NCBI GenBank assembly: GCA_029856045.1
Contig: JAHQWG010000016.1
Location: 32,001-96,000 of the forward strand
From: Promethearchaeia archaeon
Lineage (GTDB): Archaea > Asgardarchaeota > Lokiarchaeia > Sigyniarchaeales > SOKP01
Reading direction: 5' to 3'
Length of the DNA: 64,000 bases
Shown: positions 1 to 64,000 of the stretch, piece by piece
Numbering within the stretch: position 1 is the first letter of the stretch
Layout: the number at the start of each line of letters is the position of its first letter
The notes under the pieces: generated by a model
The model's input: the letters and a program-made list of their open reading frames with translations, nothing else
Told to the model about the DNA's origin: nothing
Databases searched by the model: none
Program-made: the position numbers and the translations under genes

Positions 1-146
1 GAAATACCTACAATCGGTGGTTTTTCACTTAAAATTAAAGTCCAAGCAAGGGGGATAATATTTGCAGGATAAGTAGTTATTAAAATTGTTTGTCTTGGAT
101 ACATCAATCCAATATGATTTGTAATTGGTAATTTTTTAAAGCCCAT
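1..146 (-). CDS. Flavin reductase-like family protein, N-terminal part (runs off window)
   Basis: Manual translation from ATG at 146: MGFKKLPITNHIGLMYPRQTILITTYPANIIPLAWTLILSEKPPIVGIS. The YP..vlitt..N....aW...lS..PP.v.is pattern is typical of flavin reductase domains. Confidence 0.6.
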   Translation of the reverse strand, partial: MGFKKLPITNHIGLMYPRQTILITTYPANIIPLAWTLILSEKPPIVGI

Positions 147-218
147 ATGTATATAAATAGATTTATTTTCTTTAGTACTTTACTGACATTAATCTAATTT
201 AAAATTGATTTAGAAGTT

Positions 219-2060
219 ATGTGCGGAATTTTTGGAGTTATAACAAATCAAGAGATACCAATTGGTAAAATAGCACTTGAAGGAATAAAACGGTTAGAAT
301 ATCGAGGATACGATTCTGTTGGTATAGTTTCACAACATGAAGGAAAATTATTTATAAAAAAAGATGCTGGAAAAATTGATGAGGTACATAAAAAGCTTAA
401 ATTGGACGACTTTCCAGGTAAAGTTGCAATTGCGCATACTAGATGGGCAACCCACGGTGCCCCGACAAAAGTTAATAGTCATCCACATACAAATTGTACT
501 AATAATATAGCTGTAGTTCATAATGGAATTATTGAAAATTTCATGACACTTAAAAAAGAACTTATTCGAAATGGGCATAAATTTAGATCTGATACTGATA
601 CCGAGGTAATTCCGCACTTAATTGAAGATAAAATGAAAGAAGGGTTGGATCTTAAAGAATCCATTATTGAGGTTTTGAAAATCTGTAAGGGTTCATATGG
701 ATTAGCCATCTTACACTTGGATTTGCCGGATGCAATTATTGTTGTTAGAAAAGAATCTCCTTTAGTAATTGGGATTGAACCTGGAAAAACAACCTACTGC
801 GCATCGGATATTCCTGCTTTCCTTCCATTAACAAGAATATGCTACATTTTAGAAGATTGTGAAATGGCGATCTTAAGAGCAGGAGAAGTAGATTTTTTTA
901 ATATAAATACTTCAGAAAAGATAGAGAAGAAATCTCAACAAATTGAGTGGAGTATTGATGCAGCTGAAAAGGGTGGTTATAAACATTTCATGTTAAAGGA
1001 GATCTACGAACAACCTACTGCCTTAAGACAAACTTTAAAGATTTCAGAAGATGAAATGAAAACATTTGCTCAGATACTTTTATCTGCTGAAAATATTTAT
1101 ATTACGGGTGCAGGAACATCATTATTTGCATCATTGGCAGGAAAATTTATAATTTCAAGGTTTTTGGGTAAATTCATTCAAGCAATTGAGTGTTCTGAGT
1201 TAAAAATCCAATTAAAGGATTGCTTAAAAGAGAACTCAGTAATAATTGCACTTTCACAATCTGGAGAGACAATAGATACAATTGAAGCTATTCGCTGGGC
1301 TAAAAAAACACAAAATGTAAAAATTTTATCAATAACAAATATAGTTGGTTCTTCAATTACTCGATATTCAGATCATGTGATAATTACTCGAGCTGGTCCA
1401 GAAATTGGAGTTGCTGCTACAAAAACCTATGCTTGTCAAGTTTTAACTCTTGGATTAATATCCTTAGAGATTGCAAAATTGAGAAAGCAAGAAAATGAAG
1501 AGGAGATTCAACAATATGAAAAGGCATTAAAATCAACACCTCAAATTATTGAGGCTTTTTTGGAAAATAACATAAATCTAATTAAAAATACTGTAAAAAA
1601 TTTAGAAAAACATTCGAATTATTTCTTTCTTGCTCGAGGTATATCAATTGGGATAGCTAAAGAGGGAGGATTAAAGTTAAAAGAAGTTGCGTGTAGATTT
1701 ATTGAAGGATATTCTGCTGCTTCGGCAAAACATGGTCCTATTGCATTAGTTCGAAAAAATTTCCCAATTGTATTTATTGCACCACCTGATGAGACCTATG
1801 AGCGATTAATTGGAAATGTAATGGAGTTTAAAGCGCGAGGTGGTAAAATCATATCATTTGTTGTTGAAAGTGATAAAAAAATAACAGAGCTAAGTGATAT
1901 AACAATTAGAATACCTCAACCAGGTAATAAATATTTTAATCTATTCAGTCCAATTACTTTTATCCCTGCACTACAATTACTTGCTTATTATACAGCAATT
2001 TTTCATAATCTTAATCCAGATAAACCGATGAATTTAAGTAAGACTGTTACAGTCCATTAA
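219..2060 (+). CDS. glmS: Glutamine--fructose-6-phosphate aminotransferase (isomerizing)
   Basis: N-terminal MCGIFG, LEYRGYDS, HTRWATHG, HNGIIEN, SQSGET, LKLKE, KHGP and C-terminal NLSKTVTV motifs. Confidence 0.96.
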   Translation: MCGIFGVITNQEIPIGKIALEGIKRLEYRGYDSVGIVSQHEGKLFIKKDAGKIDEVHKKLKLDDFPGKVAIAHTRWATHGAPTKVNSHPHTNCTNNIAVVHNGIIENFMTLKKELIRNGHKFRSDTDTEVIPHLIEDKMKEGLDLKESIIEVLKICKGSYGLAILHLDLPDAIIVVRKESPLVIGIEPGKTTYCASDIPAFLPLTRICYILEDCEMAILRAGEVDFFNINTSEKIEKKSQQIEWSIDAAEKGGYKHFMLKEIYEQPTALRQTLKISEDEMKTFAQILLSAENIYITGAGTSLFASLAGKFIISRFLGKFIQAIECSELKIQLKDCLKENSVIIALSQSGETIDTIEAIRWAKKTQNVKILSITNIVGSSITRYSDHVIITRAGPEIGVAATKTYACQVLTLGLISLEIAKLRKQENEEEIQQYEKALKSTPQIIEAFLENNINLIKNTVKNLEKHSNYFFLARGISIGIAKEGGLKLKEVACRFIEGYSAASAKHGPIALVRKNFPIVFIAPPDETYERLIGNVMEFKARGGKIISFVVESDKKITELSDITIRIPQPGNKYFNLFSPITFIPALQLLAYYTAIFHNLNPDKPMNLSKTVTVH

Positions 2061-2076
2061 TTTTTTATAAATTTCA

Positions 2077-2946
2077 TTAACCTAAAATACTATTAATTTT
2101 AGAGGCTATAATACCTGGGGATTCTCCAAGAAAGCTCTCAGGACTAGCGAAAAGAATATAATAATACGGCATAAAAATAGATTCTTCAGAAGGTCCTACT
2201 CCAGAATTGACGATATATACCCATTTCCTTAAATCTCCAATTATTGATTCTCGATATTTCCATCGTAAAGTCTCTACTTCAGGAATATTTCCTAAATTTC
2301 TTAGGAGGTCTGCAACGGATTTAAAATTAATACCAAAAGAAATTATAGGGGATAAATCAAATGATGTAACACATACTCCTTCAAGTCCATAAACCTTCAT
2401 TTCATTTAAAAATTCATTAAAAACAAGTGTTAATTCATCTTTTTTTGCTTCAATTTGTTCTTTTGCTTTTGCATCTGTAATTATTCCTATAATTCTTTCT
2501 TTTTCTTCAAGATTTATTTTTTTTTCTGGACCAAGTGGGATTTTATTTTGAATTACCCAATCAAATATCATTTGAACTTTTTGTTTTACAGCCTTACTAT
2601 TTAGATAGGTTTCTGTTTGACATGTGATTAAAACATTGCCACTTTGTTTTTTTATTTGCTTTTCTTGGGATTTTTTGTTACTTTTTGTATTTTTACGTAA
2701 GGGAATAAATTCCAATACTTTTAGGTTTTTATCTAGAAGTCTTGCAAATTCAAAAATAGCTGAAACAAATCCAGAAGTCAATTCAAAACATTCGATTGGA
2801 TTGAATTCATTATTATGGTTAAATTCATGAGTTGAAAAATCGAAAAATCTTAGATAAAGAGGGATTCCTTCAGGCTGAGGTTCTATATCTAGATTATAAT
2901 ATGGATACCCAGTAGTCGTTATAACTTGAAGTGAGTAAATTGTCAT
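2077..2946 (-). CDS. Hypothetical protein, possibly longin/roadblock-like domains
   Basis: 289-aa ORF. The start MTIYSLQVITTTGYPYY and the helix ELTSGFVSAIFEFA resemble longin-type folds. Fold call is inference. Confidence 0.45.
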   Translation of the reverse strand: MTIYSLQVITTTGYPYYNLDIEPQPEGIPLYLRFFDFSTHEFNHNNEFNPIECFELTSGFVSAIFEFARLLDKNLKVLEFIPLRKNTKSNKKSQEKQIKKQSGNVLITCQTETYLNSKAVKQKVQMIFDWVIQNKIPLGPEKKINLEEKERIIGIITDAKAKEQIEAKKDELTLVFNEFLNEMKVYGLEGVCVTSFDLSPIISFGINFKSVADLLRNLGNIPEVETLRWKYRESIIGDLRKWVYIVNSGVGPSEESIFMPYYYILFASPESFLGESPGIIASKINSILG

Positions 2947-3058
2947 AGATTCTTAAAAATTTCTCAATTTTTCATATATTCAATATATACTAAAATTTGT
3001 TAATTGGATATAAATAATTATAGAAAAATTAATATTAAAAGAGATAGAACAAGTTTTA

Positions 3059-3652
3059 TTAACCCGAAATTGAAATTATTTCAGCACTTCTTACAATAAA
3101 ATTTGTATCAATATAGAGTAATAGAGCATGGTCTTGATGATTAAAAACTAAAGGAACAAGTTTTTTAGTTGAATTCTCGATTAAACTATTCTTTACATAT
3201 ATTTTAAGAGTTTTTTTACAATATTTACAAAATGCATCTATAAATCTTCCATTTTTACTTGGCACAATTTTTATAGCTTTCTCTACTACTGAGTTAAAAC
3301 CTTTAAAAAAATCATCGTAAATTGCGTCATAGGAATTTAAGATAGATTCTCCATAGATTTCAATAAATTTATCGGAGATATAATCCAAAATCGCCTCAAT
3401 TAACTGAAATTGAACAGATTTATCGGTAACAATCACAAAAACTATATCTTTTTTTTTGATAAATACAACTTTAGAGTCAGCTTTGTTTATATGATAATAT
3501 CTAGATTCTTGAGGAACATCTTTAGCGAGAGTATATTCAAAAAAAAAAGCTTTTGGTAAATTTTTTTGTTTCCAGGAAAAATAGGTGTTTTCGAAACATT
3601 CAATATTAATAAAATAAATCAAATTTGTATAATCTGGGAATTGTTTGGATAT
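3059..3652 (-). CDS. Hypothetical protein, longin-like N-terminus plus C-terminal CxxC...HxxH putative Zn-binding domain
   Basis: ORF track starts at TTG 3622, but the frame stays open to an ATA at 3652 preceded by GGGTG. C-terminus reads CKYC...HQDH.LLYID.NF.VR. Confidence 0.5.
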   Translation of the reverse strand: MSKQFPDYTNLIYFINIECFENTYFSWKQKNLPKAFFFEYTLAKDVPQESRYYHINKADSKVVFIKKKDIVFVIVTDKSVQFQLIEAILDYISDKFIEIYGESILNSYDAIYDDFFKGFNSVVEKAIKIVPSKNGRFIDAFCKYCKKTLKIYVKNSLIENSTKKLVPLVFNHQDHALLLYIDTNFIVRSAEIISISG

Positions 3653-3727
3653 TTTTCAGCACCCTTAATTTCGCATTATATGAATAAAATATATTTTTTT
3701 AAGCTTTTATTTTTAATTCATTCTCCA

Positions 3728-6508
3728 TTATTCTAAAATAAGAACTGGTTTGCCAGGTAGTGCTTGTCCAGCTTTTTTATGTTCAATTTGATCTTCTAAA
3801 TGTATTTCAATGTTACACCCAAAATTATCTTGAAATGTTGGTTTTATTTCATTAAAAAAGTCCATTTCACCTTTTGATGTTAAGACTATTTTTGAATATA
3901 TCCCAAGATTTTGTAAAATATTATTAATAATTTGATTTATTTTTTTCCCAAATTTTTTTAATTCAGCGTCTTGCATAATTATTTTCATAATTTCTCCTTG
4001 ATCTTTAGATTTTTCAATCAATGGTATTAATTTTGAAAATAATTTGTATTTCCATTCGGTTGCAATTACAATTTTAATCAAAGAAATTTTTTGACCCTTT
4101 AAAATTTGTATTATATTTTTTATATCATCTATTGTGTTGTTCATTAAATTCCATTTAAAATCGTTTTCATCTGTTAATAGATTTTTGTTATGGGATGGCC
4201 AAGGACTTTTACTTAAGAAATCTTTATGACCAAGCAGTTCCCATAATTCTTCTGTTATGTGTGGTATAAATGGATGTAAGAGCAGAAGCAATTTTTCTTG
4301 ACATTCTTTATAGAGATGTTCAATAACACCTTTTTTCTTATATTCTTTCAAATTTGGAATGAATTGAACAATTTCATTTATCGTATCACGTAATGCGAGA
4401 TTATTCATGTGCTCTGTAGCTATTTTTATGAGTTTGTTTAATTTATATTCTATAAAAGTATCATTTATATTCCTTTGGTTTCTAATTTTTTCGACAGACT
4501 CTGTAAAAAGTGTCCATAAACCAGAGACAAATTTATATGCAAATCCAACTCCTTGATCAGACCATTCCAATCCTTTCTCTGGACTTGCTCCGAATAATAT
4601 GAAAAATCTAGTTGCATCTGCTCCATATTCATTCATAATTCCAATTGGATCAACGGTATTTCCTAGAGATTTGCTCATCTTAACACTTTTTAGAATATAT
4701 TCAGTTCCACATCGTTTACAAGTATCATCATGCATTTCTGCTTTCATCGCAAAGGTATTACATTTTGGACAATATGGATGTGCTTTATTAATCATACCAT
4801 GTGTTAATAATCGTTGAAAGGGTTCATCATGTGAATGTAACCCAAGATCACGTGCTACTTTTGTAAAAAATCTTGCATAAAGAAGATGCATAATTGCATG
4901 TTCGATTCCGCCAATGTATTGATCGACATTTCCCCAATAATCAACAATATCCTTTCTATATGGTAAATCATTTGTATGAGGATCACAGAATCTAAAGAAA
5001 TACCAAGAACTATCAACAAAAGTATCCATTGTATCAGTCTCACGCCTCCCTGGTTTACCACATTTTGGACATTGGCAATTAATGAAAGATTCAGAAGTTA
5101 TTAAAGGATTTCCTTTTCCAGTAAATTTAACATCTTTTGGTAATTCTAATGGCAAATTCTCATAAGGAACAGGCACAACTCCGCAATCATCGCAATATAT
5201 TATTGGTATTGGGCATCCCCAATATCTTTGACGGGAAATTAGCCAATCCCTTAACTTATAATTAACGGTTGCTTTACCCATCCCTATTTTTTCTAACTTT
5301 TTTGTTATCGAATTAATCGCGGTTCGATTATCCATCCCATCAAATTCTTCCGAATTTACTAGGATGCCATCTGCCACATAAGCTCTTGTCATTTTATCCG
5401 CATTTAATTCATAATCAGGTGGTTGAATAACAACTTTAATCGCGATATTATATTCTTTTGCAAATTCAAAATCACGTTGGTCGTGAGCAGGAACAGCCAT
5501 GACTGCACCTGCCCCGTATTCATAAATGACAAAATTTCCACTATAAATAGGAACTTTTTCTTTTGTCACTGGATTAATCGCATATTTGCCAATAAAAATC
5601 CCTTTTTTATCAACCTCAATATCCGTCCTTTCAAATTTATTCTGCGTCATAACATCAGTGTAAAAAATTTCGAAATCTTTTTCATATTCAGTTCCTTTAA
5701 CCCATTCGCGAACCCAAGGATGTTCTGGAGCAAAAACCATAAAAGTGACTCCATAAAGTGTATCAGCTCTAGTTGTAAATATGTCAATGGTTCTGTCTTC
5801 TCCCACAACTGGGAATTTAATTATCGACCCCTCCGACCTCCCGATCCAATTTCTTTGCATAACTTTAACTTTGTCAGGCCAATCAACATTATTTAAGCCA
5901 TTTAACAATTCTTCAGCATAAGATCTTATTTTTAAAAACCATTGGGTCAAAAATTTTTGTTCTACTTCTGAATTGCAACGCCAACAGAGACCACCTTGAA
6001 CTTGCTCGTTAGCCAACACTGTTACACATTGAGGGCACCAATTAATATAACTATCTTCTCGATAAGCTAGATCTTTTTCAAACATTTTCAGAAAAAACCA
6101 CTGATCCCATTTAAAATAATTTGGATCATGGCTATGAATTTCACGAGTCCAATCATAAGATAATCCTATCCTTTTTTGTTGATTTCTCATGATATCGATA
6201 TTTAAATTGGTCCATTCCTCTGGATTCACTCCCTCGTCAATTGCGGCGTTTTCTGCGGGTAATCCAAAAGAATCATATCCCATAGGATAAAGTATATGGA
6301 ATCCGCACATTCGTTTGTATCTAGTAAATGCATCGCCAACAGTATAATTACGTAGATGGCCTATGTGAAGTTTTCCAGAGGGATAAGGGTACATTTCGAG
6401 TATATAATACTTTTTCTTTTTTGGATCTTTTTGTATTTCGAAGATTTTTGCTTCTTCCCATTTCTTTTGCCATTTCTCTTCTATTTTTTGGGGGTTATAA
6501 TCATTCAT
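3728..6508 (-). CDS. leuS: Leucine--tRNA ligase (bacterial-type core, archaeal-type C-terminal domain)
   Basis: MYPYPSGKLHIGH, DSFGLPAENAA, FTTRADT and GAGAVMAVPAHDQRD editing motifs, DWLISRQRYWG, GGIEHA, KMSKS; ends in ALPGKPVLILE. Confidence 0.95.
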   Translation of the reverse strand: MNDYNPQKIEEKWQKKWEEAKIFEIQKDPKKKKYYILEMYPYPSGKLHIGHLRNYTVGDAFTRYKRMCGFHILYPMGYDSFGLPAENAAIDEGVNPEEWTNLNIDIMRNQQKRIGLSYDWTREIHSHDPNYFKWDQWFFLKMFEKDLAYREDSYINWCPQCVTVLANEQVQGGLCWRCNSEVEQKFLTQWFLKIRSYAEELLNGLNNVDWPDKVKVMQRNWIGRSEGSIIKFPVVGEDRTIDIFTTRADTLYGVTFMVFAPEHPWVREWVKGTEYEKDFEIFYTDVMTQNKFERTDIEVDKKGIFIGKYAINPVTKEKVPIYSGNFVIYEYGAGAVMAVPAHDQRDFEFAKEYNIAIKVVIQPPDYELNADKMTRAYVADGILVNSEEFDGMDNRTAINSITKKLEKIGMGKATVNYKLRDWLISRQRYWGCPIPIIYCDDCGVVPVPYENLPLELPKDVKFTGKGNPLITSESFINCQCPKCGKPGRRETDTMDTFVDSSWYFFRFCDPHTNDLPYRKDIVDYWGNVDQYIGGIEHAIMHLLYARFFTKVARDLGLHSHDEPFQRLLTHGMINKAHPYCPKCNTFAMKAEMHDDTCKRCGTEYILKSVKMSKSLGNTVDPIGIMNEYGADATRFFILFGASPEKGLEWSDQGVGFAYKFVSGLWTLFTESVEKIRNQRNINDTFIEYKLNKLIKIATEHMNNLALRDTINEIVQFIPNLKEYKKKGVIEHLYKECQEKLLLLLHPFIPHITEELWELLGHKDFLSKSPWPSHNKNLLTDENDFKWNLMNNTIDDIKNIIQILKGQKISLIKIVIATEWKYKLFSKLIPLIEKSKDQGEIMKIIMQDAELKKFGKKINQIINNILQNLGIYSKIVLTSKGEMDFFNEIKPTFQDNFGCNIEIHLEDQIEHKKAGQALPGKPVLILE

Positions 6509-6834
6509 ATTTCCTTTTATTCCATTCCATTGTTTTTATTAAAATTATCCACATTTTTTCAATATTATGAATTCTTTTTTTCAATGCTTCTTCGAACCTT
6601 TGAGCTTTAATTCTAAAAATATTTTCTGGATATCAAGAGAGAACAAATCCATAAAAGTTATTAAAAGAAAAAAAGACTCAGGTTCATTCTCTCTTGAATT
6701 AAAGTAATAACAATAATACCACTACTAAGAGTAGTACAAATAACAATATGTTTTGTACTTTTTTCATCAAGAGAGACATAATGATAGATATTATAATTAC
6801 TACTTTTAAAGATTATTATAAGGTCTATAGAAAT

Positions 6835-7935
6835 TTAATTATCAATTCTTTCACGAAGGAGAGTTTTTATTTTTATTGCTCTTTTATATAGGTTTTCAAT
6901 TTTATCGCCAATCTTTTTAAAATTATGCAGTTTATCAGTTAAAGCATAAGCATTTTTAATTATTTTATTTCTAAAAGTTGAATCATGAAGTAACATTTCA
7001 ATTCCACTCAAAAATTCATTATGATGATATGCTTTACAACAAGACTCATTATGAATTAACCAATTAAAGGGTTCAATATCACGGGCTACAATTGGTAATT
7101 TACAAACTGCAGCTTCCATGAGAGGAATCCCTTGATTTTCTACATATGATGGGAATAAAAGAACATCAGCCCCATAATAAGGCTCACAAATATTATCATA
7201 ATATCCTGTAAAAATACAATTTTCCAGCGATGTAGCTTGTTTTACATAGAAATTTTCTTTTATTGGTCCTACCCAAACAAACCAATAATCTGATAAATCT
7301 CTTGCACATTTATAGAATTCATCAACTCCTTTTCTTCTCCAAGTGAAACCTACATTTAGAATGATTTTGGCATCAATTGGAACATAATATCTTTCATTTA
7401 AAAATTTTCTAAATTTTTCTCGATATTCCTTTTTTTCTTTAAATTTTTCAAATTTAACTCCATTGCTAACTGCATATATTGGTGGTTTTTTCTTTAAATT
7501 TAACCTCTTTATTGAATTTTTAGAAAATTCTGATGGAGTTATTATCAAATGTGACACGTTATATAAATATTTAAGATATAATCGAGTTAATTTTGCCCAA
7601 ATTTTCATATTAGGTAAAAATCCACCTTCTAAATCTTCAACTGTTGTATGTGCATGTTGGATAACTGCAGCATTGTGTGTTTTTTTCATCTTATACAATT
7701 GCCATACAGTTAATGGATCAAATGAGGAACTAGATACTACATCTACTTTATTTTTTTGAACCCATTTTGGTGGAGATTTATTCTCACTTGGGACCCATAC
7801 GTTATGACCCTTATTTCTTAATGAATTGATAACATCCCAAGTATTTGTTTCTATACCACCAACAGTTTTAACTTGGGTGAATTTTTTGTATATATGAAAA
7901 TTTTCGATAAAGATAATATTAAGAATTTTTTTCAT
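6835..7935 (-). CDS. Glycosyltransferase family 4 (GT-B)
   Basis: GGIET, HAHT, SNGV, RKGVD and FPSYVENQGIPLMEA motifs. Confidence 0.88.
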   Translation of the reverse strand: MKKILNIIFIENFHIYKKFTQVKTVGGIETNTWDVINSLRNKGHNVWVPSENKSPPKWVQKNKVDVVSSSSFDPLTVWQLYKMKKTHNAAVIQHAHTTVEDLEGGFLPNMKIWAKLTRLYLKYLYNVSHLIITPSEFSKNSIKRLNLKKKPPIYAVSNGVKFEKFKEKKEYREKFRKFLNERYYVPIDAKIILNVGFTWRRKGVDEFYKCARDLSDYWFVWVGPIKENFYVKQATSLENCIFTGYYDNICEPYYGADVLLFPSYVENQGIPLMEAAVCKLPIVARDIEPFNWLIHNESCCKAYHHNEFLSGIEMLLHDSTFRNKIIKNAYALTDKLHNFKKIGDKIENLYKRAIKIKTLLRERIDN

Positions 7936-7987
7936 TTACTTTATATTATTTTTAAATTAATATAATTATTTAATTTTAAAATATTCT

Positions 7988-8986
7988 ATGACGATTGAAA
8001 AAATTAGAGTTTCTATTGGTAGTGCCACGATTTTAGGATTAACTTCCATAAAGCTCGAGACCCCTCCAACTACGGTTTATATTATGACTTACAAGAAAGG
8101 AAAATGCATTGCAAATTGTGGTTTTTGTCCTCAAGCTCGTGATTCAAAAAGTTCAACAGAAAAATTATCACGTATCAATTGGCCAATTTTTCCTTTTAAG
8201 GATTTTTTAACCAAATTGAAATATACTGCTTCTTTAAAAAAATATCAGAGAATCTGTGTTCAAACGCTTAATTATGCCGAGAATTTACAAGATTTAATTG
8301 AAATTATATCTGAGATTAAAAAAGTTACCAATCTACCAATATCTGTGGCAATACCTCCAATATCCAAAGATGAATTAAAGGATTTAAAGTTATGTGGAGT
8401 ACAAAGAGTGGGAATAGCATTAGATGGTGCAACACAAGAAATTTTCGAAAAAATTAAGGGAATAGGAGTTAATGGTCCTTATTTTTGGCGTTCTCATTTT
8501 GATAGTTTAAGAGATGCCTTGGATATTTTTAGAAAAGAACTTGTAACCACTCATATAATAATTGGTTTTGGTGAAACTCAGAAAGCAACATTAAAATTAA
8601 TTGCAGAATTGCATGAGTTGTCTATTTTACCCGGATTATTTGCATTTACACCTATTGAAGGAACGAAATTTGAAAATATGATCCAACCAGATATAAATCA
8701 CTTTAGAAAAATACAATTAGGTAGATATTTAATCGTAAATGATTACAAGAAATTAGATGATTTTACATTTAATCAAAAAGGAGATATCATTCATTTTAAT
8801 TTAAATAAGAAAGAATTAAGAAATTTTGTTGATGAGAGTGAAGCTTTCATGACTACGGGATGTCCTAGTTGCAATCGTCCTTATTATACTTCTAAGCCAT
8901 CAGGGCCAATTTATAACTATCCACGAAAATTAAATGAGAATGAGAAAGATGAGATATATAATATATTATCAAATTTTACTAATTAA
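7988..8986 (+). CDS. lipS2: Radical SAM lipoyl synthase subunit LipS2
   Basis: CxxxCxxC (CIANCGFC) plus the LipS2 signature TxGCPxCNRP (TTGCPSCNRP); adjacent to a lipoate ligase and LipS1. Confidence 0.85.
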   Translation: MTIEKIRVSIGSATILGLTSIKLETPPTTVYIMTYKKGKCIANCGFCPQARDSKSSTEKLSRINWPIFPFKDFLTKLKYTASLKKYQRICVQTLNYAENLQDLIEIISEIKKVTNLPISVAIPPISKDELKDLKLCGVQRVGIALDGATQEIFEKIKGIGVNGPYFWRSHFDSLRDALDIFRKELVTTHIIIGFGETQKATLKLIAELHELSILPGLFAFTPIEGTKFENMIQPDINHFRKIQLGRYLIVNDYKKLDDFTFNQKGDIIHFNLNKKELRNFVDESEAFMTTGCPSCNRPYYTSKPSGPIYNYPRKLNENEKDEIYNILSNFTN

Positions 8987-9003
8987 ACATTTGAAGTGAT
9001 AAA

Positions 9004-9783
9004 ATGGTTCCGTGGAGATTTTTGCCCTTAGAAATCAGAAATGGTTATTGGAATATGGCATTAGATGAAGCAATATTAGAAGCATGTATTGAAAAGAAAT
9101 CTCCAAATACAATTCGGTTATATAAATGGAATCCATCTACAGTGTCTTTAGGATATCATCAGAGTGTATCAGATGAAGTTGATATGGCTGTAGCTAAAGC
9201 GAAAAAAATTAACGTAGTCAGAAGAATAACGGGAGGTGGTGCAGTATTTCATGATTCTGAAGGAGAAATTACTTATTCAATTATATGTCCTTCAAAATTT
9301 TTTGAGATAATGGGATACAGAAGAGTAATTGAACAATATGAAATTATTACTCAAGGAATTATTAATGCACTTGATTTTTTTAATTTAAAAACAGATAAGG
9401 GAGTCATCCATTGCCCAGCGATTTTTTTAGATGGGAAAAAGTTTTCAGGAAATGCACAAAGGAAGAGAAGGGGATACTTATTACAACATGGAACAATATT
9501 ATTAGAAATCCAGCCAGAATTAATGTATTCAGTCTTGAAAGCACCAAAAAACGTCTCAACAAAGAAAATGGTGGCATCAGTGTATGCAAAAGTAATTGGA
9601 ATTAGAGAACAAATTAAAAATTTTGATGAAAACAAATTTATATCTTTTCTTATTGATGGTTTTGAAAATGCTCTAGGGATTCAATTAGAAACTGGAGATT
9701 TTTCACAATACGAGTTAGATTTAGCAAAAAAATTGGTTAAGGAAAAATATAATACGGAGAAATGGTTATATAAATATGAATAA
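9004..9783 (+). CDS. Lipoate/octanoate--protein ligase, catalytic domain only
   Basis: NMALDEA, VRRITGGGAVFHD, KFSGNAQ, LQHGTI motifs; no C-terminal accessory domain. Confidence 0.9.
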   Translation: MVPWRFLPLEIRNGYWNMALDEAILEACIEKKSPNTIRLYKWNPSTVSLGYHQSVSDEVDMAVAKAKKINVVRRITGGGAVFHDSEGEITYSIICPSKFFEIMGYRRVIEQYEIITQGIINALDFFNLKTDKGVIHCPAIFLDGKKFSGNAQRKRRGYLLQHGTILLEIQPELMYSVLKAPKNVSTKKMVASVYAKVIGIREQIKNFDENKFISFLIDGFENALGIQLETGDFSQYELDLAKKLVKEKYNTEKWLYKYE

Positions 9784-10840
9784 TACCCACACTCTATTAG
9801 GAAAAATTAAAACAGGAAATGCTTTATGGGATGATTATTTGGAATTTTTAAAATTGAAAGAAGATGATGAATTAGATTCCTTTTTTCATCTTGCTCAAAA
9901 AATAAAAATTCAAAATTTTAAAAATCAATTAAAAATTTATATTCCTAATAAAAGATTTCCTGCTGTAAGTGTAACTGGAAATGAATGTGCATTAAATTGT
10001 CAGCATTGTAGTAAGAAATATTTGGAAGGAATGAAGCCAATTTTAAATCCTATTGAATTAGAAAAATTTTTACTACATCTTTCAAAAAATAATGGAGTAG
10101 GTGCTTTAATTTCAGGAGGTTGTGATGAAAATGGCTCTGTACCACTAAAAAGTTTTTTGGATGTTATTAAAAGTATAAAAAATAAGACAAATTTAATTAT
10201 TAATGCTCATACTGGGTTACTGGACGAAAATACTGCACAGAAATTAGCAGAATCTAAAGTTGATATAATATCATTTGATATTAATATTGATGAGGAAATC
10301 ATTCATAATATTTACAGGTTGGAAAAAAATATAGAAGATTATAAAAATGCTATTAATCTATTAAAAAAATATAATTTAAATATCATTCCTCATATTTGTG
10401 TAGGTCTTTTTTACGGAAAACTCCATAAGGAACTTGATTCAATAAAATTTATAAAGCAAATATTAGTTAATCCTTCTATAATTGTGTTAATTGCTTTAAT
10501 TCCACCAATAAATTCAGAAAAAGCAAAAAAATTTGTAGCTCCTAATCCTATCGATATTGCAAAAGTAATTGCAGTTAATCGATTTGTATTTCCTAAGGCA
10601 GAACTTTCATTAGGATGTATGCGGCCAAGAGGACCTTTAAGATTTGAAATAGAGAAATATGCATTAATGGCAGGAGTTAATAGAATAGAGATTCCTATGA
10701 AAAAAACTTTAAGTTGGGCAAAAAAAAGATTTCCAGGAATCTCATTCGAGTTTTTTTCTGCTTGTTGTGCCATATCTAAGGATTATGAGAAACTTGCTGA
10801 AAGTTTTGGAAAAGATATTAAAAGATATTCAAAAATATAG
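9776..10840 (+). CDS. lipS1: Radical SAM lipoyl synthase subunit LipS1
   Basis: CALNCQHC, LISGG, the LipS1 signatures GCMRP and C-terminal CC (SACCA); overlaps the ligase stop codon. Confidence 0.85.
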   Translation: MNNTHTLLGKIKTGNALWDDYLEFLKLKEDDELDSFFHLAQKIKIQNFKNQLKIYIPNKRFPAVSVTGNECALNCQHCSKKYLEGMKPILNPIELEKFLLHLSKNNGVGALISGGCDENGSVPLKSFLDVIKSIKNKTNLIINAHTGLLDENTAQKLAESKVDIISFDINIDEEIIHNIYRLEKNIEDYKNAINLLKKYNLNIIPHICVGLFYGKLHKELDSIKFIKQILVNPSIIVLIALIPPINSEKAKKFVAPNPIDIAKVIAVNRFVFPKAELSLGCMRPRGPLRFEIEKYALMAGVNRIEIPMKKTLSWAKKRFPGISFEFFSACCAISKDYEKLAESFGKDIKRYSKI

Positions 10841-10855
10841 AAAAAGTGAGAAAAT

Positions 10856-11656
10856 ATGCAAATTAAAAATCAAATTAAGATAATAGGTGTTAAAAATATA
10901 CCTCTTATAAAAGAAGGAGATAATATACCAAGAATAATTTTTAATACATTAAGAGAAAACAGTTTAAACTTAAAAGATAAGGATATTATCGTTATTGCTC
11001 AATCAATTATCTCAAAAAGTAATGGGAGAATTAAAAATTTAAATGAGGTTAATCCTAGTAAAAAAGCAATTGAGATATATAAAAAAATAGAACCTAAAGC
11101 TAAAAAAGTAGGAATTCCAATGAAATCGCCAGAATTAATCCAAGCAATTTTAGATGAATCGAGAGAAATCCTTAAAATTGAGCATGTTCTAATCGTTGAA
11201 ACAAAACCACAAGGTTTTATTTGCGCTAATGCGGGAATTGATCAATCAAATGTTGCGGGAAAAAACAATATAACTTTATTACCAGAAAATCCAGATGAAG
11301 ATGCTAAGAAAATAAGGAATGAACTTAAAAAGTTAACCAAAAGAGAGGTTGCAGTAATTATTTCTGACTCATTTGGGAGACCATTTAGAAATGGATCAAT
11401 AGGTGTTGCACTAGGTATTGCTGGTATTAATCCGATATTAGATAAACGAGGGTTTAAAGATTTATTTGGTTATGAATTACAAACAACAATTATAGGACAA
11501 GCAGATAATATTGTTTCTGCAGCGCAACTAATTATGGGAGAGGCAGATGAGGGAATTCCTGTTGTAATAATTAGAGGTTATGATTACGAAATAGATGAAA
11601 ATGCTTCAATTAAGACCATTTTGAGAGAAATTGATTTAGATATATTTAGGAGTTGA
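10856..11656 (+). CDS. cofE: Coenzyme F420-0:L-glutamate ligase
   Basis: IPLIKEGD, ICANAGIDQSN, LLPENPD, SDSFGRPFR, MGEADEGIP motifs. Confidence 0.92.
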   Translation: MQIKNQIKIIGVKNIPLIKEGDNIPRIIFNTLRENSLNLKDKDIIVIAQSIISKSNGRIKNLNEVNPSKKAIEIYKKIEPKAKKVGIPMKSPELIQAILDESREILKIEHVLIVETKPQGFICANAGIDQSNVAGKNNITLLPENPDEDAKKIRNELKKLTKREVAVIISDSFGRPFRNGSIGVALGIAGINPILDKRGFKDLFGYELQTTIIGQADNIVSAAQLIMGEADEGIPVVIIRGYDYEIDENASIKTILREIDLDIFRS

Positions 11657-12285
11657 ATTTAATGGATTTATTAGAAAGTTTAAAAAAAAGAAGGAGTTAT
11701 AAATTTCCTTTTGAAAAAAAGCAAATTGACCCCAAAATAATTGAAAAATGTATCAATATTTCTAAATGGGCTCCTTCTGCACATAATTCTCAACCTTGGC
11801 GTTATATTGTATTGCAGAATATGGATCTAAGAACCAAATTAATTAATAGGATGAATAATAAGCTGAGAAAGGATTTGAGAAATGACGGTAAATCTGAAGA
11901 ATTCATAGAGAATAAAATTAAAACAACAAAAACGCAATTTCTCCAAGCACCCATTTTAATTCTCGCGGGTATTGATTTAAAGGCATTAAAAGACTATCAG
12001 GATAGTGAGAGAAAGCATAATGAGTTTGTTTTAGGAGTTTTAAGCGTCGCAAGTTCAATAACTTATTTACTAATCTCACTTCAAGAGCACGGTTTAGTTT
12101 CTTGCTGGTATTCTGCACCATTGTTTGCGAGAGAAATAGTCTCAGAAATGTTGAAATTACCGGGAACGTATTATCCATTAGCATTTATCACGGTTGGATA
12201 TCCTTCAATAAAAGAGATTACCCCCCCTAAACATCAAAAATTAGATACATTTTTATTTTATAATTCGAATTTGCCAATAACATAA
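11653..12285 (+). CDS. Nitroreductase-family protein resembling the FbiB C-terminal domain
   Basis: RRS, WAPSAHNSQPWR, SCWYSAPLF, ITVGYP motifs; start overlaps the cofE stop. Confidence 0.8.
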   Translation: MNLMDLLESLKKRRSYKFPFEKKQIDPKIIEKCINISKWAPSAHNSQPWRYIVLQNMDLRTKLINRMNNKLRKDLRNDGKSEEFIENKIKTTKTQFLQAPILILAGIDLKALKDYQDSERKHNEFVLGVLSVASSITYLLISLQEHGLVSCWYSAPLFAREIVSEMLKLPGTYYPLAFITVGYPSIKEITPPKHQKLDTFLFYNSNLPIT

Positions 12286-12298
12286 GAGTAGAGATAAA

Positions 12299-13237
12299 TT
12301 GTCAGAAAGTTCAAAAATTGTGGTCCTAGCAGGTGGGATCGGTGCAGCTAAATTAATCAATGGTTTAATCGTAGTTTTACCAGAAGAGAATTTTCAAATT
12401 ATTGTAAATACAGGAGACGACATAGAATTGTTTGGATTAAAGATTTGTCCGGATTTAGATATTATCACCTATAATATTGCGGGAATTGTTGATAAGAATA
12501 AAGGTTGGGGATTTGAGAATGATAATTTTAATTGCTTAAATATTTTAAAAAAATATTATGATTTTAATTGGTTTAATATTGGAGATAAGGATGCAGCAAC
12601 TCATATTTTTAGAACTGATTTAATGAATAAGGGAATTTCAAAATCAGAGGCCACAAAAACGATTTGCAATAAATTAGGAGTTAAATGTGAGATTATACCT
12701 ATGACTGATACATGGGTGGAGACACACATAATAACACCACGTGGAGATATTCATTTTGAAGAATATTTTATAAAATATAATACAAACATTCTAGTTAAAG
12801 ATGTAATTTTTAATGGAATAGATAAAGCCGAACCAGTAAAAGGTGTTTTAAAGAAAATTGAAAAGGCTAAAAAAATTATTATTTGCCCATCAAATCCAAT
12901 TGTATCAATTAAACCTATTTTAGAGGTAAAGGGGATAAGAGATACCTTAAAGAAAGTGAAAAATAAGGTAATTGGAGTCTGTCCTTTAATAAAAGGTGCT
13001 CCAGTGAAAGGTCCTACAGATAAATTAATGAAAGCTTTAAATCTTGAAGTTTCAGCTTTTGGAGTGGCAAAATATTATGCAGATTTTTTAGGACATTTTA
13101 TCATTGATAAACAAGATAAAAAAATTAAACCTCAAATTGAAAAATTAGGAATAAAAACCTATACGTATGATACATTAATGAAAAATTTACAAAAAAAAGT
13201 GGCATTAGCAAAATATATTATTAATTTAAACATATAA
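12299..13237 (+). CDS. cofD: 2-phospho-L-lactate/phosphoenolpyruvate transferase
   Basis: LAGGIGAAK, NTGDD, CPDLD, GDKD, HFEEYF, PSNPIVSI, VKGPTDKLM motifs. Confidence 0.92.
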   Translation: MSESSKIVVLAGGIGAAKLINGLIVVLPEENFQIIVNTGDDIELFGLKICPDLDIITYNIAGIVDKNKGWGFENDNFNCLNILKKYYDFNWFNIGDKDAATHIFRTDLMNKGISKSEATKTICNKLGVKCEIIPMTDTWVETHIITPRGDIHFEEYFIKYNTNILVKDVIFNGIDKAEPVKGVLKKIEKAKKIIICPSNPIVSIKPILEVKGIRDTLKKVKNKVIGVCPLIKGAPVKGPTDKLMKALNLEVSAFGVAKYYADFLGHFIIDKQDKKIKPQIEKLGIKTYTYDTLMKNLQKKVALAKYIINLNI

Positions 13238-13244
13238 AGTGTTA

Positions 13245-14675
13245 TTATGTGATTGTAACTTCTCCTTCTTCTTCTATTTCACTCTTTTCTTGTTCTGTAG
13301 TGACTAAATAATCTCCAACAGTAGCTTGAATTTCTTTTATTTCTCCTTCTTCCTTCAATTGACTAATTAGGGCTCTTTTTTTAACATAAGATATTATTTG
13401 AGCACTTATAGGGAAAAGTAATATTATTGGCAACATTACAACAAGTATTATTTCCGGTGAGAACATTGCAACACTTCTTGATATCGCCTCCGGTAAATTC
13501 AAAACTGAAATAATTAACCAAGAAGTATGGAGAATAATAAAACCAATAGAGATTAATGCAATTACTCTAATAAAAAAACTAGTGAGAGTTGAAATGATGA
13601 GTTTAGAAGGCCTTGGTGCGGAACTTGTGGCTGTGAGTGTATCTCGTGCTTCTGAATCTTCTATAAACAATCTTTCTATATAACTCCCTAATCGTCTTGT
13701 ATCATGAGCAGCAGAAATCAATTTCTTTTCCTCCTCTTCTAATTTCTTTTTTAATATCATCTCCTTTATATATGAGAATTTTTGTTCCTTCTTTCCTAAG
13801 AACTTAGAAATTTTTGCCCCCTTTTCAATTCCCAATTCTTCCTTTTTCTTTTTACTTTCTTCTTTAATCTGTTCAATATTTGTTGTAATCTCCAAAGCTT
13901 CTTTATTTAATACTTCTAATTGAGATTCCAATCTTTCAGTTCTTTCTAATGAAGGCATCGAGACTATATTTGTATAATTTATTTGAAAGGAGAGATCTAG
14001 ATAAATATAAAGAGCAAGTGCCAATTGAGAAATAGAACTTAAAATAAAAGCCATAAAGTCATTAACCGGTCTATCAAGAATAGATGGAAAGAGCGGATTT
14101 GGAAGATCATCTAAGTATTCTATACTAATAGTAAATAAATCAAACATATTTCTTAATCCTTCAAAGAACAGCGGAATTATAATCATTCCTACAAGGCACC
14201 CAACTACCCAGAAATTATATTTTGGATTTGTTTGAAGAATAGATCTAATAAAATTAATAATTAGAAGTAGAAATAAGATTTGAAATGATACATTATAAAT
14301 ATCATCCGTTATTAATTCAATTTGATTTAATAAACGGGTTGGAATCTGGCCCAAGGATTCTACTGATCCTTCTGGAAATGCAAACCATGAGTTTAAAAGA
14401 CCTTTAAATAAATTATCAAGAAAATTACGCATAAAAGAAGAATCAAAATGGCCGTGCCATAAAAACAAGAAAACTACCATCATGGATATTCCTACTGCGA
14501 CCAAATAGAGCAATCCAAAAATCAAATAGCTAATAATATTCTTTAAAGAAGTAATTACATTAATTATTGCAGCAAAATCAATTAAACTATTATCAAAAAT
14601 CGTATTAAAAATTGCTAAAATCCAAAAAAATACTAAAATATTTGCAACTTTTAATGTTGTTAGATACCATCTCAC
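13245..14675 (-). CDS. Multi-pass membrane protein with internal coiled coil; last gene of the MoxR operon
   Basis: Several hydrophobic segments and a K/E-rich helical insert; 3 bp from the DUF58 gene. Confidence 0.65.
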   Translation of the reverse strand: MRWYLTTLKVANILVFFWILAIFNTIFDNSLIDFAAIINVITSLKNIISYLIFGLLYLVAVGISMMVVFLFLWHGHFDSSFMRNFLDNLFKGLLNSWFAFPEGSVESLGQIPTRLLNQIELITDDIYNVSFQILFLLLIINFIRSILQTNPKYNFWVVGCLVGMIIIPLFFEGLRNMFDLFTISIEYLDDLPNPLFPSILDRPVNDFMAFILSSISQLALALYIYLDLSFQINYTNIVSMPSLERTERLESQLEVLNKEALEITTNIEQIKEESKKKKEELGIEKGAKISKFLGKKEQKFSYIKEMILKKKLEEEEKKLISAAHDTRRLGSYIERLFIEDSEARDTLTATSSAPRPSKLIISTLTSFFIRVIALISIGFIILHTSWLIISVLNLPEAISRSVAMFSPEIILVVMLPIILLFPISAQIISYVKKRALISQLKEEGEIKEIQATVGDYLVTTEQEKSEIEEEGEVTIT

Positions 14676-14678
14676 TAT

Positions 14679-16007
14679 TTAATACGCCTTCCCCTTTTTC
14701 TTTGCTTCTAAATATTGGGCTAAAATCTGAGACATCATATCATCTGGGCCCACACTAATAATTGGTACTCCCAATGCTCTGGCATTTTGTCTTATTTTTA
14801 GAATTTGTTCCATCATTTCTTCTGATATTGCTTCAGCTAGAGCTTTATCACTTGGGGATAAATCAACCTCGTGAATTTCAAACCAAGGACTAAATGGACT
14901 TACGACAACTAAAGAATGCTTCCACATTACAACTTTTTTAATTCCCTTTATAATATCATCAGAAGTTTGCTCTAAATCTGTAATTAAGAACACTAAACTC
15001 CTTTTTTGAAATCTTTTATTAATAAAATCCATTGCTTCTTCTAATTTAGTTTTTCCAGATGGTTTTACTTTTGCAATAAAATCAAGCACTTGATAGAAAT
15101 GATCGCTCCCACTATTTGGTTCCTTAAAATAATAATTTTTTTTATCTGAAAATAAAAAAACCCCAACTGAATCTTTTCTCGTGAGTGATATCTTTGTTAA
15201 TAACATTGTAGCTCTAATAGCATATTCGAATTTTGTGTTTTCAATTGATCCACCTGCCATAGACTCTCCACAATCAACCATTATTAGCACTGTAATGTCT
15301 CTCTCCGATTCAAATTCTTTAACTATGAGTTTCTGATGACGAGCACTTGCTTTCCAATCAATTAATCGAAATTGGTCTCCAAATACATATTTTCTCATTC
15401 CATAGAATTCAGAACCCAAACCTTTCATCTTTGATCTTTGAACACCGTAGTTTAAACTAAGAGATCTTTTTGAACCAAGAATTTCAATTCGTCTAATATC
15501 CTCATAAGGAGGATAAATTAAAATTTTGGTGACTGATTTTGGAACGATTCTTTCTTCAGAATTAAAACCTAATCTATCTTTTACAATGACGGATAATGGT
15601 CCAAAAGGATATTCACCTCGAACCCTTGGTTGTAAGATGTAAGAAAATTTTATTATTTCTTTTGGATCAATTCTTGTTAAAATGTAATTTTCTCCTAAAA
15701 CCAATCTGAAAAGTGTAGGGTTGTAATAATCTCTCACTTCGATAAATTCAAATTTATTTTTCCCCAAATTTTCTACAACGACTTTCACATGAACAAAATC
15801 ATCTTTGAATACCTTATTTTTCTCTAATTCCCTTGTAACCTTGAGATCTTCAATATTTAACCCTAAATAAAATGATGGCAAGCTGATAATCGTTGAAAAT
15901 AAGAGTATAATTGCAAGGAAAATTAAAAAAAAATTTACAAAGGCAAACCCTGCCATTAAAAAAAATGCAGAGAGCAGTATCAATAACCGTCCATGTCCCG
16001 CTAGTAT
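14679..16007 (-). CDS. DUF58 domain protein (VWA-like MoxR partner)
   Basis: RGEY, GSEFYGMRKYVFGD, IDWKASAR, KEFE, DCGESM, ITD motifs. The frame extends upstream of TTG 15983 to an ATA at 16007 preceded by GGTGA. Confidence 0.88.
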   Translation of the reverse strand: MLAGHGRLLILLSAFFLMAGFAFVNFFLIFLAIILLFSTIISLPSFYLGLNIEDLKVTRELEKNKVFKDDFVHVKVVVENLGKNKFEFIEVRDYYNPTLFRLVLGENYILTRIDPKEIIKFSYILQPRVRGEYPFGPLSVIVKDRLGFNSEERIVPKSVTKILIYPPYEDIRRIEILGSKRSLSLNYGVQRSKMKGLGSEFYGMRKYVFGDQFRLIDWKASARHQKLIVKEFESERDITVLIMVDCGESMAGGSIENTKFEYAIRATMLLTKISLTRKDSVGVFLFSDKKNYYFKEPNSGSDHFYQVLDFIAKVKPSGKTKLEEAMDFINKRFQKRSLVFLITDLEQTSDDIIKGIKKVVMWKHSLVVVSPFSPWFEIHEVDLSPSDKALAEAISEEMMEQILKIRQNARALGVPIISVGPDDMMSQILAQYLEAKKKGKAY

Positions 16008-16031
16008 TTTATCTTCACCATTTTATTTTTT

Positions 16032-17012
16032 TTATATAGGAACTGGTAACTCTTCCAATATTCTTTTAATAACTGTGCTAGTATCAAGACCTTCTAATTC
16101 TGCTTCTGGTTTTAATAATACACGGTGGTTTAATACTGATATACATAGTGATTTTACGTCATCAGGAGTTACATAATTCCGTCCTAGAATTGCTGCTCTT
16201 GCCTTACCACATTTCATTAATGCTAAACTTGCTCTAGGTCCAGCTCCTAGAGCAATTTGTGGGTGTTGCCTAGTTTTAATGATAATATCTCTAATATATT
16301 TAAGGATTCTATCATCAATATATACCATATTTACCAAACTTTGAATTTGAATTATTTCTTCAGAATTGGTTATATTTTCAACAGCACTTACATCTCCAGA
16401 TAATTGTCGGCGAATAATCTCAACCTCATCATCTATTTCTGGATAATCAAGCCAAAGTTTAAAGATGAACCGGTCAACTTGAGCCTCCGGAAGGGGATAT
16501 GTACCTTCCATTTCTATTGGATTTTCCGTTGCAACAACCATAAATGGTTTTTCTAATATCCTAGTTTCATTTTCAATTGTCACTTGCCGTTCAGCCATCG
16601 CTTCTAGAAGAGCTGCTTGAGTTTTAGGGGCACTTCTGTTTATTTCATCCGCGAGAACTATATTAGCGAAGATTGGTCCTGGCATTAATACAAAACTACC
16701 TTCACTTTGATCAAAAATTTTGGTGCCAGTGATGTCTGCAGGTAAGAGATCTGGTGTAAATTGTACTCTACTAAATGACATACCGAGCACTTTTGCAAAC
16801 GTTTTTGCCATAACCGTTTTTCCAAGGCCTGGTACGCCTTCTAGCAAAACATGACCGTTTACTAGAAGTGCGATAAAAAGGTTCTGCATGATTTCTCCAT
16901 ATCCTACAATAACAGATGCTACTTCTGAGAGAACATTTTGTGCAACATTCCTTACTGGAGATAGGTCAAATTCTTGTCCAAATCGGTCTTTTACTTTTTT
17001 TGGTGCTTCCAT
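16032..17012 (-). CDS. moxR: MoxR-family AAA+ ATPase
   Basis: HVLLEGVPGLGKT, RVQFTPDLLPADITG, LADEINR, ENPIEMEGTYPLPEAQVDRF motifs. Confidence 0.95.
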   Translation of the reverse strand: MEAPKKVKDRFGQEFDLSPVRNVAQNVLSEVASVIVGYGEIMQNLFIALLVNGHVLLEGVPGLGKTVMAKTFAKVLGMSFSRVQFTPDLLPADITGTKIFDQSEGSFVLMPGPIFANIVLADEINRSAPKTQAALLEAMAERQVTIENETRILEKPFMVVATENPIEMEGTYPLPEAQVDRFIFKLWLDYPEIDDEVEIIRRQLSGDVSAVENITNSEEIIQIQSLVNMVYIDDRILKYIRDIIIKTRQHPQIALGAGPRASLALMKCGKARAAILGRNYVTPDDVKSLCISVLNHRVLLKPEAELEGLDTSTVIKRILEELPVPI

Positions 17013-17079
17013 TTTTTTTCACTTTTTTATTTTTTTTTTTTTAATTTGTTTATTTTTTTAATGATTTAATTTTGGGCAA

Positions 17080-18753
17080 TCAAATTTGATTCATTGCCCA
17101 TTCCATTTCGAAGAATAACTTTTGGAACTCTTCAGGATCTTTAATTTTCTTTTTATTATTTTTAACACCAATTATTGCTTCAAAAAAATTAATTAATCTT
17201 CTTAAATTTGTTTTTGAGATATTGGCTTTTCCTTTTTCCATAATAATTAAATTAATTATATTTTCTACAGTTAAGGCTCGACCTTTTAATAAAGTATTGA
17301 TTTTTCTCTCAAGCCTTCTGAATAGTAAAGTTAAAGCTTGATTATATTTACGATTATCTTTATACCAATTAATTTTTCTTGCAAAGAAGGAGGAAGTTCG
17401 GAATTTTAATGTTTCTTCTTTCTTTTCCTCTTCTTTTTCTATCTTTTTTTCTTCTTCTTTAGCTTCTTTAGGCAAATATCTTTTAAGAGTATAAATTCCT
17501 AGTAATGGATAAATAAAGGCAGTTAGAGGATTTGTTGATAAATGAATTATATAACCTAGATAGAGACCAAAAATACCTGCAGAAGATACATCTGGCAAAT
17601 TTTCCGGTCTTATATGAGCCTCATCAAAAGTGATTATATAATTTGAAGGGTTTCCAAAGGTAAGCCAGTTTAAAATATTTAATGCAAATTGTTTGTTATC
17701 ATAATTATCATTATTTATTAGGTCATTATCAAATAAACTGGCATCTGCAGAACAGAATATACGGGAATTGTTTCCAACATCAGTTGCCATGAATACTGCT
17801 TGTGGATACCCTCCTAATGGAATTGTAAATTCGCCTTCAATCCCTAAAAATTCGCCCATGCCTCCAACAAAGGTATATCCATCATTCTCACTAGTATAAA
17901 CTCCATCTCCGTTTCTATCTATAAAGCTATATTGACTTGATTGACCAATTAAACTCCATCCAAACATATCAATAAATGGTCCACCTAAGGCACAAGATGA
18001 ACGACTTAAAATTACATTGGAAATTCCTTGGGTTGTTGGGTGAGTTTGAAAATCTGTTATAACTGGGAATGTTGGATTTGTATCATAAGAAGCATTATCA
18101 CGTAAAATTCCTTCAGGAAATATGGTTACGGGGAATGATCCAAGACTTGTAAGTGCAATTTGGTATAATAATTCTGATGTACTTCCATGATCATGACATA
18201 CAAGTAAGGAGTTATTTCCTTTCATAAAATCAATAAAAAATGGGATTTCATATAATGGATTATAAAAACGGTTTGCTCCCATTATAATTAAAACCACAGG
18301 TTTATCAAGTCTCTGAGTTGCACTTAAGTCAGTTTGAATGGAAGAAACATTGTAACTATTGTCTTCGAGTGTATCTTTCAGTTCAGAACATCCATTCCAT
18401 TTAGAATTATGTATAGAGAAATTATGGTCATTTCTTCCTTGATCTATTATAGAAGATAATAGAGGTATGAAAGATACAATGAAAATTATAAGGAATAAAC
18501 TCTGTTTCCAACTAATCTTCAATTTTTTCTCTGATTTTGCCTGTCGGGTTTTTTGTTTTCTAGAAGCAATAAAAAAAATTATAAGTCTAATTCCAATAAT
18601 TCCAGCAACTAAAAAACATACCATTGGAAGAAAACTAACAAAATAGGGAGCATTTGTCACAGTAGACAATTCAATTCCCACTACTATTAAATACACAGTA
18701 AAAAAAATATAAACTATGTATTTAGAAACTACAACACTTTTTCTTTCTGGCAT
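17080..18753 (-). CDS. Membrane protein with DUF4350/GIFT-like extracytoplasmic domain
   Basis: N-terminal TM helices, FS..N..WNG.S.L, SRIFCSADASLFDN...DNKQFALNILNWL, FDEAH, then a TM helix and charged tail. Confidence 0.65.
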   Translation of the reverse strand: MPERKSVVVSKYIVYIFFTVYLIVVGIELSTVTNAPYFVSFLPMVCFLVAGIIGIRLIIFFIASRKQKTRQAKSEKKLKISWKQSLFLIIFIVSFIPLLSSIIDQGRNDHNFSIHNSKWNGCSELKDTLEDNSYNVSSIQTDLSATQRLDKPVVLIIMGANRFYNPLYEIPFFIDFMKGNNSLLVCHDHGSTSELLYQIALTSLGSFPVTIFPEGILRDNASYDTNPTFPVITDFQTHPTTQGISNVILSRSSCALGGPFIDMFGWSLIGQSSQYSFIDRNGDGVYTSENDGYTFVGGMGEFLGIEGEFTIPLGGYPQAVFMATDVGNNSRIFCSADASLFDNDLINNDNYDNKQFALNILNWLTFGNPSNYIITFDEAHIRPENLPDVSSAGIFGLYLGYIIHLSTNPLTAFIYPLLGIYTLKRYLPKEAKEEEKKIEKEEEKKEETLKFRTSSFFARKINWYKDNRKYNQALTLLFRRLERKINTLLKGRALTVENIINLIIMEKGKANISKTNLRRLINFFEAIIGVKNNKKKIKDPEEFQKLFFEMEWAMNQI

Positions 18754-18785
18754 ATTTTAAAGATGATTTTATCTTTTTAAATTAA

Positions 18786-19151
18786 TTAAAAACTGAATTG
18801 TTTTCCAGTTATTTCTGTATAGATTTTTGAAAATAAACTTATTGTGGCCTTGAAATCAGTTTCAGTAGGTTCAACTCCTCCGTATATCGTTTCTTCAATT
18901 TTTTGAATGAATGGATAAATATTTTCCGGATTTTGGCCTAATTTTTTTACGCATGTTATTGCAAAGTCTCGAATGGTTTCAAAAAATTTTCTTGGTTGGC
19001 CATATTTTTGCCGTATTAAATCGGTATAAATTAAATAAATGTATGCAATAGCTTCTTTCATACGATCTGTTTTATTTAACACTTGTATATTTCTTTTTTT
19101 ACCTTCTATATCAAAAATAGGTTGTGTTTTCTTTTTTTTACTTTTTGCCAT
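18786..19151 (-). CDS. DUF4129-like small protein
   Basis: ETIRDFA...IEETIYGG pattern; paralogous to the C-terminus of the 519-aa neighbour. Confidence 0.6.
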   Translation of the reverse strand: MAKSKKKKTQPIFDIEGKKRNIQVLNKTDRMKEAIAYIYLIYTDLIRQKYGQPRKFFETIRDFAITCVKKLGQNPENIYPFIQKIEETIYGGVEPTETDFKATISLFSKIYTEITGKQFSF

Positions 19152-19171
19152 ATTATTTCACAATTTTTTTC

Positions 19172-19198
19172 TTTTTTTTTTTTTTTTTTTTTTTTTTT
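19172..19198. repeat. 27-nt poly(T) homopolymer (poly(A) on the coding strand)
   Basis: Counted directly; lies between two co-oriented operon genes. Confidence 0.9.
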
Positions 19199-19205
19199 CC
19201 ATATA

Positions 19206-20765
19206 TTACAATTTAATTTGATATCCTGTAAAATCATAAAATAATTTAATAAATTGAGAGAAAATTTCTACAAAATCTTCTTCACTAATTTTACCTCCAC
19301 TTCCATATAAAATTTGTTCAATTTTTTTTATGAAAGGATATATTTTTAAGGGTGTAAGCCCCATATCCCTAACACATTTGATAGCATAATCATTAATGGT
19401 TTCATTAGGCTGCTTTATTATTCCATATTTTGCTTCACTAAGTTGTAAAAAGACATAAAATAGATAAACTACTGACTCTTCACGCCTATCAGTATCTTTC
19501 AGGATAGTTATATTTTTTAACTTATTCTCAAGAGGGATTTGGACTACTTTAGGCTCAGCAGCTTGTCTCTTACTAAAAAAATAAACGGTAATAATAATTC
19601 CCGTTATTATAGCAATTATAATAATAATTGATACTGGATCAATTAGAAATCCTCCTGGTGGAGGTGGTTCAGCACCAGCAGTTACATTAACAATGATTGA
19701 TGATCGTAATGGCAAATTAAGAAGATTGTCAGTTGAAACTGTTAATGTACCATTTCCCGAAGGCACAAAGTTAAATGAAAACCCACCACTACCATTTGTT
19801 GTTAAATTTTTAATTAAAACTCCACCAAAATGAATATTAATTGATCTATTAAATATTTTAAAGGATGGATCTGTGGATGATGATAATTCTCCTCGTACGG
19901 TAATATTCTGTCCTTCGGTGATATTTTCAGGCACATTCCAATTACATGTGAAATTTGAAAATACCAATAAATTATTAATTATTAAACTTGATTCATAAAT
20001 GTTTGGAGACCCGGTGAAATTAAGAACTAACTCAATTGAACTCCAACTAGTAGAAGGGAGAGAAATTTGCCCAGAAAAATGTCCGTTTAAATCTGTTGTT
20101 ATAGTGCCCTGAGGTGAGTCCAAACCATTGATTCTCCAATATGCTTCCACATCTGTTGTAGAAATTCCAGAATTATTATCAAAATATAAATTGCCTGCAA
20201 TTTTATATTTTTCACCAATAACTTTAGGATAATTATTTATTTCTTCATAAATCATACTAGAATCTGCACCTACATTAATAAGATAATGATGGTTATATTT
20301 TGTAGGTTTATCATCAGTAACGTTAACATTGATTAAATGTGATTGATAAACATTAACCCAGATTGGAATTATTGTTGTTATTGTAAAATTTCCTGTTGCA
20401 TCTGTAACATTTTTTGCACCAATACTTTCACCAAAGTCATTTCCATCGAAAATTAAGGAGACATTTACATTTACTTGAGGGTTAGGATCATTTTTTTTAT
20501 AAACAATGCCTTTAACTGTTATTGGCTCATTATGTTTATAATTGGAATTATTTACTTCAGAGGGATTTGTCAAATTTAAAATATAATAATAAACTGCACC
20601 AGATTTCGGTAGATTATAATCATTGCTAAATTCGAATTCATTCTGGCTAATGTTAATGGAGCTAAATGAAATGTTTAAAAATGAAATTAATAAAAAAGCA
20701 AACAAAATTATTAAAGATTTTTTATGTTTTGAATCTCTCATAATTAACTTCCCAACTACTCCCAT
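19206..20765 (-). CDS. Surface protein: signal/TM, Ig-like repeats, TM, C-terminal DUF4129-like domain
   Basis: Repeated T..tG.F beta motifs, many NxS/T sequons, PPPP linker, TM helix, ETINDYA...IEQILYG tail. Confidence 0.7.
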   Translation of the reverse strand: MGVVGKLIMRDSKHKKSLIILFAFLLISFLNISFSSINISQNEFEFSNDYNLPKSGAVYYYILNLTNPSEVNNSNYKHNEPITVKGIVYKKNDPNPQVNVNVSLIFDGNDFGESIGAKNVTDATGNFTITTIIPIWVNVYQSHLINVNVTDDKPTKYNHHYLINVGADSSMIYEEINNYPKVIGEKYKIAGNLYFDNNSGISTTDVEAYWRINGLDSPQGTITTDLNGHFSGQISLPSTSWSSIELVLNFTGSPNIYESSLIINNLLVFSNFTCNWNVPENITEGQNITVRGELSSSTDPSFKIFNRSINIHFGGVLIKNLTTNGSGGFSFNFVPSGNGTLTVSTDNLLNLPLRSSIIVNVTAGAEPPPPGGFLIDPVSIIIIIAIITGIIITVYFFSKRQAAEPKVVQIPLENKLKNITILKDTDRREESVVYLFYVFLQLSEAKYGIIKQPNETINDYAIKCVRDMGLTPLKIYPFIKKIEQILYGSGGKISEEDFVEIFSQFIKLFYDFTGYQIKL

Positions 20766-23700
20766 TGCAACTCCACTCTAATATCTATGATAAAATTTTG
20801 ATTTACGAGAGATATGGCAAAAATTTTTTCAGGGTTTTCCCATATATATTGAAATACGATCTCAGCATAAAAATATCCGAACTCATTTGTTTGTTCTGTA
20901 TCGTTCCAATCATAAACAGTTCCGATAGAATCTTCTAATGTACAATTCACTTGCTCGTATTTAACGGCGCTTCCATTATCATAGTACATGGTTCCGTAGA
21001 TCTGTATAATATCACCATCATACCACTCACCCTCTATATCTGTATGATAATTACCATCAATTGTTACTGTAGCAAATACATTTAGGATTTTTAACTCACT
21101 GCTATTTGATATCATATAATTGCTAAGATCAATAAAAATAGGACCAGAATAATCTCTAATTGATCCATTAAAATCGACACGTGCATAATATTCGCCTGGA
21201 GGTGTCGAAATATTAAGTTTAAAATAAAATTTATAATTCCAACTATTCCCATTTGTAGTAAGTACGTAACTTTGACCCCAATCAATAATGAGATAATTGG
21301 TATTATCCACCATTGTTATTTTATTAAATAATCTAATGTTAACTTCCACTTGTTTCAATTTTATATCAGGGTCGGGAAACATATCCTTGACACTCCCAGA
21401 AATGGTTATCCAATTTAGATTTCTAGTTACATTGTTTTTATCAACTGAAATTTCTACCATCTTACTTCCATTCACAATAATAAATGTATAATTTGGGAAA
21501 TCATAGCCATCAGACTGATATAAAACCTTGATTTTATGAGGTCCTACAACCCATGAATCATTTATATGTAAAATAAATTCTGCAATTCCATTTGCATTAG
21601 TTTGATTAACCCAAAACCTATTTTCATAAACATCATAGAGATATATATCACTACCAACGGGAATGGGATATTTAATAACTCTTACAGTAAAATTAACGTA
21701 ATCACTACGCATAAATGATTGAGGACAATTATCATTATCATAAAAAGATTGTGTTTCACTTCCATTTATTTCTAATTTGATAGTTATATTATACGGATCT
21801 TTTATTTCTAAATCCATTACAGCAGAAGTAGATGTATTAATATAGATAAGAAAGAAATCATGTGGATAATCATAGTCTTGATTTAAATAATAAAATGTCC
21901 CATTAAAATCGGCTCTTATGGAATAATTTCCAGCCGGAATAGTATCACTTACTTCAAAATTTAGATCAAAGGTACCATCTGCACCACAATAATAAGGATT
22001 TGTGCTTGGATATATAGGAATGAGTTGTGTATTGTATTTATAATTATTTTTAATTAAATTTACGGTAATTTCTGCATATTTTATATGTCTATTATAAAAA
22101 TCATCAACAATAGAACCCTTGATATTAAATATGGTTCCAACGGAACCACTTCGATTAATAATATTTGGGACAGGCTTTGGTGGATTTAAATCTATTCTAA
22201 TAGCTTCATCTATAATGAAATAAGAGTGATTCTTTAAACTGCCCCATTCCCATTCTGCATAAACCAGATGTGGTCCTGCTAATAAATTACCAGTATTAAA
22301 ATAATAAGTAATATTTGCATATCCATTCTCATCTGTAATCTTTACGCCTATTTCGGAATTATTTGTTTCATCGAAAAATCTGACTGATTCTCCCTCTAAA
22401 GGACCACTTCCACCTTGAAGATTTACTTTTAAATTTAACTCTTGAGTTCTTTTTACAATTGGTTGTTCAAATTCGGAAGTTGAAGTTCCATTTATCCAAA
22501 AATCAAGGATTTGAATATCTGGAGCTTCAATTTTTAAGTCCATCACTGTAGAAGTAGATGTGTTAATATAAGTAAGAAAGAAATTATGTGGATAATCATA
22601 GTCTTGATTTAAATAATAAAATGTGCCATTAAAATCGACTCTTATAGTATAATTTCCGGGAGAAATATTATTATCAACATCGAAATTTAGATCAAATGTG
22701 CCGTCCTCACCACAATAATAGGGATTAGTACTTGGATTTAAAGGTTGAAGTTCCATAAAATATTCTATATTATTTCTAATCAAATAGACAGTTATTTCCG
22801 CATGTTTTATTGGATCATTATACCCATCATCCACAATCGATCCTTTAATATTAAATGTAGTAGATCCTGAACCGGTCCTATTAATAATATTCGGAACTGG
22901 TTTTGGTGGATTAAGGTCTATCCGAACACTTTCATCTACAATAAAATATGAATGATTTCTTAGAGTTCCCCATTCTGCACAAATTAAATGTGGTCCTGCG
23001 ACTGTGCTATAATTCCCCAAATCATACCAATAATATGCCTCTCCATTAAAATCAGTAGGAACAGAATTAATTATTATAGGGTCGTTATATAAATCTCCAG
23101 TAATGTCGTAAAAAGTAATATATTCACCAGTTAAAGGTGTACCACTTACTGTATGCAATTCTGCTTTTAATTCAATCCAATCATAGGCATTAACTATTGG
23201 ATTTTGAAAATCATCATTTGGATACCCTTCGATATAAAAATCTAAGAAAGTAGCAGATGGATTGAAGATATCAATAGATATAGGTAAACTGGAATCATTT
23301 ATTATAGGATAATAGAATGGATATGAAAAACCCAATAAAGGCACATAAACATTAAATGATCCATTAAAATCTACTCGAACATTGTATGTTCCACTTATCA
23401 CATGGTCATTCACTCTTACATCCACATTATATTCTCCATTATTATCTGTAATTTCAGAATCGGGTACGAATGCAAATGAATTTTTATTATTTAATGAATC
23501 TAAGAGTATAAATTCCACTTCCCCATCGGATACACCTTTTCCGTTTGCGGGATCAATTAGATCACCAGTTATATTTGTGTTACTAGAAATTGTTTTATCA
23601 ATATAATTGGGCAACACACTATCAAGGTTAACTTCTATAGGAGCATCCAAAAAGTAATTAGTATAATTAACAATAATTTCTTTTGATGCTTGAATTAAAT

Positions 23701-25159
23701 GAGGTCCAGCAACAGTATTAGTATCAATATTTATTATTATTGAGCATGATCCATCACTATCTGTTATACTTTGACCTAAATTTGGATCATTTTCAGTTAT
23801 ATCTTCAAAATTAATAACTTCTCCTTCTTGTGGAATTCCATTTAAATAAAGTTCAGCTATGATTTCAATATCATCACCACGAATTACGGGGGATATTGTG
23901 TTTGTATATACAATTAATTCCATTTCTTCAAAAGTTAATCGATTTTGTCCTTCAAATAAAATATCCATTTCAGTCCAAACACCAGATCCATCAATGGCTA
24001 ACGGAACATAAATTTCTGACCATGAGTAAAGATTTAATCTTTTGATTGTGTAGTAATTTTTTCCTTCCCATTGATTATAACTTTCTTCTGTATATCGAGA
24101 ATTGAAACCATCAACATATCGACTTGCGATTCCAAATGCACGAGTTAAAGCTGTATAAGTTGCAGCAAAATCAGAAAAAATTCCAGATTGAGTGCCACAA
24201 AACCACTCAACTACATCTTCTCCTTGAGCTGGGCGATTATAAGGAGGTAAAAAATCAATTTCAAAATTTTGTTGCAAATAATTTCTTATTTTATCTGCCT
24301 TTACATATGCATTATCTGTATAATCAATAATAACATCTAATGCATCATAATGACTTTTAAAATTAGGATTATTTTGGATATATCCAGGAATTCCTCCAGG
24401 GTCTGGTAATTGATAATATTGATCTTTTATCGAAGAAGGAGTATAAATTTCCATAACAGCGGAATTGTTTATTTCAGTTGGGCTCAAAACACTTTCTCCA
24501 AATAAATCGTATGTAAGATTTCCTGAATAGTCAGAGTTAAAATTAAGATTTATCGATGCTACATTGAATAAATCTTTATATAATATAGAAGATTGAGGAT
24601 CAAACCAATCTGCCCCGGGGGTTAACCATGGTCTGTCCATAATATGAGGTGTAGGGAATAAGGAGGGAATTATCAGTGAATTTTCTCCTGTTGTTGCATC
24701 AATGGGATATTTTATTCTTATCATATCTCTATCTGAATAGTCATTATAATAATCATTCCAAGAGGTAAATGTCGCTGGGCTTACCCCAGAAACTGATTGG
24801 GACCAGCTCCCGTCGTTATTATATTCATCCATTACAGAAAATTTCCATAACCAAGATTCATCAAAATAATCATAATCTTCAATATAAAATACTGCTTCTT
24901 CAGCATGTTCCAAAAGGTCTTCATAATTTAGAAGGTCCATTAAATTAAACATATCAAATGCAATATCGAATAATTCTGCCTCCTCATCCAGTGCATTTGT
25001 TAATTCATCTGATGGAGTTGTTCTTATACCGAATATAAAACCAATTAAAGCTGTAGAGCCTAAATATAGCCCAAAGAGTAAGATAGCTACTATTATTACT
25101 GAAATGGCTTGCTTTTTTGCATTTCCTTCAGTAATTAGCTCCGTTCTTCTCTCAGGCAT
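20756..25159 (-). CDS. Large surface protein: transglutaminase-like domain (degenerate active site) plus tandem Ig-like repeats
   Basis: FAA...LTRAFGIASRYVDGF...WSEIYVP...GVW..MD transglutaminase scaffold, followed by four units bearing GPH and G.Y..R.DFNG motifs. Confidence 0.8.
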   Translation of the reverse strand: MPERRTELITEGNAKKQAISVIIVAILLFGLYLGSTALIGFIFGIRTTPSDELTNALDEEAELFDIAFDMFNLMDLLNYEDLLEHAEEAVFYIEDYDYFDESWLWKFSVMDEYNNDGSWSQSVSGVSPATFTSWNDYYNDYSDRDMIRIKYPIDATTGENSLIIPSLFPTPHIMDRPWLTPGADWFDPQSSILYKDLFNVASINLNFNSDYSGNLTYDLFGESVLSPTEINNSAVMEIYTPSSIKDQYYQLPDPGGIPGYIQNNPNFKSHYDALDVIIDYTDNAYVKADKIRNYLQQNFEIDFLPPYNRPAQGEDVVEWFCGTQSGIFSDFAATYTALTRAFGIASRYVDGFNSRYTEESYNQWEGKNYYTIKRLNLYSWSEIYVPLAIDGSGVWTEMDILFEGQNRLTFEEMELIVYTNTISPVIRGDDIEIIAELYLNGIPQEGEVINFEDITENDPNLGQSITDSDGSCSIIINIDTNTVAGPHLIQASKEIIVNYTNYFLDAPIEVNLDSVLPNYIDKTISSNTNITGDLIDPANGKGVSDGEVEFILLDSLNNKNSFAFVPDSEITDNNGEYNVDVRVNDHVISGTYNVRVDFNGSFNVYVPLLGFSYPFYYPIINDSSLPISIDIFNPSATFLDFYIEGYPNDDFQNPIVNAYDWIELKAELHTVSGTPLTGEYITFYDITGDLYNDPIIINSVPTDFNGEAYYWYDLGNYSTVAGPHLICAEWGTLRNHSYFIVDESVRIDLNPPKPVPNIINRTGSGSTTFNIKGSIVDDGYNDPIKHAEITVYLIRNNIEYFMELQPLNPSTNPYYCGEDGTFDLNFDVDNNISPGNYTIRVDFNGTFYYLNQDYDYPHNFFLTYINTSTSTVMDLKIEAPDIQILDFWINGTSTSEFEQPIVKRTQELNLKVNLQGGSGPLEGESVRFFDETNNSEIGVKITDENGYANITYYFNTGNLLAGPHLVYAEWEWGSLKNHSYFIIDEAIRIDLNPPKPVPNIINRSGSVGTIFNIKGSIVDDFYNRHIKYAEITVNLIKNNYKYNTQLIPIYPSTNPYYCGADGTFDLNFEVSDTIPAGNYSIRADFNGTFYYLNQDYDYPHDFFLIYINTSTSAVMDLEIKDPYNITIKLEINGSETQSFYDNDNCPQSFMRSDYVNFTVRVIKYPIPVGSDIYLYDVYENRFWVNQTNANGIAEFILHINDSWVVGPHKIKVLYQSDGYDFPNYTFIIVNGSKMVEISVDKNNVTRNLNWITISGSVKDMFPDPDIKLKQVEVNIRLFNKITMVDNTNYLIIDWGQSYVLTTNGNSWNYKFYFKLNISTPPGEYYARVDFNGSIRDYSGPIFIDLSNYMISNSSELKILNVFATVTIDGNYHTDIEGEWYDGDIIQIYGTMYYDNGSAVKYEQVNCTLEDSIGTVYDWNDTEQTNEFGYFYAEIVFQYIWENPEKIFAISLVNQNFIIDIRVELQWE
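21804..22997 (-). repeat. Intragenic duplication with 726-bp period (approximate ends)
   Basis: tgtggataatcatagtcttgatttaaataataaaatgt occurs at 21861 and 22587; RIDLNPPKPVPNIINR and DFNGTFYYLNQDYDYPH each occur twice. Confidence 0.85.
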
Positions 25160-25388
25160 ATGTTGGTATTCTCATATAGATTATTATATATTTGTAATAA
25201 TATAAAAATAAAAATAGAAATATATAATTTAGCTGTATTTCTAAAAAAGTAGAATAGTCAAATTTTTTTTTTGCGAATTATATATTAAAATTTAACATGA
25301 TTATATTCGAAATTAGAAAAATAACTAGAAGAAATTCGATAAAAGAGAAAAAAGAGAATATTCAAATAAAAAGAATTTAGACAAACCT

Positions 25389-26258
25389 TTAAAATTCATA
25401 GCCACACTTGGTGCATATATTTTTCTTTGCGTAAATCGGTTTAGGGACGTAGGATACTATTTTAGTTTTATCTTCAACCTCTTTAATCGCAGTAGAGCCA
25501 CAGTTAGGACAGACTCTTCTTATTCCACCCCCTAATCCAATTGTGGGAGCTATGGTTGGCTCAAGTGTTGGTTTTAAAGGTGTTGGTGCCGGCGTCGGTG
25601 AAGTTGGTGTTGGCATAGTAGGTTGTTGGCTACTAGGATAAGGGCTTGTAGAAGCAAGTGTAGAAGGCATTACAGATTTTGGCTCTTTCAATTCTTCAAT
25701 TCTTTTATTTTTTGCTGAAATTTCTTGTGTTAATTCATTTACTTTTGCTTGCAGTGGGCCAACTTGTTGTTTTAATTGAACATTTTCAGCCGAAAAGGAG
25801 CGTGCTTGGGTTTGTGCTTCTGCTAATTGTGTTTGAAGTTGTTGAATATGTGAGTTGAGTTGATCTACCTGATTTTTATGGGCTTCCATCGATTGCTGGA
25901 GAGTGGCAAGTTGTTGGTTTAGTTGGTTAATTTGAGCATCTTTTTGAGTTGCAATATTATGCAATTCATTAATTTGATTATTTTTATTTCCCAGTTCTGC
26001 CTCTAATTGGTTAATTTGCCTATTCAAATCTTGTACTTGAGTCTGAATTTGACCTATATCAACAGAAGATATTTGAGTGGATGGCAATGGTGGTTGTGGC
26101 ACTGGAGGGGGAGAAGGTATTCGTATTGGCGGAGGAATTGGTGGACTTATTGGAGGTGGGATTTGAGTAGGGGCTGGTGGTGGAGGTGTGTATGGAGGTG
26201 CTCCTAAAGGTTTTTTTTCCTCTTCTTCATCTTTTTCAGGGTCGTATTCATCTGACAT
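25389..26258 (-). CDS. Polyproline / coiled-coil / C-terminal Zn-ribbon protein
   Basis: PPPP tracts, ~125-aa Q/N-rich heptad region, P/T linker, CPNCG...CTKCGYEF. Confidence 0.75.
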   Translation of the reverse strand: MSDEYDPEKDEEEEKKPLGAPPYTPPPPAPTQIPPPISPPIPPPIRIPSPPPVPQPPLPSTQISSVDIGQIQTQVQDLNRQINQLEAELGNKNNQINELHNIATQKDAQINQLNQQLATLQQSMEAHKNQVDQLNSHIQQLQTQLAEAQTQARSFSAENVQLKQQVGPLQAKVNELTQEISAKNKRIEELKEPKSVMPSTLASTSPYPSSQQPTMPTPTSPTPAPTPLKPTLEPTIAPTIGLGGGIRRVCPNCGSTAIKEVEDKTKIVSYVPKPIYAKKNICTKCGYEF

Positions 26259-26398
26259 TTTTAATCATTTAAATTATTTTAAAATAATTCTCTAACAAAA
26301 AAATAGATAGACTTTTTAATTTATATATTTATAGGTCGCTTTAAAAAAATTTTACGTTATGGAGAAAAAAAATTAAAAAAATATTTTGATTCAAATGA

Positions 26399-27484
26399 TT
26401 AAAAACAATCCCAATATTCTGATAAGTTGTTCTTGATTTGTTTGATAAGTCTTTCTTGGGTATATTCAAATATTTTTTCATCAGATTTTCTTTCATCTTC
26501 GGAAATTAAATCAGTTTCACTGTTTAGAACTTTTAATACATTATATATTGCTTGAGCCTGTTTATCTAATTCATATCCTCCTTCTAAAGTAATTAAGATT
26601 TTTCCATTGGCATAATCATCAGCTAGTGATTTAATCAATTTTGTAAGATTTGCTGGCCCTTGGATTGTCCAGCCCATTCTTGTCAGGAGGTCAGTATGAT
26701 GAGTATCAAAACCAGCAGAGATTAAGATAAATTCTGGTTTAAATTCATTTGTTATTGGAATTGCTATTTCTTTATACAACAATTGAATTATATCATCACC
26801 AGAGGAAGGAGCCATAGGGAAATTAATTATATGGCCCTCTCCCTTTCCTGAACCAATTTCATTAGTAAATCCGGTTCCAGGATATAGAGTTCGTCCATCT
26901 TGATGAGAACTGAAAAAAAGTAATTGTCCATTTTCTGAGCCATCATAAAAAATATCTTGAGTTCCGTTTCCATGGTGGCAATCCCAATCAAAGATTGCAA
27001 CTTTTTTTATATTTTTTTCTCTAAAGAGATATTCCGCAGCGATAGCAATATTATTAAAAATACAAAAACCAGCGCATTTATATCTATTGGAATGATGCCC
27101 AGGTGGTCTAACAAGACCAAAAGCGCTACTAATTTCTCCCTTTAATATTTTATCAATACCAGTTAAATTTCCCCCGACTGAATATAAAGAAGATTCAAAA
27201 GTATCTCCAGAAACAACTGTATCCAGATCGATATTTTTTAAACTCTCTGTTTTTGCTGCTAAATCACTTAGTTCCTTAATTTGCTCAATTAGCCTCTCCG
27301 AATGAACATATTTTATTTGATCAATGGTTGCTTTACGAGGTTTAATTACCGGAAAATCTTTAGAGTTCCACATACCCTTTTCCTCTAAAAAATTTTTCGC
27401 TACAATAAGTCTTTTTGGCGTCTCTACATGGACTCCTACTTCATGTTTTAAATAAATCTCGTCATAAATTAATCCAACTGGCAT
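26399..27484 (-). CDS. Histone deacetylase / acetylpolyamine amidohydrolase family
   Basis: RPPGHH, GFCIFNNIA, DWDCHHGNGTQ, YPGTG, SAGFD, LEGGY motifs. Confidence 0.93.
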   Translation of the reverse strand: MPVGLIYDEIYLKHEVGVHVETPKRLIVAKNFLEEKGMWNSKDFPVIKPRKATIDQIKYVHSERLIEQIKELSDLAAKTESLKNIDLDTVVSGDTFESSLYSVGGNLTGIDKILKGEISSAFGLVRPPGHHSNRYKCAGFCIFNNIAIAAEYLFREKNIKKVAIFDWDCHHGNGTQDIFYDGSENGQLLFFSSHQDGRTLYPGTGFTNEIGSGKGEGHIINFPMAPSSGDDIIQLLYKEIAIPITNEFKPEFILISAGFDTHHTDLLTRMGWTIQGPANLTKLIKSLADDYANGKILITLEGGYELDKQAQAIYNVLKVLNSETDLISEDERKSDEKIFEYTQERLIKQIKNNLSEYWDCF

Positions 27485-27640
27485 TTTTAAAATCTTTCAA
27501 TCATTAGATGGTTTTCATTTAATTGAATATAAATAATTTTTAAAGGTTAAAAAGATTTGGGGATAATTCTGGATTAATTCTTTTTAGTTATTGACTTAAA
27601 GAAAAGTATTAAAACACAAACTAATTTAATATTTACAAAG

Positions 27641-28162
27641 ATGAGTGATATTCAAGTATTTAAATTTAAGTTTGTTATAATTGGTGAAAACGGTGTAGGA
27701 AAGACATCTTTAGCGAGATCTTTTGTATCTAAACAATTTGCTATGGACTATAAACCGACAATTGGTAGTAATATCTTTATGCATAATGTTTCTTTATCAG
27801 ATAATATTAATGTTTCAGTTGCTTTATTTGACATTGCTGGTCAAGAGAAGTGGGCAATGATGAGGCATATTTATTATGAAGGAGCTCAAGCAGCTTTTTT
27901 GGTTGGGGATGTAACAAGAGAGCGTTCTTTCGATGAGTTAGCAAATTTTTGGTATCCAGATTTTATAAAATTTTGTGAGAAAAAGCCAACAATCTTACTT
28001 GCAAACAAGAGTGATTTAGAATCAAAAACGGATAAGAAGAAAATTGAAGAAGCGGCAAAAAAAATAGGAGCTATAGATATTGTTTATACTTCTGCAAAAA
28101 CGGGAGAAAATTGTGATGATGCGTTAAAAAAGCTCGTATTATATTGTATGAATCAAATTTAA
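27641..28162 (+). CDS. Rab-like small GTPase
   Basis: GENGVGKTS, PTIG, DIAGQE, NKSD, TSAKTG; no C-terminal prenylation motif. Confidence 0.92.
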   Translation: MSDIQVFKFKFVIIGENGVGKTSLARSFVSKQFAMDYKPTIGSNIFMHNVSLSDNINVSVALFDIAGQEKWAMMRHIYYEGAQAAFLVGDVTRERSFDELANFWYPDFIKFCEKKPTILLANKSDLESKTDKKKIEEAAKKIGAIDIVYTSAKTGENCDDALKKLVLYCMNQI

Positions 28163-28163
28163 C

Positions 28164-30296
28164 TCATCTATTATCCACAAATTTTATATATTTACTTCTA
28201 GGTTTATAAAGAGTTCCTTCTTTTACTGCTTGATCAATGGTTTCCTCAATAAATTCTCTATCTAGATCTTCTTCCATTTCAAGTATTTCTATAACATTTT
28301 CTATTTCGACTGCATTTCCGTCATTTTCATTGATCATATTCTTTATTCTATCTAAGATTTTAGTTATTTTATTTATCCTTGAGCGAGTCTGTCCGGTAAA
28401 AATTCTATCGATGTCAAATTTACCAGTGCTTTCATCATATCCTACATCTCGTAAGTATCTATTAAATATTTTTATTATTTCTTCGACATCTTCTATTAAT
28501 ACTTTATCTCTTAGAGCCATTTTTGTATATGATTCACTTAACCTAATTAAAGCTTCTAAATTTCTTGCCAATATTGATACTATTGCTTGTTCTGCATCGT
28601 ATTTACCTCTTAAATCTAAATAATACTCCTTTATTTTATCTTTTGCTTCTTGTGTTAAAACTGGAAAACAATTACAACGTGCATAATGAATATATTTTTT
28701 AAGAAGGTCATGATTTATAGGAATTAATGGCTCGTCAGCATTTTGAGAGATTTTTGTAAAATCACCAGTAGCTTGTTCTAAAATGAATTCTGCCAATTGA
28801 GCATCTTTAGCTTTATCAGGTTCATCCACAACGATAAAAATAAGATCAAACCTTGAAAGTAATGTTGGTGGTTGTTTAATATTTTCAGTAGGAGTCTTAT
28901 ATTTATTATATCTGCCCAGAGAAGGATTTCCAGCAGCTATTATACCGGTTTGAGCTCTTAATGTAGCTATAATTCCTGCCTTGGCTATACTAACGGTTTG
29001 TTGTGCCATCGCCTCGTGTATAGCAGCAATATCTTGCGATTCCATTTTGTCAAACTCATCTATAGCAGCAATTCCTCCATCAGCTAATACAATTGCCCCA
29101 GCTTCAAGAGACATAGTTCCTGTATCTGGATCTTTTACAACAGCTGCCGTAAGTCCTACAGCTGTAGAACCTTTACCCGATGTATACAATGCTCGAGGAG
29201 AAATATTAACAGCACTCTTAAGAATCTCACTTTTACCTGTTCCAGGGTCTCCTACAAATAATACATGAATATCTCCTCTTCTATAAGTTCCATCAACTTT
29301 TTTTAGTCTAGTACCCCCAAATAAGCATAAAGCGGTCGCCAACTTTAAATTCTCTCTTCCATATATGGATGGTGCAATAGATCTGGCGATTTTTCTTTGA
29401 ATATATGGCTCTGCAGCGAGTTCTTTAATTTGTTTTAATTCTTCTTCAGATGGATAAAAATCTTTATCCTCTTTATCTGAAGATTTAATAGAATTCACAT
29501 CAATAAAAGTTCTAAATATAAGTGAGCCTTTTCCTTTAGCATTTCTTAGTGGCAATGATTTAAAAACTCCCATTATTTTTACACGGTCACCAGGACGTAC
29601 CTTATCAACCAAATCTTTAATAAGAATTCCATCTATAGATCTAGGTATTCTTCCAGCTGGCAACTCTTCTGGTGTTTCTTGTATTGTTATTTTCTGCCAA
29701 TCAATAAAATCAGATTTTTTAGAAATGAAAATAAAATCTTTTTGATTATTTGCCTTACATTTTGGATTCATACAATGATTTGGCCAAATAAGTGTGTTGG
29801 ATAGTTGAATTTGTGGGAATTCAACATCGCATCTTAAACACTTATAAATTGCATTTTCTAATTTTGGACGAACAGTAGAAGCACGAAGTAAAATGCCACG
29901 AGTAAAAATTAATTTATCAATATGTTTTGATCTTAATCCTCTAAGTAAAACAAGATTAGAATCATTATCTGTTGAAATTTGAATAAAACATTCTACTTCA
30001 TCCTTTAATTTGCCTCCAGGAGCGTGAAATTTTAATAAATTTTTAAAAGCCTCAATGGCATCCGGGATTACATCTTCAGGATTATTTTTTAATATCTCTG
30101 CTAATGCGGGATCAAATGCATTTAGATCTTCAAATAAAAACTCAAGAGTATTTTCTCCTTCTGCGTAAATTTTAGAGATTTTATCTCTATATTTAAATTC
30201 AGTTGGTTTTTCTTGAAATAACCTGAAAAAATCTTCAAATCTTTTGATTTTATTAATTGGAATACTTGGTTGAGGCTGTTTATTATTAATTGTCAT
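28164..30296 (-). CDS. mcm: MCM replicative helicase
   Basis: Zn finger CLRC...CMNPKC, GDPGTGKSE, GLTAAV, IDEFDKM, SRFD, C-terminal winged helix; no intein. Confidence 0.96.
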   Translation of the reverse strand: MTINNKQPQPSIPINKIKRFEDFFRLFQEKPTEFKYRDKISKIYAEGENTLEFLFEDLNAFDPALAEILKNNPEDVIPDAIEAFKNLLKFHAPGGKLKDEVECFIQISTDNDSNLVLLRGLRSKHIDKLIFTRGILLRASTVRPKLENAIYKCLRCDVEFPQIQLSNTLIWPNHCMNPKCKANNQKDFIFISKKSDFIDWQKITIQETPEELPAGRIPRSIDGILIKDLVDKVRPGDRVKIMGVFKSLPLRNAKGKGSLIFRTFIDVNSIKSSDKEDKDFYPSEEELKQIKELAAEPYIQRKIARSIAPSIYGRENLKLATALCLFGGTRLKKVDGTYRRGDIHVLFVGDPGTGKSEILKSAVNISPRALYTSGKGSTAVGLTAAVVKDPDTGTMSLEAGAIVLADGGIAAIDEFDKMESQDIAAIHEAMAQQTVSIAKAGIIATLRAQTGIIAAGNPSLGRYNKYKTPTENIKQPPTLLSRFDLIFIVVDEPDKAKDAQLAEFILEQATGDFTKISQNADEPLIPINHDLLKKYIHYARCNCFPVLTQEAKDKIKEYYLDLRGKYDAEQAIVSILARNLEALIRLSESYTKMALRDKVLIEDVEEIIKIFNRYLRDVGYDESTGKFDIDRIFTGQTRSRINKITKILDRIKNMINENDGNAVEIENVIEILEMEEDLDREFIEETIDQAVKEGTLYKPRSKYIKFVDNR

Positions 30297-30505
30297 GTAT
30301 TAACCCATTACTTTTGATCATTTTTTTTTATAAAATGTCGGTATTTTTAAATTAAAGAATTTTAGATTATAAAACAATTTATTAATTCACAGATATTATC
30401 AGTAGATTAATACTGCATTAATATATTCAAAAAATAAAATATTAAGAGATTGTAAATTTAGAGATTTATAAAATACAAGAAGCAAAATTATTACTTGAAA
30501 TTATT

Positions 30506-33500
30506 TTATTGAAGTTCTTGTAGCACATTACAAATTATTGAGTCTTGAGACATCTCACATCTAATTTTTAAAAGAGCTATTATTCTCTTTTTAATATCTT
30601 CTTTTTCATATTTTGCTGTTCTTAAAAAGATTTTTGCAACAGATCTTTGTGTATTTATTGGAGTATCAGAAGAAAGTAGCTTTAAAAGAGTAGATAATAA
30701 ATTTTGAATTCCAATTTTATTTATTAATTGAGAAACTGATATAATAGTTTTTTCTCGGACAGAATCTGATGGATCGTTAAGTAAATCAACGATATAAGGA
30801 AAAATTTCATCTAAATCTTCTGAACTATAAATTTTTATCAATTTTATTGAAGATTCCCTTACAATTTCATCATCATCTCTTAAATTTTTGGAAATTTTAT
30901 TAAACGGAATTAATTTTGGGGATATATTTGGGATTTCAGTTAATATTTCCATTGAACTTCTACGTACCCATTTTTGATCATCATCAAGCATTTTAATAAG
31001 TTGATTTAAAATGATATCATAATTCTTGATATCTTTTATTAAATTTCCTAAACTTTTTATGATAGCATCCCTGACTACCCATTCGTCATCAGACATTGAA
31101 TCTATTAACACATTAGCTACTTTATCGGGAGCTTTATGCCCAATAAAAAATAAAACATTAGCTGCTGATTCCCGTACGAAAGGTTCCTTATCTTTTAATA
31201 AATTGATGATAGGGTCAATAGGTATTATCTCAGGGGAATTTTTTGCAATATCTATAAGCGATTTAGACAAAGTTATTTTTACTGATTTTTCTTGTACAAT
31301 TATAGTGTTTAAAAGAACAGAAATTAAAGGTTCGACATAATTGGGCATTCTAATCGCAATAATCGAAATAATCTTAGATGCTTCTGTTTTTAATTGCTTA
31401 GTTCCCTCAGATTTTAAAATATTTATAAAGGGATCAATGTTTATTAAATCAATATAATCTTCTGCTAGTTCAGATAATGAATTAATTGAAGTTAATTTAA
31501 TATATTCTTGATCTGAATTCAAATTTACTAGTAATTTTGGAATAAAAAGTTTAGGATTTTCTTTAACGATATTGATTACAGTTTTGGTTATTATACCTTT
31601 CGTGATAAATTTTGCTGAATCAGGGATTTTAATCAATTTACTAAAAACCATCTCAGGATTTTGTTTTCCAATATTAATAATCATATTGGAAATGCTATTT
31701 TTTATCTGTTCATCATCTGATTTAATATATTTTAATAAGATATCTGTGATTTTCTCAGGATTTGTCTCCCAGATTTTTCCTAATAATCTCAGAATACTAT
31801 ATTGAATTTCTAATTTTGATGAAGCCATCTTACTTAATAAGTAATCCAAATTAAGAGCGGTCGGAACTTCATTATGATATTTTTCTAATGCTTTTATTGC
31901 AGAATTCCTAACAGCTTCATTAGGATCTAAGAGTCCATCTAAAAAAGGTTTTATTGGAATAAAATATTCTTTAAAATTCCCGATTTTAGCTATTGTAGAA
32001 AAAATTTCGGCCCTAACCTCTTTATTTGGGTCATTCATTAGGGATATTAATTCATTAACTGTACTTGAATCTAAATCTTCAATATTAATTCCTTGGAGAG
32101 AAAATGCTGCTGCAGCTCTTACATTCTTATTTGGATGCTTCAATTTTTCAATAACTAAGGCTAAAGGAAATTTTTTAGGGGATTTTACTAAAAATTTAAG
32201 CGTCTCTTCTTGAACCTTATAATCAGAATCTTGTAATAAATGTTCAAACTCTGTTAATGCGATATAATTTAAACTTTGGTTAGGAATTCTTGATAAAACC
32301 ATAATTGCATAATATTTCATATGCCATTCAGTATCTTTGATTAATGATACAAGAACATTGATTGGAATCTGATTTATTAATTTTTTATCTGCTTTAGTTA
32401 AGGTTTCTAAGATGGGGATTTTTTTATCATAATTTGGGCTATTTAATCCTTCAATTATCCATGAAAGTATTGTATCTGGAGCATCTTTTTCAAGTTGAAC
32501 TAATACTTCAGTTGAGATTCTTTTAGAATTAGGATTAGGATCACTTATACCATCAAGTAATGTATTTTTAAATTTATTGCTTGTAAGGTCGATATCTCCC
32601 TTCCGAGGTATTCTCTCAAACATTAATTTTATTGTTTCCTCTGCATGATCCCGTATTTTTTTATCTGAATTTTTAATAAAATTAAATAAAGGGATTGGAT
32701 CAAAAGTTTGCCCGGATTTTGTTATCATTGAATATCTAAGATTTTGAGGGAACTCATTTTTTAAATTGATTACATAAAAAATAATAAAAAATAACAAAAT
32801 AGTTTCTTCAATAATTGCTGCCGGAACAAATTCTATAAACCTAGTATTTATTGGTTGCGTGAAAATCCAAGAATTAAAAATTTTTTCTAATTTACTGGCG
32901 TTTACTATTAAAAAATTGACTAAAACATTTAAACCAACAGCTGCAATTAAATACCCTGCAAAATATACATCAATTCCTCTGTATTTAATTTTTCGACCCC
33001 AAAATCTAGTAAAATAACCAATAATGCCAAATATCAATACTATAATAACCATCCAAGCATAGGACATGGTAGATATTGCCATTGAACCAGAAAAGTAGTA
33101 ATTTATAGTTTGTATTAATGAGATCCATGTCCAAACAAATACAAACAACATAACTCCAAGAATTATGTAAGGGGCTGGATCTCTGCCAAATTCTTCCATA
33201 GAACGCTTACTATTTTCAAATCCTAGAAAGAGATATCTATTTAACTCAGGTAGATGATAATATACATTACTTATTCCAGCTACATACCCTTTTGCTCCAT
33301 AGAATGTTAAAATCATTAAGGGATAAACTAACATCCATGACATCCAAATAATAATAACAGGAACGTTTGTGATTAACCATATCATAATAGGGGGAAAAAT
33401 AAAAATTATAAAATATAAAAGAACAGCAACAAGGAGAGAATAGGGTTTTGGAAATCGATTTATGATTTTTTTTCCAAGAAATTCATGAAAAGGAGTTAGA

Positions 33501-33898
33501 CCTTCACTCTTGTTCTCAGTCCATGCAATAAAGATAAAATCAAAGAGGGGATACCCTGAGATATAAAAAAGACCTGCAATCATTGGAAGGATTAATGCAT
33601 AAGGTGAAATCTCTGGAGGTGATACTCCTAATTGCCAAAATTCAGGAGTTTCGATAATAAAAATAACAATCATTGCAATAATCGTTATTGTTGCTAATCC
33701 AAAGATTAAACCGTAAATAACGCACACAAACCGATCCAAAATTGAAAATTCTCCTTTTTTAACAATAGAAACCTGTTTATAAATAAGTAAAAATCCGAAA
33801 ATGCTCGTACCAATGTAAAAAAACAATAATAAAATAGAAGTATCATTCCATGAGAATTGTAAATTGAATAGATCTCCGAAGATCCCCATATTAAACAC
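30506..33898 (-). CDS. Multi-TM membrane protein fused to a long HEAT-repeat solenoid
   Basis: About 9 hydrophobic helices in the first ~380 aa, then repeated L.D....VR..A...L units over ~730 aa. Confidence 0.8.
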   Translation of the reverse strand: MFNMGIFGDLFNLQFSWNDTSILLLFFYIGTSIFGFLLIYKQVSIVKKGEFSILDRFVCVIYGLIFGLATITIIAMIVIFIIETPEFWQLGVSPPEISPYALILPMIAGLFYISGYPLFDFIFIAWTENKSEGLTPFHEFLGKKIINRFPKPYSLLVAVLLYFIIFIFPPIMIWLITNVPVIIIWMSWMLVYPLMILTFYGAKGYVAGISNVYYHLPELNRYLFLGFENSKRSMEEFGRDPAPYIILGVMLFVFVWTWISLIQTINYYFSGSMAISTMSYAWMVIIVLIFGIIGYFTRFWGRKIKYRGIDVYFAGYLIAAVGLNVLVNFLIVNASKLEKIFNSWIFTQPINTRFIEFVPAAIIEETILLFFIIFYVINLKNEFPQNLRYSMITKSGQTFDPIPLFNFIKNSDKKIRDHAEETIKLMFERIPRKGDIDLTSNKFKNTLLDGISDPNPNSKRISTEVLVQLEKDAPDTILSWIIEGLNSPNYDKKIPILETLTKADKKLINQIPINVLVSLIKDTEWHMKYYAIMVLSRIPNQSLNYIALTEFEHLLQDSDYKVQEETLKFLVKSPKKFPLALVIEKLKHPNKNVRAAAAFSLQGINIEDLDSSTVNELISLMNDPNKEVRAEIFSTIAKIGNFKEYFIPIKPFLDGLLDPNEAVRNSAIKALEKYHNEVPTALNLDYLLSKMASSKLEIQYSILRLLGKIWETNPEKITDILLKYIKSDDEQIKNSISNMIINIGKQNPEMVFSKLIKIPDSAKFITKGIITKTVINIVKENPKLFIPKLLVNLNSDQEYIKLTSINSLSELAEDYIDLINIDPFINILKSEGTKQLKTEASKIISIIAIRMPNYVEPLISVLLNTIIVQEKSVKITLSKSLIDIAKNSPEIIPIDPIINLLKDKEPFVRESAANVLFFIGHKAPDKVANVLIDSMSDDEWVVRDAIIKSLGNLIKDIKNYDIILNQLIKMLDDDQKWVRRSSMEILTEIPNISPKLIPFNKISKNLRDDDEIVRESSIKLIKIYSSEDLDEIFPYIVDLLNDPSDSVREKTIISVSQLINKIGIQNLLSTLLKLLSSDTPINTQRSVAKIFLRTAKYEKEDIKKRIIALLKIRCEMSQDSIICNVLQELQ

Positions 33899-34071
33899 TT
33901 TAAATTTTAGAATAATTAAGGAATTTTCTAATTAAATTAAATTTTATATTGTTATTTTAATATTAAATTTTAAAAAAGTAATGAATCTTATTATTTTAAT
34001 ATACTTTAAGTTATAATTTATTTGTGAATTTTTCTTTAGAATTGACAATCTTATTGAGTTAGTATATTAGA

Positions 34072-34623
34072 ATGCTAAAATTAGAAACAGACATCAGCTC
34101 TTATTTAGAGAGATTGAAGTTTATTTTTATAAACAAAATGATAGTTGTAGAATGTATTAAGGATAGTGATAGAATTAATTTATTTAGTGAAAATATTGGA
34201 CCTTTCAAAAGAGGACAAACTTATAAATTACCGTTTTGGAAAATAAAACCTTTTATTGAAAGAAACTATGTAAAAATTCAATCAGAGAATGATGTTAACA
34301 GTTCTTTAATTCAACAATTTGCAGAAAATGAACGAGATAATGCAAAATTGATAAAAAAAGAACATGATTTTTTTATAGAAATTAAAGAACTTAAGAAAAT
34401 AATTAAAAATAAAATTGAGAATGGTATAATTCCTAAAGAAGAATTGATTAAATTCCAATTGCATTTGGAATTTTTTTTGCATCAAAGAATCGCAAAAATT
34501 GAAAAATTGGCTACTAGTACCCCATCAATTGAGATATTGGGAAGATTAACCGATACAGAAAAGATATTATTTAAGGGATTTGAGAGTTTAATAAAAGAAT
34601 TTAAAGAATTTATATTAAATTAA
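34072..34623 (+). CDS. GINS subunit, B-A domain order (Gins23/Psf2-Psf3-like)
   Basis: N-terminal beta B-domain (IGPFKRGQTYKLPFW) followed by a helical A-domain (RIAKI...LTDTEK); close to mcm. Confidence 0.72.
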   Translation: MLKLETDISSYLERLKFIFINKMIVVECIKDSDRINLFSENIGPFKRGQTYKLPFWKIKPFIERNYVKIQSENDVNSSLIQQFAENERDNAKLIKKEHDFFIEIKELKKIIKNKIENGIIPKEELIKFQLHLEFFLHQRIAKIEKLATSTPSIEILGRLTDTEKILFKGFESLIKEFKEFILN

Positions 34624-34642
34624 ACCTTCTAATTTTTCCTCT

Positions 34643-37315
34643 TTATTCAATAAAATCATAATAATTAATAATTTTAACAAATAATTTTAATAACCATATT
34701 GGAAGCAAGCTGCTTCCATAATCCAATAACATTAAATAATCGCTTTCTTTTGAATGCAATTCATTTTTAAAGTCAGGAAAATATAAGCCCCCACTAGCTT
34801 TTGGAGGACACCCAAAACTTAAACACAACTTCCAAGGCACGACAATATCAGTTGTTATATTCCAATTTTCTAAATTTTTTCGTGTAGCAATCCAACTGGA
34901 ATCACTATGAATTTGCAGTTTTTCCCCAGTTATTAAAAATATCTCTCCGAATACATTAATTGGGCCAATCCCTGTAATATAATCAATATTTTCTATTCCA
35001 ATTACATTTTTTCCTATTTTTAGAAATTTTCTAATATCAAAGATTTGAATGTTATTTTCTAACATGTTATAATTTAATGATTGTCGAGAAATGACGTGTC
35101 CAAGATATTCACCATTAATATAGACTTTGGAGAAACATCCAGCAATAACTTGTAAAAAGGCGTTTTTAATTTCCTCTTTAATCTCAATTATCTTTTTAAA
35201 ATAAGTGGGGGTACATCTTGCCTTTTTTGCTTCTGATTTCTCTTTTTCTTTAAGTGACTTAATAAAATAGCTATTAAAACTTCTTACTCTATCAGCTTTC
35301 AAGTAAATCCATTCACTAGGAATATTAGGGTTTTCCCATTCACTATTTTTTTTTAATTGTTCAATTTTATCATCATAAAATCTTACTAGCCAATAATAAT
35401 TATTTTTTAAGGTTGTGAAGCAATCAGATTTTGCGCTTTTTAACCATAAATACTCATAATCTTTAAATAAATTGGTAATTTCATCTTTTAAATCCACAAT
35501 CTCGCTACGTATTTTAGTAATTTTCTCTTTTTTTGCTTTTTTAAGATTGAGTTTAACTAATTTTTTTGAATTTATTTGTCTCTTACAAAAGAATTGTATT
35601 TGTTTCGCAACAAATCTTAAATTTTCAATATTGATTTTATTTTTCAATACAATATTTTCTAATTCAGAACAGTTTTCAATTATTTTATCCATATCATTGA
35701 TAATATTATTAAAGTCCTTTATCTTCCTAGTTCTCTTATATTTTGATGAATTTTTTCCGAAAGGATGGCTAAAAAATTTATTATAAAACCTTTTCCATCT
35801 AAAATGTAGTAATTTTTCATCTTGAATTCTTCGAAATATATCAATAATTTCTTTAGTCCTATCATCATATAACCCAAAGAAATGAAGTATAAGTTTTTTC
35901 CAAAATTCTTCTAAATCAATTTCTTTTCCCGGGTTCCAGCCAACTTCTGCAGAAAGAATAAATCCATATAATCGATTTTCTCTTATTTCTTTATTTCGGA
36001 AATCACCCCATGCAGACGTGATTTCCCCTAACATTCCACCCAATTCATAACCATATTTTATGAGATTGATAATATTTTTTTCAAAACCTGATATTGACGG
36101 GAATGGACGATTATAATCCCAAATTGAAGGACTTACAATAAATGGGAGGTCAAAACTTTTTATTTTATCTAATATTTTGTGTTTTTTTCTTGTGTTATAT
36201 TTCCAGTACATTATAATCATATCTTTGGGAAGATCTTCGAGTACTTCTGGATATTTATAGAGAATATCATGATAAATAATCACATATTTATTCCCATATT
36301 TTTTTACAGTATCATATATCTTGTTATAATGATTAAGATAAGCCTGAGCAATACCAATTTCTTCTACATACTCAGAAGATGCTCCTTTTCCTACATCCCA
36401 ACTCTCATCAGCAGCTATATGGAAATATTCTGTATCAAATGCTTCGCTTAATTCTCCAATCATCTCATCTAATAGGGGATATATTTCTTCATTACTGATA
36501 TTTAAACTATTAGAGCCGGGAAATTCCCCAAATTGCCAGTAATTTTGATTACTTAAGATATTTTCCCAATGACCAATTGTTTGAAATATTGGAATTAATT
36601 CAACAAAATGTTTTTTTGCATATTGAGATACTTCTTTAATTTCTTCTTTAGTATAAGATCCACGATTTTTGCCAATTTCAGGGTGATTTCGAAATTTAAA
36701 CATATCTTGCATATATACGAGGTAATATTGATTAATCTTAAAATGGCTTAATTCCAGAATGAAACGTTTAAGATTTTCAACAGTTGGGGCTTGACCTCGT
36801 GAAATATCATCTGAAATCCCCCTAATTAGCAATAAAGGATAATCAATTATGCAAAATTCAGGAAAAATTAACTTATTTTCTACACAATTTAATAATTGAA
36901 AAAAGGTTTGAACTCCATAAAATATACCTTGAGCACTTTCGGCTTGGATAATTAAATTAGTCCCTAATGTGTTTAAAGTATAACCTTGTTGTAAGAAATT
37001 ATCTTGATTTATTATTTGATTAATATTTATTTCTGAAAAGGTTTCTTGAAGAAAAATTAAATTCTCATTATCATTTTCTAATTTTTGAACCTTAATTATT
37101 TCTAAATTTTCAGATAAACCAAATTCAATTAATTTATCTTGGAGTTGTGAAATGACGTGCTTAAACTCCTCTGGTAAATTAGTTTTAATCTGTGATTTAG
37201 AAGTAATTTTATTATTTTTTTTAAAAATCTTAATGAATTGTGGTTCAGGTAATATTTTTATTTCATTTAAATTGAAATCTGAAGTTTTTTTAATTGAATC
37301 TATTATTAAAAACAT
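34643..37315 (-). CDS. Glycoside hydrolase family 20 (beta-N-acetylhexosaminidase) with C-terminal beta-sandwich
   Basis: [19 protein letters not shown]...RG...DISRG, GHWE and the catalytic HIAADE motif. Confidence 0.85.
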
Positions 37316-37412
37316 TTCTTTCAGTTGCTATTTTAAGTTGATCTATTAAACAAAATTTAAAACTTAATCTATGGAAAAAAATTTTTCTAATATTAAATAT
37401 TATAATACTTAA

Positions 37413-38432
37413 ATGGAAGAAGTACTTACAGACATATTTTTAATTAAGGAAAAAGGTGCTTGGGGTGCATATAAACCAACACAAAATATTTACATACTAG
37501 TTGGGACTGGAGGCAATGATGGATTAATCTATGATGCTGGATATGGCAATAAAAAGACAGTTAAGTATCTTGTAGCTCAAATTAATAAACTAAGAAATTT
37601 TTTTAAAGAAAAGAATAAGGAATTTAACCTTTCTCGACTTCTTGTGAGTCATGCCCATCCAGATCATTTTTCTGGCGCAATAAAATTAAGAAAATATTTA
37701 GGAATAAAAATTATTCTTACAGAAAAAACAGCAAGGAAACTCAGTGATATAAAATATTTTTCTCAAAATTTTGAAGCCTCAAATGAAAAAGTATTAAAAA
37801 AGAAGAAATCTTGGTTTAAACGATTTAAAGGTTATTTCTTGACACAATTTGGTCATTTTTTTTTCAAAAGAGTATATGGACTAACATTAATTAAAAATCC
37901 TGATATTATTATTCCTGAAAATTGTGAAATTTTAATTAATGGAGAGAAATGGAAAATATTTCCATCTCCTGGACATAGCTCTGATCATATATCACTTTAT
38001 AATGAGAAAAAGGGAGTCTTATTTTCAGGTGATAATGTACTAAGTTCAATTACTACGTGGCTTGGTCCACCTGATTCAAATTTAGAAGATTATATAAGTT
38101 GGGTTAAAGAAATCTCAAACCTTCCAAATCTTAAACTAATTTTAGGAGCCCATGGAAGTGTAATTAAAGATCCAAGGCAGAGGCTTAAGGAAATATTGGA
38201 ACATAGAGAAGATAGAACAAAACAAATTGAAGAACTTGTAATGAAAAATAATGAAAATGGAGCTACAGTAACTGCAATCACTAAAGAATTATACCCCGGC
38301 GAAAGTCGGATGAAACACCGGATGGCAAAAGGATATGTAGTGTTAACACTTCGATATTTAGAAAAGAATCAAAAAATTTATAGCAAAATTGATAAGAAAA
38401 GTAAAATAAAATATTTTCCGATTAGGAGCTAA
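37413..38432 (+). CDS. Metallo-beta-lactamase-fold hydrolase with C-terminal winged helix
   Basis: SHAHPDH, PGHSSDH, FSGD, GAHG motifs. Confidence 0.88.
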   Translation: MEEVLTDIFLIKEKGAWGAYKPTQNIYILVGTGGNDGLIYDAGYGNKKTVKYLVAQINKLRNFFKEKNKEFNLSRLLVSHAHPDHFSGAIKLRKYLGIKIILTEKTARKLSDIKYFSQNFEASNEKVLKKKKSWFKRFKGYFLTQFGHFFFKRVYGLTLIKNPDIIIPENCEILINGEKWKIFPSPGHSSDHISLYNEKKGVLFSGDNVLSSITTWLGPPDSNLEDYISWVKEISNLPNLKLILGAHGSVIKDPRQRLKEILEHREDRTKQIEELVMKNNENGATVTAITKELYPGESRMKHRMAKGYVVLTLRYLEKNQKIYSKIDKKSKIKYFPIRS

Positions 38433-38444
38433 AATATTTTAATT

Positions 38445-39197
38445 TTAAATTTTCGCCAAAGAAATGATTTCTTTTATTTTGGCTTGATCTTGAAATTTAG
38501 AATAATCTTCAAAATATTCTCTTATAATCGAATATTCTTGGGGGTCGAATTTATCTTCAAGCCAATGAAGTTTGGATTTAAAGGGAATTAAGGAATAAAG
38601 ACTATACCCCAATTCTTCAGCTTTTTCTTTAGCTCCTTGTTCTCGATCTAAGAGAACAACAAAATCCTTACAGCTAACCTTGATATTTCGCTTTTTAGCA
38701 ACATACTTTAATTGTTCAAGGGCTAAGATTTTACTCGTAAATTTTGTAACTAAATCATCAATAATAACAATTTTATCATTATTTTCAATATCGCCTTCTA
38801 TTAATTTATGGTCGCCATATTGTGAAATAAATTTTTCAAAATCTTCTAAATTTTTTACATTTTCAAGCTTTCTAGTATATAAGGAAGGTATTCCAGAGAA
38901 AGCTGTTATAGAGGTAGCTATATAAATTCCAGTCATAGCAATACCTATAACTTTATCTACTTGGCCAATTTCATTCTTAATCAACTTTCCAAGGCTATTT
39001 CCAATAAGTTCTAATAATTTTTGAGCATTCTTTTTACTCGTTAATTCTCTTAGGGAGATATATATTGGGCTCCACAAGCCACTATGTAAAGTCCATCCTT
39101 CTTTTGTATCCCTATACCAAGTTTTAATAGCTCGAATTTGATATAATTCTTCAAGAATTTGTTTTCCGAGTTTTTCCTTTTCTTCTTTCCAAATCAT
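38445..39197 (-). CDS. pyrE: Orotate phosphoribosyltransferase
   Basis: LHSGLWSPIYI, PRPP-binding IIDDLVT, LLDREQG motifs. Confidence 0.8.
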   Translation of the reverse strand: MIWKEEKEKLGKQILEELYQIRAIKTWYRDTKEGWTLHSGLWSPIYISLRELTSKKNAQKLLELIGNSLGKLIKNEIGQVDKVIGIAMTGIYIATSITAFSGIPSLYTRKLENVKNLEDFEKFISQYGDHKLIEGDIENNDKIVIIDDLVTKFTSKILALEQLKYVAKKRNIKVSCKDFVVLLDREQGAKEKAEELGYSLYSLIPFKSKLHWLEDKFDPQEYSIIREYFEDYSKFQDQAKIKEIISLAKI

Positions 39198-39206
39198 TTT
39201 TAGTTA

Positions 39207-39749
39207 TTAATCGCCAATTTCTGCTTGTAATTTTAATAATTTTTTTCTTTCTGAGGCGTATTCTTCATTAGATACCTTTTCTTCTAGCCAATCTTTCTCA
39301 AGTTGTTCCATTTTTTTACGCATTTGCTCTAACTGTTTTTTCTTTTTGGCTTTCTCAAAGTTATTTAACGCTTTTTGGGCTAATTTTTTAATTTTTTCAT
39401 TTTCATCTTTAAGGAGTTTTTCTAGATAAGGTATAATTGGTTTAGCCATTTCAGTTTTTTTCCTAGTAATCTCCTCTAAACGTGTTAATAACGTTAATCT
39501 TTCCTCACTATTTTCTGTTTCCAAACCCTTAGCCATTAAGGGGATTGCAACATCTTTAATAAGTTCGTCCAAGTGTTTATTTATTTCAGATCTTAATTTA
39601 TTATTAGTAAATCTTGATAAATGGTCTTTTCGATAGTTTTCGATAATTACAATTGGAATCTCGGGAGACCAATCCATCATTTTCTCTTTATCAATTAATT
39701 GAACGATGCCACCATCGATATTTTTATTATTTTTATAAAATATTTTCAT
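39207..39749 (-). CDS. Hypothetical helical protein (short HEAT-like repeats, SHOCT-like tail)
   Basis: 180-aa ORF abutting top6A; PYLEKLLKDENEKIKKLA and VSNEEYASERKKLL patterns. Confidence 0.55.
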   Translation of the reverse strand: MKIFYKNNKNIDGGIVQLIDKEKMMDWSPEIPIVIIENYRKDHLSRFTNNKLRSEINKHLDELIKDVAIPLMAKGLETENSEERLTLLTRLEEITRKKTEMAKPIIPYLEKLLKDENEKIKKLAQKALNNFEKAKKKKQLEQMRKKMEQLEKDWLEEKVSNEEYASERKKLLKLQAEIGD

Positions 39750-39750
39750 C

Positions 39751-40935
39751 TTATATCCAATCTCCCGTAGTTAATTTTGTTGGTAAATATTTATCGGCTA
39801 AAAAGTTAAATCCATGAGAAGTAAAAGCTTGTATTTCCGCCTTTATTTTTAATTTAAGGGCTAAATTGAGATCTGCTTCCCATTTTTTATTTTTTTTAAC
39901 GAACTTTTCATTTAACATATCCTTTATTCTTTTAATGTCATTTGAATTCATAGGAATTCTAGCTTCTTGAGGTATTTTATATTCATCGAGATCTTTAGTT
40001 AGTACACCAAGGAGTTTAATATTGGGAGTTGCGAGAAACGGTGATTCGTAGCTTAACCTTTTAGAGCCTCTTAAATAAACAGAATGAATATAATGCCCAT
40101 ATGGATCACTATCAACTAATGAAAAGACTGGTAGATTCAATTCTTTACTAAGACGCTTTAAAAACATTCTAACTGCAACATTTCCAACGCCTTGAGCTGT
40201 TATCAGGATACTAGGATATTTTTCCCAGAATTTATGCTTGTTAAGGCGCATCATAGCGGCGTCTTTTTCAATTACTAAAATAAATTCGGCATCTGATTCA
40301 ATAATATCTATTTCATCTAACATAGTAGATACTTGCCAATATCCACTTCCTATCCTTTCAAGGTCAATTATTTCAGTACCATCTCTAATTCTAAGTTTAC
40401 CAACACACGCACCTCTTGGAGCAGCAATAATGTGAGTTGAATTTCTTATAGTATATAACATAGTAGAAATATCTTCTATATTTTTATCACTATTCTTTTG
40501 ATCTTGAAATAATTTCACAGCAGTATAGAAAATTTCACGTTTCGTTGCGTAATCATTTGTTTTAAGGAGTTCGTAGATCTTTTCTAAAACTTTCATTAAT
40601 CTAGTAATATCAACAACGCTAGTAAGACTGTGAAAGTGTTTTTCTACTATCTGCTTTCCTAATAGCAATAAGTCGTTTTCCTCGTCCCATATTATATTTG
40701 ATCCTGACCTCGAGGGCAGTTTAATTGAAGGTCGACCAGTTGTGTAAATTACCTGGACTAATTTATCTACAAGTTCGTTAATTCTTATAATTGTGTTTTT
40801 TACAGGAAGATCTTCGATTTTAATTGTATCTTCTGGAAATTTTATTTCCTTTTTTTGTTGTCCTATTTCTAAATATTGGCTTAATAGATCTTTAGTAGCT
40901 TTTAAATCGTAATTTTCTTTACTCTTTGATGCCAT
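39751..40935 (-). CDS. top6A: DNA topoisomerase VI subunit A
   Basis: TKREIFY catalytic Tyr, IEKDA, DSDPYG TOPRIM motif, KAEIQA. Confidence 0.94.
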   Translation of the reverse strand: MASKSKENYDLKATKDLLSQYLEIGQQKKEIKFPEDTIKIEDLPVKNTIIRINELVDKLVQVIYTTGRPSIKLPSRSGSNIIWDEENDLLLLGKQIVEKHFHSLTSVVDITRLMKVLEKIYELLKTNDYATKREIFYTAVKLFQDQKNSDKNIEDISTMLYTIRNSTHIIAAPRGACVGKLRIRDGTEIIDLERIGSGYWQVSTMLDEIDIIESDAEFILVIEKDAAMMRLNKHKFWEKYPSILITAQGVGNVAVRMFLKRLSKELNLPVFSLVDSDPYGHYIHSVYLRGSKRLSYESPFLATPNIKLLGVLTKDLDEYKIPQEARIPMNSNDIKRIKDMLNEKFVKKNKKWEADLNLALKLKIKAEIQAFTSHGFNFLADKYLPTKLTTGDWI

Positions 40936-40949
40936 TATATTTACCTATT

Positions 40950-43900
40950 TTATTTTTTTAACTTCCAATATTTTTTCCCACTTTGAATATTAGCTAAGAC
41001 TTTATTTTCCCGTTCAAGCTGTTTAAGTTTAACTTGTAATAATCGGGCATCCATCATATCACTGATTCCTAATCTAAATATCAAGTGCTTAATTGATTGC
41101 CATTCTTCATTTAATATAGAGAAGATTTTTTCTGTTGTTATTACAGGTAATGATGTTTGTACAGTTTTCTTTATAGGTTTTTTAATAGGTGTTATTTTTG
41201 GGGGAGTTCCAAGTTTTTTAGCCATTGCTATGGGTTGAGAGGTTTTAGGTTTTGAAATTAATGGTTTTGTAATTAGTTTTTTAGGAGTGGAAGTTTTCTT
41301 TGGAATAGTGGTAGGAATTTTTCCTATAGATGTAGGAACCTTAGTTTTTATAGATGGTGTAATTATTTTTGCTGGTTGAGGTTTAGGAGAGATTTGAGGT
41401 GTTTTAATAGCAGGTTTCGGTATTTCCGATATAATTTTTGATGGAATTATTGGAGGTTTTTCAACTTTAGGTACTTCTGGCAATAACACCTTCTCTGGTT
41501 TTTCACCTATAGCACTACGCAATAGATTTTCTAATTCAACCTTTTTCAATTTATTTTTGTATTTATCTTCATTTTTTGCAATATTATAAAGAGAATTAAC
41601 AAAAATTGGAATAAATTTCAAAATTTTTTTCTCTCTATCCATACCTCTACGTATTTTTTCTCTTCTGTTTAAATAACTCTTAATCTGGAGACCAATTTTC
41701 TGTAGAGTTAATTTAATTTCGGTCATTAAAATTTCGTCTTCAGCCAACGCATTTTTTGACTGAGATTTAAACATAAGATGAACAAATGGACCAGAAACAT
41801 TTATTATTAATCTAAGAGGCCCTTTAGGCAAGCCGTTATCATAAACATCCAATCTGTAATTCTCCTTCCACTTGACGGATTGTGCTGCTTTCATTATAGC
41901 ACAATCTGCACTATCTCGCAATTTCGATGTGCGATTAACATATCTTAAAAGAATATCCCTAGGTAATTTTGGACTCTCTAATCCCTCTTTATAAGCTAAT
42001 GCAGCCTCAACCACAAATGCAAGACCTTTTCCACTCGTAGGTGATCTAGTTTCAGCTGCAACAAAATCTTTTGGCATCATTTCATTGATTTCTCTTTGAG
42101 TTTCATTTTCAGTGATACTTTGAAGATCAATTTTGGATTCATCAATATCTTCGAGATTAGTAGAAACGTTTAGATTATATTCGTCAATTAAAATGTTTTT
42201 TAATATAGTTGAGCTTATGGGTATTGCTGTATCGGTCGGGGGAGATAAGTATTTCATAGATTTAAAAGCTAGAAATAACTCATTAAATTGATCACTTGTT
42301 ATTTCAGCTGGTTTAGTTTTAGAAATTAAAACCTTTTTAATTAATTCTAAATTCTTTGTTCGAACTTCAGAAGATTTAAGTTCTGTAATTCCATCTTTAA
42401 TATTTTCAAATTTATCTTCTAATTTCTTTTTAATTTCAACTTTTTGCTTTTCCTTTCTATCAATTTCATTATTAAGGTTATTTATACTTTTTCTTATTAT
42501 ATTTTCTCGCTTCTTAGTAATTTTTTCTTTCTCAAATTCATTTTTCGTAGATTTTATTTTTTTCTGTATTCCTTTAATTTCTTTACATTCTTGATTGAAT
42601 TGTTCGATTAAATCCCAGTATGTTTTTTTTAGGTCCATATTTTCAATTTTATAGGTTATTAACTGGTCTCTTTTTTTTGTAGATTTTCCCCAGACTCTTG
42701 GTTCATAGCGCATTAAATGTATTGGAGAAGTCAATTTTGGGGCTCTATTAATATAAAATTTATCTACTACTAATAGGTTTAATTTCTCCTCCAATTGCTG
42801 TTCAGCTTTATTAGTTATAGTTTTTGCTATTTTTGAGCTCATTCTAACAAAACTGTCCTGTAGGAAGGAAGATATCGTTTTATGTTCAGATTTTGTAATA
42901 TAATCTTGAAAATCTCCAATATTTACAGAAGAGGGATGTGGTAACGCATATTTTGGTTCAGGCGGAAATTTATTAACCCTTCTGGAATAATTAAAGCTTT
43001 CATTATTCGGATCGATATATTTTATTGTAACATGAGGGTTCATAAGTGCTGTTTTTTTAATATATTCATCAACATAACGTGCTATATATTTAATATTCAA
43101 GTAATTCAATTTAATATAGGTTCCGTGAAGAAATGATGTTTCAATTTCTGTATGGGGTATTACATATTTCTTTTCATTTTTTGAAGTCGTAAAAAATTGA
43201 GAGGCTGTTGCATAAACATCAAACTGAGTTTTGGAAACAGCAATTATTGGTTCTCCTGTTGTATTTTGTGAATCACTAAATGCACTAGGAGCTCCAAATC
43301 CTTGACTACCTCTGGTTTGTTTTAATTTTACACTTTTACTTGATGCTAAGTAGATACCGAATTTTCTTAAATCAGAACGATTCATTCCAGTTCCATTATC
43401 AAAGATTTCAAAGGTATATCTCATTATATTCTTTTTTCCTAATTCATCTGTTAAAACAGAAGGAGCTTCAGATTCTGTTAATTTAATAATTATAATTGGC
43501 TCATTATCTACAATATGCTCAAATGGTAAGAGCAACTTCTCCATATCATGAATTAAATTTTTTACTAACTTCTCTTTTTTCTTTTTATCTCTTTTTTCTG
43601 TAGGTTTTTCTTCAGTGAGCATAATTTTTTTTGGACTTGTTTCTGTTTTTAATTCCGCTTCTGAAGTTTTATAACTTTCTCCATTAATTTCCAATATTAG
43701 ATCTTCATTTAATTTTGCTCCAAACTTAATAACATCAAAATCTTTATCTATAGTGAATTTGGTTTTTGATTCATTTTTTAATTGTTCCCATTGGAAAGAT
43801 TCGATCGCATCAATAGCATTATCCATGAATTCTGCTGCATATTGAACATGTTTCCAATGGCCAAACTCAAATCCAACTAATTGAGTTCTCTTTCTCATAA

Positions 43901-43967
43901 ATTCGGCAATAGTGCCTTCCTTTATTTTACCTTCTTCTTCGTCTAAACCTTTTTTTCTTGGGCTAAT
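40950..43967 (-). CDS. top6B: DNA topoisomerase VI subunit B, enlarged by insertions and a C-terminal extension (start uncertain)
   Basis: EFMDNAIDA, DNGTGM, QTRGSQGFG, HGT, NPH, PHP, RYVNR, FKSQSK. The frame is open upstream of ATG 43898 and encodes TIAEF; candidate start is ATT 43967. Confidence 0.88.
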   Translation of the reverse strand: MSPRKKGLDEEEGKIKEGTIAEFMRKRTQLVGFEFGHWKHVQYAAEFMDNAIDAIESFQWEQLKNESKTKFTIDKDFDVIKFGAKLNEDLILEINGESYKTSEAELKTETSPKKIMLTEEKPTEKRDKKKKEKLVKNLIHDMEKLLLPFEHIVDNEPIIIIKLTESEAPSVLTDELGKKNIMRYTFEIFDNGTGMNRSDLRKFGIYLASSKSVKLKQTRGSQGFGAPSAFSDSQNTTGEPIIAVSKTQFDVYATASQFFTTSKNEKKYVIPHTEIETSFLHGTYIKLNYLNIKYIARYVDEYIKKTALMNPHVTIKYIDPNNESFNYSRRVNKFPPEPKYALPHPSSVNIGDFQDYITKSEHKTISSFLQDSFVRMSSKIAKTITNKAEQQLEEKLNLLVVDKFYINRAPKLTSPIHLMRYEPRVWGKSTKKRDQLITYKIENMDLKKTYWDLIEQFNQECKEIKGIQKKIKSTKNEFEKEKITKKRENIIRKSINNLNNEIDRKEKQKVEIKKKLEDKFENIKDGITELKSSEVRTKNLELIKKVLISKTKPAEITSDQFNELFLAFKSMKYLSPPTDTAIPISSTILKNILIDEYNLNVSTNLEDIDESKIDLQSITENETQREINEMMPKDFVAAETRSPTSGKGLAFVVEAALAYKEGLESPKLPRDILLRYVNRTSKLRDSADCAIMKAAQSVKWKENYRLDVYDNGLPKGPLRLIINVSGPFVHLMFKSQSKNALAEDEILMTEIKLTLQKIGLQIKSYLNRREKIRRGMDREKKILKFIPIFVNSLYNIAKNEDKYKNKLKKVELENLLRSAIGEKPEKVLLPEVPKVEKPPIIPSKIISEIPKPAIKTPQISPKPQPAKIITPSIKTKVPTSIGKIPTTIPKKTSTPKKLITKPLISKPKTSQPIAMAKKLGTPPKITPIKKPIKKTVQTSLPVITTEKIFSILNEEWQSIKHLIFRLGISDMMDARLLQVKLKQLERENKVLANIQSGKKYWKLKK

Positions 43968-44252
43968 TTTAACTCTACCACAGAATGGGTGTTTTTTTTA
44001 TATATTTAAATTTAGTTGTATACTTATGATATATCTATATTATTAACTCTATAATTTGTTATCCGTATTAACTATTATATTGATCTACTTTACTACTTCT
44101 TTAATTTCTTTTTAATGTTTCAATTTTAATCAGAAATAATTCTAATATTTAAATCTTTTTCTTTAATTAAATTCAATTAAAAAAATGTGAATAACCCTAT
44201 TTAAAAATAAGGAGTTTATGTATTAACATCCAAAATAAAAGATATTGATTAA

Positions 44253-44753
44253 CTAAGAATTTTTTAATCTAAAGATTTCTAAGGAAACATCTATGATTTT
44301 TGATGCTACATATCGTTTTGTATTTAATGGAACGTGGGTAATATGTTTTTCTTTGTCAATAATAAAAACTTCATTTGTTTTGGTTCCGAACCCTCTTTCA
44401 TCACGTCCTACATCATTGGCGACTATTAAGTCCATATTTGATTTTAAAAGGCGTTTATAGGCTCTTTCGATAAGTTCCTTTTCTAAAACTTTCGTTTCAG
44501 CCTTAAAACCTACAATAAAAACGTTTTTATCCGTTTCTCTTGCTATATCAATAATTTTTGGAGTTAATCTTAATCCCAGTTTTAATTCTTCATTTTTATT
44601 CGAAGAGATTTTTCCTTCTAAGTATTGTTTTGGGGTATAATCACCAATTGCTGCTGCAGAAATGAAAAAATCATATTTATGTTTTGTTAATTCTTCTTTA
44701 GCCATATTTAAAAAATCATTTGTAGAAGTCGCTGGAACCATATCAATATATGC
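44253..44753 (-). pseudogene. coaBC: Orphaned 3' part of coaBC (C-terminal CoaB region), uninterrupted reading frame
   Basis: Aligns without gaps to the last 162 aa of 51767..53077 (117/162 identical by manual count). Homology extends to the A-Y-I codons and stops at 44753. Confidence 0.9.
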
Positions 44754-44934
44754 AGATTCGTCGATAAATTTGTTAAAATTGGAATAAACTCAAATTTAAC
44801 TGACAATACGGAACAAAATCGTATGAGAAATAATCTCTTAGATATGAAATTAAATAAAAAAAAAGTTGTTTTAATTTTTTTTGAGTTTTTGAACTTTTCT
44901 TCATTTAAATACTTTCAATATATTGGTAATAAAA

Positions 44935-45195
44935 ATGGCTAAATTAAATTTTAAATTTCTGAACATTATTGATATTTTTATTAATGATTTAGGTACTGCT
45001 TTAGGAGAATTTTGGGAGTTTATGAGATCAGTTCTCTCATTAAGTGGTCTCTTTGGAGCTGTATATTTCCTTATAATGATATTAATTGGAAAACACATAG
45101 GCGTAAAACCCCCTGTAAAAACATTGATAGTTTCAATAACATTACTGACAATTTTTGGGCCAGACTATGGTCTGAGGTATTTTAGAATAATATAG
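44935..45195 (+). CDS. Small two-TM membrane protein (pilin/CedA1-like topology)
   Basis: ATG at 44935 (ORF track starts at TTG 44923); amphipathic helix and two hydrophobic segments; first gene of the operon. Confidence 0.6.
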   Translation: MAKLNFKFLNIIDIFINDLGTALGEFWEFMRSVLSLSGLFGAVYFLIMILIGKHIGVKPPVKTLIVSITLLTIFGPDYGLRYFRII

Positions 45196-45242
45196 TAAGA
45201 AGTAGTAAAATGTAAGTTTAAAAATAAAAAGTGGTTTAAAAA

Positions 45243-48200
45243 ATGGTATATATGTTTGAAATGTTCTTCCAGATTTTGCTGCTATTAACATGTGTTTTTG
45301 GAATCTTTGTAATTCTTGGTTTATTATTTTCAAAAAAAAATAGAGGAAAAATTTTTAAAAAAGCATTGTATTTATGCATTCCTCTGTGTAGCCTACTCCT
45401 TTTATTTTGGAGTTTTTTCATACTAGAAACTAACATATATAGATCTTTCGATTCGTTTATTGTTCTTATCTTTGAACTGGAATTTTTAGGCATATTAATT
45501 TGTATTGTTGCATTGTATTTTAATCTTAAAAAACACCCCCGACCCCCAAATCTTATCTATATCCTTGCAGTTTTCATGATTTTTCTCTCTCACATAGTGC
45601 TCGCAGGTCTAATGGCAGATTTATTTCGCGGGACCGTTGTTTCGATCATAATTGCCCTAATTGTATTTTTATATAATGACTTTTTTAGAGGTAAATTTAA
45701 ATCAGTAATACATACTATTCAAATGAATTTAAGAACTCCATTTTTTATTAGGAGAACTAATTTTGAAAGCAAACTGCCTGTAATTAATTCTGAGTATTTA
45801 CCGTGTGATTATGAAATGGATAATGCTAGTGACATAAACGAGAAAGATAATGAAGGAATAAAAACCAAAAAAATGAGGAGAGTAAAATTCTGGCATGCAG
45901 TCGTTGTGATAACCCAACCTCCAATCAATGATCAATTTAATAACAGAAATTGGGAAAAAACATGGCTTAAAAATTTTTTTAATAAGAAATCTTCATATGC
46001 TCTTAGACTTAAAATCCATAATAAGCTTCAATGGGAATTTTTTATGAATGTTCGTAATAGGTTTGGGGCAATAAGAGCAGGTAAAGCAATTCTCACAGAA
46101 TTAAAGCATATTTACCAAGGATTGGATGGAATAATTAAAGTAGTTCCAATCACCTCAGATGATCTTTATCAAAAAAGAATATTTTATGAAATTTTCCTTC
46201 CAAAACCGCCATTTATGAATAAAATTTTATTCATCGAAAAAGCAATAAAAATTTTTGATCAGACTCAGAATGAAATCGAGATATATATCTTATGGAAAGA
46301 AGCTCATCCCTATAAACGCGAAAAAATCCGATTAAAAATTAATGATATGATCTATGAGGACAATTATACTAAAAATAAAATTTTTGAGATGTGGACAGCG
46401 GTTCCGTTTAAGATTAGGATTTTTATTGCATCTAAGGTCCATTCGGAAGACCCTAATGAAATAGAAGAGCAAGAAGCGGACCTTCAAGGGATATTAAAAA
46501 CACTATTAATGGATATTAAAAACGAAAAAAAACGGGCACATTTTAAAAGAACCTCATCTGGAACGTATATCGACATCTTAAAGATAAATCATTATAAAGG
46601 CAGGGTAATCACCCATAAAGTGATAGATTTCGATTTCCCGAAAAATATTCCGTTATTAAAAGCACCAATATTATCAGTTGAAAATATTAAGGATAAATCT
46701 GTTTCAATTAATGATAAAAATCATATTGCCCTAGGATTGCAATACCACGTGGGAGTCTTAACAAAAAATATTGGATATGTACATATAGATGCTTTTGCTT
46801 CAAGCTGCTTTATAGGCGGGCTTTCTGGTACCGGAAAAACTTACTTGATTCTTTGGATTATCAAGGAATTGGCATCTAAACACTCTGAAGTAGGAATTTT
46901 GAATATTAACATTAGTAAAGAAAATCAACAGGAGTTATATGAAAAAGGTTTTAACGTAATTAAGTACGGTGATCCGGAATTTAAAGTTCCTTATTATGTT
47001 AAAGGGTCAAATCCAGATCAAACGCGTCAAGAAACATCATCAATTTTAGCAGCAAGTTTAGGATTAAATAATGTAGTTATTAATCTGCTTTTAAATGTAA
47101 TGCAACAATATGATGAGCAATTAGGAGATCAACCCGAATCACTGATGGTATTATTTAATACACTCATAATTTTCATGGAAAAAAACCCATATCACGAGAA
47201 ACTTCAAACAAATCTATTACGAGCAATTAAAAATCGAATAATGCCGCTCTTAGCCGGTAAAACATTTCATGATACAGTAATATACACCCAAAAGATACCA
47301 AAATGGTTTGTTGATTGGCAAAATGGAGAAAATGTTTTCCTTGATTTAAGCATGTGTAATGAATTTCAGAAACGATTATTAATCATGCTAGTCCTTCAAA
47401 TGGTTAGAACTTTAACTCCAAAAGGAGAAGCAGGTAAATTAACAAATCTAATCATAATTGATGAGTCTAAAAACATAGTTCGAAAACCAACTAACAATAA
47501 CCCATATGATTATGATTTCATTTCAAAGGAACAATTAGAGGAGATATTTATCAAATTAGTTTCAGAATTTCGAGCATTGGGAGTAGGATTTCTTTTTGCA
47601 GACCAATATCCTTCGTTATTATTTCCTTGTGTAGTAAAAGTAAGCCTTCAAATAATCTTTCGCGTTAAATACCCTTGCAATACTATCTTCACCGAAAATT
47701 ATGGCGATAGAGATTTATTACCAAATTTAAAAAACCGTGTAGCGTTGGTAATGAATGGTATTGAGAGTGAAAATTTTCTAATACAAACGCCGGACTATGC
47801 ACCTCCTAAGCAACCACAAGTTAATTTAACTTCTTCACAAGCTTTTCAGTCAAAACCTGAAAAGAAAAAACAAGAAAGACTTACTTTACTCGAAAAAATA
47901 TTTGAAAACCCGAATTGTCTAGTTCTAATGGACATAAAAGTTGATATAAAATTAAATAATTACTTCAAAGAGAAAATTAAGAAACTTGAAAAGAAAAAAA
48001 AAATAAAAGAACTTTATTGCCTAAAATATGCCATTTTTTATTATCAACTTAGAAAAAAAGTGGAACGAGCGCTTAGTCCAAATATTGAAAGGAATATTGA
48101 TCTCTATGGTTATATTTATTCTTTAACACAATTTTTATATCAAAGAGGATGGGAATTAGACCTTAAAATATATGATGATTTCATGTCATTTGGTTCCTTG

Positions 48201-48341
48201 CATGATTATTTCTTATTAAATAAGCCGGGAATAGAACATGAGATTAAGCGGTTAAATCACTCCTTTATGGCATTATATAACGAAATTTGTCCTATAATAA
48301 AACCGTTTGAACAGGATCAAAAAGATAAAGCGGTGATTTAA
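45243..48341 (+). CDS. Membrane-anchored HerA/VirB4/FtsK-superfamily ATPase
   Basis: 4-5 N-terminal TM helices, Walker A GLSGTGKT, Walker B LIIIDE, and FRALGVGFLFADQYPS matching the R..G.....tQ.Ps motif. Confidence 0.82.
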   Translation: MVYMFEMFFQILLLLTCVFGIFVILGLLFSKKNRGKIFKKALYLCIPLCSLLLLFWSFFILETNIYRSFDSFIVLIFELEFLGILICIVALYFNLKKHPRPPNLIYILAVFMIFLSHIVLAGLMADLFRGTVVSIIIALIVFLYNDFFRGKFKSVIHTIQMNLRTPFFIRRTNFESKLPVINSEYLPCDYEMDNASDINEKDNEGIKTKKMRRVKFWHAVVVITQPPINDQFNNRNWEKTWLKNFFNKKSSYALRLKIHNKLQWEFFMNVRNRFGAIRAGKAILTELKHIYQGLDGIIKVVPITSDDLYQKRIFYEIFLPKPPFMNKILFIEKAIKIFDQTQNEIEIYILWKEAHPYKREKIRLKINDMIYEDNYTKNKIFEMWTAVPFKIRIFIASKVHSEDPNEIEEQEADLQGILKTLLMDIKNEKKRAHFKRTSSGTYIDILKINHYKGRVITHKVIDFDFPKNIPLLKAPILSVENIKDKSVSINDKNHIALGLQYHVGVLTKNIGYVHIDAFASSCFIGGLSGTGKTYLILWIIKELASKHSEVGILNINISKENQQELYEKGFNVIKYGDPEFKVPYYVKGSNPDQTRQETSSILAASLGLNNVVINLLLNVMQQYDEQLGDQPESLMVLFNTLIIFMEKNPYHEKLQTNLLRAIKNRIMPLLAGKTFHDTVIYTQKIPKWFVDWQNGENVFLDLSMCNEFQKRLLIMLVLQMVRTLTPKGEAGKLTNLIIIDESKNIVRKPTNNNPYDYDFISKEQLEEIFIKLVSEFRALGVGFLFADQYPSLLFPCVVKVSLQIIFRVKYPCNTIFTENYGDRDLLPNLKNRVALVMNGIESENFLIQTPDYAPPKQPQVNLTSSQAFQSKPEKKKQERLTLLEKIFENPNCLVLMDIKVDIKLNNYFKEKIKKLEKKKKIKELYCLKYAIFYYQLRKKVERALSPNIERNIDLYGYIYSLTQFLYQRGWELDLKIYDDFMSFGSLHDYFLLNKPGIEHEIKRLNHSFMALYNEICPIIKPFEQDQKDKAVI

Positions 48342-48342
48342 A

Positions 48343-51300
48343 ATGGTTGAAGGCGAAAGTGGTGGAGATGCAAGTCGAGACACAAGCGGAGATACAAGTG
48401 GAGATGCAGGAGAAGATACAGAAGGAGATAGTGAAGTAGATTATGAGGAAGGTCGCACAAAGGAAGAAGTAGAAGGTTATGATTCTCAGCAAGAATCTGA
48501 AGAAACAGAGAGTGTTCACAGTGAAGCTGAAGAATCTCCTACAATCGAAGATGAATTAAAAGAGATAGAAGAAGAACCTATTCAAGATGAGCTTCCAATG
48601 AGTGAAAATGATATAGAAAATCCAGATGATTTACTATCTGATGATGATCTTCCCATGAGAGGAGAAGATTTAAAGGATTCTGAAGAGAATTTAGATCTCC
48701 AAGAACTTCCCCAAACATTTGATGAAGTAGAAAAAGCAATTAAGGAAAGTGAGGAGCGACTTGACCTTACTGAGGTCCCCCAAACCTTCGATGAGGTTGA
48801 AAAAGCACTTAAGGAAAGTAAGGAACGACTTGACCTTTCAGAGATTCCTCAAACCTTCGATGAGGTTGAAAAAGCACTTAAGGAGAGTGAAGAGCGACTT
48901 GACCTTACTGAGGTCCCCCAAACATTCGATGAGGTTGAAAAAGCACTTAAAGAGAGTGAAGAGCGACTTAACCTTTCTGAAGTTCCTAAATCAATAGATG
49001 AATTAAACGCGTTAGAAGATTACCAAAACAAGAATATTGTTAAAAATTCAATTCGCAACATAATGCGAATGAGTCCAGAACAGCGGGAAAGTCATGGATT
49101 GCCTAGAGAATATACAAACCATGAGTTGGATATATTTTTTGCGCAAATTGATACTACTGCGACTTTAGATAGCAATAATGCCAAACCAAGTGAAGTTAGT
49201 AATCCAGAAGGCTCAGGACCATTTTCTCGTAATGGTTCATTTGATGGAAAATCTGAGGGTTTAAAAAAGGAAAGTGTAAATAAAATTATAGATAAAGAAA
49301 TGACATCAGATTCAGATATTAAACAAAAAGAAACATCATCTACTCTCAATAAAGATATAGAAAAGAGTTCTATTGATAATTATAAAAGCAAACTTGCTAA
49401 TATTGATTGGAAAAGACAATATCTACAAACAAAAAAAGGCATGGAGGAAACAAGTAATGAAAAATCGGAATTTGATATAAATAATTTAGAGAAAATTGAA
49501 AACACATTAGACTCGAAAAAAATAGAATTAGCTACTATTAATGACAAAATAAAAAAAGATAATAAAGATTTGAAAGAATGGGAAAAACTAAAAAAAGAAA
49601 AAAAAGAAGAAGGAAAATCAAAGAAAAAAATAGAGGAATTAAATAAAGAAAACTTAAAAAATAAATCTGAATCGGAAATTGAACAATTAAACATTATTTC
49701 TGGAAAAAATAGAAATGACACTTCTGAAGATTTATTAAAGAATGATTTGTCAATTTTTGCAACAAAAAGATCTTGGAAAGATTGGACATACGAAATGTTA
49801 TTGGAAGAATTTACAAAAATATGTTATAAACTAGGAGTTAAAGATGGTTTTGCACCAACTAAAACCCAGATTGAAAATATCGAATATCGCTATATTATGA
49901 GTGGAATAACATCTTTACGGAAAATGTATAAGAAAAAAGGAATAGATAAAAAAATTAATTATTCGACATTAGTAAAGGACGCAGGATTTAATATAAAACA
50001 TGATATATATAAATACTCGAATATTAGAACTTTAAAAGAAGCGGCGGAGAAATTAATGTCCATAAAAGATAAATTAGGAATTTTACGGGAACGACCACCA
50101 ACAAGAGCCGAATTAGAAGATGGAGGATACTCTGGTTTTTTAAATATGTTTCGCAATAAAAAATTTACATATAACGATGCTGTGAGAGCAGCAGGTTTAA
50201 TTCCAAATTACGACTCTCAAAAATGGATGTGGCTGGATAAAGGTGATACTCTATATTTAGCGAGTAATTATTTTAAAAAGATATATGAGCAAAAATTGAA
50301 GAATTTACTAGATTTAGAGAACAATAAAGCTCCTAGAAGTGGCGATTTGATTGAATACGGGCCAAAAGGATTTTATTACGCTGTTGTTGATCGAGGATTC
50401 ACTTATAATGAGTTGGTTAGAGCAGCTAGCTTATATCCAAATGTAGAACCTTTTAAATGGGGTAATACTTTCAATATTGTTGATGCTAAGGATTATTTAA
50501 TGAAACTAATTAATTCAGGTGCTTTAGATCATTTGGAATTATCAGAGGGAGAATCTCCTACCATTCAACAGCTTAAAAATAGTAATAATGATTTTGTTCA
50601 AAAATTTTCGAAGCAAGGAATAAAATACAACGATATATTACGATTAACGGGATTACAACCTAATCATGAGCCTTATAAATATTACAATTATAAGATTTCT
50701 GATTTCATAGGTCTTTTTAAAGAGATAATGGATACTAATGAAATTAAAGATTTAAATTTAGGTGTTAGAGAAGCACCTACATTAAGACAATTATATGAGT
50801 TGGGATTTGGTTTTTTTCCTAGTGCGATACAAAAGAAGGAGATTAATTATAACGAGATATTAAGAAAATCTGGATATGACATTAATCATGAAATTCGTAA
50901 ATATGAGGGATATTCAAATAATGATTTCAAACAAGAGGTAAAGAAAATAATTCTTGGCTCTTTTCTTAGAGATGAATTAAATCTTACAACTAAGGAAGCC
51001 CCTACTATAAAACAACTAATAAATCTGGGCTATGGAGATATAATTCATCAACTGATTGATCGAAAAATAAGTTATAACGATGTTGTTAAAGATGCTGATT
51101 TAGTCCCTAATATGTTCCAGACTAGTCAAGAGATAGGGAAAATACTTCACCCAATCCTAGAATACTTTTTTATGATCCATACAATTTCAAAAAATATTAA
51201 TTCTTATTTCGAAATAAGACCTAGTATTTTAGATAATCGGAAGCAATGCGACATTACGATACTATATCCTGAAACTTATTACATTGCCCCTTCAAAAAAT

Positions 51301-51732
51301 ATTAAAATGATAAATATCGACTATACTATGTCTTCAGATAGCGAGTTACTTCTTGACAAATGTTTTCGAGGTTATCAAGGAAAACATAAAAAATTAATTA
51401 TAGTACCTTTATACATGCCGAAAAATTATATTAAGATGACTAAATCTAAGCTACACTCTTTTAGCATACCTTTTATGGAAAAAGTTGATATCTTAACTTC
51501 TCAAGAATTTCTTAATCTTTTCTCATTTCCTGATAATATTAGAGATAAATTTTTCTATTACTTAAGATTAGCAAAGGATTCGTTTGATGACGAAGCATTA
51601 TACAATCAACTTGAGAGAGATTCCCTTAAGGCCAAAAATATTTTAAAAACTAAATTTAAAGCAAGACAACAAAACGGGTTTGAAAAATTTCTTAGAGAAA
51701 GAGGAGATTACTCTCTTTTAAAACAAGGATAA
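48343..51732 (+). CDS. Large modular protein: acidic repeats, six ~75-aa repeats, putative PD-(D/E)xK-like nuclease domain
   Basis: Starts 1 bp after the ATPase stop with GGTGA upstream. Repeats are visible directly; the C-terminus reads G..LH..LE...FE...CDITI...INIDYT. Confidence 0.7.
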   Translation: MVEGESGGDASRDTSGDTSGDAGEDTEGDSEVDYEEGRTKEEVEGYDSQQESEETESVHSEAEESPTIEDELKEIEEEPIQDELPMSENDIENPDDLLSDDDLPMRGEDLKDSEENLDLQELPQTFDEVEKAIKESEERLDLTEVPQTFDEVEKALKESKERLDLSEIPQTFDEVEKALKESEERLDLTEVPQTFDEVEKALKESEERLNLSEVPKSIDELNALEDYQNKNIVKNSIRNIMRMSPEQRESHGLPREYTNHELDIFFAQIDTTATLDSNNAKPSEVSNPEGSGPFSRNGSFDGKSEGLKKESVNKIIDKEMTSDSDIKQKETSSTLNKDIEKSSIDNYKSKLANIDWKRQYLQTKKGMEETSNEKSEFDINNLEKIENTLDSKKIELATINDKIKKDNKDLKEWEKLKKEKKEEGKSKKKIEELNKENLKNKSESEIEQLNIISGKNRNDTSEDLLKNDLSIFATKRSWKDWTYEMLLEEFTKICYKLGVKDGFAPTKTQIENIEYRYIMSGITSLRKMYKKKGIDKKINYSTLVKDAGFNIKHDIYKYSNIRTLKEAAEKLMSIKDKLGILRERPPTRAELEDGGYSGFLNMFRNKKFTYNDAVRAAGLIPNYDSQKWMWLDKGDTLYLASNYFKKIYEQKLKNLLDLENNKAPRSGDLIEYGPKGFYYAVVDRGFTYNELVRAASLYPNVEPFKWGNTFNIVDAKDYLMKLINSGALDHLELSEGESPTIQQLKNSNNDFVQKFSKQGIKYNDILRLTGLQPNHEPYKYYNYKISDFIGLFKEIMDTNEIKDLNLGVREAPTLRQLYELGFGFFPSAIQKKEINYNEILRKSGYDINHEIRKYEGYSNNDFKQEVKKIILGSFLRDELNLTTKEAPTIKQLINLGYGDIIHQLIDRKISYNDVVKDADLVPNMFQTSQEIGKILHPILEYFFMIHTISKNINSYFEIRPSILDNRKQCDITILYPETYYIAPSKNIKMINIDYTMSSDSELLLDKCFRGYQGKHKKLIIVPLYMPKNYIKMTKSKLHSFSIPFMEKVDILTSQEFLNLFSFPDNIRDKFFYYLRLAKDSFDDEALYNQLERDSLKAKNILKTKFKARQQNGFEKFLRERGDYSLLKQG
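48682..49002 (+). repeat. 69-bp (23-aa) coding tandem repeat, ~4.6 copies
   Basis: Units start at 48682, 48751, 48820, 48889 and 48958; consensus EERLDLTEVPQTFDEVEKALKES. Confidence 0.93.
49771..51111 (+). repeat. Six diverged ~75-aa protein repeats
   Basis: Each unit reads ..L.L....aPt..ql...g...f.......YN..(v/l)r.ag..pN...K(W/Y). Confidence 0.85.
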
Positions 51733-51766
51733 AGTAGTATTATTTTATATTTTTTAAAAATTTTAA

Positions 51767-53077
51767 TTAATAATTTTTTATTCTGAAGTTTTCAATAGCA
51801 ACGTCAATTATCTTCGATGCTACATATCGTTTCGTATTTAATTCAACATGTGTAATATTTTTTTCTTTATCAATAATATAAACTTCATTCGTCTTGGACA
51901 CAAAACCTCTTTCCTTAAGTCCTACATCATTTGCTACAATTAAATCGACATCAGATTTTATTAAACGCTGATAAGCTCTTTCGATGAGTTCTTCTTTTGA
52001 AACCTTAGTTTCAGCCTTAAAAGCTACAATAAAAACATTTTTATCTGTTTCTCTTGCTATATCAATGATTTTAGGAGTTAACTTTAAATTAAGAATAAGT
52101 TCTTTACGCTCATCAGTCGATATCTTTCCTTTAAGACGTCGAATCGGTGTATAATCACTAATAGCTGCAGCCGATATGAAAAAATCATAACTATTTTTCG
52201 ACAATTCTTCTTTTACCACATTCAAGAAATCTTCAGTTGTGATAACAGATCTCGTTTCTATATATGCCGGAACCTTAGTTGTACCTTGACCATATACCAA
52301 TAAAACATCTCCTCCTCTAACCTTTACTTCTTTAGCTAGTTCAATTCCTTGACGACCTGAAGACCAATTCGTTAAATATCTCACCGTATCAAGCGGTTCT
52401 TTACTAGGACCAGCTGTTATAAGAAATTTTTTTCCTTCTAATTCTTTTACCGGGTGGACTAAATCAATCACTCTTTGGATGATATCATCAACTCTTGCAA
52501 TTTTAGCCTTACCTTCAGAGATTCTTGGACCTAAGATATCAACCCCTAGTCGTTTTAATTTAAGAATATTTTTCTCTAAAATTGGGTGATTGAACATACT
52601 CTCATGCATTGCGGGAACAATAATTATAGGAATCTGAGTTCCAAAAGCTGTGGTCACGACTGTAGTAACAGCTGTATCGTCAATTCCAGTAGCTATCTTT
52701 GAAATCGTATTTGCTGTCGCAGGACATACTAAAATAAGATCTGCTTTTCCTAACTTTTTTGGTCGTTCTCCTGCTAAATAGATATGTTCAACATTGCCTG
52801 TTAATTTTGTTATTGCTGGATTTCCGGTAGCCCAGTGCATTAGATCGGGACCAAGTAATTTTGTGGCAGCTCTAGTCATAACACATACCACCTCAGCACC
52901 AAGTCGCATTAATTCCCGGGAAATTATTGGAGCTTGAATTATCGCAACACTACCAGTGACACACAAGCAGATTGTTTTTCCTCTTAAAATTGTTCCCTTA
53001 GATTCTAAAATTTCCTTAGAGGGATGATCTTTATTCATATTAATCAAACTCTTAAATATGTACTTTTTTAAATTCAA
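51767..53077 (-). CDS. coaBC: Bifunctional phosphopantothenoylcysteine decarboxylase / phosphopantothenate--cysteine ligase
   Basis: VTGSVA, EHI, PATANTISK, PAMHESM, ITAGP...D.VRYLTN.SSG, AAISDY, FKAE, VANDV. The probable start is ATG 53038. Confidence 0.95.
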   Translation of the reverse strand: MNLKKYIFKSLINMNKDHPSKEILESKGTILRGKTICLCVTGSVAIIQAPIISRELMRLGAEVVCVMTRAATKLLGPDLMHWATGNPAITKLTGNVEHIYLAGERPKKLGKADLILVCPATANTISKIATGIDDTAVTTVVTTAFGTQIPIIIVPAMHESMFNHPILEKNILKLKRLGVDILGPRISEGKAKIARVDDIIQRVIDLVHPVKELEGKKFLITAGPSKEPLDTVRYLTNWSSGRQGIELAKEVKVRGGDVLLVYGQGTTKVPAYIETRSVITTEDFLNVVKEELSKNSYDFFISAAAISDYTPIRRLKGKISTDERKELILNLKLTPKIIDIARETDKNVFIVAFKAETKVSKEELIERAYQRLIKSDVDLIVANDVGLKERGFVSKTNEVYIIDKEKNITHVELNTKRYVASKIIDVAIENFRIKNY

Positions 53078-53325
53078 AATAAAAGTAATGATTATTTCAT
53101 TAAAATTTTTTTAAAAAAAAAACATAATGATAATTTAACTGATTTTTAATTTTAATTAAATCATCTTGTTATTGGATATTTCGAATTATCTGGTATAAAT
53201 TCATATCTTTACTATTTATAAACAATTGTTTAATTTAAAAAAGTATTATAATCTCTTAATCGAGATATTTTTATTAAAATAAGATAAAACTTAGGAAAAT
53301 CCATGTGGTGTAAAAAAAAATTCCA

Positions 53326-55809
53326 TTGGATATAATAGAAAATCAGAAAATTAGAATTCTTCTCGATATAAACGATGAAATTTCTTCTCAAAAAATTGAA
53401 ATAAGAGATGGAAATAAATATATTCCTGTTATCGGGAGTTCAGAATCGTTGGGTACTTTACTCTTCATATTTAAAAATTGCTTATATTCTAAGCCGTTGA
53501 TACTCAAAAAAAAGTCTGAAAGTAATTTAATCTTAAATTATGAAGATTCTATATTATCAATCCTTTTAGAAATTACAATTGAAAATGATGATTTAATTCA
53601 TTTTAAATATACAATAAAATTTAATCATAAATTAAAATTAACAAAACTTATTTCAAATTATGATATATTATTAGGAAATAATCCAGATTATACTTGGGTT
53701 CCTCATATTCGTCCAAAAGAAAATTATGTTATGGCAGATCATATTTTTCGCTCTCCTGCTGTAATATATAATAAAGGGAAATATTCTTTTTCATTAATTC
53801 CAGATTTAGATATCCTTGCTAAAAATAGACATTTCCAGACTATATTAGATTTAAATTTAAAGAATAAAGAATATACGGACTTTCCTCAACTATATTTTGG
53901 CTTCGGAAATTATAAAGCCGTTGAACATATTCTATTTCGTCACAATCCAAAGAAACATATGAAAATAAAAGCGGATTCAAATTTAATTTTTGGATACTAT
54001 GTGAAATTATTTAATGACTCACCTATTAATGATGTTTTAGCATATATTAATTCATTTTTATGGGAGAAATATGGAAAAAAAAGATTATATGCTGATTGTA
54101 AACCACAAGTATTATCATATGACACCTTTGTTGAGGAAGGTTTTAAAGCAATTTTTAAACGCCATAATTATTGGGGAAATTTTCAAATTGATAATATAGA
54201 ATGCGGAGGTGTTTTTCTTAGATCTTGGATGGGCTCCAAAAAAAAGCCACTTAAATATATAAAACCAGAAAAATTTGAAAAATATAAAAAAACAAGTTCA
54301 ATAGAATTATCTGGTCAAAGTAAACTTATCAATAGAATAATTTCAAGGTTTTCAAATAGTCCCTTTTGGATTAAAAGATTTGATAATTTCACGCGTCATC
54401 ATGCAATTATTACAAGAAACGCAGAGATACGAAATAATGCTTGGTTTTTAAATGTTCGGACTGGTTATGGTTTTAGATATTTTGCGAAATTATGGAATGA
54501 TCAATTTCTTAAAGATAAGGGAAATAGAACATTAAATACGGTATTAAATCTTCCTCGAATTAGAGGAGTATTTCCAAGTGTTATTTTACCAGAGAAAGAA
54601 AACGCAGTAAATTTTTCTACAATAAATGGGTTAAAAGCCTTTATCTTCACTGATGATTTTCACATAGTTGATATTTGTCTAGCTATTTACTGGGCAATCA
54701 AATTTTTTGAAGATTTTGGTGAAGTTAATGGAATTAAAGAAAAATGCAAGGAACTTTTTGATCTAATAGAAGAAGTTCAATTAGATAATGGTGCAATCCC
54801 CACATACATAGGTTTCAAAGAGGATAATAAGACACCGATTATTAGAGATACATTAATAAATTCGGCAAGTACAGGGGCACCATTGATGTTTCTAACAGAA
54901 TATTATAAAATTTCTAGAGATAAAAGAATCATTCCAATTGCTGAAAAATGTGCAAAATATATTCAAACTGAAATTATTCCTCAAGATAAATGGCATGATT
55001 ATGAACCTTTCTTTAGTTGCACACATTTACCTTTTGATATATATGATGATTTTACAAAATCTCATGTCATAAATACTTTGTCAATATATTGGAGCGCAGA
55101 AGGATTAAAAGAATTATATAAAATCACTAAGAACAAGGATTATTTAATATTAGGAGAAAGAGTTTTATCCGTTCTATCATTATTTCAACAAGTATGGGAC
55201 ATTCCTTACATCAGTTATAATACATTTGGAGGTTTTGGAGTGCAAAATGCAGATGCTGAATTGAGTGATGCGAGACAAGGTCTCTTTGTCCGGACGTATA
55301 TGGAGTATTATTTAGAAACAGGAAAAAAAGAATATATGGAAAGAGGAATCGCGACATTAAGAGCTTGTTTTGCTTTAATGCTTTTAAGAGAACTTAAAGA
55401 ACAATGTCCAGGTAACTTAAAAGGAATCGAAACGCTTGATGGTATTGATAGAGGATGTATCTGTGAAAATTATGGCCATTCAGGAAATGATCTACGAATT
55501 CCTGGATATATAATGTTTGATTGGGGAGTAGGTACATCTGCTTCAGCTTCTGCATATATAAAAAAACACTTTGGTGATTTATTCATTGATTTTAAAGAAA
55601 ATATTGCATGGGGGATTGATGGATTAATCGTGAGAACATTTGAATACAAGGATGATAAAATTTTCATAAAATTTGATAAAATTGAAGATAAAAAAGATAT
55701 TCTTGTAAAAGCGAGGGATCCTCCAAAAGAAAAACTAGAAATTTTTATAAATGACAAATCACTTGGGTTAAGAAGTAAAAAAGATTTAGAAGAAGGGTTC
55801 ATATTTTAA
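53326..55809 (+). CDS. Hypothetical protein, probable (alpha/alpha)6-barrel glycoside hydrolase-like
   Basis: 827 aa; repeated ELY..T....YL / EYY.ETG..EY.ERG helices, Q.DNG, ENYGH. Confidence 0.5.
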   Translation: MDIIENQKIRILLDINDEISSQKIEIRDGNKYIPVIGSSESLGTLLFIFKNCLYSKPLILKKKSESNLILNYEDSILSILLEITIENDDLIHFKYTIKFNHKLKLTKLISNYDILLGNNPDYTWVPHIRPKENYVMADHIFRSPAVIYNKGKYSFSLIPDLDILAKNRHFQTILDLNLKNKEYTDFPQLYFGFGNYKAVEHILFRHNPKKHMKIKADSNLIFGYYVKLFNDSPINDVLAYINSFLWEKYGKKRLYADCKPQVLSYDTFVEEGFKAIFKRHNYWGNFQIDNIECGGVFLRSWMGSKKKPLKYIKPEKFEKYKKTSSIELSGQSKLINRIISRFSNSPFWIKRFDNFTRHHAIITRNAEIRNNAWFLNVRTGYGFRYFAKLWNDQFLKDKGNRTLNTVLNLPRIRGVFPSVILPEKENAVNFSTINGLKAFIFTDDFHIVDICLAIYWAIKFFEDFGEVNGIKEKCKELFDLIEEVQLDNGAIPTYIGFKEDNKTPIIRDTLINSASTGAPLMFLTEYYKISRDKRIIPIAEKCAKYIQTEIIPQDKWHDYEPFFSCTHLPFDIYDDFTKSHVINTLSIYWSAEGLKELYKITKNKDYLILGERVLSVLSLFQQVWDIPYISYNTFGGFGVQNADAELSDARQGLFVRTYMEYYLETGKKEYMERGIATLRACFALMLLRELKEQCPGNLKGIETLDGIDRGCICENYGHSGNDLRIPGYIMFDWGVGTSASASAYIKKHFGDLFIDFKENIAWGIDGLIVRTFEYKDDKIFIKFDKIEDKKDILVKARDPPKEKLEIFINDKSLGLRSKKDLEEGFIF

Positions 55810-55871
55810 TAAAATTTAAATAATTCATCAATTAATTGTAATATATTTCTTATAATCTTTAATGGATTTTT

Positions 55872-57053
55872 ATGTTTGATGTAGTAATTTCGGGAGCTGG
55901 TCCATCTGGTTCTAAATGTGCAGAAATTTTAGCTAAAAATGGTTTTAAGGTTGCATTAATTGAAAAAGATACTAATTGGCGAAAACCTTGTGGAGGTGGT
56001 GTAAGTGCGAGGATTTTTAAATATTTTCCTCAGTTGAGAAAATACAATATACCAAAAAAGAAAGGTATTGTTATGTTTTCCTCAAAATATTATAAATTGG
56101 AAAATAGATGGGAAGATCTTAAAGATTACTCAATTGTAATGGATCGATTGGAATTGGATAATTTAATCAGAGATGTTGCAGTTGATGCGGGAGTAGAACT
56201 TTTTGATAAGAATATTTCATTTGATTATGTAATTAAAAATCAAAAAAAAATTGGAATTAGGACAAAGACACCTTCAGGTGTTAATGAATATTTAGGGAAA
56301 ATAATTATTGTGGCCGATGGAATGAGTTCTAAATTGGCAATAAAATCCGGATTGAGAGAACGATGGAAAACTGAACAACTTGGTATAGCAAAATGTGCTA
56401 TTTTGGAAGGGGAGAATTCTTTAGATTCAAGTTCTATTTATATTTTCTTTCGACCTTATAAAGGATACGGATGGATATTTCCTATAGATGAACACCGTTT
56501 TAATATTGGATGTGGAACATTTGAAGAAGATAATTTAAGCTATAATTTAAATGAAATTTACAAGGAGTTTATAAATAATCCAAATATTAAAAATCTTTTA
56601 CCAAAATCGAATTATAAACAAATATGGATGGGATCTTATCCCTTACCAAGTCTAGGAGTATTAGAAAAAAGTTTATTTGGAGAAAATATAATGCTTATTG
56701 GAGATGCTGCAGGATTTGTATCCCCCATAAGTGGGGAAGGAATACATGCAAGTATAGTATCAGGAGATATAGCTGCTGAAACTGCAATTTATGCTTTAGA
56801 AAAAGAAGATGTGTCAGAAAAGACGTTAAAAAAATATAAATTCCATCCAAAAATTAAAAAAATAATTCGAAATTTCAAATTAAAACATTCAATGGCAAAT
56901 TTCTTTTTTGAAAATAGGGGTCAAAATCTTAATACCGTATTTAAAATAGCTGAGAAAGAGATATCATTTAAACAAGAAGTTATAAATATATTTTTATACA
57001 ACACTACTCCTCCAAAGGAATTCTTTCAAAGAATAAAAAACACGATTTCTTAA
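55872..57053 (+). CDS. Geranylgeranyl reductase family FAD oxidoreductase
   Basis: GAGPSGS, KPCGGG, ADG, GYGWIFP, GDAAGFVSPISGEGI motifs. Confidence 0.9.
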   Translation: MFDVVISGAGPSGSKCAEILAKNGFKVALIEKDTNWRKPCGGGVSARIFKYFPQLRKYNIPKKKGIVMFSSKYYKLENRWEDLKDYSIVMDRLELDNLIRDVAVDAGVELFDKNISFDYVIKNQKKIGIRTKTPSGVNEYLGKIIIVADGMSSKLAIKSGLRERWKTEQLGIAKCAILEGENSLDSSSIYIFFRPYKGYGWIFPIDEHRFNIGCGTFEEDNLSYNLNEIYKEFINNPNIKNLLPKSNYKQIWMGSYPLPSLGVLEKSLFGENIMLIGDAAGFVSPISGEGIHASIVSGDIAAETAIYALEKEDVSEKTLKKYKFHPKIKKIIRNFKLKHSMANFFFENRGQNLNTVFKIAEKEISFKQEVINIFLYNTTPPKEFFQRIKNTIS

Positions 57054-57088
57054 AAATTAATTATAAGTTATTGATAAAAAGAATTTGA

Positions 57089-57111
57089 ATGGACTTGACG
57101 GGATTCGAACC
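57089..57111 (-). repeat. Diverged copy of the tRNA-Ala 3' end (outer att site)
   Basis: atggacttgacgggattcgaacc versus atggacctgacgggaatcgaacc at 62063-62085: 2 mismatches in 23. Confidence 0.85.
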
Positions 57112-57115
57112 AAAG

Positions 57116-57134
57116 CTATGTCGTCACGGCATAG
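57116..57134. other. Imperfect palindrome next to the outer att site
   Basis: CTATGTCGT-C-ACGGCATAG; its centre (57125) is 18 bp from the att core end (57107). Confidence 0.7.
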
Positions 57135-57269
57135 TATTTTTCTTCAAATGAGAAAAATTCATATATAAAAGCTAATTCAAAAGTAATAGAAATAATCAAC
57201 CGAAATAAGGAAAACTCATTTCTTAATATCAGTTAAAATTTCATAGAATAAAAAAAATCTCAAAATAGT

Positions 57270-58949
57270 CTATAAGTTAATTTTATTCATCATATCATCT
57301 GGTATAATGATATACAATGGCCACTTTTTTAAAATCCCTTTTGGGACTTTCCCACTTCCTACGTTTTTTAAAACTAAATCACGTGATAAAACAAAATCTA
57401 TGGGTTTTTCATTTATAACTTCAAGCTCTAATGAGTTATTATTCAATAGGTTATTGATATTTGAATTTAATGGGCATTTCATAATCAACATTCGAAGCAC
57501 CCCTAAATCCATTGATTTATCTTCATTAGATACAAACAATGAAAACTTCCATGGTTTAGAATTAGAATAACTTTTATATAATACCAAATAGTTTAAAGAA
57601 TATTCCATATTTTTTTTTATACAATCTAATAGTTTTTTAGGGTTTAAAATAAAGAAATTTGGTAATTTAAAATAATATCCAGCTAATATTTTAAATTTGC
57701 TTGGTATAGTTAATTTTGGAGATAATTTTAGAGGGTATTTTATTATAAATCCCGAACGGATAATATCTCCACTGATTTGAGGAACCCCTTCTTGTTTTTT
57801 TATAGTGATCATATCTCCTAAATCAATATTAACTAATGGGTTTTTATCATCATAGCGAGAAACAAGTAACTTACCAAATTTATTTTTAGATTGGGTAAGT
57901 AAAGAACGGGAATTATTATATTCTAAAACGGGAATAGTTAATGGAAATACATACATCTTATTTTCTCTTGATATTGTGAAGTCTCCATTTGGGAGACTCG
58001 ATGCAAATGGTCCAATTTCTGATGCAACATAAAGGTTCGTGAACTTTTCCTTTCCTCTCTCCCATTGCATAAAACTCCTAATTAAATTCCACTGATTTTC
58101 AGAAAGATTCGATGTACTAAAAATAATTATTGCTTTTGATAAATGGACAGATAATAAATTCCGAATCTTCAATGCCGCTTTCTCTATATTATATTTATTT
58201 ATAATTTTTCTAATCTTATTTAAAACCTTGTTTTGGATTTCCTTATCGTCCCTTTGAAATTCAGTCTTTTTAAATATGCTAATAGAAGATTTTAACCGTT
58301 CAATATTATTCCATTTGAGGATGGTCAAAGCTGGGGCGGAGATCACAGAGATTTTAGGAATAGATAAGATTTTCGCAATTGTATCTATTTGAATAGAATG
58401 TTTATACTCATCTATTAAATATGAGTTAGGTTGGATAATAGAAAGCATGAGACGTTGTGAAAACTCAGAAGAATATAGCGAGACATACTTCAATCCATTT
58501 TTTTCATTTAATCCATCAAAACTCATTCGAGAAGGAATGAAAATAACCACAGATCCTTCTTTTGTTAGCCTGCTTGATTCAAATATTGCTTGCATCCCAG
58601 GTCCCCAAATTTTATATATTAATTGAGGGGACATATAAAACCACTTGAGATCTGAAACCCTACTGCTTGTCGTACCAGATGTATGGCATAATATGGGTAA
58701 TTTTAACCCTACTTTTGATTCAAAAAACGAATGTAAATCCAATGAAAACTCTCTCGATTTTATTTTCTCGACCTTAATACGTCGTAAAAGATATAAAACT
58801 TTATCAAGACCAGAAAGCCTAAGGGAGAGTTCCTCATATTCTTCTCTTGAATTAATATCTAACCAAGCTTTCCAATCCATCTTTTTATAATCTGATAGCT
58901 TTCTTTTAAATACACTCTGGAGTTTTGGATCAAAATCATATTTTAACAT
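57270..58949 (-). CDS. Adenylate-forming (ANL) superfamily protein, GH3/PaaK/LuxE-like
   Basis: HTSGTTS P-loop-like motif, NLYVASEIG, DLGD. Confidence 0.55.
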   Translation of the reverse strand: MLKYDFDPKLQSVFKRKLSDYKKMDWKAWLDINSREEYEELSLRLSGLDKVLYLLRRIKVEKIKSREFSLDLHSFFESKVGLKLPILCHTSGTTSSRVSDLKWFYMSPQLIYKIWGPGMQAIFESSRLTKEGSVVIFIPSRMSFDGLNEKNGLKYVSLYSSEFSQRLMLSIIQPNSYLIDEYKHSIQIDTIAKILSIPKISVISAPALTILKWNNIERLKSSISIFKKTEFQRDDKEIQNKVLNKIRKIINKYNIEKAALKIRNLLSVHLSKAIIIFSTSNLSENQWNLIRSFMQWERGKEKFTNLYVASEIGPFASSLPNGDFTISRENKMYVFPLTIPVLEYNNSRSLLTQSKNKFGKLLVSRYDDKNPLVNIDLGDMITIKKQEGVPQISGDIIRSGFIIKYPLKLSPKLTIPSKFKILAGYYFKLPNFFILNPKKLLDCIKKNMEYSLNYLVLYKSYSNSKPWKFSLFVSNEDKSMDLGVLRMLIMKCPLNSNINNLLNNNSLELEVINEKPIDFVLSRDLVLKNVGSGKVPKGILKKWPLYIIIPDDMMNKINL

Positions 58950-58987
58950 AATAAAATAGTAGTAAGAGTAGTTTTAAAATAAAGTGA

Positions 58988-59137
58988 TTAATATTTTTTT
59001 GTATAGGGGATGTTCTGTGCAAGCCATTTAAAGCTTTCTTTCAAACCTATCCCAGTTTTAGCAGAGACCATATCATATCTAGCTTTTATTCCATATTTTC
59101 TAGGATCATATAGTTTTGAGTTTTCCTTTAGATTAAA
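58988..59137 (-). pseudogene. C-terminal fragment of an Arf-like small GTPase
   Basis: Manual translation ...YDMVSAKTGIGLKESFKWLAQNIPYTKKY*; bounded upstream by an in-frame stop, with no G1-G4 motifs. Confidence 0.7.
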
Positions 59138-59386
59138 TCAAGGATTTTAATCAATATAAAAAAAAGAGAGCCAAAAATAACTAAATACAAATAATTAAAG
59201 TCATAATATTGATTTTCTTTAAGCGATAATGAAATAATTATATTAAAGAAAAATAAAAAAAGATATTTTTTTTGGATCTACTAAAATGGGGGATTCGATC
59301 CCTTTTTTTCAAAAAAAACAAACAGTATTAAATTTAAAATAGTCCAACCCTATTTTCATATTCTAATAATACTTGAAAAATTTTCA

Positions 59387-59405
59387 ATGGACCTGACGGG
59401 AATCG
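59387..59405 (-). repeat. Exact 19-bp copy of the tRNA-Ala 3' end (inner att site)
   Basis: atggacctgacgggaatcg is identical to 62063-62081. Confidence 0.92.
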
Positions 59406-59412
59406 TTTAAAA

Positions 59413-59433
59413 GTGATATCACTGTGATATCAC
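59413..59433. other. 21-bp double palindrome, left copy
   Basis: GTGATATCAC-T-GTGATATCAC, 7 bp from the att core. Confidence 0.9.
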
Positions 59434-59580
59434 CAAAATGTATTTTTTCCAGATTTTTAATTTAAACTGGAATATTTACTTTCCTCATTCAATTTCGTCA
59501 ATTGAGTAAGAAAATATTAGATTATCTTAGTGATTAATTGAGAAAAAGCAAGATATATTTAGTAAGAACTCACATTTCTT

Positions 59581-59910
59581 CTATGATTTAATACTATTTG
59601 TAGTTAAGTAAATTTTTGCTATCTTTATATCATTATTTTTACACGACTTCTCGGGATAAAGCCAAGAACACTTCTTCAACATTTCGACCTGTTTTTGCAG
59701 AGCATTAATAATATCCAAGCATTTATACTTTATTGCAAACAATAATGCATCTTCTCTTTTAACTCCTCTCCCGCTTTCGATGTCTATCTTATTTCCAATT
59801 AGTAAAAGGGGTAAATTTATTAGCAAATTAGGGTGTTGTTCCAAAATTATTTTTAAATTATTTTCACCTTCCCTTAATGATCTCTCACTCAAGATGTCAT
59901 ATACAAAAAT
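59581..59910 (-). pseudogene. Truncated, frameshifted Rab/Ras-like small GTPase
   Basis: NGGIFVYDI...LLLIGNKID in one frame and CSAKTGRNVEEVF..L* in another; the P-loop half is absent. Confidence 0.8.
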
Positions 59911-60349
59911 TCCTCCATTTCTTTAGGATTTAAACGATCCCAAGATTAAACTAATTGTTTTATTAATCAACAAATTTAATTAAACTAATTTTATTCTTTT
60001 TAAAAAAATAAAATATATAGAAAAAGTAATAGGTTAGCAATTATTATTTATATAAGTAATAAAAAATAATTTTCAATATTTTCTCCATTTAAAATGTCTG
60101 ATAAAGATTTAGAAACTCTTATATTCAAAATCGCACTTGATAATGCATTAAATTATAGGGGAAAAACAAGAGAAAAAAATATACTTTCAAAATTATTGGG
60201 ATTGATACAAGAAAAAAATAAATCAATTTAATCTTTGTTTAAAATGATAATACTCTCGGTACCTTGTTTTCACGGGAAGACCCTTCACTTCTCAAAATTT
60301 ATAATTTATAATTATTAAATTAAAAATAATAGATCTCTTAATATTTTAT

Positions 60350-60892
60350 ATGAATCAATCTTCAAAAACTGAACCTAAACAGAGTTTACTTAAAAATAAA
60401 TCTTTTATCGCTGAAACAATCTATCTCATTATTATTATCATAATCATGGCATTAATTTTTCTTGATTTTATTGATACGGGATTTTTCCTCGGTCCATTAC
60501 GCTTTTCCCATTGGATGGGAATAATAGGAACCTTTTTTATCATGGTTTTTGCACCATTCTTTTATGTCATGAAACGTCGTTATCCCAAACGATATAAAAT
60601 TTTGTTGAATATCCATGTATTTGGATTTACTACTTCTTTTCTACTTGTGTCCATCCATTTTGCCGGACAACTGAGTCGTCCATTACAATTTTATCCGGAT
60701 CTAGGAGCTGGATTAGCACTATATATTATTGTAGCCGTCCTTGTTGGCACGGGGTATTTGTTTAGATATCATCTCTTTAAATCGAAAAGTGGAAAAATTC
60801 GCCCTCATTTTAGCAGGTGGTTACACGTTAGTCTGATAAGTGGATTATACATTGTAATGATCATTCACGTTGTATTAAACTTTCCAATTTAA
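60350..60892 (+). CDS. Membrane protein with intramembrane histidines (cytochrome b / ferric reductase-like)
   Basis: About 5 TM helices; FSHWMG, NIHVFG, SIHFAG, WLHV, IIHV. Heme binding is inference. Confidence 0.55.
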   Translation: MNQSSKTEPKQSLLKNKSFIAETIYLIIIIIIMALIFLDFIDTGFFLGPLRFSHWMGIIGTFFIMVFAPFFYVMKRRYPKRYKILLNIHVFGFTTSFLLVSIHFAGQLSRPLQFYPDLGAGLALYIIVAVLVGTGYLFRYHLFKSKSGKIRPHFSRWLHVSLISGLYIVMIIHVVLNFPI

Positions 60893-61039
60893 TTCAATAT
60901 CTAAAAAAACATTAAGAAATAGGATCTCCCCATAGAATTTTATTTTATTTTTTCTTTAGACAACGGGTGCAACCACAAAATGCAGCTCGTAAAAAACAAA
61001 AGCAAAAATCAAAGAAATGCTAAAATCCAAGGTTCAAAT

Positions 61040-61642
61040 TTAGACCCTTAGCGAGCCACGGAACCCCCTAACGCCATAGAAAGAGGGCGCACTGTTATGA
61101 AACACGAAGACATGACCGTAGCGACGATCAACAAAGATGGCGCCGCCTAGTTTTCTAATATCAGAAGGCGTTTTCACCCAGCTCGACGTCTTCGTATCGA
61201 AATTTCCAAGTTTCTGCAACTCTCGATATTGTCCTTCCGTTAAAAGCTCAATGCCCATGGCAGCTGCCATATCAATAGCGTTACCTTCTGGATGCACCCC
61301 TCGCTTTTCCTTCGCCTCCTGCCCTTCACGGTCGTAACAAACATTTCTGCGGCCTTTAGGACTTTCCGCTGAACAATCATAAAAAATGTATTCGCCCGTC
61401 TTTTTATCATGATCAAAAACATCTGGTTCACCGCCAGTTCTTTCCATTTCATTGAGTGACCACAGTTTTTCAGTATTAGCTTCCAGCTTTGCTTGTACTT
61501 TAGCCCATTCAAGAACTTTATGGCGGTTCATGTTTTTCTCAAAACGGGCTTTCAATGCTCTGAGTAGTTCTTCACGTTGTTCTGGTGACAACTCTTTTTT
61601 GAATGCAGTAAATGATGGCTTGCGCATAATCATAGTATTCAT
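61040..61642 (-). CDS. DUF4256 family protein (bacterial-like)
   Basis: RFEKNMNRH, SLNEMERTGGEPDV, DCSAESPKGRR.CYD, FDTKTSSW, GFRGSLRV; visibly more GC-rich than its flanks. Confidence 0.85.
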   Translation of the reverse strand: MNTMIMRKPSFTAFKKELSPEQREELLRALKARFEKNMNRHKVLEWAKVQAKLEANTEKLWSLNEMERTGGEPDVFDHDKKTGEYIFYDCSAESPKGRRNVCYDREGQEAKEKRGVHPEGNAIDMAAAMGIELLTEGQYRELQKLGNFDTKTSSWVKTPSDIRKLGGAIFVDRRYGHVFVFHNSAPSFYGVRGFRGSLRV

Positions 61643-62035
61643 CCTGAGTTTATAAAATTATCTAGGCAGGGAAGGACATTTTTTGTCCTAATTGCGGTGA
61701 AAAATTAGAAAACAATCGATTACTAAGATGGAACAATAATTGAACAAATATATCAACCAATTAAAGAATTATTTTAAATATGTTATTAATTATGGTGTTC
61801 CAAGAGACCGAAAAATCAGACCAAGTTGTCTAGTTTTCGAAAATACTTTTTATTAATTTGCACGAATAATTCAAGTGGAGCTTACTTTTTTCTACAAACC
61901 CATTTTGATTAAGGATAAAAGAGGTAACTAATATCAAACTGATATTAAGGTTGCTTGAATTTTAAATCTGGACAAAAATATTACCGAGCTTTCATATTAA
62001 GTGTAGGAATGATTTTTTCCAATTTTTGGAATAAA

Positions 62036-62056
62036 GTGATATCACTGTGATATCAC
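62036..62056. other. 21-bp double palindrome, right copy
   Basis: GTGATATCAC-T-GTGATATCAC, 7 bp from the tRNA 3' end. Confidence 0.9.
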
Positions 62057-62063
62057 AAAAAGA

Positions 62064-62135
62064 TGGACCTGACGGGAATCGAACCCGTGACCTCTTGAAT
62101 GCGAATCAAGCGATCTTCCTCTGATCTACAGGCCC
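62064..62135 (-). tRNA. tRNA-Ala(CGC), intronless, CCA not encoded
   Basis: Reverse complement GGGCCTGTAGATCAGAGGAAGATCGCTTGATTCGCATTCAAGAGGTCACGGGTTCGATTCCCGTCAGGTCCA: G3-U70 pair, anticodon arm CTTGA-TTCGCAT-TCAAG, TTCGA T-loop. Confidence 0.95.
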
Positions 62136-62360
62136 TTATTTTAGACAATTACTATGAGGAAATGAATTTCTACTAATTCTTTTTAAATTACTAAATAATA
62201 TTTTTAGATCTTCTTAATCGATAGCAACTTTTAATTTATATTTAATATTTAGAATCATCAAAAATAAATAATTTTGATGTATTCTGATTATATACATTTA
62301 TACATAAAAAAGAAAATTGCAAAACTTAACTAGTAATTGAATTAATTTGGCTAAAATATA

Positions 62361-64000
62361 ATGTTGGAGAAAAATAACTTCCCTAAACGATATAATTTTT
62401 CAGAAATCGAAAAAAAATGGATAAAATACTGGAAAAAAGAAAATATATATAAATTTGATTTAAATAAAGCAGGACAAATATTTTCGATTGATACACCCCC
62501 CGATTTTACAAGTGGGGATTTGCATATGGGACATATATTGAATCATTCATGGATTGATTTTGTAGCACGATTTCGAAGAATGCAAGGAATTAATGTTTAT
62601 TTTCCTCAAGGTTATGATTGCCATGGTCTTCCAACAGAATTAGCGGTCGCGGAAGAATTTAAAATAGATAAATATGATAGAGAAAATTTTCTTAAAAAGT
62701 GCATTGAATGGACAGAATATTGCATAAAACGAATGACTAGGCAATTTGATGAATTAGGATATTCTACAGATTGGAATTATATTTATAGAACAATGGATAA
62801 TACGTATAAAAAGCAAGTTCAAGAATCTCTTTTGGATTTTTATGAGAAAGGTTGGCTATATCGTGCTAAACATCCTACACATTATTGCATGAACTGTCAG
62901 ACTTCTGTCGCTAAAGCAGAAGTAGGATATATGGATGAAGAGGCAAAAATTTGGGAAGTTAAATTACCTTTAGCAAATTATCCTGAAGAATACATCACTA
63001 TTGCGACGACTAGACCAGAATATATTGAAGCATGTGTAGGCATCTTTGTTCATCCGAATGATGAAAGGCATTATGATTTAATAGGAACTCAGATAAGAAT
63101 CCCATTTTCAGAGAGAATTGTTCGTGTTGAAGCAGATAAAGAAGTGGATATGAATTTTGGAACTGGAATTGTATATTTATGTACATTTGGAGATGAGATG
63201 GATATACGATTGCAGATGAGATATAATCTTCCAATCGTACAAATTTTTACTAAAGATGGTCACATGAATGAAAACTCAAAATTTCAAGGTTTGACAATTC
63301 TTAAAGCTCGTGAAAAAATTTTAGAAGAATTAGATAAAAAGGGATTATTAGTAAGTGAGAAAGAATATCAACATCGAATAATAGTCCATACAGAAAGATC
63401 TTCCTGTAAGCAACCAATTGAATATCTCCCAATACCTCAATGGTTTATTAAAGTTAAGGATTTCACGAGAGATATTATAGAATCTGGAGAAAAAATGAAA
63501 TGGTTTCCGGAAAAACATAAACAACGACTAATTGATTGGTGCGAAAGTTTAGATTGGGATTGGGTCGTTTCTAGGCAGAGAGTATTTGGAACACCTATAC
63601 CATTTTGGTATTGTAATGATTGTGGGGAAATTTTTTCCGCAAAAAGAGAAGATTTGCCCGTTGATCCAGCAAAAGAAGAGTCGCCTGTAAAAGAATGCAC
63701 TAAATGTAAGAGTAAAGATATTATTGGTGAAAAGGACGTTTTAGACTGTTGGATTGACTCAAGCATCACACCTCTGGTTATATCAAAATGGAAAATTGAT
63801 AATGCTTTCTTTAATAAGACATATATGAAAGCCCAAGTTCATAGACCACAAGGTTATGAAATTATCAGAACATGGCTATTTTATACATTATTTCGCTGTA
63901 AAAAATTAACAGGGAAAGATCCATTTGATGAGGTTATGATTAATGGGATGGTTGCAGGCCCTGATGGAAGAAAAATGTCTAAAAGTTTTGGTAATGTTGT
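62361..64000 (+). CDS. valS: Valine--tRNA ligase, partial (runs off window; absent from the ORF track)
   Basis: Manual translation MLEKNNFPKRYNFSEIEKKW...DTPPDFTSGDLHMGH...GYDCHGLP...IATTRPE...CTFGD...DWVVSRQR...KMSKSFGNV. Confidence 0.93.
   Translation, partial: MLEKNNFPKRYNFSEIEKKWIKYWKKENIYKFDLNKAGQIFSIDTPPDFTSGDLHMGHILNHSWIDFVARFRRMQGINVYFPQGYDCHGLPTELAVAEEFKIDKYDRENFLKKCIEWTEYCIKRMTRQFDELGYSTDWNYIYRTMDNTYKKQVQESLLDFYEKGWLYRAKHPTHYCMNCQTSVAKAEVGYMDEEAKIWEVKLPLANYPEEYITIATTRPEYIEACVGIFVHPNDERHYDLIGTQIRIPFSERIVRVEADKEVDMNFGTGIVYLCTFGDEMDIRLQMRYNLPIVQIFTKDGHMNENSKFQGLTILKAREKILEELDKKGLLVSEKEYQHRIIVHTERSSCKQPIEYLPIPQWFIKVKDFTRDIIESGEKMKWFPEKHKQRLIDWCESLDWDWVVSRQRVFGTPIPFWYCNDCGEIFSAKREDLPVDPAKEESPVKECTKCKSKDIIGEKDVLDCWIDSSITPLVISKWKIDNAFFNKTYMKAQVHRPQGYEIIRTWLFYTLFRCKKLTGKDPFDEVMINGMVAGPDGRKMSKSFGNV

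Follow-up and report, generated by a model that had tools for sequence, protein, structure and literature searches.

The stretch of Lokiarchaeia DNA analysed here (64,000 nucleotides, hereafter the window) carries the 3' end of the essential coenzyme A gene coaBC twice, with three further genes between the copies, and this raises the question of where each end came from and how the intervening DNA arrived. The copies lie at 44253-44753 and 51767-52267 and align without gaps at an offset of 7514; our realignment returned 117/162 identical residues, as the preliminary description had counted (last 162 codons, 7514 bp apart, 72%), and 75.1% nucleotide identity. Between the copies, 72 codons are identical, 45 differ synonymously and 45 non-synonymously, with a dN/dS of 0.14. 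The intervening ORFs (86-90, 1032, and 1129 amino acids) are on the + strand and coaBC is on the - strand, so the opposite-strand cluster described earlier is also present.

Origin of the two coaBC 3' ends

A chimeric assembly was ruled out by contigs from two independent studies that bridge both duplication junctions, one from run X7 (44102-44939) and one from run X2 (51450-52484), each with 0 differences to the window. The copy next to top6B (40950-43898, - strand) is the displaced native 3' end of coaBC (44253-44755, - strand; gene nt 809-1311). It keeps an open frame, is 98.4-99.4% identical at the nucleotide level to the empty alleles L224 and L228 of the same species, and groups with them in the 3' tree. 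Empty sites, with coaBC directly upstream of top6B, were found in the same species (L224-L226 and L228) and genus, as the preliminary description had proposed to check, and run X15 also holds an empty allele.

The intact gene is composed of two parts. Its 5' part (52428-53077, - strand) is of host type, with 98.7% nucleotide identity to the same-species empty alleles, and its 3' part (51767-52406, - strand; gene nt 672-1311), covering nearly the whole CoaB domain, shows only 64.7% (nt 672-810) and 75.5% (nt 811-1311) identity to the same-species allele, the most diverged part being nt 672-734. Site painting and a change point at nt 671 place the left crossover in the conserved F-L-I-T-A-G-P codons (52407-52427, - strand; gene nt 651-671), and the crossover can be given as nt 651-672, with the foreign sequence starting at nt 672 (window 52406). 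The native counterpart of the foreign nt 672-808 (52270-52406, - strand), a candidate cleavage-resistant site, is missing from the genome; compared with the empty allele, 7651 bp of new DNA stand in place of 137 bp of host sequence. The 5' and 3' trees of coaBC are discordant, and a duplication of the 3' end in situ was ruled out (p-AU 1.4e-7). Judged from these comparisons, the intact CoaBC is a host/foreign chimera, because the displaced fragment is native (98-99%) and the 3' part of the intact gene is foreign (65-76%). Both the chimera and a mobile insertion that supplied the replacement end had been proposed in the preliminary description, and the empty sites and discordant trees bear them out.

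The same description had homology ending at a shared 8-mer, ATATATGC (44746-44753 and 52260-52267), which encodes a conserved Ala-Tyr-Ile. The pairwise homology does stop there, but in the alignment the 8-mer, one of 18 identical runs of at least 8 nt between the copies, marks only the start of the stranded fragment and not a recombination core of the intact gene, in which the host-to-foreign switch lies 139 nt upstream.

The foreign tract recurs, at 96-100% identity, in two cargo-free mosaic alleles, P0002 and P0003, which carry the identical tract in a different 5' background and in which it reverts to native sequence at nt 1135-1142 and 1246-1265. The left boundary is sharp and common to all three alleles. 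At nt 601-660, P0002 matches the species of the window; therefore, one origin followed by spread fits equally well, and independent acquisitions were set aside as the sole reading of the shared boundary. In a change-point scan of 180 CoaBC proteins, the case in the window was the strongest by far, with one weaker pair near codon 216; no clear recoded patch was seen between the coaBC of L119 and its nearest relative. The scan therefore does not bear out repeated replacement at coaBC. The element was found at coaBC in 1 of the 124 family genomes with a coaBC match.

The ATPase module and its predicted nuclease

The left end of the insert (44756-44922, + strand) shows weak similarity, in local alignments to L066 and L054, to the start of a 110-aa membrane gene, which more complete modules carry ahead of the small ORF, and is probably a remnant of that gene. 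The small ORF (44923-45195, + strand) encodes a hydrophobic protein of 86-90 aa (hydrophobic stretch 32-57) that is 79-80% identical to module copies in L066 and G002 and has no Pfam or NCBIfam match. It is followed by a 1032-aa membrane-anchored P-loop ATPase of the HerA/VirB4/TrwB-like (DUF87) type (45243-48341, + strand), assigned from a hydrophobic N-terminal 150 aa, Atlas DUF87/HerA_C clusters (0.97-0.98), and weak PADLOC HerA matches. The ATPase gene is 92% identical at the nucleotide level to module copies at other sites, and the ATPase had no match in viral contigs with the patterns used. A membrane-anchored HerA/VirB4-like ATPase is shared with DNA-transfer systems (Ced/Ted, conjugative), and the small hydrophobic ORFs here lack a family match.

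The 1129-aa protein contains three parts. The acidic N-terminal part (48343-49779, + strand), whose gene segment includes five 69-bp repeats at 48633-49046, is common to module copies ending in other nucleases. The middle part (49780-51111, + strand) consists of about six repeats of 70-80 aa that are helical in the predicted model (mean pLDDT 92.6) and form a candidate DNA-recognition array; the repeats have an Atlas feature match to PF18780 HNH_repeat (0.92, 158 shared features) without an hmmscan match. The last part (51112-51732, + strand) is assigned to the PD-(D/E)XK fold from an alignment of relatives, in which G932, H936, E940, E957, D970, D993, K1006, and Y1011 are conserved, and from a fold search with the predicted domain, in which the matches are almost all restriction-nuclease-like. 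The best match is AF1548 (Z 7.1, rmsd 3.9, 134 aligned), followed by Can2 (Z 7.0, rmsd 3.2, 120 aligned); Bse634I, BglII, and NucC also appear, with middling Z values but mutually consistent. Foldseek with the nuclease model gave nothing at E<=0.001, and sequence searches against Pfam, NCBIfam, PADLOC, and PDB assigned the nuclease to no family. On the predicted model, the C-terminus of the protein thus combines a repeat array with a nuclease of the PD-(D/E)XK fold whose acidic core is conserved, and we infer that it cleaves DNA. The fold Z values of only 5-7, the lack of a Pfam family, and the D-Y-T found where the canonical (D/E)XK motif has its lysine count against the homing reading set out below; a conserved lysine, K1006, lies in the following helix.

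Other copies of the module swap GIY-YIG, LAGLIDADG, and intein domains into the nuclease position, and HNH-like ends are also among the alternative C-termini of its last gene. Among eight further module-linked proteins, Pfam gave no nuclease family above the cut-off and one weak GIY-YIG, and two of the eight matched the repeat and nuclease profile. The 110-aa and M50-like genes of the L066 and G002 modules are absent here, and the ATPase is found beside only 5 of the 45 nuclease loci. The best reading of these gene maps is that the ATPase and the small membrane gene belong to a module that has partly decayed, with the nuclease fused to its last gene.

Relatives of the nuclease and their chromosomal sites

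The nuclease family occurs in 34 of the 134 genomes of the host's family. The two nearest relatives of the nuclease, P0138 (58%) and P0136 (49%), come from other Lokiarchaeia, where each faces the 3' end of a coaBC gene in convergent orientation, and one of these two loci also has a displaced fragment; most other relatives are near 30%. The full layout at coaBC is found in L151 without the ATPase, and there the stranded fragment and top6B have the same nearest relative. The stranded fragment begins at codon 271 in the window and at about codon 370 in L151, a difference that we counted against the homing reading.

The nuclease tree groups by chromosomal site across genera and not by host genus, with support of 99/99 for the coaBC clade, 100/99 for hisS, 100/99 for the pyrH region, 97/94 for a 185-aa gene, and 92/96 for hypA; the helicase-linked nucleases L157 and L168, which form long, mis-trimmed rows in the tree, were left out of the site-clade counts. 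The tree shows a long-term link between this nuclease clade and coaBC. Vertical inheritance with loss could account for part of the site clustering.

Similar arrangements exist at other genes. A Helarchaeota GalT-like gene beside a family member has the same layout (76%), but its nearest relative, only 59% identical, is too distant to set the polarity of this duplication. In G004, the last ~60 codons of a helicase beside a family member are foreign compared with G001 and G002, and a 59-bp second copy of the foreign helicase end is present. A displaced 3' copy occurs at only 4 of the 45 nuclease loci. G000 carries at least 7 partial 3' duplications with no nuclease between the copies; the five that were tested have no foreign sequence in the intact 3' end, which is 90-99% identical to relatives. 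The rarity of displaced copies, the single genome with the element at coaBC, and these nuclease-free duplications were likewise counted against the homing reading.

Probable homing by 3'-end replacement and its alternatives

On balance, the insert is probably a homing genetic element of the type that replaces the 3' end of its target gene, as in the WHO elements of yeasts and the mORFs of fungi, with a nuclease unrelated to theirs. The preliminary description had found no integrase in the insert and left the mobilisation unexplained; the absence of an integrase stands, but the C-terminal domain encoded by the third gene has the PD-(D/E)XK fold and belongs to a nuclease clade linked to coaBC. 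The core of such an element would be the repeat and nuclease gene together with the adjoining diverged coaBC 3' end. On contact between donor DNA and an allele not yet invaded, the nuclease would cut the native coaBC near nt 660-810. The broken end on the upstream side would recombine with the donor DNA in the conserved ITAGP codons, and copying from the donor would bring in the cargo together with the foreign, resistant 3' end. The downstream broken end would be trimmed to nt 809 and, at the first invasion, rejoined with little or no homology; in later rounds it may be rejoined through the existing coaBC fragment. Repair tracts ending inside coaBC, or later recombination between the copies, may give mosaic alleles that lack the cargo, as in P0002 and P0003.

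Cleavage has been demonstrated for the WHO elements found at the FBA1 gene of yeasts (Coughlan et al. 2020, PMC7282813). These yeast elements have been described as a third, rare class among homing elements (Osborne et al., bioRxiv 10.64898/2026.08.13.744650). Here, as in WHO, a free-standing nuclease gene lies downstream of an essential gene, the intact gene is chimeric with discordant 5' and 3' trees, a displaced 3' fragment of ~400-500 bp lies beyond the nuclease, and neither splicing nor an integrase is involved; some WHO genes also have the opposite orientation, like the nuclease gene here. However, WHO proteins consist of LAGLIDADG intein-like domains and zinc fingers and act in yeast nuclei, whereas a helical-repeat and PD-(D/E)XK-fold protein is present on an archaeal chromosome here, and Pfam matched neither WHO domain in the 1129-aa protein. 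Different clades occupy different genes, no tandem clusters were seen, 137 bp were lost, and the nuclease is fused to an ATPase module, all unlike WHO. As to the clusters of nuclease genes and fragments that repeated WHO homing produces, the window holds a single unit, and G004 has the 59-bp second copy of a helicase end. In contrast to many FBA1 fragments, the one in the window starts 137 nt beyond the crossover, an observation that was also counted against homing. In the mORFs of fungal mitochondria, such as Allomyces macrogynus atp6 and Glomus atp6/atp9/cox2/nad3 (PMC3630166), a foreign C-terminus in frame is likewise followed by an endonuclease ORF and then by the native C-terminus, and the displaced native copy matches close relatives; mORFs, in contrast, are organellar, encode LAGLIDADG or GIY-YIG enzymes, and are usually co-transcribed, whereas the PD-(D/E)XK-fold gene here is convergent. 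In phage T4, as reviewed (PMC2988022), the free-standing homing endonucleases SegF (gene 56) and SegG (gene 32) carry out intronless homing, including one-sided homing with microhomology junctions. As here, the T4 nuclease gene lies hundreds of bp from its target, inferred in our case, in the adjoining gene, and the neighbour is co-converted; the T4 enzymes are of GIY-YIG or HNH type, and no stranded gene end is described in the review passages compared. The element appears to work like WHO but does not belong to the WHO/HO family.

Homology-facilitated illegitimate recombination gives one homologous and one nearly homology-free junction with loss of sequence. By this route, DNA of a related Lokiarchaeon would have recombined at the ITAGP patch and been joined illegitimately at nt 809, with the nuclease, the donor's long-time coaBC neighbour, carried along without cutting. 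We consider such passive transfer unlikely, although the two junctions and the 137-bp loss are as the process gives (PMC6382021) and G000 has many partial 3' duplications that lack a nuclease. It leaves unexplained the same coaBC layout with an orthologous nuclease in another genus, the sorting of the nuclease family by site, and the spread of the same foreign tract into a second host background, and the five tested G000 duplications lack a foreign 3' end. It is very unlikely that the locus is a polymorphic-toxin or defence cassette, in which the ATPase would export or partner a non-specific nuclease with an exchangeable C-terminus and the coaBC swap would follow incidentally from an exchange of cassettes or from selection for a CoaB allele. 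A membrane ATPase followed by a protein whose acidic N-terminus stays the same while its nuclease C-terminus varies, and a swapped part that is nearly a whole domain under purifying selection, would suit a cassette, but the ORF map of the window has no candidate immunity gene after the nuclease, the ATPase adjoins few nuclease loci (5/45), the alternative C-termini are homing-endonuclease types, and the nuclease has no PADLOC match.

Elements such as e14 at icd and SXT at prfC are integrase elements with a replacement gene end and a displaced native end, and this type requires a tyrosine recombinase and one shared core without host loss. Here, in contrast, the junctions lie at gene nt 672 and 809, 137 bp apart, with no recombinase. 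A decayed element of this type, integrated site-specifically near nt 660-671, with its integrase and right attachment site later deleted along with native nt 672-808, is highly improbable. The sharp left boundary common to three alleles and the loss of module genes (110-aa, M50-like) agree with it, but gene maps of the loci with the nuclease or the ATPase showed no recognisable integrase, close module copies occur at unrelated sites without target duplication (L067), and the only PF00589 match, the genome's only tyrosine recombinase, is on another contig and not in the element. The preliminary description had favoured a 7514-bp circle that carried a coaBC 3' end and recombined at the 8-mer, where both copies do lose pairwise homology. 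This is scarcely credible, because the switch lies at nt 672, 139 nt earlier, and 137 bp of host DNA (native nt 672-808) were lost; precise excision would not restore the native allele, and the empty allele of run X15 has native sequence at the 8-mer point. No circle joint was seen in the contigs of four runs, which drop rare forms.

Homing by 3'-end replacement is already known from yeast and fungal mitochondria; what is new here, on the best reading of the genomes compared, is the nuclease family and the recurrence at several Asgard genes. Literature searches, incomplete in coverage, found no description of this nuclease family or of such homing on an Asgard chromosome. A broader possibility, which we regard as doubtful, is a self-transmissible integrase-free gene-drive element of Lokiarchaeia, in which the ATPase module would move chromosomal DNA between cells, exchangeable homing-nuclease ends (repeat and PD-(D/E)XK, GIY-YIG, LAGLIDADG, HNH) would choose the gene whose 3' end is replaced, and the 70-80-aa repeats would be modular DNA-reading units that retarget the nuclease. 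The predicted target of the nuclease, putatively a long-site enzyme, is native coaBC nt 660-810, for which natural alleles, putatively sensitive and resistant, exist, and a comparison of nuclease clades that differ in target could uncover a recognition code based on the repeats. If the homing reading is true, WHO-like logic would operate on an Asgard chromosome with an unrelated, unclassified nuclease, an independent convergence; in Lokiarchaeia, two chromosomes would come together with sufficient frequency, across species boundaries as well, to let homing spread; and core genes may be mosaics that mislead gene trees.

Chimeric structure and junctions of coaBC

The last 162 codons of coaBC occur twice on the minus strand, in the intact gene (51767-53077) and in a shorter frame (44253-44741), and align without gaps at an offset of 7514 with 117 of 162 residues and 75% of nucleotides identical and a dN/dS of 0.14. 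This reproduces the preliminary description, as do the three genes between the copies, all on the plus strand. The host is a Loki-type Asgard archaeon, and names of its homologues include Promethearchaeota. A single coaBC immediately before top6B, the empty site expected in relatives, is present in the same-genus genomes G001, G002, and G004 and in the same-species contigs L224-L226 and L228; sequencing run X15 also contains a native empty allele.

Compared with the same-species alleles L224 and L228, the intact coaBC shows 98.7% identity in nt 40-671, 64.7% in nt 672-810, and 75.5% in nt 811-1311, and the fragment stranded near top6B is 98.4-99.4% identical. Trees place the 5' part with its own species and the 3' part of the intact copy on a long separate branch inside the wider genus-level clade. 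Joining the latter to the stranded fragment was rejected (p-AU 1.4e-7), which excludes an old in-situ duplication of both halves. The intact coaBC is a chimera of host 5' and foreign 3' parts; the earlier claim of a host/element chimera is thus upheld for this gene by allele identities and discordant trees. An X7 contig (44102-44939) bridges the stranded-fragment junction and an X2 contig (51450-52484) the cargo/coaBC and host/foreign junctions, each with 0 differences and from independent studies, which argues against a chimeric assembly at the 8-mer shared by the copies (44746-44753 and 52260-52267).

The anatomy of the element can be read directly. The host-to-foreign change point is at nt 671/672 (window 52406), inside the conserved FLITAGP codons, and the stranded fragment begins at nt 809; native nt 672-808 are therefore gone, 137 bp of host sequence being replaced by 7651 bp of new DNA. 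Homology was not evident at the right junction. The copies share 18 identical runs of at least 8 nt, the 8-mer being one; pairwise homology does end there, but the crossover lies 139 nt earlier. The change point and the loss of native sequence rule out a 7514-bp circle recombining at the 8-mer, so that of the preliminary reading the foreign replacement 3' end and the chimeric CoaBC stand and the circle does not. The only tyrosine recombinase genome-wide is located on another contig, C8.

Within the foreign tract, a 46-bp patch (52299-52344; gene nt 735-779) resembles the host at 93% and is bounded by two strongly diverged stretches; the foreign allele may itself be mosaic. Upstream of coaBC, an 827-aa gene (53326-55809) is kept in the same-species contigs; G002 and G004 retain only a remnant of its 3' end. 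Top6B (40950-43898) is 982 aa long; it contains large insertions and a tail rich in Pro and Lys.

A candidate nuclease and its ATPase module

The cargo had been thought to leave mobilization unexplained; we found a candidate in its third protein. In a structure model, residues 480-1129 comprise roughly six helical repeats and, after them, an alpha/beta domain, and a fold search returned PD-(D/E)XK nucleases nearly throughout (Z 5-7). Across 62 homologues, conservation reaches at least 90% at G932, H936, E940, E957, D970, D993, and Y1011; K1006 is in their consensus, and the window's copy retains all of these residues. Residues 480-1129 are thus a putative PD-(D/E)XK-fold nuclease and the mobility candidate. 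Pfam holds no family for it; its members occur in 34 of 134 genomes from the host's family and in one Helarchaeota genome.

The 1032-aa protein is, by sequence features, a membrane-anchored DUF87/HerA-like ATPase. A 92%-identical copy replaces an intergenic spacer at an unrelated site, L067, where no target duplication was seen, and another lies on the short contig L066. Fuller modules also contain a gene for a 110-aa membrane protein and one for an M50-like peptidase, both lost in the window. The module's last gene has a constant acidic N-terminus and a variable C-terminus: GIY-YIG plus weak LAGLIDADG (L066:5907-8417), an intein and LAGLIDADG (L060:12517-14643), HNH-like motifs judged by eye (L067:5206-7629), or the window's repeat nuclease (L237 and L246). 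An acidic-N-terminus gene at L062:3083-5077, in or near an ATPase module, has a homing-nuclease-type end. The L060 gene is convergent with an nrdD-like gene. In two genera, GIY-YIG-like genes separate a thermosome gene from the ATPase (L241:4077-5915 and L242:4397-6229), and a stand-alone pair of 110-aa and 85-aa membrane genes adjoins a RadA-like gene elsewhere in the window's genome (L065:9286-9901, C35).

Recurrence at other loci and in other hosts

The ATPase accompanies just 5 of 45 nuclease loci and is therefore dispensable for the layout. The closest nuclease relatives, P0138 (58%) and P0136 (49%), come from other genera, and each is encoded convergently with the 3' end of a coaBC. L151 shows the full layout without the ATPase, in the order top6B, stranded coaBC end, nuclease, and intact-side coaBC end; the stranded fragment and top6B have a common nearest relative, and the end on the nuclease side scores highest against another genus. 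In a tree of 42 nucleases, grouping follows site, not genus. A Helarchaeota GalT-like gene has the same layout (76%), and the last ~60 codons of a G004 DEAH helicase are foreign relative to G001 and G002. A detectable stranded copy is kept at only 4 of the 45 loci. At L063:8899-14581 (G001 C7), a convergent gene of 196 aa flanks an ATPase module on one side, and on the other its last 58 residues recur in a copy with 60% identity; the arrangement is the one seen at coaBC, with a nuclease of no recognized type. After the helicase at L220:2900-6519 (G001 C247) lies a 3.2-kb insertion in which the start of an SDR gene is duplicated and a remnant of G004's foreign helicase end persists.

The same foreign tract begins at nt 672-674 in the coaBC alleles P0002 and P0003 (96-100% identity). 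In their 5' parts both alleles match the window's coaBC at only 91% and cluster with G002/G004. Native sequence resumes in them at nt 1246-1265 and nt 1135-1142, with the native spacer and no cargo downstream; they are probably conversion tracts or pop-outs between the two copies. Assemblies break inside coaBC in G020 (L055/L056, codons 268-291, 77-bp overlap) and G025 (L058/L059, codons 311-359), possibly at polymorphic insertions. G018 has a frameshifted coaBC 3' fragment (L057:9240-9703, C331) distant from its intact gene, with no nuclease recognized nearby.

Mechanism and relation to known systems

Homing is, in our view, the most likely mechanism, and a fairly probable one. The nuclease would cut uninvaded coaBC near nt 660-810, repair off incoming donor DNA would copy a presumably resistant 3' end together with the cargo, and rejoining of the trimmed downstream end would strand the old 3' end. 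The main rival, passive homology-facilitated illegitimate recombination, seems improbable to us. The window's genome does contain seven or more partial 3' duplications that lack a nuclease and flank metabolic cargo (C8:14403-18337; C27:514204-517479 and 520904-527035; C49:79828-86295 and 37506-40821; C51:83927-87431 and 48180-51475), but in the five tested (leuB, eIF2B-like, polB, aminotransferase, and cyclase) the intact end is not foreign.

Homing as proposed here resembles, in way of working, that of the yeast WHO elements, which replace the FBA1 3' end, leave ~400-bp fragments, and cleave allele-specifically (PMC7282813), and that of fungal mitochondrial mORFs (PMC3630166). The coaBC element, whose cleavage we infer, belongs to neither because its nuclease is of unrelated origin. 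For phage T4, homing that is one-sided and leaves junctions at microhomology has been described (PMC2988022). Our literature search returned no account of such a layout on Asgard chromosomes, nor of this PD-(D/E)XK-fold nuclease family. On this reading, the coaBC element varies a rare kind of element that is already known.

Follow-up and report, generated by a model that had tools for sequence, protein, structure and literature searches.

Stacked integrase-less cassettes with palindrome-flanked att sites at a tRNA-Ala gene of a Loki-type Asgard archaeon, probable relics of site-specific accretion

The tRNA-Ala(CGC) gene of a Loki-type Asgard archaeon (Promethearchaeia archaeon; Lokiarchaeia; Sigyniarchaeales) carries at its 3' end two stacked cassettes which possess no recombinase gene and whose att cores are accompanied by perfect palindromes. 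The preferred reading, to which a probability of about 0.55 is given, is that both are decayed relics resembling the cis-mobilizable elements (CIMEs) of Bacteria and left by site-specific accretion. The locus is part of contig JAHQWG010000016.1 of assembly GCA_029856045.1 (genome G000, 3.34 Mb), of which positions 32,001–96,000 were analysed. This stretch of 64,000 nucleotides is called the window, and all coordinates refer to its forward strand. A stacked relic without integrase is of a known kind; the unusual part is the regular, palindrome-flanked design of the att sites. At present the finding amounts to a well-documented relic and not to a demonstrated new mechanism. Gene acquisition by Asgard archaea is poorly known, and here the tRNA-Ala genes of one Lokiarchaeial family turn out to be recurrent landing sites for small cargo.

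The tRNA gene itself is intact (62064–62135, minus strand; ARAGORN; Rfam tRNA, 67.7 bits). Its final 18 nucleotides, TGGACCTGACGGGAATCG (62064–62081, minus strand), form the proximal att core, and an exact 18-bp copy of this tRNA 3' end lies on the same strand at 59388–59405, at the junction of both cassettes. The two cores agree in 18 of 18 positions, and the core-to-core distance of 2676 bp given in the initial annotation is correct. A third, decayed core of 22 nucleotides with two mismatches to the tRNA end (57090–57111, minus strand) abuts the host flank. The islet initially described does exist, but it is not a lone unit of 2.7 kb: it is the younger, inner one of two stacked cassettes, and the whole insert, bounded by the direct repeat of the tRNA 3' end, comprises 4,974 bp (57112–62085) and is larger than first reported. 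The core at 57090 was also considered as part of an intron-bearing tRNA; this was rejected, the 5' T-stem partner being absent and Rfam finding nothing.

Relatives have the empty site whose existence had been predicted, so the islet has indeed been inserted at the tRNA 3' end. In three congeners the tRNA runs straight into the geranylgeranyl-reductase flank: in G004:C2 and G002:C162 (same genus) an identical tRNA end directly adjoins this flank, and G001 is organized likewise. Where the core at 57090 meets the host flank, the sequence matches that of the empty site in G004. A fourth congener, G003 (69% complete), is also without islets, but the reductase gene is missing at its locus. The flanks of the insertion are 94–96% identical to those of congeners without insert, and on this measure the insertion is young. 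In 18 metagenome contigs of the species one fixed arrangement is found, with no circle junction and no sign of turnover. JGI 3300031643 and SRR9707467 are examples of samples in which the species occurs.

Both exact cores are accompanied by pal1, a perfect palindrome of 21 bp (GTGATATCACTGTGATATCAC), which is located at 62036–62056 on the proximal and at 59413–59433 on the distal side. The positions of this 21-mer, 7 bp inside the core, were confirmed without mismatch, zero copies being expected in shuffled sequences. Its centres (62046 and 59423) are each 18 bp away from the core edge. The 7-bp spacers between core and pal1 are TTTAAAA on the distal (59406–59412) and AAAAAGA on the proximal side (62057–62063, reading TCTTTTT in tRNA orientation). 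The identity of both motifs in spite of decayed cargo is weak evidence for selection, because the insertion is young and the cargo may already have been defunct when it arrived.

Further palindromes are present. In the proximal arm an outer AT-rich palindrome, TTCCAA-N3-TTGGAA, can be read at 62017–62031, and its box AAAAATTGGAWAAAA is also present in the distal arm of G019:C9. The older cassette ends proximally in the AT palindrome TTGAAAA-A-TTTTCAA (59373–59387), which abuts the middle core. At its other end lies pal2, a 19-bp palindrome CTATGTCGT-C-ACGGCATAG (57116–57134), whose centre at 57125 is again 18 bp from the core edge and which is followed by an AT-rich palindrome at 57137–57157. 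Palindromes of the pal2 type were also found on contig C38 of the same genome and on G019:C82. Taken together, the centre is at +18 or −18 from the core edge in seven clean cases from two genera (three in the window, two on C38 and one each on G019:C9 and G019:C82); palindromes of such kind number only 237 in 3.34 Mb. At least two sequence classes that are unrelated to each other, pal1 and pal2, and possibly a third occupy this position. The site design is regular and testable: the palindromes beside the core are swappable, and their distance from it is fixed. However, shared ancestry of the arms, and not constraint, could account for part of the fixed 18-bp geometry.

pal1 and pal2 also resemble terminators, being hairpins with T runs behind them, so that a role in recombination is a proposal only. 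On a rival reading they would be transcriptional insulators, i.e. stops at the element ends that would block read-through into the cargo from the tRNA gene or flanking host genes. The hairpin of pal1 has a folding energy of about −10 kcal/mol (z = −4.2), and in tRNA orientation TTTATT or TTTTAAA comes next; behind pal2, which lies just downstream of the reductase gene, the plus strand reads ATTTTTCTTC. Both match the terminator consensus (pal1 on the minus, pal2 on the plus strand), a rule which is bacterial while the host is archaeal. In addition, the T run TCTTTTT stands directly after the tRNA, and a T run is the usual archaeal stop signal. However, archaeal termination needs oligo-T and not hairpins, and the fold of pal2 is weak when read in tRNA orientation (−4.3 kcal/mol, z = −0.6). 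Furthermore, an exact offset of 18 bp, kept on both sides and across up to three unrelated palindromes, is not expected of a terminator, and insulation without any part in recombination is regarded as unlikely. A universal tRNA-Ala trailer was likewise considered and rejected, the palindrome being absent at the tRNA-Ala(UGC) gene of this genome and at nearly all tRNA-Ala genes of the family.

A third islet exists in the same genome behind tRNA-Ala(GGC) on contig C38. Here the tRNA is followed by the same 7-bp spacer (TCTTTTT) and then by a covarying form of the 21-mer, GTAATATCAC-T-GTGATATTAC, in which the 21-bp dyad is kept through two paired changes; the distal end carries the pal2 type. This islet is absent in G002 and G004, where the flank found behind the distal core of G000 adjoins the tRNA directly. 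The symmetric attP proposed for the inner islet of the window is a reconstruction only, as no circular junction was found in viral, genome or metagenome collections. The two ends of the C38 islet bear different palindromes.

The suggested scan of relatives for palindromes with the same spacing at tRNA ends was productive also outside this genome. In other genera, G019 and G053 possess the palindrome 7 bp from decayed tRNA-Ala cores, and G092 and G122 have half-sites. Beyond the distal pal1 of the window an arm of conserved sequence (ATAATCTAAT ... TTGAATGAGGAAAGTAA ... TTCCAG-N14-CTGGAAAAAATA; 59434–59560) was recognized by alignment with arms from G019, G053, G128, G001, G090, G048 and the own contig C38. 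This distal arm of about 130 bp is conserved in four genera of the family (g1, g3, g4 and g11; E ≤ 1e-5).

With up to two mismatches only three copies of the 21-mer exist in the 3.34-Mb genome, each adjoining a tRNA-Ala end or its copy, and with up to four mismatches none was found in G000 away from a tRNA-Ala end. In this genome pal1 is therefore tied to att junctions and is not a general operator. The concern that the motif might be common away from att sites is thus unfounded for G000, where all three copies are at tRNA-Ala, but copies with two mismatches do occur off-tRNA in other genomes of the family, at 9 intergenic places against 2 for the reversed control. One of them precedes a small winged-helix gene beside an actin homologue by about 75 bp, as might be expected of a host transcription-factor operator that merely happens to lie on the elements. 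However, the homologous winged-helix gene of G000 has no such motif upstream, and other palindrome classes hold the same position at att junctions, so that an operator is hardly probable at all. Exact matches of the 21-mer number six in GTDB representative genomes, all in unrelated bacteria, and two in IMG/VR.

According to the accretion reading, elements would have integrated site-specifically at the 3' end of tRNA-Ala(CGC) twice in succession and left the two integrase-less cassettes. Each of them would have brought, within its attP, a copy of its own of the final 18–22 nucleotides of tRNA-Ala, and recombination with the tRNA would restore the gene and shift the earlier cassette outward, as in the accretion of bacterial CIMEs. 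Members of the element family carry a perfect palindrome of 19–21 bp on one or both sides of the core with its centre 18 bp from the edge, a second AT-rich palindrome next outward and, on the distal side, the conserved arm. The palindromes, putative protein sites used in recombination, may be exchangeable binding sites for a dimeric protein that the parent element used in recombination, directly or as an accessory factor, the paired sites lying about five helical turns apart across the core. The enzyme that acted was presumably a site-specific recombinase of the tyrosine type. Against this, core and spacers, read by eye, show no obvious dyad symmetry such as tyrosine recombinases use. In the literature checked, on SNJ2 integrase att sites and a review of archaeal tyrosine recombinases, flanking palindromes of this kind were not found described.

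The sequence of the cores bears on their origin. The distal core of G092 and G122 has CGATT where the resident tRNA has CAATT, and the variant GTCAAGTCCA is common to two unrelated distal cores (57090 in the window and G019:C9). Both observations fit an element-borne core derived from attP and not a target duplication. They also weigh against non-autonomous transposons, a reading that takes the palindromic ends for terminal inverted repeats and the 18-bp core for the target-site duplication of a casposase-like transposase specific for the tRNA 3' end. The ends do resemble inverted repeats, as palindromes read the same both ways, and casposons share with the present cassettes the specificity for tRNA 3' ends, inverted ends, a short flanking duplication (in casposons one of the target) and tandem stacking. 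However, casposon duplications measure 14–15 bp and those seen here 18–22 bp, with distal copies that look element-borne, and the 7 bp beside the core differ between the two ends. Neither Cas1 (no PF01867 match in the genome) nor PolB is present, and a transposon of this type is very improbable.

CIMEs are defined as cis-mobilizable elements, and their tandem accretion is exemplified by the ICESt1/ICESt3-related islands of Streptococcus (PMC5704250). As in CIMEs, integration genes are lost or absent while attL and attR are kept (the inner islet has its two junctions intact), and a later element enters the regenerated target end, so that the youngest is next to the tRNA. The present cassettes differ in being archaeal, in having att arms with exchangeable perfect palindromes at a fixed 18-bp offset, which are not part of the CIME description, and in the lack of a cognate element: no related autonomous element whose integrase recognises the same att sites was found in the collections searched, although such an absence from metagenome-assembled genomes (MAGs) is weak evidence. 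The tycheposons of Prochlorococcus islands, together with their degenerate remnants (bioRxiv 10.1101/2020.12.28.424599), are similar as well, since they are targeted to tRNA genes, have partial-tRNA flanks and use one tRNA repeatedly, pushing older elements inwards. Some of the remnants are free of integrase, and the cargo serves adaptation or defence. However, genes for tyrosine or serine integrases and for replication modules belong to tycheposons, and none of these was seen here.

The absence of an integrase from the islet noted initially extends to the whole insert, as no integrase ORF or fragment is present in 57112–62063. The recombinase that had been supposed to act in trans was not found either: G000 encodes a single XerA-like tyrosine recombinase (contig C8, region 1445–1963), no serine recombinase and no Cas1. 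Beside the related arms of five other genomes no recombinase was found; PF00589 matches in these genomes comprise the XerA-like gene and a few integrases of 310–434 aa, none of which is near a tRNA-Ala core, palindrome or arm. An ORF of 382 aa by the arm of G019:C36 looked integrase-like by eye and was rejected, since it has no recombinase domain; upstream of it are a group II intron reverse transcriptase, IS fragments and toxin-antitoxin genes, but no integrase. The 6.6-kb island after tRNA-Ala on G019:C1 is also free of recombinases. An integrase-bearing autonomous relative was absent from 154 genomes of the order, IMG/VR, GTDB representatives and JGI metagenomes; because MAGs often miss episomes, this failure is weak evidence. 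The junction pattern (palindrome, 7 bp, core) and the conserved arm box have no match in IMG/VR, and in JGI metagenomes the pattern occurs on one contig, which is of the same species and in the integrated state.

The description of the islet as a non-autonomous but mobilisable cassette is conjecture, given that no recombinase acting in trans was found and that the arrangement is fixed in the metagenome contigs. A dead relic is as compatible with the data as a mobilisable cassette, and both cassettes would now be inert unless a helper element arrives. Should the enzyme be found, the site design would supply a substrate, ready for use, on which site-specific recombination of Asgard archaea could be studied; should none exist outside the chromosome, this would point to host-driven cassette capture.

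Such capture at tRNA-Ala genes, by which a chromosomal enzyme (XerA-like or unrecognised) would insert integrase-less cassettes guided by exchangeable palindromes set 18 bp either side of the tRNA-derived core, is distinctly unlikely. Its integron- or IMEX-like version, with palindromes as recognition or folding modules of the enzyme and cassettes that never needed an integrase, is more doubtful still. In its favour, the cassettes are small, stacked and bounded by palindromes, neither 154 genomes of the order nor IMG/VR yielded an integrase-bearing relative, and every genome examined has one XerA-like gene while the cassettes have none. Thermococcales dif sites, too, reportedly have flanking inverted repeats to which a partner may bind (PMC2958812). 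However, dif, where Xer enzymes act, is an 11-6-11 dyad, and the tRNA end targeted here does not have this form. In addition, the sites are empty in congeners that possess the same XerA, all metagenome contigs show the fixed arrangement, and the missing relatives may be episomes. Integron cassettes with attC sites are alike in being small, stacked at one site, without recombinase and bounded by palindromic sites, with the enzyme encoded elsewhere. However, there is no IntI-type integrase and no attI platform here, and the repeat is a tRNA 3' end; the sole tyrosine recombinase, on C8, is of a kind present once per relative, and the empty site is a bare tRNA. If host capture were true, the cassettes would be an archaeal analogue of integrons or of Xer-exploiting elements.

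The cargo is typical of islands, and the element family carries a ShosTA-like defence pair, VapBC, a methylase and a laterally moving DUF4256 gene. The older cassette encodes a protein of 559 aa (57270–58949, minus strand) without matches in family searches, whose TSGTT motif, read by eye, might point to an adenylate-forming enzyme, and the 3' fragment of a second small GTPase (...SAKTG...; 58988–59137, minus strand, stop-to-stop frame). In the younger cassette a 5'-truncated, frameshifted pseudogene of a Ras-like small GTPase (59642–59892, minus strand; weak Pfam Ras match) aligns with the intact GTPase of G090 in two pieces in different frames (tblastn). It is followed by an ORF of 45 aa without family, probably a gene fragment (60094–60231, plus strand), and by a membrane protein of 180 aa of no known family (60350–60892, plus strand). 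The latter occurs exactly in 23 metagenome contigs, with one and the same arrangement in the 10 listed. Exact-protein look-ups with the 180-aa and 559-aa products returned only the same arrangement, and the DUF4256 product is not on record. The DUF4256 protein (200 aa; 61040–61642, minus strand; PF14066, 4.9e-85) is encoded in a patch of 38% GC. The contig of a homologue, G019:C203, was rejected as a related islet, as it has no arms. The DUF4256 gene moves between genera, and a copy with 89% identical DNA is present in another genus in a different context.

An intact tRNA-Ala(CGC) gene (62064-62135, minus strand) contributes its 3' end as the right-hand copy of an 18-bp core, TGGACCTGACGGGAATCG, found at 59388-59405 and 62064-62081. 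Inside the cores lie two copies of a 21-bp palindrome, pal1 (GTGATATCAC-T-GTGATATCAC, 59413-59433 and 62036-62056), with a spacer of 7 bp at both ends. A re-scan returned both sequences at exactly the coordinates of the initial annotation; neither is expected by chance, with no occurrence in shuffled sequence. The islet delimited in this way (islet A, 59406-62063) carries four features between its cores: a DUF4256 gene in a patch of 38% GC, a membrane protein of 180 aa, an ORF of 45 aa and a truncated and frameshifted small-GTPase gene. The genome (G000; 3.34 Mb, 29% GC, 55 contigs, the window being C27:32001-96000) has dozens of small-GTPase genes; these, together with intron-bearing tRNAs and an actin homologue in a relative, assign it to the Loki-type Asgard archaea. 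ORF calling and profile searches revealed no recombinase between the cores, which bears out the earlier remark that no integrase is present. The DUF4256 segment (60959-61684; 38% versus 29% GC in the genome) is 89% identical at the DNA level to one in a genome of another genus (G019:C203), where its surroundings differ. In the majority of this species' metagenome contigs the sequence breaks off within this segment or immediately ahead of it, which suggests that the segment is shared between co-occurring genomes.

Insertion at the tRNA end is confirmed by relatives with an empty site. In two genomes of the same genus (G002 and G004) the geranylgeranyl-reductase flank joins an identical tRNA-Ala end directly, and the same junction exists in G001. 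G003, which is 69% complete, has no islets either, and the reductase gene is absent from that locus. Compared with the empty sites, 4,974 bp (57112-62085) were gained, so that the lone 2.7-kb unit assumed before is just the inner half of a stack. Since a third, decayed core (57090-57111; 22 nt with 2 mismatches to the tRNA end) adjoins the host flank, islet A represents the younger, tRNA-proximal half. The older half (islet B, 57112-59387) contains another GTPase fragment and an ORF of 559 aa (57270-58949, minus strand) of no known family, without a match in Pfam, NCBIfam, PADLOC or PDB. Its CHTSGTTSS motif is reminiscent of adenylate-forming enzymes. Islet B also has a GC hairpin, GGGGGATTCGATCCC, followed by T7 on the plus strand (59288-59304), which resembles a terminator and, vaguely, a T arm.

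A search of the whole genome for the 21-mer gave three copies at up to 2 mismatches and no further copy at up to 4; all three adjoin a tRNA-Ala end or its copy. The third, GTAATATCAC-T-GTGATATTAC, is situated on contig C38, 7 bp (again TCTTTTT) downstream of tRNA-Ala(GGC), and its two changes are symmetric, so that the 21-bp dyad is kept. Another perfect palindrome, CTATGTCGT-A-ACGACATAG, of the type that ends islet B (pal2, 57116-57134), stands ahead of a decayed core about 2.4 kb further on. These elements delimit a third integrase-less islet (C38:13314-15760); in G002 and G004 this islet is missing, and the tRNA is directly followed by the distal flank. The cargo of the islet is a ShosTA-like defence pair, made up of a DprA-like protein and a phosphoribosyltransferase, that matches the Shosta/PsyrTA models (ShosA 9e-41, ShosT weakly). 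The outer arm on C38 is A-like and its palindrome, spacer and core are B-like, a mixed layout that would be expected from a deletion inside a stack like that of A and B. The third alanine tRNA, tRNA-Ala(UGC), has neither palindrome nor islet.

For every collected core, a script measured the best odd palindrome on either side. In seven clean cases the palindrome centre is offset from the core edge by exactly 18 bp; three of them are in the window, two on contig C38 and two in G019 (contig C9, pal1 on the distal side; contig C82, pal2 on the proximal side). An imperfect third palindrome after a tRNA-Ala(CGC) of G019 (contig C1) shows the same offset. Because the whole G000 genome holds only 237 comparable palindromes, this recurrence is far beyond chance. 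A second, AT-rich palindrome is located further out on each arm.

The distal-side arm of about 130 bp, with the boxes ATAATCTAAT, TTGAATGAGGAAAGTAA and TGGAAAAAATA, is conserved in four genera of the family (E<=1e-5), where it adjoins decayed cores or stands alone; it was not found in the other three families of the order. In G053 a decayed 21-mer keeps the 7-bp spacing, and half of the 21-mer is kept in G092 and G122 beside a 0.8-kb islet with one methyltransferase gene. For several MAG contigs the end (G001:C241, G001:C245) or the start (G019:C9, G019:C82, G078:C7) coincides exactly with a tRNA-Ala end or an att arm, which fits population heterogeneity or repeats there.

The fixed position, the sequence swapped between classes and the covarying dyad favour palindromes that are putative binding sites of a dimeric recombination or accessory protein, in line with the binding-arm reading of the initial annotation. 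However, the palindromes are also stable hairpins followed by T runs and could act as insulators. Furthermore, pal1 may be an operator: looser copies occur at 9 non-tRNA intergenic places in the family's other genomes, compared with 2 for the control, one of them upstream of a winged-helix gene. Against this, the homologous winged-helix gene of G000 lacks the motif, and in that genome the 21-mer keeps to tRNA-Ala. In two genera, homologous loci (G049:C40, L078 1501-1521; G136:C197, L079) carry a pal1-like tandem GTGATATCA motif, which may be an operator, between an actin homologue and two small winged-helix genes. Flanking palindromes of the present kind are not described in the archaeal recombinase literature checked; the dif sites of Thermococcales are reported to have flanking inverted repeats with possible partner binding (PMC2958812).

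CGATT in the distal cores of G092 and G122 corresponds to CAATT in the resident tRNA, and two unrelated distal cores share GTCAAGTCCA where the tRNA has GTCAGGTCCA. Such displaced variants, differing from the resident gene and recurring between loci, are expected if the incoming element brings its own core (attP) and are not expected from target-site duplication. As Cas1 is also lacking, a casposon-like model appears unlikely. Profile searches of G000 found no serine recombinase and no Cas1; the single PF00589 match is a XerA-like gene of 318 aa on contig C8, with one counterpart in every relative tested. Related genomes have additional integrases, none of them close to a tRNA-Ala core, a palindrome or an arm, and the arm-adjoining islands of G019 contain no integrase. 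One of these islands (G019:C36:1-20300), large and made up of junk and defence genes, terminates at a decayed arm and core; it contains a group II intron RT, IS fragments, a HEPN/nucleotidyltransferase pair, VapBC and an N6/N4 DNA methylase. Neither an autonomous relative nor the proposed circle junction was detected in public viral, genome and metagenome collections. The 18 contigs that represent this species in metagenome assemblies (JGI, Logan and ENA; 99.8-100% identical) all show A and B in the same order, so the cassettes look fixed. That A and B can be mobilised in trans is possible but finds no support here.

The definition of cis-mobilizable elements (CIMEs) covers tandem accretion of integrase-less cassettes (PMC5704250), and functionally the stack is such an accretion. 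It is integrase-less and stacked like a CIME but has no known helper element; it resembles tycheposon remnants and differs from integrons and casposons in the features compared. As regards Xer-exploiting elements (IMEX), the target here is a tRNA end and not an 11-6-11 dyad. Integrase-less tRNA islets are not new in kind; what sets this case apart is its Asgard host and the modular design of its palindromes. ARAGORN called only 17 tRNAs in G000, a genome rated 100% complete. It misses most of the intron-bearing tRNAs, and introns in tRNA-Ala(UGC) (C27:177880-178003) and in the relatives' tRNA-Ala genes make standard tRNA counts unreliable in this genome.
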